A stretch of 63,511 bases of DNA, filler included. It is 8 parts of 8 records of this genome, joined end to end, with 100 filler letters (N's around TTAATTAATTAA, not from the genome) between each part and the next. Parts side by side here need not be neighbours in the genome. Positions count along the whole stretch, not along the records: positions 38,559 to 42,029 come from SRR11831585_204; 7 more parts are not named here. One strand, 5' to 3'. Shown here piece after piece: positions 1-63,511 of the stretch. The notes beneath the pieces were generated by a model that saw only the letters and a program-made list of their open reading frames with translations, did no database searches and was not told the origin of the DNA. The first letter of the stretch is position 1; the number at the start of each line of letters is the position of its first letter. The translations under genes and the position numbers were made by a program.

Positions 1-13445: not shown

Positions 13446-14597
13446 TTAATCAGCTTGCTTACGCAGGAATGCTGGGATATCCAGATAATCCGGCTCTTTC
13501 GCAGTTTGCGGCGCATTGTCATTCACGACTTTAGCAACCGGCTTCTGCTCCTGGGTCAGCGGAGCCATCCCATGCTGCTGGTAGCGATCCATCACTGGCT
13601 GCTGAACCTGCTTATTGGTCACCAGAGTGATTTCAGGACGTTTGTCCATGCCGATACCTGTCGCAACAACGGTTACGCGCAGCTCGTCATTCATATCCGG
13701 GTCAAGAGAAGTACCGATAACCACAGTCGCGTTGTCGGAAGCAAATGCACGGATGGTGTTACCTACCGTTTCGAACTCATCCAGACGCAGGTCGAAGCCC
13801 GCCGTGATGTTAACCAGCACGCCGCGCGCGCCAGACAGGTCGATATCTTCCAGCAGCGGAGAAGAGATAGCCATTTCAGCAGCTTCTTCCGCACGGTCTT
13901 CACCGCTCGCCACGCCAGAACCCATCATTGCGTAGCCCATCTCAGACATTACGGTGCGTACGTCTGCAAAGTCCACGTTCATCAAACCCGGACGAGTAAT
14001 CAGTTCAGCGATACCTTGCACAGCGCCTTTCAGTACATCGTTCGCTGCGCCAAACGCATCCAGCAGGGAGATACCGCGGCCCAGAACTTTCAGCAGTTTG
14101 TCGTTCGGGATAGTGATCAGAGAGTCCACATGCTTGGACAGTTCAGTGATCCCCTGCTCCGCGAATGCCATACGCTTCTTGCCTTCAAAGTTGAAAGGCT
14201 TAGTGACGACAGCAACGGTCAGGATACCCAAATCTTTTGCCACTTCAGCGACGACTGGTGCTGCACCTGTACCGGTACCACCACCCATACCCGCAGCAAT
14301 AAAGACCATGTCTGCACCTTCCAGCGCCGCACGCAATGCATCGCGATCCTCATCAGCCGCATTGCGGCCAACTTCTGGATTAGCGCCAGCGCCCAGTCCT
14401 TTGGTGATACCGCTACCGATTTGAATCGTCTGTCCAACCGCTGTTTTACGCAGCGCTTGTGCATCGGTATTTACCGCGAAGAATTCAACACCTTCAATGC
14501 GCTCGCGCACCATGTGTTCAACAGCATTACCGCCGCCGCCGCCGACGCCGATGACTTTAATCACCGCGTCATTGGTAAGTTCCATTGGTTCAAACAT
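13446..14597 (-). CDS. ftsZ: Cell division GTPase FtsZ
   Basis: 383 aa; GGGTGTG tubulin signature; C-terminal [11 protein letters not shown]. Confidence 0.99.
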
Positions 14598-14657
14598 AGT
14601 TTCTCTCCGATTTGTGCCTGTCGCCTGAGGCCGTAATCATCGTCGGCCTCATAAAAA

Positions 14658-15920
14658 TTAAAACTCTTTTCGCAGCCAACTATTGAGTCGCTTGATCCAC
14701 GAGCCAACTGATGCTGTAACACGTTTTTCTACTTCAGCTTCACCGTTAAGATGTGACTCTTTCCCATAGTGAAGCAATCCCACCGCCGTCGAATAATACG
14801 GCTCCTGAGCATAATCCGTTAAACCGGTAATGTTCAGCGGCGCGCCGATACGCACTTGCGTATGAAACACGCGCTGAGCACAGGCTGCAAGACCTTCGAT
14901 CTGCGCTGCGCCACCGGTTAATACAATGCCTGCCGCCAGGTGATGTTTAACCCCTTGTTGGCGAAGCTTTTCCTGCAACTGCAATATCTCTTCGTTGACC
15001 AGGTTGAGCAGCTCGGTATAGCGCGGCTCGATCACCTCTGCCAGTGTCTGACGTTGCAGACTCCGTGGCGGACGACCACCTACGCTCGGCACTTCCACGC
15101 TCTCATCTTTTCCAACGATGGAACCCAGCGCACAACCGTGGCGAACTTTAATCGCTTCGGCGTCGCTTGGCGGCGTGCCAAAGGCGTAAGCGATATCACT
15201 GGTCACGACATTGCCAGCATAAGGAATTACCTTAGTGTGGCGCAATGCCCCACCGGTATAAACGGCGATATCCATTGTACCACCACCGATATCGACGACG
15301 CAGACACCCAGTTCACGTTCATCTTCCGTCAATACCGAATAACTTGATGCCAGTCCGGCAAATATCAGTTGGTCAACTTTCAGCCCACAACGTTCAACCG
15401 CTTTGACGATGTTTTTCGCCATATCGTTGTGACATGTGATCAGGTGCACTTTTGCCTGCATCCGCACGCCCGAAAGTCCTACCGGATTCTTGATCCCTTC
15501 CTGATAGTCAATCGCATACTCTTGCGGGATCACATGCAGCACACGATGCTCATCGCGCACACGCACCGATTTCGCGGTATGGACGACGTTTTCCACATCT
15601 TCTTGCGTCACTTCTTCTTCAGAAATAGGCACCATACCAATTTCATTCTGGCAGCTGATGTGCTTACCAGAAAGCGCCAGATATACCGAAGAGATCTGAC
15701 AATCTGCCATCAATTCTGCCTGGTCAATGGCGCGTTGTACGCACTTGACCACGGATTCGAGGTCGTTCACCCCGCCTTTATCCATACCACGCGACGGGCA
15801 GCTGCCCACGCCAATGATATTGACCATACCGTCGGGCAGAACTTCCCCTACTAAAGCGGCAACCTTCGCGGTACCAATCTCCAGTCCTACTACCAGTTTT
15901 CTGTCCGTCGCCTTGATCAT
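14658..15920 (-). CDS. ftsA: Cell division protein FtsA
   Basis: 420 aa actin-like (EIGTAKV, DIGGGT, LTGGAA). Confidence 0.99.
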
Positions 15921-16747
15921 TGTTGTTCTGCCTGTGCCTGATTTTGTTGCTGAGTAGATTCCTCTGGCGGCAAGGGCGCCCAGCCTACTGCCGCTCCAGA
16001 GTCATAACGCAAATCAACGTAGCTAATCCGTTTGCCATCGGTTTGCGCCTGCTGCTGTAAAACCGGATAAAGTTCTACAAAGCGAGCCAAACGTTTCATC
16101 GTATCGCCCCGGCCAAGATTGAGCTTAATATCGTTATTCAGCGTCAACTGCCAGGAACGCCGCGCGGTCATCGCCGCTTCCTTCAGAGTAAATCTGTCCT
16201 TTGCCAGCATCTGCCCCATTTCGCGATAGCCCTGCAACACTTCATTGGCGCTGCCTTCCGGGCCATACAGCATTGGAAGCACCTGCTTGCTGGTGCGTTC
16301 TGGCGGCACGCTGAAGGTATTTCCTTCCGCGTCTACCATATGTTGATCATTCCACCGCGCAATCGGCACATATTCAACCAGATGAATCTTCAATTCATCA
16401 GGCCACTGCTTTCTGACGCTCACCTGCTTAATCCACGGCAGGCGTTGTTCTATTTGCGTCTGGATGATGTTGACATCCTGGGTCATAAAGGTACCCGGCT
16501 CACCCAATGCCAGGATCGACTGCCGGATATCGTCATTACGTGTGTAATGGCGTTCACCGGTCAACACCAGCTTTGAGAGCGGCAGGCGTTGCGCATCTTC
16601 CATCCAGCCCAACACGACCCAGCCGCTCACCAACACTGTCGTTAAAACGGTCAGCAGGAAAAGGATCCCCGCCAGACGCGTTCCATTATTGCGGCGAGAA
16701 GAAACCTCTTCTTCGCTGTTTCGCGTGTTCAGAGCAGCCTGCGACAT
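15917..16747 (-). CDS. ftsQ: Cell division protein FtsQ
   Basis: 276 aa; single TM, POTRA domain, YVDLRY. Confidence 0.98.
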
Positions 16748-16748
16748 A

Positions 16749-19137
<2,389 letters not shown>

Positions 19138-19190
19138 TCTTTACGCCATTAACTTCTTAAATTCATACGATGCAAAAGGCATCGCTACAA

Positions 19191-20258
19191 TTACGCCCGG
19201 GCAACCCGGCTCACTTCATTTGCCACTCGCTCGGTGGCATCCGGAATGGATGCAGCGCGGGCGCGTTCTGCCATGGTTAATAAGGTTTCTCGCGACCACC
19301 CGGCCAGGGTGTTGGCGACAGCATCCACGCTAAGCTGTGGCTGCTCGATAATTTTGGCTGCGCCCGCTTTTTCCAGCGGTAGCGCATTCCAGTATTGCTG
19401 GCGGTCTTTATGTTGAAACGGCACAAACAACGCCGGTAGTCCTGCCGCGGCGATTTCACTCACCGTTAACGCACCGGAGCGGCAAACGACGACATCCGCC
19501 CACGCATACGCCGCCGCCATATCATCAATAAATTCCGTCACTTTATGCTGCGGTTGCCCCGCTTCGGCATACGCCTGTTCAACGGATTGTTGCGAACCTT
19601 TGCCGCTCTGATGCCAGATAGTGACTGAATCACCCAGTTTCGCAGCAACCTGCGGCATTGTCTGGTTAAGAATGCGTGCGCCCTGAGAACCACCCACTAC
19701 CAGCACACGAACCGGACCTTCACGTCCAGCCAAACGTTGCTGCGGCAACGGCAGCGCCAACACATCGGTACGCACCGGGTTACCCACTACTTCCGCATTA
19801 GGGAAAGCACCTGGAAACGCCTGCATCACTTTGGTGGCAATCTTCGCCAGCCATTTATTGGTTAAGCCCGCAATACCGTTTTGTTCATGAAGTACAACCG
19901 GAATGCCTAACGACCACGCGGCCAGACCACCTGGACCTGACACGTAGCCTCCCATACCGAGCACCACGTCAGGTTTGTACGCTTTCATAATCGCCCGCGC
20001 CTGACGCCAGGCGTTGAAGATACGCAGCGGGGCAGCTATCAGTGCTTTTATACCTTTTCCACGCAGACCAGAGATACGAATGAAATCAATTTCGATGCCA
20101 TGTTTTGGCACTAAGTCCGCTTCCATACGGTCGGCAGTCCCCAGCCAGCGAACTTGCCAACCCTGAGCCATTAGATGGTGCGCAACCGCCAGTCCCGGGA
20201 ATACATGTCCACCGGTTCCGCCTGCCATCACCATTAATCGCTTTCCTTGACCACTCAT
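19191..20258 (-). CDS. murG: Lipid II GlcNAc transferase
   Basis: 355 aa; GGTGGH, HEQN, GGSQGA. Confidence 0.98.
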
Positions 20259-21499
20259 CGTGAACCTCGTACAAACGCCTGCGCTTTCTCCAGACGCGTT
20301 TCATAATCAATACGCAACAGCATCATGATGGCTGTCGACATAATCAGTAAGCTCGAACCACCGTAACTGATCAGCGGCAATGTCAGACCTTTGGTCGGTA
20401 ACATCCCCGCCGCCGCGCCTACGTTAACCAGCGCCTGGAAGCTAAACCAGATGCCAATAGAACAGGCGAGAAAACCGGAAAAACGGTGGTCAATTTCTAA
20501 TGCTTTACGGCCAATCGACATCGCGCGAAAAGCGACGAAGAATACCATTAAAAGTGCCAGCACCACACCGACATACCCCAGTTCTTCGCCGATAATGGCG
20601 AAAATAAAGTCAGTGTGCGCTTCCGGCAGATACTCCAGTTTTTGTACCGAGTTACCTAAACCTTGCCCCCAAAGTTCGCCGCGACCAAACGCCATCAGCG
20701 ATTGCGTTAACTGATAGCCGCTGCCAAAGGGATCTTCCCACGGGTTCCAGAATGCGGTAACACGGCGGATACGGTACGGTTCGGCGAGTATCAGCAACAC
20801 AACCGCTGAAATGCCCATACCGATAATGGCAATGAACTGCCACAATTTCGCTCCCGCCAGGAACAACATCGCCAGCGTAGTCACAAACAACACCACCACC
20901 GTACCAAGGTCTGGCTGTGCCAGCAGTAACACTGCCAACACCAGAATCACGCCCATCGGTTTCAGGAAGCCGCGCAGGTTATTACGTACTTCGTCGCCTT
21001 TACGCACCAGATAGTTGGCGATATAGCAAAACAGCGACAGTTTTGTCAGCTCCGCAGGCTGGATACGCAGCAAACCGAGATCGATCCAACGCGATGCCCC
21101 TTTAACCGAGCTACCCACTACCAGGACGATCATCAGCAGGATGATAGATCCGAGCAGCATCGTGGCACTGTAGCGTTGCCAGAACTCCATCGGCAGACGC
21201 AGCGTAATGATCGCCAGAATAAACGCCAAAATCAGATAGACACCATCACGCTTCGCGAAGAAGAACGGATCGTTGGTTAAGCGTTGCCCTATGGGCATTG
21301 ACGCCGAGGTCACCATGATAAAGCCAATCGCCGCGAGGCCGAAGGTCAGCCACAGTAAGGTGCGATCGTACATGATCAGGCTGTCGGTATCTTTTTCCCG
21401 CGAGCCCATCACCCAGCCCTTTAGCGCCGTGGAGATCCAGACCAGGATACTGAATCCTGGCAGGCGCGGCATTTTCAGGCGAGGGAGAGATAAACGCAT
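20255..21499 (-). CDS. ftsW: SEDS peptidoglycan polymerase FtsW
   Basis: [23 protein letters not shown]. Confidence 0.98.
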
Positions 21500-22815
21500 C
21501 AACCTAACTCCTTCGCCAGACGGGCAAACTCATTGCCTCGTTGTTCAAAGTTCTTGAACTGATCAAGGCTGGCACAGGCTGGGGAGAGCAGAACCATATC
21601 GCCCGGCTGAACACGCGGAGCCAGCAAGCGCATCGCCTGTTCCATAGTTTCGGTTTGTTCTGCCACTTCCGGGCGTAGCGCCGCCAGCTGCGCGCCGTCA
21701 CGACCGAAACAATACAGACGTACGTTATCGCCATTCAGGTAACGCGCCAGTGGGCTAAAGTCCGCCGATTTACCATCGCCACCCAGCAACAAATGCAGTG
21801 TGCCGTCTACGTGCAGGCCATTCAGCGCCGCTTCCGTACTGCCGACGTTGGTCGCTTTCGAATCGTTAATCCAACGTACGCCGTTATGCTCCAGCACAAC
21901 TTCAAAGCGATGCGGCAGACCAGTGAATGTGGTTAACGCTTTCAGGCTGCTGGCACGCGGTAACCCTGCAGCATCTGCCAGCGCCAGCGCCGCCAGCGCA
22001 TTGGTGTAGTTATGCTGCCCGGAAAGTTTCATCTCTTTCACATTCAGCACTTTCTCGCCTTTAACCCGCAGCCAGGTTTCGCCCTGCTGATGATTCAGGT
22101 GATAGTCACCCATGTTGACGCCAAAGCTGACGCAGCGTTCATCCGCACCGCGAATCGGCATTGTTAAGGCATCATCAGCATTAACCACGCAAACTTTCGC
22201 GTTTTCGTAAATGCGCAGTTTTGCTGCACGATACTGTTGTAAACCAAACGGATAGCGATCCATATGATCTTCAGTCACGTTCAGAATGGTCGCTGCTACC
22301 GCCTGTAAGCTGGAGGTGGTTTCCAGCTGGAAGCTCGACAGTTCCAGCACGTACAGTTCACACTCATCATCCAGTAGCATCAACGCAGGCAGGCCAATAT
22401 TGCCACCCACACCAACGTTAACCCCCGCCGCTTTCGCCATTTCACCCACTAGCGTGGTGACCGTGCTTTTGCCGTTAGAACCGGTAATCGCCACAATCGG
22501 TGCTTGTGCTTCGCGACAGAACAGCTCGATATCGCCAACGATTTCGATTCCGGCATCAGCGGCAGCGCTTAAGGATGGATGCGCCAGTGCAATACCGGGA
22601 CTGGCGACAATCAGATCTGCCGCCATCAGCCATTCATCATTCAGACTGCCCGTGTGGCGTTCTACGGCTTCGGGTAATTTATCCAGGCCAGGCGGTGTCA
22701 TACGCGTATCCATAACGCGCGGCGTCACACCGCGAGCGAGGAAAAAGTCCACGCAGGAAAGCCCGGTGAGGCCCAGGCCGATAATGACGACATTTTTACC
22801 CTGATAATCAGCCAT
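21499..22815 (-). CDS. murD: UDP-MurNAc-L-Ala--D-Glu ligase
   Basis: 438 aa; GSNGKST, ELSSFQL, DSKATN. Confidence 0.98.
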
Positions 22816-22817
22816 GA

Positions 22818-23900
22818 TTAACGTACCTTCAGCGTTGCCAGACCAATCAGAACCAGCATCAGCGAAATAATCCAGAAACGCACAATGACGCGCGGTTCCG
22901 GCCAGCCTTTCAGTTCATAGTGGTGATGAATCGGTGCCATGCGGAAAATACGTTGTCCGCGCAGTTTAAAGGAGCCGACCTGCAGGATGACAGAAAGCGT
23001 TTCTACCACGAACACGCCCCCCATAATCACCAGCAGGAATTCCTGACGTAGCAGTACGGCGATAATGCCTAACGCACCACCTAACGCCAGCGAACCTACA
23101 TCGCCCATAAAGACCTGCGCCGGATAGGTGTTAAACCACAGGAAGCCCAGTCCTGCCCCGACTATCGCGGTACAGACAATAACCAGTTCCCCGGCGTGTC
23201 GCAGATACGGTATATGCAAGTAGCTGGCAAAGTTCATATTGCCGGTCGCCCACGCCACCAGCGCAAAACCACCGGCGACAAATACGGTCGGCATAATTGC
23301 CAGGCCGTCGAGACCATCGGTCAGGTTTACCGCGTTGCCAGTACCCACAATGACGAAGTAAGCCAGCAGAATGTAGAACAGCCCCAGCTGCGGCATCACA
23401 TCTTTAAAGAATGGGACCACCAGCTGCGTTGCGGGCGTGTCTTTGCCGGCAAGGTACAGGGCGAAGGCGACACCCAGCGCAATGACCGACATCCAGAAAT
23501 ACTTCCAACGAGCGATCAACCCTTTGGTGTCTTTACGCACCACTTTGCGATAATCATCAACAAAGCCAATAACACCGTAACCTACCAGCACCACCAACAC
23601 GCACCAGACGTACGGATTGGACGGGTAAGCCCACAGCAGTACGGAGATCACAATCGCCGTCAGGATCATAATCCCGCCCATGGTCGGCGTACCGCGCTTG
23701 CTGAAGTGTGATTCAGGACCGTCGTTACGCACCACCTGACCAAAGGAAAGTTTTTGCAAATGAGCAATCATACGCGGGCCCATCCACAATGAGATGAACA
23801 GCGCGGTCAGCAGGCTGACGATGGCGCGAAACGTCAGATAGGAAAAGACGTTAAAGCCGGAATAATATTTGACCAAATGTTCGGCCAGCCAAACTAACAT
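22818..23900 (-). CDS. mraY: Phospho-MurNAc-pentapeptide transferase
   Basis: 360 aa; [27 protein letters not shown]. Confidence 0.98.
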
Positions 23901-25252
23901 GTCCCATTCTCCTGTAAAGCGCGTACTACCTCTTCCATGGCGGCACTACGTGAACCCTTAACTAAAATCGTAATTACCTGTTGCTCAGCAATCAGTAATT
24001 TAAGACGCGTAATTAACGCAGTTTTATCAGCAAAATGTTCGCCAACGCCGCTGGCGGTGCTGATAGCATGGCTTTGTTTACCCACGCTTAACACGCGGTC
24101 AATACCAGCAGCTTTTGCCGCCTCGCCCACCTGTACATGGCAGGCTTCGCTTTCAGCGCCCAGTTCCGCCATATCGCCCACCACCAGCACGCGGTAGCCC
24201 GGCATTTCAGCCAGTACCTGGACTGCTGCAGTCATTGAACCGACATTGGCGTTGTAGGAGTCGTCGAGCAGCAACTGGTTTTCTGCCAGTTGGATGGGGA
24301 ACAGACGGCCTGGAACAGCTTTCAGATTTGCCAGCCCCGCTTTGATAGCATCAAGCGTTGCGCCCACGGACATGGAGAGCGCAGCGGCTGCCAGCGCATT
24401 CGCAATATTGTGACGCCCCGGCAACGGCAGCAGAACATCGACGCTACCGGTTGGGGTTTGTAGGGTAAATTCCGTACCGTGCGAGGTCACATGGATATTG
24501 GTGGCGGTGAAATCGCTGTTGGCGGCATTGGGTGAGAAACGCCACACTTTGCGTGAGCCAATTACGCTCTGCCAGTTCAGCCAGTCGTTGTTGTCGGCGT
24601 TCATAATGGCGATACCGTTTTCCGGCAGGCCGCTAAAGATTTCACCTTTCGCTTTCGCGACACCCGCAAGCGAGCCAAAACCTTCCAGATGCGCCGCTGC
24701 CAGGTTGTTGACCAGCGCAGCTTCCGGGCGAGTCAGACTCACAGTCCAGGCTATTTCGCCCTGATGGTTCGCGCCAAGTTCAATAACTGCGTAATCGTAT
24801 TCCGGCGTTAAGCGCAACAGCGTCATCGGTACACCGATGTCGTTGTTGAGATTGCCTGCCGTATAAAGCGTGTTGCCGCACTGGCTTAAAATCGCCGCCG
24901 TCATCTCTTTAACGGAGGTTTTGCCGGAGGACCCCGTCAGAGCAACCACGCGCGCCGGAACTTGCTGGCGAACCCATGCAGCCAGTTCACCAAACGCCAG
25001 ACGCGTATCCTTGACGATTAACTGCGGCAGGTCGATGTCCAGCGGACGGCTAACCAGTAGTGCGCCTGCGCCGCCAGCTTTCGCCTGGTCGGCAAAATCG
25101 TGGGCATCAAAACGTTCGCCTTTCAGGGCAACAAACAGGCAGCCCGGCGTCAGTTTTCGGGTATCAGTGGTTACAGCATCAAGGGTGATATCTGCACCTT
25201 GCAGTTCACCGTTGAGAATGTCGGTAAGTTGGCTAAGGGTTACGCTAATCAT
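23894..25252 (-). CDS. murF: UDP-MurNAc-tripeptide--D-Ala-D-Ala ligase
   Basis: 452 aa; [21 protein letters not shown]. Confidence 0.98.
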
Positions 25253-26736
25253 GCAATCACCCCCAGCAGACGCGCCACCGTGACGCGATCGGAGTAGTCC
25301 AGACGCTGATTGCCAACAATCTGGTAATCTTCATGGCCTTTGCCCGCGACCAGTACCACATCATTCTCTTTAGCCTGCATAACGGCGCAAGTCACCGCTT
25401 CAGCACGGCCTTCCATCACTTTGGCATGTCCGGCATCTAACATTCCCGCCAGAATATCGTTGATGATGGCACGCGGTTCTTCGGTACGCGGGTTATCGTC
25501 CGTCACCACCGCCACGTCAGCAAACTCTTCGGCAATTGCGCCCATCAGTGGACGCTTACCTTTATCGCGATCGCCACCACAGCCAAAGACACACCACAGC
25601 TTGCCCGCACAGTGCAGACGCGCCGCCTGTAAGGCTTTTTCCAGTGCATCCGGCGTATGCGCGTAATCCACCACCACCGTCGGTTTGCCTGGCGCAGTGA
25701 ACACTTCCATACGTCCGCAAACCGGTTGCAGACGCGCGGCGGTTTTCAGCAGATCAGCCAGTGGATAGCCGAGTGCCAACAGTGTCGCCAGCGCGAGCAG
25801 CAGGTTGCTGACGTTAAAAGCGCCCATCAGATGGCTTTCAATTTCGCCATCGCCCCAACTTGAGCTAAAGCGAATCGTCGCACCGCTGTCGTGATAGTTC
25901 ACTTCGGTCGCTTTCAACCAGCGTCCGTGACAGTTCGGATTAATATGATCTTCCATTGATACCGCAACCGCGTCCGGCAGTTTTGCCAGCCAGCGGCGGC
26001 CCACTTCATCGTCGGCGTTAATAATCGCCTGACCGCAATGATGCTCAGAATAAAGCAGCCATTTCGCGGCTTCGTAGTGTTCCATATCACCATGATAATC
26101 AAGGTGATCGCGGCTTAAGTTGGTAAAGACCGACGCCGCAAATTTCAATGCCGCCACACGGTGCTGTACCAGCCCGTGGGAGGAAACTTCCATTGCGCAA
26201 AACGTCGCGCCCTGATCCACCAGCCCCGCCAGCTCATGCTGAACATCGACTGCCGAACCGGTTGTATTTTCTGTCGGGATCACTTTCCCCAGCAGGCCGT
26301 TACCAACGGTGCCCATTACCGCGCTGATTTCGCCAAGCAGTTGGCTCCACTGCGCCAACAGCTGGGTAGTCGTGGTTTTGCCGTTGGTGCCCGTTACGCC
26401 CACGAGACGTAAATTGTCAGAGGGTTCATGGTAAAAGCGGCCCGCCAGTGCAGATAAACGCTCGTTGAGCTGGCTGAGATAGATGACCGGTACGCCGTGC
26501 ATTTCACGGATTTCACCATCGGTCGCCTCATCTTTCGCCTCTGCAATAATGGCAGCCACACCTTGCGCTATCGCCTGCGGGATATATCGACGCCCGTCCG
26601 CCTGATGACCTACTACAGCTACAAAGAGATCGCCCGCCGCAGCCACACGGCTGTCGAGTGTCATCTCTCGCAGTGCTCGCGAAGGTGCGTCTGGCACCCA
26701 CGGAGCAAGAAGGTCGCGCAAATTACGATCTGCCAC
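25249..26736 (-). CDS. murE: UDP-MurNAc-dipeptide--meso-DAP ligase
   Basis: 495 aa; GTNGKTT, DYAHTPD, DNPR (DAP specificity motif). Confidence 0.98.
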
Positions 26737-28488
26737 CTGTCCCCTCGCCTTGATTAATCACAAATTCATTTTTATCGCCCGTTGTCAGCGCATCCGGCTC
26801 GATGTTCATGGTACGCAATACGCCGCCCATGATGGCACCAAAGACCGGCGCGGAAACGGCGCCGCCGTAGTATTTACCCGCCTGCGGATCGTTGATAACA
26901 ACAACCAGCGCGAAGCGCGGCTGACTCGCAGGCGCAACGCCTGCGGTATAAGCAATATATTTATTGATGTAGCGACCGTCCGGCCCGACCTTTTTCGCGG
27001 TACCGGTTTTAATGGCGATACGATAGCCTTTAATCGCCGCCTTCACGCCGCCGCCGCCTGGTAGCGCCACGCTTTCCATCATATGCACCACAGTGCGGAC
27101 AATGGATTCCGGGAAGACACGTTCACCGGAACCGGGGGGTCAACTTTGGTAATCGACAGTGGGCGATAAATGCCGTAGCTGCCGATAGTTGCGTAGACTC
27201 GCGCTAACTGTAATGGTGTTACCATTAGCCCGTAGCCGAAAGAGAAGGTGGCCCTCTCTATGTCAGACCACCGTTGTTTTTGAGGATATAAGCCACTGCG
27301 TTCTCCGACCAACCCCAAATTGGTCGCTTTTCCCAGTCCAAAACGTGAGTAAGTATCTACTAACGCTGAGGACGGCATCGCTAACGCCAGCTTGGAAACA
27401 CCGACGTTACTCGACTTCTGTAATACCCCGGTCAGGGTTAATTCGCTGTAGCGTGCCACGTCTTTGATTTCGTGGCCGTTAATTCGATAAGGAATGGTAT
27501 TGAGTACCGAGTTTTCCCGCACCACGCCACGTTGCAACGCGGTCATTACCACCATCGGTTTAACCGTTGAGCCCGGTTCAAACACGTCGGTGATGGTACG
27601 GTTACGCATCGCCTCTTTCGGCGTGCCGCTCAGATTGTTAGGGTTGTATGACGGGCTGTTAGCCATCGCCAGCACTTCACCGGTGTTGACATCCACCAGC
27701 ACGGCGCTACCAGATTCAGCCTTGTTAAAGGCCACCGCGTTGTTCAGTTCGCGATAAACCAGCGCCTGCAGGCGTTCATCAATACTCAGCGCCAGGTTGT
27801 GCGCTGCCTGGCTGTCAGTAGAAGAAATATCTTCAATTACGCGACCATAGCGGTCTTTACGCACAATGCGCTCACCCGGCTGCCCGGTAAGCCATTTATC
27901 GAAACTCTTCTCAACGCCCTCAATCCCTTGACTATCGACGTTAGTAAAGCCGATGAGGTGAGCAGTCACTTCGCCGGACGGATAGTAACGGCGAGACTCT
28001 TCACGCAGATGAATCCCCGGCAGTTTCAGTTTTTTGATGTAGTCCGCCATGTCAGGGTTCACCTGACGCGCCAGATAAATAAAGCGCCCTTTCGGGTTGG
28101 CGTTAATGCGGGCTGAAAGCTGATCCAGCGGAATATTGAGCGCGTTAGCCAGCGCCTTCCAGCGGTCACCGACGCTGATACCGCCAGCGTCATGCACTTC
28201 TTTCGGGTCAGCCCAAATCGCTTTTACCGGCACGCTCACCGCTAACGGGCGACCAGAACGGTCAGTAATCATGCCGCGGGAGGTGGAAACTTGCTGAACG
28301 CGAAGAGAACGCATGTCGCCCTCTTTCACCAGCATATCCGGGGAGATAACTTGTAACCACGCTACGCGTCCGAGCAGAAAAGCCAGCGCCAGGAGAATAC
28401 AGCCGCATAACAACGCAAAACGCCAACTGATAAAGTTGGCATGTTCTTCCTGACGTTTTGGTTTCTGCGTTTTCGCCGCTGCTTTCAT
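26723..28488 (-). CDS. ftsI: Penicillin-binding protein 3, with an apparent 1-bp deletion near 27128-27129 splitting it into two ORFs (probable sequencing error)
   Basis: STVK and SSN motifs lie in ORF 27079-28488 and KTG in ORF 26723-27091; the span is 1766 nt, one short of a multiple of 3; adding one C to GTTCCGGTGAAC restores [10 protein letters not shown]. Confidence 0.95.
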
Positions 28489-28503
28489 GCGTCGCGTTTA
28501 TCC

Positions 28504-28869
28504 TTATTTTTGCACTACGATATTTTCTTGTGACGGATCAACATGCTGCATTTGCAGCTTTTCCGTGGCGATCCTTTCCACCCGGCTATGGTCGCCGAGC
28601 GCATTCTCTTCAAGGATCAGGTTGCGCCATTCAATGTCTAAAGCATCTCGCTCCAGCACCAGTTGTTCGCGCTGAGCGGTCAGTAAACGGGTATGGTGCG
28701 CCGTGGTTACCACAGTCACCGCCGTCAAAATAATGCAAATGAACAGGCAGAGTGGCAGCTTCCCAAATCGCAAAAGATCGTCACCGATAACACCAGGCAA
28801 TGCATGGCGCTCGTGGCTTCCCATCGATCCTTTAACTTTGCTTAGAGCTTCTGTCACTCTGCTGATCAT
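28504..28869 (-). CDS. ftsL: Cell division protein FtsL
   Basis: 121 aa; TM plus leucine zipper; between rsmH and ftsI. Confidence 0.97.
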
Positions 28870-29807
28870 GCATTCGTCCTCTCTGCAATACGCAGAACTG
28901 AACTACGGGCACGAGGGTTCTCAGCCACCTCTTCTTCGCCCGGCATTAACTTGCCTAGTGCTCGCAGCTGACGGCCACCCAGTTTTTTGAGCTGCTCTTC
29001 AGTCATCGGTAACCCTGCCGGAACTTGCGGACCGCGGCTGTTTTCACGCATAAAACGTTTCACAATACGGTCTTCCAGCGAGTGGAAGCTGATGATCGAA
29101 AGCCGCCCACCCGGGGCCAGCACGTTGAGCGAGCTTTTTAGCGCCTGCTCTATCTCCTCCAGTTCACTGTTTACCCAAATGCGCACCGCCTGGAAGGTAC
29201 GGGTCGCGGGATGTTTAAACTTATCTTTCACCGGCGTTGCAGCAGCCACGACTTCCGCCAGTTCTTTGGTGCGGGTCATCGGCTGTTCGCGGTTACGCTC
29301 GACAATGGCGCGGGCAATGCGTTTGGCAAAACGCTCTTCACCATAGGTTTTCAATACCCAGGCGATATCGGCTTCTTCTGCGGTTTGTAGCCATTCAGCG
29401 GCTGACTGCCCACGGGTTGGGTCCATACGCATGTCCAGCGGACCATCGCGCATAAAGGAAAAGCCACGTTCAGCATCATCAAGTTGCGGTGAAGAGACGC
29501 CAAGATCGAGGAGAATGCCGTCGATCTTGCCGATAAGATCGCGCTCGGCAACGTATTCGCCCAGCGCGGAGAAAGGTCCGTGGATGATGGAGAAGCGCGG
29601 ATCATCAATAGTCTTCGCAACGGCGATAGCCTGCGGGTCGCGATCGATCGCCAGCAAACGCCCCTCTTCGCCAAGCTGCGAGAGGATCAGACGTGAGTGA
29701 CCACCGCGACCAAAAGTCCCATCAATGTAGATGCCATCAGGACGGATATTGAGGCCATTAACGGCTTCATCCAGCAGCACCGTAGTATGTTTATAGTTTT
29801 CCATCAT
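28866..29807 (-). CDS. rsmH: 16S rRNA m4C1402 methyltransferase
   Basis: [34 protein letters not shown]. Confidence 0.98.
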
Positions 29808-29808
29808 T

Positions 29809-30267
29809 TTATAGAGACAAGTCCTGCAGTCGCTCCGATAAGTCTCCGGTAGCCAACTGCTCTGCGTCGATATCTTCCTTGACCTGTTGATGCCAGGTTG
29901 TTTCATCCCACAGCTCAAACTTGTTGAACTGTCCAACCAGCATCACTTCTTTTGTCAGCCCGGCATGTTGCCGCAGTACTGGCGCGATTAACAATCGACC
30001 TGCGCCATCCATCTGACATTCGCTGGCATGACCTAACAGTAGGCGCTGCACACGGCGCTCAACCGGGTTCATGCTCGACAGACGCGATAATTTTTGCTCG
30101 ATAATTTCCCATTCAGGCAGGGGGTAAAGCAGCAGGCACGGGTGATAAATGTCAATGGTGCAAACCATTTGACCGGCAGCGTTCTCAAGCAGCTGTTCCC
30201 GATAACGGGTAGGCACTGATAAGCGCCCTTTGCTGTCGAGATTGACTAACGTTGCTCCCCGGAACAT
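29809..30267 (-). CDS. mraZ: Division/cell wall cluster repressor MraZ
   Basis: 152 aa with two DxxGR SpoVT/AbrB repeats. Confidence 0.98.
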
Positions 30268-30285
30268 GCCAGCCTCACCCCTTAT

Positions 30286-30312
30286 TCCCACTTTGCCCCA
30301 CAATTTCCCACT
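30286..30312 (-). promoter_or_regulatory. MraZ binding repeats in the dcw (Pmra) leader
   Basis: Minus strand gtgggaaattgtggggcaaagtggga: three TGGGN boxes at a 10-bp period. Confidence 0.8.
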
Positions 30313-30821
30313 GAAAGGAGTTTACGGAGCTGAGGAAAAGCTTGTCAAGCCAGTCACAAGGCATACCGAGGTAAAAACCCGATGTTTACGGCTAATATCA
30401 GCGTTGTTTATTTTACGTCCAACGTGCGAAGCAAATTAACGTTATGAATAGCTGTAAGAAAAAATCCCTCATCGTCATCACCGTTTTAAAATGACTCACT
30501 ATTTTCCACAGCAAATATAAAGTGTCAGTTTGCGACGCGAGCGGCATTTTAGGACATATCTTCCCCGGTTAACAGTCCTTGTTACGTCTGTGTGGCGCTT
30601 GATGCCAGCGGGTTTGCGCAAAAGCAAAGAAAAGTGTTTGTTAAATCGGCAATTCATCGCCGCATGTAACAAAATAATGCAAAAACGCGCTGTCGATATC
30701 ACTTAATTATTGTGAATTTCAGCTGGTGAGTTAATTAACGGGCGGGTTTAAAAGCATTTATCAATAATAGTCAGGAATAGTCTTATTTACTTTAAGCATA
30801 TTGATGTCCAGTCCCGTACTC

Positions 30822-30858
30822 TACGCGCCAGAGGGAAATTCACCTGGCGCGTATTTTT
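30822..30858. terminator. Hairpin downstream of cra
   Basis: tacgcgccag...ctggcgcgta inverted repeat next to an A/T tract. Confidence 0.6.
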
Positions 30859-30867
30859 GTTCGCGGC

Positions 30868-31872
30868 TTAGCTACGGCTGAGCACGCCGCGGCGATAGAG
30901 ATTACGTTTAATGCGCGTTAAACCAGGTTTTGGCTTACGCGGTTCGTCCAGGCTTGCCAGGACAATCTCCAGCACACGCTCTGCGACATCGCGGTGACGT
31001 TGAGCCACTGCCAGCACCGGACACTGTAAGAAGTCGAGCAGTTCGTTATCGCCAAAGGTGGCAATTGCCAGGTCAGAAGGCAGTTTGCCGTCGCGACGCA
31101 GCGTGACATCCATCACTCCTTGCAACAACGCAAACGACGTTGTGAACAGCGCCTGCGGCATCGGATGCGTTTCCAGCCATTTTTCGAATAACTGGGCAGC
31201 CGCCTCCCGCTCATAGCTGTTGGCATACAGGAAATGCACTTCGCGCGGATCATCTTTCCAGGCAGTACGGAAACCTTGTTCACGCAGGAAGCTGACAGAA
31301 AGCTCCGGTAGCGCACCAAGATAAAGCATCGTCTCGGCGGGAAACTTACGTAACTCTTCCGCCAGCATTTCGGCATCATCCTGATCGGCACCAACCACGC
31401 TGGTGAAGTGTTCACGATCGAGGGCGCGGTCCAGCGCGACAATCGGGAACGGGTCGTTAGCCCAGCGTTGATAAAAAGGATGCTCAGGAGGCAACGACGT
31501 CGAAACAATAATGGCATCAACCTGACGCTGTAAAAGGTGCTCAATGCACCGCATTTCGTTGTCTGGCTGATCTTCTGAGCAGGCAATCAGCAGTTGATAA
31601 CCCCGTTGCCGCGCCTGGCGTTCAAGATAGTTAGCGATGCGGGTATAGCTGGTGTTCTCCAGATCGGGGATCACAAGACCAATAGAACGTGTGCGTCCAG
31701 CACGAAGCCCAGCTGCCACGGCGTTCGGGTGGTAATTGTGCTCACGCACCACAGCCATGACTTTTTCAACGGTTTTGTCGCTCACACGGTATTGCTTCGC
31801 TTTGCCGTTAATAACATAGCTTGCAGTGGTCCGCGACACTCCCGCCAGCCGAGCGATTTCATCCAGTTTCAC
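30868..31872 (-). CDS. cra: Catabolite repressor/activator (FruR), LacI family
   Basis: 334 aa; [23 protein letters not shown] helix-turn-helix. Confidence 0.98.
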
Positions 31873-31998
31873 AATTGCCCCTTGCGTAAAATGTAAAAAC
31901 CATAGCCATTGTACTGGTATGGGTTAAATTCATTAACATCTAAGCGCAGAAAATTAACTGCGGCAACTGCTTTTATTCCAGGTTCCCACTGATTTCGC

Positions 31999-32028
31999 AA
32001 AAAAAGCCCAACGTGACATGTTGGGCTG
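31999..32028 (-). terminator. Intrinsic terminator after ilvH
   Basis: Minus strand cagcccaac-atgtcac-gttgggct followed by a U-tract. Confidence 0.75.
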
Positions 32029-32051
32029 TAAATTGCGCATTGAGATCATTC

Positions 32052-32543
32052 TCAACGCATTATTTTATCGCCGCGCGAAAGTCCGACCACACCAGAGCGA
32101 GCAACCTCCACAATTTTCGCCACATCGCGAATCGATGCTAAAAATGCATCAAGCTTACCGCTGGTGCCTGCTAATTGAACGGTATAAAGCGAGGGTGTGA
32201 CATCGATAATTTGCCCACGGAATATTTCCGTATTACGTTTCACTTCGTCACGCCCGTAACCGCTGGCCTGAATTTTCACCAGCATGATTTCCCGCTCAAC
32301 ATGCGCGCCCTGCCCCAACTCACTCACGCGCAAGACATCGACCAGTTTGTGTAATTGCTTTTCGATCTGCTCAAGTACTTTTTCATCGCCCACGGTCTGG
32401 ATGGTCATACGCGATAATGTCGGATCGTCGGTTGGCGCAACGGTCAGGCTTTCAATGTTGTAGCCACGCTGGGAAAAAAGGCCAATCACGCGGGATAACG
32501 CGCCTGATTCATTTTCGAGTAAGACTGATAATATCCGGCGCAT
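32052..32543 (-). CDS. ilvH: Acetolactate synthase III small subunit
   Basis: [22 protein letters not shown] domain; 163 aa. Confidence 0.97.
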
Positions 32544-32545
32544 AA

Positions 32546-34270
32546 TCAGGTTCTCTCCGTTTTGCTTAACCACATTTCATCCATTCCGCCCCCGCGAATC
32601 TGCATCGGGTAGACGTGCTCGCTGCCATCGACGGTAACATCAACAAACACCAGGCGATTATTGCGCACCTGTTCCAGCGCCTCGCTAAGTTTGCTTTCCA
32701 GCTCATGCGGATGAGAAATCTGGATCCCGACATGCCCATAGGCTTCCGCCAGACGGACGAAATCGGGTAGCGATTGCATATAAGATTGTGAATGACGGCC
32801 GGAATAGATCATGTCCTGCCACTGCTTCACCATCCCCAGATAGCGGTTATTGAGATTCACCACCAGTACGGGCAACTCGTATTGCAACGCGGTAGACAGT
32901 TCCTGGATGTTCATCTGAATACTGCCGTCGCCAGTGACGCAAACCACGGTTTCTTCTGGCAACGCCATTTTGACGCCCAGTGCCGCAGGTAAACCAAAAC
33001 CCATCGTGCCGAGGCCACCGGAATTGATCCAGCGACGCGGTTTGTCGAATGGATAATAAAGTGCAGCAAACATCTGGTGCTGCCCGACATCGGACGTCAC
33101 GTAAGCGTCTCCCTTCGTCAACCGCCAAAGAGTCTCGATCACCGCCTGCGGTTTAATCTTTTCACTGTGAGTGTCATATTTCAGGCACTGACGAGCGCGC
33201 CACTGTTCAATTTGCTGCCACCAGTCGCGGATCTCATCCAGTGGTTGATGGGCGGATTCTTGCGACAAGAGTTCAAGCATTTGTTCGAGGACCTGGCGAG
33301 CATCCCCCACAATCGGGATATCCGCAGTCACGGTTTTAGAAATGGAAGTAGGATCAATATCGATATGCAGAACAGTGGCATTTGGGCAGTACTTTGCCAG
33401 ATTGTTCGTCGTTCGGTCATCAAATCGTACCCCGACGGCGAAAATCACATCCGCGTTATGCATCGTCATATTGGCTTCGTAGGTACCGTGCATTCCCAGC
33501 ATGCCCAGTGCCTGACGATGCGTTGCCGGAAACGCCCCCAGCCCCATCAATGAGCAAACAACGGGCAGATTCAACGCCTCCACCGTTTCTTTCAACTGCT
33601 GATGGCAGCCCGCCGTGATTGCCCCACCGCCTACGTAGACAACCGGTTTTTTTGCCGCTACCAGCGTTTGCAGAGCACGCTTAATTTGCCCTTTATGTCC
33701 GGTAGTAGTGGGATTGTAAGAACGCATACTGACCGACTCCGGCCAGACATAGGGTAATTTGTTCGCCGGATTAAGAATATCTTTCGGTAAATCAACGACT
33801 ACTGGTCCTGGGCGACCACTTGCCGCCAGCCAGAAAGCCTTTTTCAGCACCTGCGGAATGTCTTCCGTTTGCTTAACCAGAAAACTGTGTTTAACCACCG
33901 GTCGCGAAATCCCCACCATGTCGCACTCCTGAAAGGCATCGTAACCTATCAACGAGGTCGCTACCTGCCCGGAAAGGACAACTAATGGAATGGAATCCAT
34001 ATAAGCGGTGGCGATGCCAGTAATCGCATTGGTCGCCCCTGGACCCGACGTTACCAGCACGACGCCGACTTCCCCGGTCGCGCGCGCCAGGCCATCGGCC
34101 ATATGCACCGCCGCCTGCTCATGACGAACTAATACATGATCAATACCACCCACGGTATGCAATGCATCATAAATATCAAGGACTGCGCCTCCGGGATAAC
34201 CGAATACTTGTTTAACGCCCTGATCGATAAGCGATCGGACGACCATCTCGGCTCCAGACAACATCTCCAT
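32546..34270 (-). CDS. ilvI: Acetolactate synthase III large subunit
   Basis: [18 protein letters not shown] ThDP-binding motif; 574 aa from MEMLSG. Confidence 0.97.
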
Positions 34271-34587
34271 GGCCTGCCTCACTGTTTGACGGAAAAAATG
34301 TGTAAAACACATTAACCGTCCGATCTTGCTTAAGCAATTGGCAGCCAGAGACATAAACACGGGGTAATAAGAATAAACAGGAGGAAAGGTGAAAAGAAAC
34401 GATAAAATCCTCCATTACAGAGGATTAAATTGATAATAAATCGGCTGAATCCCACAACTTACAGCAATTTCTCTATTTTTTTAATTAATCCTAAAATAGA
34501 GAGCCCACACATTCAGAATAAAATTCTACATTCAATAAAAAATGCAGAATAAACCAGACATTCATGTCTGACCTATTCTGCAATCAG

Positions 34588-35532
34588 TTAGCGTTTGCAA
34601 ATTGAGACTAATTGCTCTTCCATCCACTGATGGCCTTTATCGCGCCCGGCAGCTTCATGCCAGGAGAGATAACAGGTTCTGCTGTTTTGTTTTAACGGCA
34701 GCGGTAATACCTGTAATTCTAAGGATTCAGCGAACTCTTCAGCCAGCCAACGCGGCGCAATAGCGACCAAATGCGTTTGCGACACCACGCTAAGTACGCT
34801 CATCATTGCCATGCCCTGATACGCGATACTGGCTTGCTTATCTACCGTGTCATACCAAGGTTGACTAAATGACGCGAAACGATCGAGCGAAACCGCCGCA
34901 TGTTGTTCGTTATAAACATCATGTTTCAGTAACGGGCCCTTAATTGTTGGATGATTTTTGCTGGCTACCAGCACCATTTCATCTTTAAATAATGGTACGC
35001 TGGTAAATTCAGGACGATGGAAGTCTTCATAACTAATCACAAACTCCGTTTCCTGATAACGCAGCTGATGTTCAGTGTTCTGATTTAATGAAGACTTGAA
35101 CATAACATGTATATTTGGCGCAATCTGCTCAATGTGATTATAAATCTGCGAGGTCAGAATGCTGTCTAACGGGCTGCAAACACAAAGATGAAATACACGT
35201 TCACTGCTCGCGGGTTCAAAACCTGAACCAGGCAATTCATTTTGTACTAGTTGCAATGCCTGACGAACTGAACCAAAAAGTTGAAATGCGCGAGCAGTCG
35301 GTTGAATACCACGGCCATAACGAACAAAAAGCTCGTCATTAAACATCACCTTCAGGCGTGCAACAGCGTTACTGACCGCAGGTTGCGACATTCCCAGAAC
35401 ATGAGCGGCACGAGTAATGTTTTGCTCCTGCATCACGGCATCGAAAACGGTTAATAAGTTGAGATCGACCATGCGTAGCTGTGGTTTGCTTAACTCCGCC
35501 GTCTCTGGATGATCTGTTTGTACCTCTGGCAT
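34588..35532 (-). CDS. leuO: LysR-family regulator LeuO
   Basis: [36 protein letters not shown] helix-turn-helix; AT-rich upstream region. Confidence 0.96.
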
Positions 35533-35723
35533 ACTTAACTCCACTGTCACACTTAACTCCCTTTCCCTTATTGGAATGCAGAGAAATAATCCTGAAGAAT
35601 ATGATTTATCATGCATATAAAATAAGAAAAAGCAAAATGAGTAAAATTCGGAAAACATAAAGATACGGGTTCTGATAAAAACAGAATCCATTGCCGTGGA
35701 ATGAGTCATTTACCACAGCATAA

Positions 35724-35823
35724 NNNNNNNNNNNNNNNNNNNNNNNNNNNNNNNNNNNNNNNNNNNNTTAATTAATTAANNNNNNNNNNNNNNNNNNNNN
35801 NNNNNNNNNNNNNNNNNNNNNNN
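35724..35823. other. Artificial contig spacer
   Basis: 44 N + TTAATTAATTAA + 44 N. Confidence 0.99.
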
Positions 35824-37706
35824 AAATTGGCGCACGCCTTCAAAGCTATAGTGATCCCAATCAGGTTGAATTCTATACTTCGGGCCGCACTTCCAATGAA
35901 GCTGCCTTTCTTTATCAGCTTTTTGCCCGTGAATACGGGAGCAATAACTTTCCCGACTGCTCCAACATGTGCCATGAACCGACAAGCGTGGGTTTGGCAG
36001 CGAGTATCGGTGTAGGTAAAGGGACCGTGTTGCTGGAAGACTTTGAGAAGTGCGATTTAGTCATTTGCATTGGGCATAACCCTGGTACAAACCACCCTCG
36101 CATGCTGACTTCGTTGCGCGCTTTAGTGAAACGGGGAGCGAAAATGATCGCCATCAATCCTCTACAGGAACGTGGCCTGGAGCGATTTACCGCACCGCAA
36201 AACCCGTTTGAAATGCTGACGAACTCTGAGACTCAGTTGGCCAGTGCCTACTATAACGTGCGCATTGGTGGCGATATGGCGTTGCTCAAGGGGATGATGC
36301 GCCTGTTAATTGAGCGCGATGATGCTGCAAGCGCCGCAGGTCGGCCTTCATTGCTTGATGACGAGTTTATTCAAACGCATACCGTCGGCTTTGACGAGCT
36401 ACGCCGTGACGTTCTCAATTCCGAGTGGAAAGATATCGAACGTATTTCTGGACTAAGTCAGACACAAATCGCCGAACTGGCTGACGCATATGCCGCTGCC
36501 GAACGCACCATTATCTGTTACGGAATGGGGATCACTCAGCACGAACATGGTACCCAGAACGTACAGCAACTGGTCAATCTGCTGTTGATGAAAGGTAACA
36601 TTGGCAAGCCTGGTGCGGGTATCTGCCCACTACGTGGACACTCTAATGTACAGGGCGACCGAACCGTCGGTATCACCGAGAAACCGTCTGCAGAGTTTCT
36701 GGCTCGTCTGGGTGAGCGCTATGGCTTCACCCCACCTCATGCACCTGGACATGCTGCAATTGCCAGCATGCAAGCAATATGTACGGGGCAGGCTCGAGCA
36801 TTGATCTGCATGGGGGGCAATTTTGCGCTGGCAATGCCAGATCGGGAAGCGAGCGCTGTACCGTTAACGCAATTAGATTTGGCGGTACACGTAGCCACTA
36901 AGCTTAACCGCTCTCATCTGTTGACCGCACGGCATAGCTATATTCTGCCGGTCCTGGGACGTAGCGAGATTGACATGCAAAAAAACGGTGCGCAGGCGGT
37001 AACCGTTGAGGATTCAATGTCGATGATTCATGCCTCGCGTGGCGTGTTAAAACCCGCCGGTGTAATGCTGAAATCAGAGTGTGCAGTGGTCGCGGGAATC
37101 GCGCAGGCAGCACTACCCCAGAGCGTGGTAGCCTGGGAGTATCTGGTGGAAGATTATGATCGCATTCGCAATGACATTGAAGCTGTGCTGCCAGAGTTCG
37201 CCGACTATAACCAGCGCATCCGTCATCCCGGTGGTTTTCACCTGATAAATGCAGCTGCTGAAAGGCGCTGGATGACGCCGTCAGGTAAGGCTAATTTCAT
37301 TACCAGCAAAGGGCTGTTAGAAGATCCCTCTTCAGCGTTTAACAGTAAGCTGGTCATGGCGACAGTACGCAGCCACGATCAGTACAACACGACGATTTAT
37401 GGTATGGATGATCGCTATCGAGGGGTATTCGGTCAACGAGATGTGGTCTTTATGAGTGCTAAACAAGCTAAAATTTGCCGTGTAAAAAACGGCGAAAGAG
37501 TTAATCTTATTGCGCTTACGCCAGACGGTAAGCGCAGCTCACGCCGCATGGATAGATTAAAAGTGGTCATTTACCCTATGGCTGACCGCTCACTGGTGAC
37601 CTATTTTCCAGAATCGAATCACATGCTAACACTTGATAACCACGATCCATTAAGTGGCATTCCTGGCTATAAAAGTATTCCGGTTGAATTAGAACCATCA
37701 AATTAA
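35824..37706 (+). CDS. ydeP: Molybdopterin oxidoreductase YdeP (acid resistance), 5' truncated
   Basis: Frame open from contig start ([12 protein letters not shown]...PDCSNMCHE); [19 protein letters not shown]; followed by safA-ydeO. Confidence 0.93.
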
Positions 37707-37718
37707 TGCCTCTTCTCA

Positions 37719-37752
37719 TTTCTTCTGCTGTCATCCGCACAGCAGAAGAATT
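37719..37752. terminator. Hairpin downstream of ydeP
   Basis: ttcttctgctg...cagcagaagaa inverted repeat. Confidence 0.55.
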
Positions 37753-37824
37753 CCTCATTGACTATTATTTCGCAATTTGCTCACATGGATTAAATTAAAC
37801 TACATACTATAAGATATAAACTTC

Positions 37825-37842
37825 TGCCTACAGCTGTAAGAA
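37825..37842. promoter_or_regulatory. EvgA box upstream of safA-ydeO
   Basis: TGCCTACAGCTGTAAGAA fits the 18-bp TTCYTACA-N2-TGTARGAA inverted repeat. Confidence 0.75.
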
Positions 37843-37953
37843 ACTCCGCTCAGTACTGAAGCACCAGTCCTATTTCCTCTTTTCTCCAGCCTGTTATATT
37901 AAGCATACTGATTAACGATTTTTAACGTTATCCGCTAAATAAACATATTTGAA

Positions 37954-38150
37954 ATGCATGCGACCACAGTGAAAAACAAATCACGCAAAGAGACAACTAT
38001 AAAGAAATCATGTCTGCAATTGTGGTTGTCTTATTACTGACACTTACGTTGATAGCCATTTTTTCGGCAATTGATCAGCTGAGTATTTCAGAAATGGGTC
38101 GCATTGCAAGAGATCTTACACATTTCATTATCAATAGTTTGCAAGGCTGA
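37954..38150 (+). CDS. safA: Two-component connector SafA (B1500), with an apparent 1-bp deletion near 37978-37980
   Basis: MHATTVKNK, then in the other frame TQRDNYKEIMSAIVVVLLLTLTLIAIFSAIDQLSISEMGRIARDLTHFIINSLQG*; span 197 nt, one short of 198. Confidence 0.85.
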
Positions 38151-38224
38151 AAACAAACAGCAAATTATAAATATGAAATGTTAAAAAAGTATCGATAAAA
38201 ACTTTATTGTTTTAAGGAGATAAA

Positions 38225-38458
38225 ATGTCGCTCGTTTGTTCTGTTATATTTATTCATCATGCCTTCAACGCTAACATTTTAGATAAAGATTACGCCTTCT
38301 CTGACGGCGAGATCCTGATGGTAGATAACGCTGTTCGTACGCATTTTGAACCTTATGAGCGGCATTTTAAAGAGATCGGATTTACTGAAAATACCATTAA
38401 AAATATCTACAATGCACTAACATCCAGACAGTGACGGTGCCTGTTCCTGCGAAGTTTT
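38225..38458 (+). CDS. ydeO: AraC-family regulator YdeO, 3' truncated, with an apparent 1-bp deletion in the A-run at 38399-38403
   Basis: MSLVCSVIFIHHAFNANILDKDY N-terminus; the downstream YLQCTNIQTVTVPVPAKF continues in another frame. Confidence 0.88.
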
Positions 38459-38558
38459 NNNNNNNNNNNNNNNNNNNNNNNNNNNNNNNNNNNNNNNNNN
38501 NNTTAATTAATTAANNNNNNNNNNNNNNNNNNNNNNNNNNNNNNNNNNNNNNNNNNNN
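38459..38558. other. Artificial contig spacer
   Basis: 44 N + TTAATTAATTAA + 44 N. Confidence 0.99.
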
Positions 38559-38642
38559 AAAGAGTACACGTTGCTGTCGGGTTGTGCCATGTTTCGCAGA
38601 TGTATACGGAACTAGACTGCAAACTGATGGCTTTGTGTACAG

Positions 38643-41600
38643 GGCTCTCAGACGTGTGATAAGCTCTACGACAACCACCGAGGCACAGACACCACGCGTC
38701 AATGGCTGGGAGGAAATGGTGCTGGTTATGCAAGTGTGACGCTGGACTTGGGGTCTGTCATGAATATCGCACGAGTGGTATGTGCGCACAGCCAGTTGAG
38801 GTTTTTGGTGTTGAATGGAGTCTACGTCCTGCGTACTGTAGTCGAGTAGCAAGTATAGTGTTATTGTGGTGGGATAACGTTGTGTGTGCAGGTGCTCTAC
38901 CAATACAACTCAGCGCAACCGTATGGCATGGCACAGGTATGAACTCTTCCATGTTGGTGCCACCGTCCTCTATGATATTCTTCTTTCTTACCTCGTTCTT
39001 TCTCATGCACAGTATGTTCTGTATGGCACCACATCCGCGGGCACCCCCTACGAGAACGCCCTCACAGGCACCAACACGCTCTCAGCCCTGGACGGCTCCT
39101 CAGAAACACCTCTCGGAACACATGTTCTGACACGCAGCGCCACCTCTACTACAGGCACCGCCATTGAGTGTGTGCTGTGCAGCTCCGACAGCAGTTCCAT
39201 CGCAGCACTGTCCCCGCAGACAAGCATGGACAACTGTCAGTGTGTGTGGGGCAAAGCGAGGTGGCATGAACGGTGCGTCGTTGACAAAGTTCGTTCTCCT
39301 TGACGCGATTGCGTGCTCCTTTATTGCTGTGAGCAGGATTTGACCATGTATGTGCACAGCTGTTTGGGGCCTCTCCCTGCACCGGGGCTCTCTGCGGGCG
39401 GGATTCTAGCCGTGGGTACAAGTGTTAGCCCCACAGTCAACACGGATGTTACCGCCGAATTTGGTGCGCACGACTTCATGGCCACTGTGGATGCGTCGCT
39501 GATGTGATGATTCCTGTGTGTATAATGCAGATGACGCCGCTATTAATGTGCGCTACACGACGGATGGCAGCACACCCACAGCCTCCTCTGCTATTCTGAC
39601 CACGTACACGCCACCATCCCTTGCAACTACAACTGTGAAAGCAGTGGAGACACAAACCGGCAGACTGACAAGCGCGGTGACAACTGTGGGCTACACCATC
39701 TACGGGTCCCTTGCCACCACCGTCGAGCCGGCCACAGGCACCTACACCACTTCGGTCACACTCAGTACGTTGGGCACACCCAGAATTTGTCATCTCTAAC
39801 CTTGTCCTCCATGAGTTGCTGCTCTATGGATATGTCTCACGTGTTTGTGCGCCTTCCAGATATCACCTGTGCCATGTACCCGCCATCGTCCCAGCCTCTC
39901 ACCATCTACTACTCCACGGACGGCTCCGACCCCACTGTCGCGTCCCTTGTGTACTCGGGCAGCCCTGTACTGAGTGCCAGCAACGGTCTGACAGTGATCA
40001 CCGTGAAGGCCCTGTGTTCTGCGGTACGCCCAATTCTCATTTTTCTAATTTTTATTGTATGGTCGTCATACTCACCACCGATGTGCTTCCGTTCGCGCAC
40101 TGACTCTTTATTGTGTGTGCTGTGCAGCCATGGTACTTCAACAGCACCACAGCCACCACCACCTACACCATTCAGATGTACACGGAGCGTCCTGTCATCC
40201 ACCTCAATCAGACCTCTTACATGGATAACGGCGTTGTCAGCATGTCCTCAGCCACCTCAGGCGCCTCTATCTATTACAGTGTGGCTAACGGGCCCTCGAC
40301 TCTGTATACGGACACATTCTTGGTGCCGTGTGTGGGGCAGCTGTCCATCTGCAATGTCACACTCGATGCCACGGTACGAACGCTTAATGGACTGTCTTGA
40401 GTTGAGAATAACCGTTGTGGTAGGCCACCAAAACAAACTACCTGAACACCACCACCCGTTCATACGGTACTGTATTGGCATCGAAGTATATTCAGGTTCG
40501 TTCTGATGCAGTTTATTAGTTCTCATATTCAATGCCAAGCACATTCCCGCACTCTCGCCGTTTGGAGGAAGATACAGCCCATCAATATCGGTGACGATGA
40601 CAACGAGCCCAAACGCATCGTACGTTGCAAATATTGCACTATATAACCCGTTCCTTATAATCATGTATCTGATTATTATTTTAATTGCGTAATAGTGTTG
40701 CTCTGCGCTACACCACGGATGGTGCTCAACCAACTGCAAGTTCTCCATTATATTTTGGGACGCCTCTCAGTATTTCTTCAATTGGAAACAACACCATACG
40801 AGCCAGATACGAAGTCGTACGCTGTATTGCCATCGTGACACGACGTTATATAATCCCTACCCTTCGATGTAGATATTAGGCGGCACGATGTACCACTCTG
40901 ACGTTCAGACGGAGGTCTACATGCTGACGGGTACACTTCAGCTATTTGTTCTTCCAGTCAGCGGCGTGTATGAAGGGCGCGTCGATGTCAGTATCCGAAC
41001 ACGGCCTAATTTTCTTGTGATCTTGCAGTTCTATAATTTTTGAGTTTCCTTCACTTTTGTTTCAGATCTGACGTGCATCCAAAGCCATCCATCGGCGTAT
41101 CTTCCAACGATTTTATACAGCTTAAACGATTCAGTGAGTCCCAACAGCACGTACAGCTCCTACCCACTCACTCTGGCGTCACAAGGTGGCAATACGAACT
41201 ACAGCCTCACGGCTGTTTGCCGAGCGGTGCGCAGAACTATTGCATTTGGTCTAGTGATTGCTAATGCTGCGGATAACAGGAATTTTACAGCGATAGTGAC
41301 CAGAAGGCAGCACAGTACAGCCTGCTCGAGTATATCACAACACCTGTTATCACTTTGAATGAGACATACTACCTGGACAAAGCGATGGTCAACATTACGA
41401 CTGTGTCCGCGCCCGCGTCTATATACTACCGGGTTGACAGTGGATCAGACACTCTTTACATGAGTCTGTTTGAAATTCCCTGCTCGGGGACATTGTCGGT
41501 GTGCAATTTTACCATCACCGCGTGGGTACGCATCCTGTACGCACAGTGAAGTGTGTATTGATTTATTTATTTGTAGGCCAATCAAACCAACCACGTATCA

Positions 41601-42029
41601 TCGGGTATTGCGCAATCTCAAGCCCTAGTTTTCAACTCAGTGTATCAGCCGGTGTTCTCGCCCAACCCAGGGATTGTGGGTGCTACCCAGGCTGTTACGA
41701 TGACTGCTGTTTCGCACAGTAGGTAAGAACTAACCCCTTCTGATGTGCGGTCATTCCCAGCAGTAATGCTAACTCTGTTGATTCTGCAGCGTCACTATCA
41801 AGTACACTGTGAGTGGGGAGACGGTCAACTCAACATCACCCGTCTATGCGAGCGCAATATTGCTAAACCAGGTTGGCAACGTCACTGTTCAAGCGCGATT
41901 TTTCTCGGTACGTCGTTCCATGTGCTCATTATTCATAATGCTTTCGTTATCCAGACCATATCGGGTGTGACACACATGTCCGCTTTGACCCAAGCAGTGT
42001 ATTCCGTGTACGGATACCTCACACTGTCC
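38643..42029 (+). CDS. Intron-containing eukaryotic gene fragment (16 exons, 772 codons, open at both ends): discoidin/F5-8C-like domain, Cys-rich module and tandem chitobiase/FN3-associated-like repeats; probable surface glycoprotein
   Basis: Hand-built exons 38643-38777, 38892-38936, 39013-39272, 39360-39463, 39531-39764, 39860-40023, 40128-40373, 40424-40466, 40520-40619, 40696-40816, 40873-40990, 41066-41226, 41280-41525, 41577-41722, 41790-41907, 41955-42029 total 2316 nt with no stops. All introns are GT..AG, 47-114 nt. Repeated RYTTDGS.PT and IYYSTDGSDPT motifs. Confidence 0.85.
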
Positions 42030-42129
42030 NNNNNNNNNNNNNNNNNNNNNNNNNNNNNNNNNNNNNNNNNNNNTTAATTAATTAANNNNNNNNNNNNNNN
42101 NNNNNNNNNNNNNNNNNNNNNNNNNNNNN
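42030..42129. other. Artificial contig spacer
   Basis: 44 N + TTAATTAATTAA + 44 N. Confidence 0.99.
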
Positions 42130-44472
42130 ACATGAGCACAGATACAGCTTGTTGCATCTCTACGTGCAGCGAGGCCAGTGCCCTAGCGCGCTCCTCGTGT
42201 GCGTCCTGCAGCTGTGTGCGTAACTCGTGTTCCCGCGCCGCAGCTTGTCGTTCCGCCGTCCCCATCCGCCGCTCCAGGTCGCTTGTCAGCGCATCCGTCA
42301 GCTCCGCACGCACCGTGGACAGCTCACGAACATGCTGTTCACGCAGTGTTTGCAGCTCCTGTTGTGAGTGGCTGCGCTGGGTCTGCGCATCGGCCAATGC
42401 ACTGCGGACCTGCTCTTGCAGCGACGCCACTTGCACTGTCAGCTGTGCCCGCACCGTATGAGCCTCCTCCAGAGCGCTCTGCAGCTCAGAGGCTCGATTG
42501 TTCGACTCGGTCCTGAGCGCCTGGAGTGCGGCGGCTTGGTCTGCCTGCAGCGCGGCCACACGCTCAGCGCTCTCAGACCGCGCGGCCATATGTTTCTCAT
42601 GCAGCGCACGCAGATCCTGTTCGGCATGCTGGCGGGCTTGTGTCGCAGCCGCTAACAACGCAGATTCCTGCATGTTCTCCTCCGCCCACACCTGCTTCTG
42701 ATGCGCGAGTTCCTGCTGTGATTCCGCACGCAGTCGTTCAAGCTGTGCCACGGTGTGTGCATGTTCTGCCTCCGCATGCTGCAGACGCACAGACAATGCT
42801 GCACCGTCAGCCTGGGCTGTTCTCAGCTGCTCTTCTAGCTCACGCACACGCTCTCGAAGCACACCCACCTGTTGGTCGTAGTCCGCGGTGACTGTCACAA
42901 GCGAGGCACGTGTGTCTGTGAGCGATTGCGTGAGCGAGGCCACTTGCGCCACAAGAGCGCTCTTGGCCGCGGTGAGTTCCTCACTGGCATTGGTCGCTAC
43001 CGCAAGGTTTTCTGACACGCGTGCACAGTCGGCCCGCAGTGTGTCAGCGAGCGTGCGTGCGCTCTGTAGCTCTTGCTGCAGCTTGGCCGCTCTCACACCC
43101 AACAGATCCTTCGCATGCTGAGTCTCGTTCAGCTGCTTGTTCGAACGCTCGACTTCCGAGCGTGCACTCGCCGTTTCTGACCGGCTGACAGCCAGATCAG
43201 ACTGGATCTGCGCGTACGCTGCGGCAGCCGCACCCAACTGTGACTCGCATTCGCCCAAGCGTGCGCTGCATCGTTTGAGCTCCTCCGTGAGATTCTCCTG
43301 AGATACACGCACAGAAGCAGCATCCGCCTGCGCCCGAGATCGCTCGATTTCTGAGGTATCGAGCAAAGCTCGCAGCTCAGAAACCTGCTGCGTCAGCGCA
43401 CGATGCGATGTTTCATGGGCGGCAGCCTCCGACGCGCACTCTTCCACCTTGGCAGCCAACTGTGTCTCTAGCTGAGCCACGCGGCCCTCCGCGGTGAGGA
43501 GAGAGGTTTTGAGCGAGGACACCTGTTCGTTCAGAGCGCCCACCGCGGTCTCCAGATCGTGTACACGGGACTGGTGCGAAACACGCATCTCCTCCACGTT
43601 CCGGTGCGCAGAAGCCAAATCGGCTTGGACAACACCCAGACGCGCTGTTTCGCCGGCCAACTGCGCACCCAACTCTGACACACGCTGTTGAGCCGCGTCC
43701 AACTGCGCACGGAGCTCACTGAGTTGCTGTGTGTGCACGGCTGCACACTCGCTCCGTGCCGCACTGTGGCTCTCACGCACGCGGTCCATCTCGCTGTTGT
43801 GTTGCGACACAGCCGTACGCAGATCCTCCTCAGCATGCTCGCATCGCACCCGCACTGCATCCCGCTCACTACATGCAGCTGCAAGCTGGACGGCCAGGTC
43901 GGCTTGCTTCACTTGCAAACTCTCAAGCTGAGTCCGTAGCTGGGATTGCACCGCGGCGTGCTCCTGATCGTTGCGTGTGCGGTCTGCGGTGTGCGCATCC
44001 TCCAGGGCCTGTCTGCCTGTATGGTACGTCTCTGTCAACTGTACAAGCTTGTCCGCAGACTGGGACAGTTGTGACTGCAATTCTGAGACGCGAGCGTGTG
44101 CTGCTGCTAGCTCGGACACGAGGGTGGACCTCTGCGCGTTGAGCTCATCATTCTGCGCCCGAAGCTGCGCCGACAGAGACTCTGCGGCCGCAGTATGCGC
44201 GGCGAGAGTGCGATCCGCATGTTGCTGCAGCTCGGCGCATGCCAGATCATGGGCCGCACGCACCGTGTTCAGGTGTCCTGTGTGTTCGAGCAGCTGACGG
44301 TCTCGCTCTTGCACATCGGCACGCGCCGCAGCCAGCGCGCTCTGAAGAGAGGCGTTCTCAGCTTGGGCCTCTAACAAGCTGCGTCGCAACACGCCCGTCT
44401 CCTCGTCCCACACAGTCTGCCGCTGCCGCAGCGTGCTCTCGTGCTCAGCAGCTCGAGTTTCGAGCTCTGTCC
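42130..44472 (-). CDS. Long coiled-coil protein fragment (non-E. coli, probably eukaryotic), open at both ends
   Basis: One frame open across the whole contig (~780 aa); A/E/Q/R/L/S-rich with periodic leucines; no Pro seen. Confidence 0.85.
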
Positions 44473-44572
44473 NNNNNNNNNNNNNNNNNNNNNNNNNNNN
44501 NNNNNNNNNNNNNNNNTTAATTAATTAANNNNNNNNNNNNNNNNNNNNNNNNNNNNNNNNNNNNNNNNNNNN
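44473..44572. other. Artificial contig spacer
   Basis: 44 N + TTAATTAATTAA + 44 N. Confidence 0.99.
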
Positions 44573-46026
44573 CTGCTGGACTACATCGTTCAACGAAAGT
44601 GGCCTCTGGCGAAGCGGGCGGCATTACCCAGCACATTGGTGCATACCACGTTGAAACTGAAAACGGCATGATCACCTTCCTGGACACCCCGGGGCACGCC
44701 GCGTTTACTTCAATGCGTGCTCGTGGTGCGCAGGCAACGGACATCGTAGTCCTGGTTGTTGCTGCCGACGACGGTGTGATGCCGCAGACCATCGAAGCAA
44801 TCCAGCACGCGAAAGCGGCGCAGGTACCGGTGGTGGTTGCAGTGAACAAGATCGATAAACCAGAAGCTGATCCGGATCGCGTTAAGAACGAACTCTCCCA
44901 GTACGGCATCCTGCCGGAAGAGTGGGGCGGTGAAAGCCAGTTCGTACACGTATCTGCGAAAGCGGGTACCGGTATCGATGAACTGCTGGACGCTATCCTG
45001 CTGCAGGCGGAAGTTCTGGAGCTGAAAGCGGTACGTAAAGGTATGGCGAGCGGTGCGGTTATCGAATCCTTCCTCGATAAAGGTCGTGGTCCGGTTGCTA
45101 CCGTTCTGGTACGTGAAGGTACTCTGCACAAGGGCGATATCGTTCTGTGTGGCTTCGAATACGGTCGTGTTCGTGCGATGCGTAACGAACTGGGTCAGGA
45201 AGTGCTGGAAGCGGGTCCGTCCATTCCGGTGGAAATCCTCGGCCTGTCCGGCGTACCGGCTGCGGGTGATGAAGTTACCGTTGTACGTGACGAGAAGAAA
45301 GCGCGTGAAGTTGCACTCTATCGTCAGGGTAAATTCCGCGAAGTTAAACTGGCGCGTCAGCAGAAATCTAAACTCGAGAACATGTTCGCCAACATGACCG
45401 AAGGCGAAGTTCACGAAGTGAATATCGTCCTGAAGGCAGACGTACAGGGTTCTGTCGAAGCGATCTCCGACTCCTTGCTGAAACTGTCTACTGACGAAGT
45501 TAAAGTGAAGATCATCGGTTCTGGCGTAGGTGGTATCACCGAAACCGACGCCACCCTGGCTGCGGCGTCCAACGCCATCCTGGTTGGCTTTAACGTACGT
45601 GCTGATGCCTCTGCACGTAAAGTGATTGAAGCGGAAAGCCTGGATCTGCGTTACTACTCCGTCATCTATAACCTGATTGACGAAGTGAAAGCGGCGATGA
45701 GCGGTATGCTGTCTCCGGAACTGAAACAGCAGATTATCGGTCTGGCGGAAGTTCGTGACGTGTTCAAATCGCCGAAATTTGGTGCCATCGCAGGCTGTAT
45801 GGTTACCGAAGGTGTGGTTAAACGTCACAACCCGATCCGCGTTCTGCGTGACAACGTGGTTATCTACGAAGGCGAGCTGGAGTCCCTGCGCCGCTTCAAA
45901 GATGACGTTAACGAAGTCCGTAACGGTATGGAATGTGGTATCGGCGTTAAGAACTACAACGACGTCCGCACTGGCGATGTGATCGAAGTATTCGAAATCA
46001 TCGAGATCCAACGTACCATTGCTTAA
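44573..46026 (+). CDS. infB: Translation initiation factor IF-2, 5' truncated; apparent 1-bp deletion near 44586 at the contig edge
   Basis: [22 protein letters not shown] GTPase motifs; LLDY at 44573 is one base out of frame with RSTKVASG. Confidence 0.97.
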
Positions 46027-46041
46027 GGTTTTTAGGGTTCC

Positions 46042-46116
46042 ATGCGGGATAAGGCGTTTACGCTGCATCCGGCATGGATTGCCTGATGTGACGCTGGCGC
46101 GTCTTATCAGGTCAAC
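46042..46116. repeat. REP pair downstream of infB
   Basis: ggataaggcgtttacgctgcatccggca and tgcctgatgtgacgctggcgcgtcttatcagg. Confidence 0.85.
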
Positions 46117-46147
46117 GTGAACAGCCCTTCCACCTGAAATTAATTTT

Positions 46148-46173
46148 AAAAAGGGGCTAACAGCCCCTTTTTT
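46148..46173 (+). terminator. Intrinsic terminator between infB and rbfA
   Basis: aaaaaggggct-aac-agcccctttttt. Confidence 0.85.
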
Positions 46174-46189
46174 GTCAGGAGAATTTATT

Positions 46190-46591
46190 ATGGCGAAAGA
46201 ATTTGGTCGCCCGCAGCGCGTAGCGCAGGAAATGCAAAAAGAGATCGCTCTCATCCTGCAGCGTGAAATTAAAGATCCTCGCCTGGGCATGATGACCACC
46301 GTTTCCGGTGTCGAAATGTCTCGCGACCTGGCGTATGCCAAAGTATATGTGACGTTCCTCAACGACAAAGATGAAGACGCGGTTAAAGCGGGCATCAAAG
46401 CGTTGCAAGAAGCTTCTGGTTTCATCCGCAGCCTGCTGGGGAAAGCGATGCGCCTGCGTATCGTGCCGGAACTGACCTTCTTCTACGACAACTCTCTGGT
46501 TGAAGGGATGCGCATGTCAAACCTGGTGACCAGCGTGGTCAAACATGACGAAGAACGTCGTGTTAACCCGGACGACAGCAAGGAGGACTAA
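46190..46591 (+). CDS. rbfA: Ribosome-binding factor A
   Basis: 133 aa; [37 protein letters not shown] Shine-Dalgarno. Confidence 0.98.
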
Positions 46592-47535
46592 TGAGTCGTC
46601 CTCGTCGTCGCGGTCGCGACATTAACGGCGTTTTGTTGCTGGATAAACCTCAGGGTATGTCCAGCAACGATGCGCTGCAAAAAGTGAAACGTATATATAA
46701 CGCCAACCGTGCCGGGCATACCGGTGCGCTGGACCCGCTGGCGACCGGCATGTTGCCGATTTGCCTCGGGGAAGCGACGAAGTTTTCCCAGTATCTGCTG
46801 GACTCCGACAAACGCTATCGGGTCATTGCGCGTCTTGGACAGCGTACCGATACTTCTGATGCCGACGGACAGATCGTTGAAGAACGTCCGGTAACCTTTA
46901 GCGCAGAGCAGCTGGCAGCGGCACTGGATACTTTCCGTGGCGATATCGAACAGATCCCTTCGATGTATTCAGCACTGAAATATCAGGGCAAAAAACTGTA
47001 CGAATATGCGCGTCAGGGCATTGAAGTTCCGCGTGAAGCGCGTCCGATTACCGTTTATGAATTGCTGTTTATTCGCCATGAAGGCAATGAGCTGGAGCTG
47101 GAAATTCACTGCTCAAAAGGCACTTATATCCGCACCATCATTGATGACCTGGGTGAAAAACTCGGCTGTGGCGCGCATGTTATTTACCTGCGCCGTCTGG
47201 CGGTAAGTAAATATCCGGTTGAACGGATGGTGACCCTGGAGCACCTGCGTGAACTTGTTGAGCAAGCTGAACAGCAGGATATTCCAGCCGCGGAGTTACT
47301 TGATCCATTACTGATGCCAATGGACAGTCCAGCTTCGGACTATCCGGTGGTGAATCTTCCGTTAACGTCTTCTGTTTACTTCAAAAATGGTAACCCGGTT
47401 CGTACATCTGGTGCGCCACTGGAAGGACTGGTTCGCGTCACGGAAGGTGAGAACGGCAAATTTATCGGTATGGGCGAAATTGACGATGAAGGCCGCGTTG
47501 CGCCTCGTCGCCTGGTGGTTGAATACCCGGCGTAA
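46591..47535 (+). CDS. truB: tRNA pseudouridine 55 synthase
   Basis: [21 protein letters not shown]. Confidence 0.98.
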
Positions 47536-47546
47536 TGTTAACCGTC

Positions 47547-47575
47547 TTGCGATAACAGGTCGCTACGAGTAGAAT
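47547..47575 (+). promoter_or_regulatory. Sigma70 promoter of rpsO
   Basis: TTGCGA - 17 nt - TAGAAT. Confidence 0.7.
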
Positions 47576-47587
47576 ACTGCCGCTTAA

Positions 47588-47953
<366 letters not shown>

Positions 47954-47968
47954 TTCTTGCGAGTTTCA

Positions 47969-47997
47969 GAAAAGGGGGCCTGAGTGGCCCCTTTTTT
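47969..47997 (+). terminator. rpsO terminator (bidirectional-type hairpin)
   Basis: gaaaagggggcc-tgagt-ggcccctttttt. Confidence 0.85.
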
Positions 47998-48185
47998 CAA
48001 GCTGACGGCAGCAATTCACTGGAAACTAATGTATTGTTGCTATGAATGATCTTCCGTTGCAGAGGTTCGCGCGGCTAATGAGAGGCTTTACCCACATAGA
48101 GCTGGGTTAGGGTTGTCATTAGTCGCGAGGATGCGCAGAAGATCGGGTATTAACACCAGTGCCGTAAGGTACTGTCTAAGAAAGA
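47970..48185 (-). ncRNA. sraG: SraG small RNA antisense to the pnp leader (ends approximate)
   Basis: Position in the rpsO-pnp intergenic region, from knowledge of E. coli; ends cannot be derived from the sequence alone. Confidence 0.55.
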
Positions 48186-48199
48186 GAAAGGATATTACA

Positions 48200-50335
48200 T
48201 TGCTTAATCCGATCGTTCGTAAATTCCAGTACGGCCAACACACCGTGACTCTGGAAACCGGCATGATGGCTCGTCAGGCTACTGCCGCTGTTATGGTTAG
48301 CATGGATGACACCGCGGTATTCGTTACCGTTGTTGGCCAGAAAAAAGCCAAACCAGGTCAGGACTTCTTCCCACTGACCGTTAACTATCAGGAGCGTACC
48401 TACGCTGCTGGTCGTATCCCGGGTAGCTTCTTCCGTCGTGAAGGCCGCCCAAGCGAAGGCGAAACCCTGATCGCGCGTCTGATTGACCGCCCGATTCGCC
48501 CGCTGTTCCCGGAAGGCTTCGTCAACGAAGTTCAGGTTATCGCCACCGTGGTTTCTGTTAACCCGCAAGTTAACCCGGATATCGTCGCGATGATTGGTGC
48601 TTCCGCAGCGCTGTCTCTGTCTGGTATTCCGTTCAATGGCCCGATTGGTGCTGCCCGCGTAGGTTACATCAATGACCAGTACGTACTGAACCCGACTCAG
48701 GACGAGCTGAAAGAGAGCAAACTGGATCTGGTTGTTGCCGGTACTGAAGCCGCTGTACTGATGGTTGAATCTGAAGCTCAACTGCTGAGCGAAGACCAGA
48801 TGCTGGGCGCAGTAGTGTTCGGTCATGAACAACAGCAGGTTGTTATTCAGAACATCAATGAACTGGTGAAAGAAGCCGGTAAACCGCGTTGGGACTGGCA
48901 GCCGGAGCCGGTAAACGAAGCGCTAAACGCGCGCGTTGCTGCACTGGCTGAAGCTCGCCTGAGCGATGCTTACCGCATCACCGACAAACAAGAGCGTTAT
49001 GCGCAGGTTGATGTCATCAAATCTGAAACCATCGCGACGCTGCTTGCTGAAGACGAAACCCTGGACGAAAACGAACTGGGTGAAATTCTGCACGCGATCG
49101 AGAAAAACGTTGTTCGTAGCCGCGTACTGGCAGGCGAACCGCGTATCGACGGTCGTGAAAAAGATATGATCCGTGGTCTGGATGTGCGTACTGGCGTGCT
49201 GCCGCGTACTCACGGTTCTGCGCTGTTCACCCGTGGTGAAACGCAGGCGCTGGTTACCGCAACGCTGGGTACTGCTCGTGACGCGCAGGTTCTTGATGAA
49301 CTGATGGGCGAACGTACCGATACCTTCCTGTTCCACTACAACTTCCCTCCGTACTCCGTAGGCGAAACCGGCATGGTCGGTTCTCCGAAGCGTCGTGAAA
49401 TTGGTCACGGTCGTCTGGCGAAGCGCGGCGTGCTGGCAGTCATGCCGGATATGGACAAATTCCCGTACACCGTACGTGTTGTGTCTGAAATCACTGAATC
49501 CAACGGTTCCTCTTCTATGGCTTCCGTGTGCGGCGCGTCTCTGGCGCTGATGGACGCAGGTGTGCCGATCAAAGCTGCCGTTGCGGGTATCGCAATGGGT
49601 CTGGTGAAAGAAGGCGACAACTACGTTGTACTGTCTGACATTTTGGGCGACGAAGATCACCTGGGCGATATGGACTTCAAAGTTGCAGGTTCCCGCGACG
49701 GTATCTCTGCACTGCAGATGGATATCAAAATTGAAGGTATCACCAAAGAGATCATGCAGGTTGCGCTGAACCAGGCTAAAGGTGCGCGTCTGCATATCCT
49801 GGGCGTAATGGAACAGGCGATCAACGCGCCGCGTGGCGATATCTCTGAGTTCGCACCGCGTATCCATACCATCAAGATCAACCCGGACAAGATCAAAGAT
49901 GTTATCGGTAAAGGCGGTTCTGTAATCCGTGCTCTGACCGAAGAAACTGGCACCACCATCGAAATCGAAGATGACGGTACTGTGAAGATTGCAGCGACCG
50001 ACGGCGAGAAAGCGAAACATGCTATTCGTCGTATCGAAGAGATCACTGCAGAAATCGAAGTGGGCCGCGTCTACACTGGTAAAGTGACCCGTATCGTTGA
50101 CTTTGGCGCATTTGTTGCCATCGGCGGCGGTAAAGAAGGTCTGGTCCACATCTCTCAAATCGCTGACAAACGCGTTGAGAAAGTGACCGATTACCTGCAG
50201 ATGGGTCAGGAAGTACCGGTGAAAGTTCTGGAAGTTGATCGCCAGGGCCGTATCCGTCTGAGCATTAAAGAAGCGACTGAGCAGTCTCAACCTGCTGCAG
50301 CACCGGAAGCTCCGGCTGCTGAACAGGGCGAGTAA
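48200..50335 (+). CDS. pnp: Polynucleotide phosphorylase (TTG start)
   Basis: 711 aa; [29 protein letters not shown] (GKGG) and S1 domains. Confidence 0.99.
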
Positions 50336-50444
50336 GGTTGCCATTTGCCCTCCGCTGCGGCGGGGGGCGTTTTAACCGGGCAGGACGCCTTGTTAGCAAC
50401 CGGGAACAGGACGTTCATTCAACCGTGGTCTTCGGGAGTGGGAA

Positions 50445-51329
50445 ATGAAGCCTTTTTTGCGCTGGTGTTTCGTTGCGACAGCACTTACGCTTGCAGGATG
50501 CAGTAATACTTCCTGGCGTAAAAGTGAAGTCCTCGCGGTACCATTGCAACCGACTTTACAGCAGGAAGTGATTCTGGCACGTATGGAACAAATCCTTGCC
50601 AGTCGGGCTTTAACCGATGACGAACGCGCACAGCTTTTATATGAGCGCGGAGTGTTGTATGATAGTCTCGGTCTGAGGGCATTAGCGCGTAACGATTTTT
50701 CGCAAGCGCTGGCAATCCGACCGGATATGCCTGAAGTATTCAATTACTTAGGCATATATTTAACGCAGGCAGGCAATTTTGATGCTGCCTATGAAGCGTT
50801 TGATTCTGTACTTGAGCTTGATCCAACTTACAACTACGCGCACTTGAATCGCGGGATCGCATTATATTACGGCGGTCGTGACAAGTTAGCGCAAGATGAT
50901 CTGCTGGCGTTTTATCAAGACGATCCCAATGATCCTTTCCGTAGTCTGTGGCTTTATCTCGCCGAGCAGAAGCTCGATGAGAAGCAGGCTAAAGAAGTGT
51001 TGAAACAGCACTTCGAAAAATCGGATAAGGAACAGTGGGGATGGAACATTGTCGAGTTCTACCTGGGCAACATTAGCGAACAAACGTTAATGGAAAGGCT
51101 CAAGGCGGACGCAACGGATAACACCTCGCTCGCTGAGCATCTCAGTGAAACCAACTTCTATTTAGGTAAGTACTACCTAAGTCTGGGGGATTTGGACAGC
51201 GCCACGGCACTGTTCAAACTGGCGGTTGCCAACAACGTTCATAACTTTGTTGAGCACCGATACGCATTGTTGGAATTATCGCTCCTGGGCCAGGACCAAG
51301 ATGACCTGGCAGAATCGGACCAGCAATAG
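50445..51329 (+). CDS. nlpI: TPR lipoprotein NlpI
   Basis: Lipobox LAGC; TPR repeats; 294 aa. Confidence 0.98.
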
Positions 51330-51435
51330 CTGACGTACACATCAGCCCGTAATCTTTTTTGATTGCCATCACCTTAACGGGTGAGGGCGTTGTTGTTCGT
51401 TAATACACCTACTTTGAGCCGGTTCACACTTTTCA

Positions 51436-51516
51436 ATGAAAATTGCTGATCAATTTCATGATGAGTTATGTAGACTGGCCGCCATTAATTTTGAGGCACA
51501 CGTACTACATGGCTGA
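51436..51516 (+). CDS. yrbN: Small protein overlapping the deaD start
   Basis: [26 protein letters not shown], 26 aa. Confidence 0.75.

Positions 51517-63511: not shown

Follow-up and report, generated by a model that had tools for sequence, protein, structure and literature searches.

The contig at positions 38559-42029 of the window carries a real, truncated, intron-rich eukaryotic protein-coding gene, which occupies the whole of its 3471 bases. By window we mean the complete stretch of 63,511 nucleotides that was analysed, made of eight contigs with N..TTAATTAATTAA..N linkers between them. The contig is likely nuclear eukaryotic DNA co-assembled with E. coli, and its + strand would hold a genuine gene fragment encoding a discoidin-like stretch, a spacer with five Cys and a rod of at least seven domains, all parts of a secreted or surface protein.

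All 15 introns proposed in the initial annotation begin with GT and end with AG exactly where they had been placed. Splicing of the 16 exons gives 2316 nt, that is, 772 codons with no stop, as had been claimed; its two alternative frames contain 28 and 18 stops. The introns (+ strand) are short, with lengths of 47-114 nt; each of them, when retained singly, adds 1-22 stops, and all 15 break the frame. The sixteen exons are present in the contig, but their number is a lower bound, as both ends of the gene are cut. The gene exits the contig at its 5' and 3' ends, the 772 residues being an internal fragment, and because of this truncation any signal peptide, anchor or catalytic domain is out of view. 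On the 5' side the gene extends past the contig start, where the first exon is preceded by part of an intron whose donor may be the GTACAC at 38564. The features of the gene are the following, with domains numbered along the stalk and A, B and C denoting its three repeat types:

38559..38642, + strand: 3' part of the upstream intron, ending in ..TGTGTACAG (in-frame stops upstream of 38625; YAG acceptor at 38640-38642)
38643..38777, + strand: exon 1 (45 codons), central portion of the discoidin-like stretch (F5_F8_type_C at 12.7 bits, below cut-off; codon log-odds +6.1 in frame vs -5.3 and -35.0 in the other frames)
38892..38936, + strand: exon 2, 15 codons (no other open GT/AG pair exists within +-24 nt; in-frame codon log-odds +6.1)
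39013..39272, + strand: exon 3, remainder of the discoidin-like stretch and Cys-rich spacer, with Cys residues 113, 116, 135 and 137 (codon log-odds +14.4 in frame vs -27.9 and -45.6)
39360..39463, + strand: exon 4, final Cys of the spacer and start of domain 1 (own-profile envelope of domain 1 begins at residue 166)
39531..39764, + strand: exon 5, the bulk of domain 1 (type A) together with the start of domain 2 (Pfam CHB_HEX_C_1, Fn3_assoc)
39860..40023, + strand: exon 6, central part of domain 2 (type B) (Pfam CHB_HEX_C_1, Fn3_assoc)
40128..40373, + strand: exon 7, completing domain 2 and holding most of domain 3 (type C) (own profile; Pfam below cut-off)
40424..40466, + strand: exon 8, a 43-nt micro-exon, last strand of domain 3 (aligns to the last strand of our own profile)
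40520..40619, + strand: exon 9, where domain 4 (type A) begins (own-profile domain 4, residues 420-507)
40696..40816, + strand: exon 10, core of domain 4 (Pfam CHB_HEX_C_1, Fn3_assoc)
40873..40990, + strand: exon 11, completing domain 4 and opening domain 5 (type B) (own profile, super-repeat alignment)
41066..41226, + strand: exon 12, core of domain 5 (own profile; intron columns match those of domain 2)
41280..41525, + strand: exon 13, completing domain 5 and holding most of domain 6 (type C) (own profile; Pfam below cut-off)
41577..41722, + strand: exon 14, completing domain 6 and opening domain 7 (type A) (own profile, super-repeat alignment)
41790..41907, + strand: exon 15, core of domain 7 (Pfam CHB_HEX_C_1)
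41955..42029, + strand: exon 16, completing domain 7 and opening an eighth domain (first residues), running off the contig

A further intron within exon 3 (about 39127-39137) had also been suggested. We rejected it, since the composition of 39021-39137 (14% T, 40% C) is exon-like.

The model could be an artefact, either a chance GT..AG path through DNA that is non-coding or decayed, or else a pseudogene copy that has lost its function. As a chance control, we determined the fewest GT..AG jumps (40-120 nt, with exons of at least 30 nt) that cross the same stretch stop-free. The real sequence required 10 jumps on the + strand and 13 on the reverse strand; among 40 mononucleotide shuffles, 31 were crossed with 13-20 jumps and 9 were not crossable. 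Because 31 of the 40 shuffles could also be crossed, the open spliced frame by itself is not above chance. This result favours an artefact, the real + strand being crossed with as few as 10 jumps, and so does an unspliced open frame of 319 aa that overlaps exons 5-8. The gene was accepted as real because of evidence independent of the open frame, namely the donors, the composition, the domains, the junctions and the introns of the repeats.

Donors follow GTRYG in 12 of the 15 introns, compared with 42 of the 264 GT sites in the contig (16%; binomial P 7e-8), and the acceptors are YAG in all 15, compared with 101 of 159 AG sites (P 1e-3), which is far over background. Exons and introns differ in composition, with 54% vs 44% GC and 22% vs 36% T, respectively. 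The introns thus present the features of the GT-AG class: their ends, a common donor and acceptor consensus, and a composition distinct from that of exons. Furthermore, codon usage trained on the stalk favours the proposed frame in the held-out exons 1-3, with +24.7 bits in frame vs -37.6 and -86.8 in the other two. In the junction test, in which in-frame, stop-free GT/AG alternatives within +-24 nt were compared by their domain-profile score, the proposed junctions outscored the alternatives in 11 of 12 stalk introns and came second by 0.5 bit in the remaining one; introns 7 and 8, around micro-exon 8, were among those ranking first among the open alternatives. A six-frame scan of the whole window with the repeat profile matched 7 of 1438 frames, all of them on the + strand of contig 38559-42029. 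Against the artefact also stand the seven full-length domain matches that cross the junctions, and the fact that Pfam matches the unspliced 319-aa frame only where it coincides with exon 6; 772 codons with neither stop nor frameshift run counter to an old pseudogene. The artefact is therefore very improbable and, as a reading, largely refuted. The hidden intron-rich eukaryotic gene described in the initial annotation is upheld by the splice-site consensus, the T-rich introns and the domain homology across junctions. Competing open frames, among them the 319-aa frame (+ strand) and one of 169 aa on the opposite (-) strand, gave no Pfam match except in the overlap of the former with exon 6.

The stalk had been described as at least seven repeats of 85-90 aa resembling CHB_HEX_C_1/Fn3_assoc domains, and both claims held, with seven complete domains and the first residues of an eighth. 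The Pfam scan was carried out on 14 separate exon pieces, exons 2 and 8 being too short, with gathering cut-offs of 22 bits for CHB_HEX_C_1 (PF13290) and 23 bits for Fn3_assoc (PF13287). Four of the 14 pieces were above cut-off: exon 5 (30.5 bits for CHB_HEX_C_1 and 25.4 for Fn3_assoc), exon 6 (37.8 and 31.1), exon 10 (35.1 and 28.2) and exon 15, where CHB_HEX_C_1 reached 24.0 bits and Fn3_assoc, with 20.3, stayed below its cut-off of 23. The Fn3_assoc matches describe the same domain, since they always overlap those of CHB_HEX_C_1 and score lower. The type C exons 7 and 13 remained under the CHB_HEX_C_1 cut-off, with 15.2 and 16.7 bits. The continuity of the domains across exons rests on our own repeat profile, which has 96 positions, was built from mostly bacterial repeat proteins and is distinct from the model of Pfam. 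On the spliced product this profile scored 163.2 bits and tiled seven contiguous domains over residues 166-770, each spread over 2-3 exons and covering most of the model, with i-E values from 1e-7 to 5e-16 (domain 3, exon 7, 2.5e-9; domain 4, residues 420-507, 1.9e-13; domain 5, 1e-7; domain 6, exon 13, 5.2e-12). No complete domain lies within a single exon. From these profile matches, the stalk is predicted to be a rod of seven or more Ig-like repeats of bacterial type, arranged head to tail. AlphaFold2 applied to exon 13, a partial domain with 3 sequences, gave a pLDDT of 41, too low to inform on a beta-sandwich fold.

The domains are organized in a larger unit of three, the super-repeat:

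39382..40542, + strand: super-repeat 1, domains A1-B1-C1, residues 155-418 (self-BLAST)
40543..41642, + strand: super-repeat 2, domains A2-B2-C2, residues 419-681 (self-BLAST, domain alignment)
41643..42029, + strand: super-repeat 3, domain A3 and the start of B3, cut off (self-BLAST, domain alignment)

Self-BLAST of the product detected similarity at an offset of about 263 residues, the best segment pair having 42% identity (E 1e-21). Domains of the same type are 30-43% identical, exon 13 being 40% identical to exon 7, and their introns share alignment columns; in particular, the introns flanking exon 12 in domain 5 fall at the columns of those of domain 2. The Cys pairs also correspond, in type B (263/312 and 527/575) as well as in type C (382/389 and 645/652). 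Micro-exon 8 lacks a counterpart intron in super-repeat 2. Such a pattern suggests that the A-B-C unit of about 263 aa underwent tandem duplication as DNA, with the introns already in place. The fragment shows neatly, on a small scale, how an intron-rich eukaryotic gene uses an Ig-like module of bacterial type; exons and introns would have been copied together by internal tandem duplication. Should the source organism be identified, the gene could serve to date intron gain against domain duplication.

The region N-terminal to the stalk is less well defined. The initial annotation had likened its start to a discoidin (F5/8 type C) domain. The likeness is above chance, since a profile of our own, made from 21 bacterial discoidin domains, gave 13.4 bits on the spliced N-terminus vs a best of 9.5 in 2000 shuffles, but the Pfam score falls short of family membership: exon 1 scored 12.7 bits (E 0.14) against F5_F8_type_C (PF00754), whose cut-off is 28.2. 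In hhalign the stretch had a probability of 30% (E 5e-4, 86 columns). With respect to the F5/8 type C (discoidin, CBM32) family, a T-x3-W ... D-L-G ... hydrophobic strand pattern in exon 1 aligns to profile positions 14-50 of 127, whereas the C-terminal half of the stretch has no confident alignment. We therefore speak of a stretch of about 100 residues with a weak resemblance to a galactose-binding/discoidin module. Between it and the stalk lies the spacer with five Cys, for which an ephrin-receptor-like/GCC module (Ephrin_rec_like/GCC2_GCC3, PF07699) had been suggested. This assignment was not borne out: exon 3, scanned by itself while the fifth Cys is located in exon 4, matched no Pfam family at E <= 1. 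Homologue searches with exons 3 and 1, among longer proteins, returned no relatives.

For the stalk, relatives were found. Exon 5 has 93, mostly of bacterial type and, for most matches, 36-59% identical to single repeats; among the matches listed, all those named by organism or function are bacterial in type. In seven of the eight top matches checked, 9-19 CHB_HEX_C_1 stretches form long arrays and are accompanied by other domains (RCC1 or a Por secretion tail, for instance), and these seven proteins read as bacterial. Bacterial multi-repeat CHB_HEX_C_1/Fn3_assoc proteins (P0094 with 10 repeats, P0096 with 19, and P0001) belong to the same family, also form long head-to-tail arrays, and have in common with the stalk the motif Y-T-T-D-G-s-x-P and a domain length of about 85-95 aa. 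Unlike them, the gene described here is split by 15 spliceosomal introns, its repeats have diverged into three types in a fixed A-B-C order, and types B and C contain conserved Cys pairs. The PDB sequence search gave no match for P0094.

Regarding the nature of the protein, secretion or anchoring at the cell surface is inferred from the Cys pairs of types B and C, an excess of N-x-S/T sequons (17 vs 9.5 expected), a content of 27% Ser+Thr, and the extracellular character of the bacterial family. In bacteria, CHB_HEX_C_1 domains occur in extracellular proteins. Most likely, the fragment corresponds to an ordinary modular extracellular glycoprotein of a eukaryote, whose stalk would act as a rigid, glycosylated spacer keeping the N-terminal part, which may be a sugar-binding module, at a distance from the cell; the whole protein would then serve in adhesion to, or recognition of, glycans. 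The lectin-tipped adhesin for prey recognition suggested in the initial annotation is a conjecture. In addition, knowledge of the source organism would allow us to ask if stalks of this kind mediate attachment to bacteria or to glycans.

It could be argued that we are looking at the non-catalytic tail of a secreted carbohydrate-active enzyme, with a catalytic domain, for example a glycoside hydrolase, encoded in the 5' part outside the contig. The discoidin-like module and the CHB_HEX_C_1 domains would then be the sugar-binding and spacer modules of the enzyme. Indeed, according to Pfam lists and source names, the repeats of bacterial relatives adjoin GH79 C-terminal, polysaccharide deacetylase, beta-1,3-glucanase and formylglycine-generating enzyme domains, and F5_F8_type_C accompanies the repeats in P0064 and P0078. 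Exon 5 also aligns weakly to residues 515-561 of chain 8ayr_A, a GH29 fucosidase of Akkermansia muciniphila, although neither this PDB match (E 0.58) nor the following one (0.63) is significant. As portrayed in excerpts of its description, 8AYR comprises a catalytic domain, a galactose-binding-like domain, a linker domain of two sheets (aa 490-571) and a CBM32 (PMC10067855). By the same excerpts, it resembles the fragment in that a small two-sheet beta domain accompanies a galactose-binding-like/CBM32 (F5/8 type C) module, and differs in having one linker domain and a catalytic domain (PMC10067855), where the fragment has at least seven repeats and nothing catalytic in view. Seven or more consecutive repeats are more usual in a stalk or surface protein than in an enzyme with one or two such modules; a catalytic domain was found in none of the seven top CHB_HEX_C_1-repeat matches (Pfam, E <= 0.001), and in the 772 residues the discoidin-like module is N-terminal to the stalk with no catalytic domain present. 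An enzyme tail is, in our opinion, unlikely, and the surface glycoprotein is preferred.

As for the surroundings of the gene, the four contigs of the window that were checked by Pfam or BLAST have E. coli or bacterial content. This setting, together with a domain family that is overwhelmingly bacterial in our searches and the bacterial type of every named match to exon 5, could indicate bacterial, phage or giant-virus DNA instead of DNA from a cellular eukaryote. Nevertheless, the 3.4 kb hold fifteen spliceosomal-type introns with a coherent donor consensus, and no uninterrupted frame spans more than one domain. To our knowledge, many spliceosomal introns sharing such a consensus are not a feature of bacteria or phages. 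Moreover, the contig had no match across 5,426 complete E. coli genomes, of which 5,386 matched the neighbouring ydeP contig, and the scan of viral contigs was likewise negative. We consider a bacterial or viral origin extremely unlikely, and the contig is better viewed as co-assembled or contaminant DNA. The initial annotation had overlooked this foreign origin among otherwise E. coli-like checked contigs.

Apart from the bacterial proteins, a single candidate relative was detected. The type C signature, C-x6-C-N-x-T, appears in one of the 247 compared proteins, P0148, an 84-aa ORF from a short public contig of 1055 bp. P0148 and exon 13 share 41% identity; the former is a distinct sequence and so from a different organism or a paralogue, and with exons 7 and 13 it has 19 invariant columns, including the two Cys and N-x-T. 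P0148 continues into V-R past the same ..AW exon boundary, as a read-through GTNCG donor would give. Judging by these residues, it may be an exon-like sequence of a eukaryotic relative. No other close relative was found, and scans of metagenome, genome and viral contigs revealed no related loci. In the literature searched, the five papers naming the domains or their accessions are all bacterial or viral by title and abstract, and a search combining the domain with gene transfer, introns and protists gave nothing relevant; no account of eukaryotic proteins so built was found there.

These observations allow a tentative proposal about the family, which we regard as possible though rather doubtful: an unsampled eukaryotic lineage would have a surface-protein family wholly made of CHB_HEX_C_1. 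The module, otherwise almost confined to bacteria, would have been acquired from them by gene transfer and colonised by spliceosomal introns. It would then have diverged into three domain types, with type C falling under the cut-off of Pfam, and finally the three-domain, intron-bearing cassette would have been amplified. If this were true, a eukaryotic CHB_HEX_C_1 family would be seen here for the first time, in two cases: the fragment in the window and P0148.

The contig is not alone in its foreign character. An E. coli match is absent for three contigs, 38559-42029, 42130-44472 and 61246-63511, which we read as foreign to the surrounding E. coli content and eukaryotic in appearance. None of the three matched the nearest genome, G001, either; these blanks carry little weight, because the ydeP contig, in spite of its wide presence in E. 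coli, is blank there too. The window at hand therefore represents more than one genome, with at least three short foreign contigs, and gene calls made on these by bacterial rules are meaningless. An Rfam scan of 38559-44472 gave no match, nor did a PDB sequence search with a 397-aa ORF of contig 61246-63511. In the ESM Atlas, two ORFs of the neighbouring foreign contigs produced weak leads, with low recognition values, to coiled-coil and WD40-like eukaryotic clusters.

The stretch is made up of eight contigs, with linkers of the form N..TTAATTAATTAA..N between them, and the intron-rich gene lies on the fifth, which is 3471 bases long:

1-3380, contig with an MFS transporter (Pfam)
3481-8298, contig with citrate synthase, PrpD and an AMP-binding enzyme (Pfam)
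8399-35723, contig with densely packed long ORFs (ORF listing)
35824-38458, contig with a molybdopterin oxidoreductase (Pfam)
38559-42029, contig of the intron-rich gene (+ strand)
42130-44472, contig with a 761-aa ORF (- strand)
44573-61145, contig with IF-2 (Pfam)
61246-63511, contig with a 397-aa ORF (+ strand)

Judging by their predicted content, the neighbouring contigs examined by Pfam or BLAST are bacterial. The contig at 35824-38458 corresponds to the ydeP-ydeO-safA acid-resistance region of E. coli, matched in 5,386 of 5,426 complete E. coli genomes with a best identity of 99.9%, a value reached in many strains. The same 5,426 genomes gave no match to the contig of the gene, nor to those at 42130-44472 and 61246-63511. 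Of the 31-letter words sampled from the window, 71% also occur in G001, the nearest genome compared; the absence of matches there is uninformative, because even the ydeP contig had none. The contig of the gene is eukaryotic DNA and foreign to its assembly, whose examined contigs have E. coli or bacterial content.

The initial annotation proposed 15 GT..AG introns whose removal leaves 772 stop-free codons, and this was reproduced: 15/15 introns start with GT and end with AG, and the 16 exons sum to 2316 nt with no stop after splicing, against 28 and 18 stops in the other two frames. Keeping each intron singly introduces from 1 to 22 stops. We also determined how few GT..AG jumps (40-120 nt, minimum exon length 30 nt) suffice for a stop-free path across the stretch:

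Real + strand: 10 jumps needed
Reverse strand: 13 jumps needed
31/40 shuffles: 13-20 jumps needed
9/40 shuffles: uncrossable

The open spliced frame by itself is not above chance, and the weight for the gene is carried by features outside the initial selection, namely splice consensus, composition and codon usage. Donors of introns 1-15 read GTRYG in 12/15 cases vs 42/264 GT sites contig-wide (P 7e-8), with G at position +5 in 13/15 and at -1 in 11/15, and acceptors read YAG in 15/15 vs 101/159 AG sites (P 1e-3). GC content is 53.9% in exons and 43.7% in introns, and T content is 22% and 36%, respectively. With a codon-usage table trained on the stalk exons (4-16), the held-out exons 1-3 scored +24.7 bits in the proposed frame vs -37.6 and -86.8 in the others, and introns were negative in all three frames; scores of single exons 4-16 are partly circular, since these exons trained the table. 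The longest unspliced frame is a 319-aa stop-free frame on the + strand (39547-40506, or 39547-40503 without the last triplet), which runs through exons 5 and 7 out of frame, exon 6 in frame, introns 5-7 and exon 8. Its Pfam match occurs solely where it coincides with exon 6, and it is probably a by-product of Thr/Ser/Ala/Pro-rich codons. The gene is real, and the proposed exon-intron model is essentially right.

On the 5' side there is a good acceptor at 38640-38642 and the frame upstream of 38643 is closed by stops, while the 3' frame is still open at the contig end; both ends of the gene are thus missing, and its exons number at least 16. At 38559-38568, GTACAC follows the first five contig bases and fits the gene's donor pattern, so that these five bases may be the 3' end of an upstream exon, and a putative 79-nt intron would then extend to 38642.

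The stalk had been described as at least seven CHB_HEX_C_1/Fn3_assoc-like repeats, and both the family and the number stood. When 14 exon pieces were scanned singly (exons 2 and 8 being too short), CHB_HEX_C_1 was above the Pfam cut-off in exons 5, 6, 10 and 15, overlapped there by lower-scoring Fn3_assoc matches, and below it in exons 7 and 13. Our own profile (96 positions, from 2068 aligned domain rows of repeats of relatives), run on the spliced product, found seven domains with 163.2 bits in total, head to tail and with two or three exons apiece:

Residues 175-245, 245-344, 336-409, 420-507, 512-605, 599-692 and 683-765 of the spliced product: CHB_HEX_C_1 domains, i-E 1e-7 to 5e-16

Translating the whole window in six frames gave 1438 frames of 25 aa or more; this profile matched 7 of them, all on the + strand at 39503-41967. 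The profile was also applied to all in-frame, stop-free GT/AG pairs within 24 nt of the proposed sites (1-5 per intron, including the proposed one). The proposed pair scored highest in 11/12 stalk introns; at intron 10 it was second by 0.5 bit, yet its donor is closer to consensus. For introns 1-3 the stalk profile has no power to discriminate junctions. The fold prediction for exon 13, a partial domain, was unusable (pLDDT 41), because no exon contains a complete domain.

Self-comparison revealed a super-repeat of about 263 residues, with residues 166-420 matching 426-684 and residues 422-508 matching 686-771 (best segment pair 42% identity, E 1e-21). The CHB_HEX_C_1 array of the stalk is built from a neat super-repeat of three domains with introns, in the order A-B-C-A-B-C-A followed by the first residues of another domain at the contig end; domains of the same type are 30-43% identical. 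In type A, an intron directly precedes the strand leading into Y-T-T-D-G in 3/3 copies, and a second follows the next strand in 2/3; the two copies of type B share the alignment columns of both their introns, and in 2/2 copies of type C an intron follows the ..T-x-x-A-[TW] strand. The sole intron without a counterpart is the one 3' of the 43-nt micro-exon 8. Such recurrence is the pattern that would be expected from tandem duplication of a cassette already bearing introns, and it is hard to explain were the introns imaginary.

Relatives of exon 5 comprised 93 proteins at E <= 1e-3 (from 1150 candidates), long repeat proteins that, where an organism or function is named, are bacterial (Hyalangium, Anaerocolumna, Dactylosporangium) or have bacterial-type functions. 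The five papers found to name the domains deal, by title and abstract, with bacteria or viruses. A profile of exons 7 and 13 matched 620 representatives among 1.84 billion, 118 of them at E <= 1e-10, and 7/8 top matches examined have 9-19 CHB_HEX_C_1 stretches. The exception, P0148, is an 84-aa ORF on a 1055-bp public contig with 41% identity to exon 13; like this exon, it has both Cys and N-x-T and ends at the same ..A-W boundary, after which it reads into V-R, as expected of a GTNCG donor. Among 247 proteins compared, P0148 alone has the type C signature C-x(6)-C-N-x-T. Scans of metagenome, genome and viral contigs gave no related loci.

The first 150 residues had been likened to a discoidin domain followed by an ephrin-receptor-like module. 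For the former, the result is a motif-level likeness above chance, short of membership of F5_F8_type_C: exon 1 scored 12.7 bits against a cut-off of 28.2 (E 0.14, profile positions 14-50 of 127). Our own discoidin profile, built from 21 sequences (26 bacterial PF00754 matches minus 3 from unpublished genomes and 2 mis-framed), gave 13.4 bits on the spliced N-terminus vs at most 9.5 among 2000 shuffles, with the alignment confined to residues 16-54; hhalign aligned 86 columns with 30% probability. The Cys-rich stretch (Cys at 113, 116, 135, 137 and 148) matched no Pfam family at E <= 1 in its exon 3 part, and the ephrin-receptor-like assignment is unsupported. Protein searches found no relatives of exons 1 and 3. 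A lectin tip is possible.

Cys pairs are conserved in type B (263/312 and 527/575) and type C (382/389 and 645/652), and the product has 17 N-x-S/T sequons vs 9.5 expected from composition, with 27% Ser+Thr. These features would fit a secreted, glycosylated, disulphide-bonded protein, and we infer a surface or secreted glycoprotein that would act as a rod-shaped spacer in adhesion or in the recognition of glycans. A live alternative is that the stalk is the non-catalytic tail of a secreted carbohydrate-active enzyme. By sequence, exon 5 touched 8ayr_A alone in the PDB (E 0.58, chain residues 515-561), a fucosidase described as a catalytic domain with three others: galactose-binding-like, two-sheet linker (aa 490-571) and CBM32 (PMC10067855). 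This weak match may serve as a lead for the fold and for the enzyme tail, and is a test of neither.

The contig at 42130-44472 (62% GC) has a single uninterrupted 761-aa frame on the - strand (42130-44413) that exits the contig. It gave no Pfam family above cut-off, and its nearest Atlas clusters, with low recognition, are coiled-coil and mostly eukaryotic (CENPF, HMMR and golgin fragments). This contig is probably a further piece of eukaryotic DNA; as it has no introns and a GC content above that of the gene's contig, it need not share its source organism. The 397-aa ORF on the last contig (+ strand, 61273-62466) had no Pfam family and no PDB relative, and its neighbours in the Atlas are eukaryotic clusters of WD40/beta-propeller-like type; Cys, Val, Thr and His are abundant in the frames 3' of it.

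Follow-up and report, generated by a model that had tools for sequence, protein, structure and literature searches.

Locus and gene model

The window analysed here is a stretch of 63,511 nt that joins 8 contigs with N spacers between them. The contig at 38559-42029 (3471 nt, + strand), which lies between N spacers, carries a single gene with introns, whose reading frame runs off the contig on both sides. No counterpart of this contig turned up in 5,426 E. coli genomes, in the nearest genome (G001) or in 41 bacterial relatives. The gene model comprises 16 exons and 15 introns, and the reading frame is interrupted by each intron. All of the splice sites are predicted, and their selection was guided partly by keeping the frame open. 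Every predicted intron is of the GT-AG type (15/15), and the predicted 5' sites read GTACG in seven and GTGCG in three of the 15. An in-frame stop occurs inside 11 of the 15 introns and the other four have frame-shifting lengths. Moreover, the GC fraction is 0.539 in exons versus 0.437 in introns. For an intron in domain C1 that lacks a counterpart in the second cassette, three workable models were compared, namely 40467-40519, 40496-40539 and an intron of 26 nt, and the first of these, in phase 1, is preferred. A minus-strand ORF at 40260-40748 was considered as a gene and rejected; it has no Pfam match.

The predicted spliced product has 772 aa and consists of a head followed by seven consecutive domains of the CHB_HEX_C_1/Fn3_assoc type, each of about 85 aa, and 5 residues of an eighth. 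It contains 17 N-x-S/T sequons, 14 Cys and 27% Ser+Thr. The contig borders truncate the gene on both sides, so that further units, a signal peptide or an anchor may lie beyond them. Judged from these features, the contig is part of a nuclear gene of a eukaryote and encodes a predicted surface protein, and its introns are presumably spliced as modelled. The product would be an extracellular, glycosylated and disulfide-braced rod, probably adhesive or structural in function, and the repeat array may have the shape of the 'stalk' proposed in the initial annotation.

Pfam scans were run on exon fragments rather than on whole spliced domains, with cutoffs of 22 bits for CHB_HEX_C_1 (PF13290) and 23 bits for Fn3_assoc (PF13287), and the fold and database searches likewise used exon fragments only. 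Additionally, an HMM of our own was built from 63 repeats cut from 8 bacterial matches, with i-E values given at Z = 1. This HMM recovered all seven domains of the spliced product as directly adjoining matches (i-E 6e-15 to 1.3e-4), and CHB_HEX_C_1 exceeded the Pfam cutoff in exon fragments of four of the seven (A1, B1, A2 and A3). The features of the gene are as follows.

38643..39360, + strand: head, aa 1-147; exons 38643-38777, 38892-38936 and 39013-39272, together with the initial base of the following exon
39361..39706, + strand: domain A1, aa 148-240; intron 39464-39530 (phase 1); CHB_HEX_C_1 30.5 bits, Fn3_assoc 25.4 bits; own HMM i-E = 2.4e-9
39707..40181, + strand: domain B1, aa 241-332; introns 39765-39859 (phase 1) and 40024-40127 (phase 0); CHB_HEX_C_1 37.8 bits; i-E = 6.1e-15
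40182..40539, + strand: domain C1, aa 333-417; introns 40374-40423 (phase 0) and, unpaired, 40467-40519 (phase 1); CHB_HEX_C_1 15.2 bits, below cutoff; i-E = 7.2e-11
40540..40932, + strand: domain A2, aa 418-504; introns 40620-40695 (phase 2) and 40817-40872 (phase 0); CHB_HEX_C_1 35.1 bits; i-E = 7.9e-14
40933..41333, + strand: domain B2, aa 505-595; introns 40991-41065 (phase 1) and 41227-41279 (phase 0); i-E = 1.3e-4, the weakest of the seven
41334..41642, + strand: domain C2, aa 596-681; intron 41526-41576 (phase 0); CHB_HEX_C_1 16.7 bits, below cutoff; i-E = 6e-9
41643..42014, + strand: domain A3, aa 682-767; introns 41723-41789 (phase 2) and 41908-41954 (phase 0); CHB_HEX_C_1 24.0 bits; i-E = 2.2e-8
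42015..42029, + strand: beginning (5 residues) of another domain at the B position; truncated by the contig end, with the frame open at the last base

The first exon of the head (45 aa) reached E = 0.14 with Pfam F5_F8_type_C (PF00754), at 12.7 bits against a cutoff of 28.2, and the 86-aa head exon had no Pfam match and no PDB sequence match (nothing below E = 0.1). The core exon of B2 also had no Pfam match. A1 is the longest module, and the own HMM covers only its C-terminal two thirds. An AlphaFold2 model of the C1 exon (82 aa), a partial domain modelled from a 5-row alignment, is all-beta with 5 strands and a mean pLDDT of 64.3; compared with the PDB by Foldseek, this partial model of low information had no match at E <= 0.001. 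Similarly, PDB sequence searches with the A1 exon and with the C-exon profile returned nothing below E = 0.1.

A 263-residue period, three domain classes and five coinciding introns

The spliced product resembles itself most strongly at the distance of three domains. Its best ungapped BLOSUM62 self-diagonal scores 244 at an offset of 263 aa, followed by 99 at 264, 76 at 172 and 50 at 87, and the maximum in 30 shuffles was 51. The cassette period is thus stronger than the single-domain period, as the initial annotation had anticipated, and the order A-B-C-A-B-C-A-(B) that it described was recovered as seven domains in order and then 5 residues in the B position. Class A domains have the classic R/K-Y-T motif and no Cys, class B domains have Cys in N-[IL]-T-C and in C-x-A, and class C domains bear a C-x6-C pair that is invariant in all five aligned sequences (two window copies and three outside relatives). 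Identity is 24-42% within a class and 13-27% between classes, although A1 is closer to B1 (23/84) than to A3 of its own class (20/82). In a tree of the domains, each of the classes A, B and C is set apart from the rest by a single branch, with the minimum of 2 label changes, and 6 of 200 label shuffles did as well. The proposed clustering by class therefore stands as a grouping, but strong branch support is confined to C (100/99), the values for A (63/70) and B (66/54) being weak.

The intron and exon coordinates of the initial annotation were all reproduced, and so were the five intron pairs that it placed at equivalent positions. The introns 39765-39859 and 40991-41065 are both in phase 1 and split an AAT Asn codon ahead of I/L-T-C. 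Those at 40024-40127 and 41227-41279 are in phase 0 after C-S-A and C-R-A, respectively, and those at 40374-40423 and 41526-41576 are in phase 0 before GCC. The pair 40620-40695 and 41723-41789 lies in phase 2 within a Ser codon (TC|T versus AG|C), and 40817-40872 and 41908-41954 are both in phase 0. Furthermore, the exons 40128-40373 and 41280-41525 are each 246 nt long, translate to the peptides reported earlier and have borders that stops and frame changes set without recourse to homology.

Paired introns are separated by 263-267 aa. A global alignment of the two full cassettes has 91/261 identical residues (34.9%) with 5 gap columns, and all five introns of unit 2 match five of the six introns of unit 1 in position and phase. 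The hypergeometric P for five coincidences is about 2.5e-12 over 783 nucleotide positions and 6e-10 at the residue level. Mapped on MAFFT, hmmalign and global pairwise alignments, five of five pairs coincide; one pair is off by one HMM state in hmmalign only (A3 64 versus A2 63), beside an insert, and occupies the same columns and phases in the other two. On the own HMM, the introns of B1 and B2 fall at the same states (21 and 66), the phase-0 intron of C1 and C2 at state 63, and the introns of A2 at states 28 and 63. A phase-0 intron is thus present in classes A, B and C at profile states 63-66, and at state 63 in both A and C. The sixth intron of unit 1 has no partner in unit 2. In A1, the intron lies 10 nt from the A2/A3 site, further from the R-Y motif and in another phase, and the phase-0 intron is absent. 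Intron conservation hence covers B1/B2, C1/C2 and A2/A3, not A1.

At the DNA level, little of the likeness between the cassettes is left. The paired introns score z = 0.9-3.1 against mononucleotide shuffles, partly through common splice motifs, so the earlier remark that the introns lack obvious similarity is borne out. A DNA-level alignment survives in only one exon pair (z = 6.5), a direct-repeat search for the cassette gave only matches of 15-19 nt, and TRF reported no array with a period up to 500. Since the paired introns are without clear sequence similarity, the duplication is an old one. The branching of a tree of the five C exons (two window copies and three relatives) is not resolved, and it gives no date relative to those relatives.

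Relatives and comparable systems

A phmmer search with the 82-aa C1 exon identified tandem-repeat proteins with E down to 6.8e-18. The matches to E = 1e-10 have 30-43% identity and 4-13 matching stretches per protein, and none among 1.84 billion representatives reached E <= 1e-30. A word-filtered search of 5.8 billion clusters with a C-exon profile, in which only candidates of 40-298 residues were scored, yielded three exon-sized relatives, P0024, P0085 and P0039 (sources Logan, ENA and JGI), with profile E-values from 1e-26 to 3e-40. All three cover the same exon, namely the end of a B module and the core of a C module with its C-x6-C pair, and are 28-41% identical to the two copies in the window and to each other. 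Their homology ends where the exon in the window ends and is followed by V-R or V-C, as a GT-started intron would read. Likewise, P0039 has A-V-Q ahead of P-F-Y, as a CAG acceptor would read. The contigs of these relatives are 1-3 kb in size.

Further searches added little. Longer homologues of the C1 exon numbered 0 among 331 candidates, and a B-exon alignment search at near lengths gave 0 matches among 2 candidates. P0024 matched nothing in metagenome or genome contigs and P0039 nothing in metagenome contigs, while P0085 matched 11 loci in genome contigs, all of them ordinary bacterial or MAG records that align with query residues 3-47 only. No usable match to the C2 exon was returned from the ESM Atlas. 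Judged by titles and abstract openings, the 5 papers that name CHB_HEX_C_1 or PF13290 are all bacterial or metagenomic. On the sequence matches, the CHB_HEX_C_1-type module seems otherwise mostly bacterial, and very large protein collections contain next to no members of the present family.

Bacterial tandem CHB_HEX_C_1/Fn3_assoc proteins (P0001-P0023 and others) share the module with the window. They are single continuous proteins in the database, compared here as protein sequences, and look bacterial, for example in N-termini that by eye are lipoprotein-like. Unlike the gene in the window, they show, also by eye, neither the Cys pairs typical of each class nor a high density of N-x-S/T sequons. 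The best bacterial-type match, P0001, repeats with a period of two modules (identity 0.35 at offset 161 versus 0.16 at 80-81), and seven of eight bacterial-type proteins examined have a single-module period of 82-84 aa.

Duplication of multi-domain cassettes with inherited exon structure is textbook knowledge that has been described for decades, and the present case opens no new question in this respect. In the triplicated domains of serum albumin and alpha-fetoprotein, internal duplication copied intron positions and phases. The A-band super-repeats of titin have a multi-domain periodicity above the single-domain similarity. The folds and functions of both are unrelated to those of the gene described here. 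The super-repeats of nebulin, as presented by Bjorklund et al. 2006 (PMC1553488), are 7-domain blocks encoded by a recurring 4-exon block. As in that account of nebulin (PMC1553488), several domains were apparently duplicated together in the window, the exon pattern recurs per block and the exon borders lie inside domains, not in linkers. Unlike nebulin, the block has three domains of the CHB_HEX_C_1 type and five introns, two full blocks are visible, the host is not a vertebrate and nothing connects the gene with muscle or actin binding. The gene would thus be a further example, outside animals, of repeat growth of the nebulin type. Less ordinary is that a mainly bacterial module is interrupted here by introns, in a family so rare in huge protein collections.

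History of the repeat array

The reading we prefer, with a probability of roughly 0.85, is that tandem duplication of an intron-bearing block of three modules lengthened this eukaryotic gene. The old intragenic duplication of an intron-containing three-domain cassette suggested in the initial annotation is by far the simplest account of 34.9% identity together with five shared introns. The modules would have diverged into the kinds A, B and C before the block was duplicated. Subsequently, a genomic block of ~1.1-1.2 kb with one module of each kind and five introns would have been duplicated in tandem, likely by unequal crossing-over or replication slippage between adjacent modules, and the copy would have inherited all five introns at the same codon position and phase. 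Afterwards, protein identity would have decreased to about 35%, the introns would have diverged past clear similarity and changed in length, and one intron would have either arisen in unit 1 or disappeared from unit 2.

A tentative but substantial possibility is that the copied unit was not A-B-C. It may have been B-C-A with A1 as an older stand-alone module, or the array may have grown stepwise with different breakpoints. The restriction of intron conservation to B1/B2, C1/C2 and A2/A3 fits this possibility, as do the displaced intron of A1, its missing phase-0 intron, its greater length and its partial coverage by the own HMM. However, a tandem array looks the same whichever cyclic frame is read, A-B-C or B-C-A. 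In A1, the loss of one intron and the sliding of another would explain the pattern just as well, and A1-A2 (28/82) are as close as A2-A3 (26/86). This possibility refines the duplication of an intron-bearing three-module block and does not contradict it.

It is very improbable that the gene model is wrong or the locus dead, so that the 'introns' are frameshifts and stops of decaying or mis-assembled sequence and the coincidences arise from a homology-guided choice of splice sites. The splice sites are indeed predicted, partly by keeping the frame open, and the intron at 40467-40519 has three workable models. Against this stand the GT...AG borders of 15/15 interruptions with a recurrent GTACG/GTGCG 5' motif, an intron GC 10 points under that of exons, and the two 246-nt exons whose bounds are independent of homology. 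In addition, units only about 35% identical speak against mis-assembly, and at this divergence assembly collapse or duplication is no issue. The copied intron pattern supports the gene model, as the initial annotation had argued, and so do the three outside relatives, which break off just past the same splice points. The copied introns are good internal evidence for a real, spliced eukaryotic gene on a small orphan contig. Such evidence helps gene annotation and helps to spot eukaryotic DNA in an otherwise E. coli K-12 assembly.

Least credible of all is the duplication of an intronless cassette whose same five proto-splice sites were later invaded independently in both copies: the lack of clear similarity between paired introns and the evident intron turnover in the gene (the unpaired intron of unit 1 and the displaced one of A1) would suit it, but five exact coincidences are hardly expected under random placement, the exon bases next to the paired 5' splice sites vary from pair to pair (tca/tca, gcg/gcg, acg/tgg, atc/tag and gtc/tcg), so that no single strong target motif is evident, and at 35% protein identity the loss of clear intron likeness is expected in any case.

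Beyond the duplication of an intron-bearing block, an earlier history can be sketched that we regard as doubtful. An under-sampled protist lineage might have taken up the mostly bacterial module, gained introns at the single-module stage, in line with the phase-0 intron that all three classes have at profile states 63-66, and expanded it in two tiers, from module to A/B/C triplet to array, giving rise to a lineage-restricted family of glycosylated surface rods with structural specialisation of the three positions through class-specific disulfides. If true, the gene would record in which order the domain was acquired, introns were gained and the two duplication rounds took place.

Gene model and domain classes

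The gene under study runs on the plus strand of the following contig and is cut at both contig ends.
38559-42029, plus strand: contig of 3471 nt carrying the intron-bearing gene

Resting on sequence logic and homology, the model derived from stop-to-stop frames and GT/AG inspection predicts 16 exons and 15 introns, and from 38643 onwards the spliced frame meets no stop before the contig runs out. The 15 predicted introns all follow GT-AG, with 5' sites of GTACG (n=7), GTGCG (n=3) or others (n=5) and 3' ends of CAG (n=10) or TAG (n=5). They measure 47-114 nt and have a GC content of 0.437 vs 0.539 for exons; 11 contain an in-frame stop and the remaining four are 3n+2 long. The preferred model yields a product of 772 aa, of which 27% are Ser or Thr and 14 are Cys, and in which 17 N-x-S/T sequons occur. 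Its head (aa 1-147) matched the Pfam family F5_F8_type_C at E = 0.14 only, on one exon. An exact 16-nt repeat is shared by a head coding exon (39168-39183) and the 3' end of intron 40024-40127, with its CAG acceptor (40113-40128); it is GT-rich, hence it may reflect chance.

Pfam scans, run exon by exon on unspliced fragments, placed CHB_HEX_C_1 and Fn3_assoc over cutoff in the exons of A1 (30.5 bits), B1 (37.8), A2 (35.1) and A3 (24.0). As exon fragments, the two 246-nt exons (40128-40373 and 41280-41525, B end plus C core) stayed under the cutoff at 15.2 and 16.7 bits, and the B2 core exon fragment gave no Pfam match. A profile built from 63 repeats cut from eight bacterial matching proteins detected exactly seven adjoining domains on the spliced product (i-E 6e-15 to 1.3e-4). 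Their order is A1-B1-C1-A2-B2-C2-A3, with five residues of a next domain behind them, in agreement with the A-B-C-A-B-C-A-(B) order of the initial annotation.

Domains located by this profile (aa of the spliced product)
185-238: A1
245-330: B1
333-408: C1
420-502: A2
512-592: B2
596-673: C2
681-765: A3

Within classes, identity amounts to 28/82 (A1-A2), 26/86 (A2-A3), 20/82 (A1-A3), 30/90 (B1-B2) and 36/85 (C1-C2); between classes, it is 11-23 out of 81-85 aligned residues. The proposed clustering by class holds in a maximum-likelihood tree of the seven domains in that a single branch sets off every class, the fewest label changes possible (equalled by 6 of 200 label shuffles), but support is strong for C only (100/99; A 63/70, B 66/54). 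Class B carries a Cys in each of the motifs N-[IL]-T-C and C-x-A, class C has a C-x6-C pair invariant in 5/5 aligned sequences, three relatives among them, and class A has no Cys. Outside the cell, the product would form a rod of Ig-like modules that is glycosylated and braced by disulfides, for which an adhesive or structural role seems likely.

Duplication of an intron-containing cassette

The product is dominated by a period of about 264 aa, as anticipated, rather than 88 aa. In self-comparison, the best ungapped diagonals scored 244 at offset 263, 99 at 264, 76 at 172 and 50 at 87, the maximum of 30 shuffles being 51. Aligned globally under BLOSUM62, unit 1 (B1-C1-A2) and unit 2 (B2-C2-A3) have 91/261 identical residues and 5 gap columns. 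When all seven domains are aligned by MAFFT, the paired introns fall at equal column and phase.

Paired introns in the MAFFT alignment
B1/B2: column 29, phase 1
B1/B2: column 88, phase 0
C1/C2: column 85, phase 0
A2/A3: column 41, phase 2
A2/A3: column 85, phase 0

On the purpose-built profile, the pairs fall at states 21, 66, 63 and 28, and the fifth (A2/A3, phase 0) at 63 vs 64, one state apart and next to an insert. In the global alignment, 5/5 unit-2 introns match 5/6 unit-1 introns (hypergeometric P = 2.5e-12, nucleotide resolution), which confirms the claimed equivalence. Within 40618-40696 and 41721-41790, the paired phase-2 introns split a Ser codon that reads TC|T in A2 and, in A3, AG|C. 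The two Ser codon families represented here are such that a single substitution cannot interconvert them while keeping Ser.

Additionally, a phase-0 intron occupies one common loop of all classes (state 63 in C1, C2 and A2, 64 in A3, 66 in B1 and B2).
40374, 40817, 41526, 41908, plus strand: phase-0 introns of classes C and A
40024, 41227, plus strand: phase-0 introns of class B
As a lead only, given loop indels and uncertain alignment, these may descend from a single intron older than the A/B/C split.

At the DNA level, the 246-nt exons form the sole pair still clearly similar (z = 6.5); the remaining exon pairs reach z = 0.1-1.9, and the intron pairs, described initially as lacking obvious similarity, 0.9-3.1. 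The cassette duplication is judged to be old because DNA likeness is clear in one exon pair only and no repeat of cassette length was found by TRF (period <=500) or a repeat finder. Thus, the observation is confirmed, and its interpretation as old duplication of an intron-containing three-domain cassette is supported by coinciding introns and mostly vanished DNA likeness. Shuffling of single-domain exons is ruled out as the mechanism, since the linkers that join the modules contain no intron anywhere in the repeat region.

The copy is not entirely clean. Unit 1 has one extra intron without a unit-2 partner, for which three models keep the frame.
40467-40519, plus strand: GTACTG..TAG, 53 nt
40496-40539, plus strand: GTTCGT..AAG, 44 nt
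40486-40511, plus strand: 26 nt
The first was adopted because its alignment to unit 2 has the highest score (61; the other two 38 and 45). By eye, in the region 40424-40545, the beginning of the skipped stretch still resembles unit-2 coding sequence when read in frame; this intron may thus derive from former coding sequence. Furthermore, 20 nt separate the phase-1 intron of A1 (39464-39530) from the Arg codon in the R-Y motif downstream, the A2 and A3 counterparts are in phase 2 and 10 nt away from that codon, and A1 is without the phase-0 intron; thus the copied unit could be A-B-C or B-C-A. The intron set has changed through loss, gain or sliding.

Relatives and known systems

When 1.84 billion representatives were searched by phmmer with the 82-aa C1 exon, 94 matches had E <= 0.001; of these, 13 reached E <= 1e-10, and no match reached E <= 1e-30. 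The long matches inspected resemble bacterial tandem CHB_HEX_C_1 proteins. The best, P0001 (767 aa, bacterial-looking), has a two-module period, with identity 0.35 at offset 161 vs 0.16 at 80-81; the remaining seven examined have a single-module period. True relatives of this C1 exon are three short matches.
P0024: 84 aa
P0085: 74 aa
P0039: 170 aa
They scored 1e-26 to 3e-40 in profile search, the next matches 2.5e-4. Their homology stops at the window's exon end, and V-R or V-C comes next, as expected if they read through into an intron starting GT. P0039 also has A-V-Q before P-F-Y, same as the window at its CAG acceptor. From this break and the shared A-V-Q, the borders on both sides of the exon are judged to be conserved in other organisms. 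A tree of the five exons (the window's two and these three) gave no resolved branching.

Bjorklund et al. 2006 (PMC1553488) conclude that several domains are commonly duplicated at once; in chicken nebulin, a four-exon block equals a seven-domain block, exon borders all lie inside domains, and the exon pattern is repeated in every block. The present duplication is of the same kind, with three domains and five introns. It adds a case to this well-known mechanism, from a eukaryotic gene family that has been poorly sampled.

Setting among Escherichia coli contigs

Fourteen N runs and a fixed spacer split the window into eight contigs.

Contig breaks
3381-3480
8299-8398
35724-35823
38459-38558
42030-42129
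44473-44572
61146-61245

The large contigs come from E. coli K-12. Their stretch 14000-20000, holding the murC-ftsA region, is 100% identical to strains MG1655 and ER1709, and 71% of the window's words are common to G001, the nearest genome compared, a bacterial one of 4.8 Mb. The repeat-gene contig had no match in G001, 41 bacterial relatives or 5,426 E. coli genomes, and the small contigs 42130-44472 and 61246-63511 had none in those E. coli genomes. Judged from this combination of matching and unmatched contigs, the assembly is of mixed origin, E. coli K-12 with another organism's DNA, at least one foreign contig being eukaryotic.

42131-44413, minus strand: unbroken 761-aa frame, one end open to the contig edge
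This frame is rich in A/E/L/Q/R, has a coiled-coil look by eye and matched no Pfam family at cutoff. It may originate from the same foreign organism as the repeat-gene contig. Its GC content (0.587) is above that of the latter.
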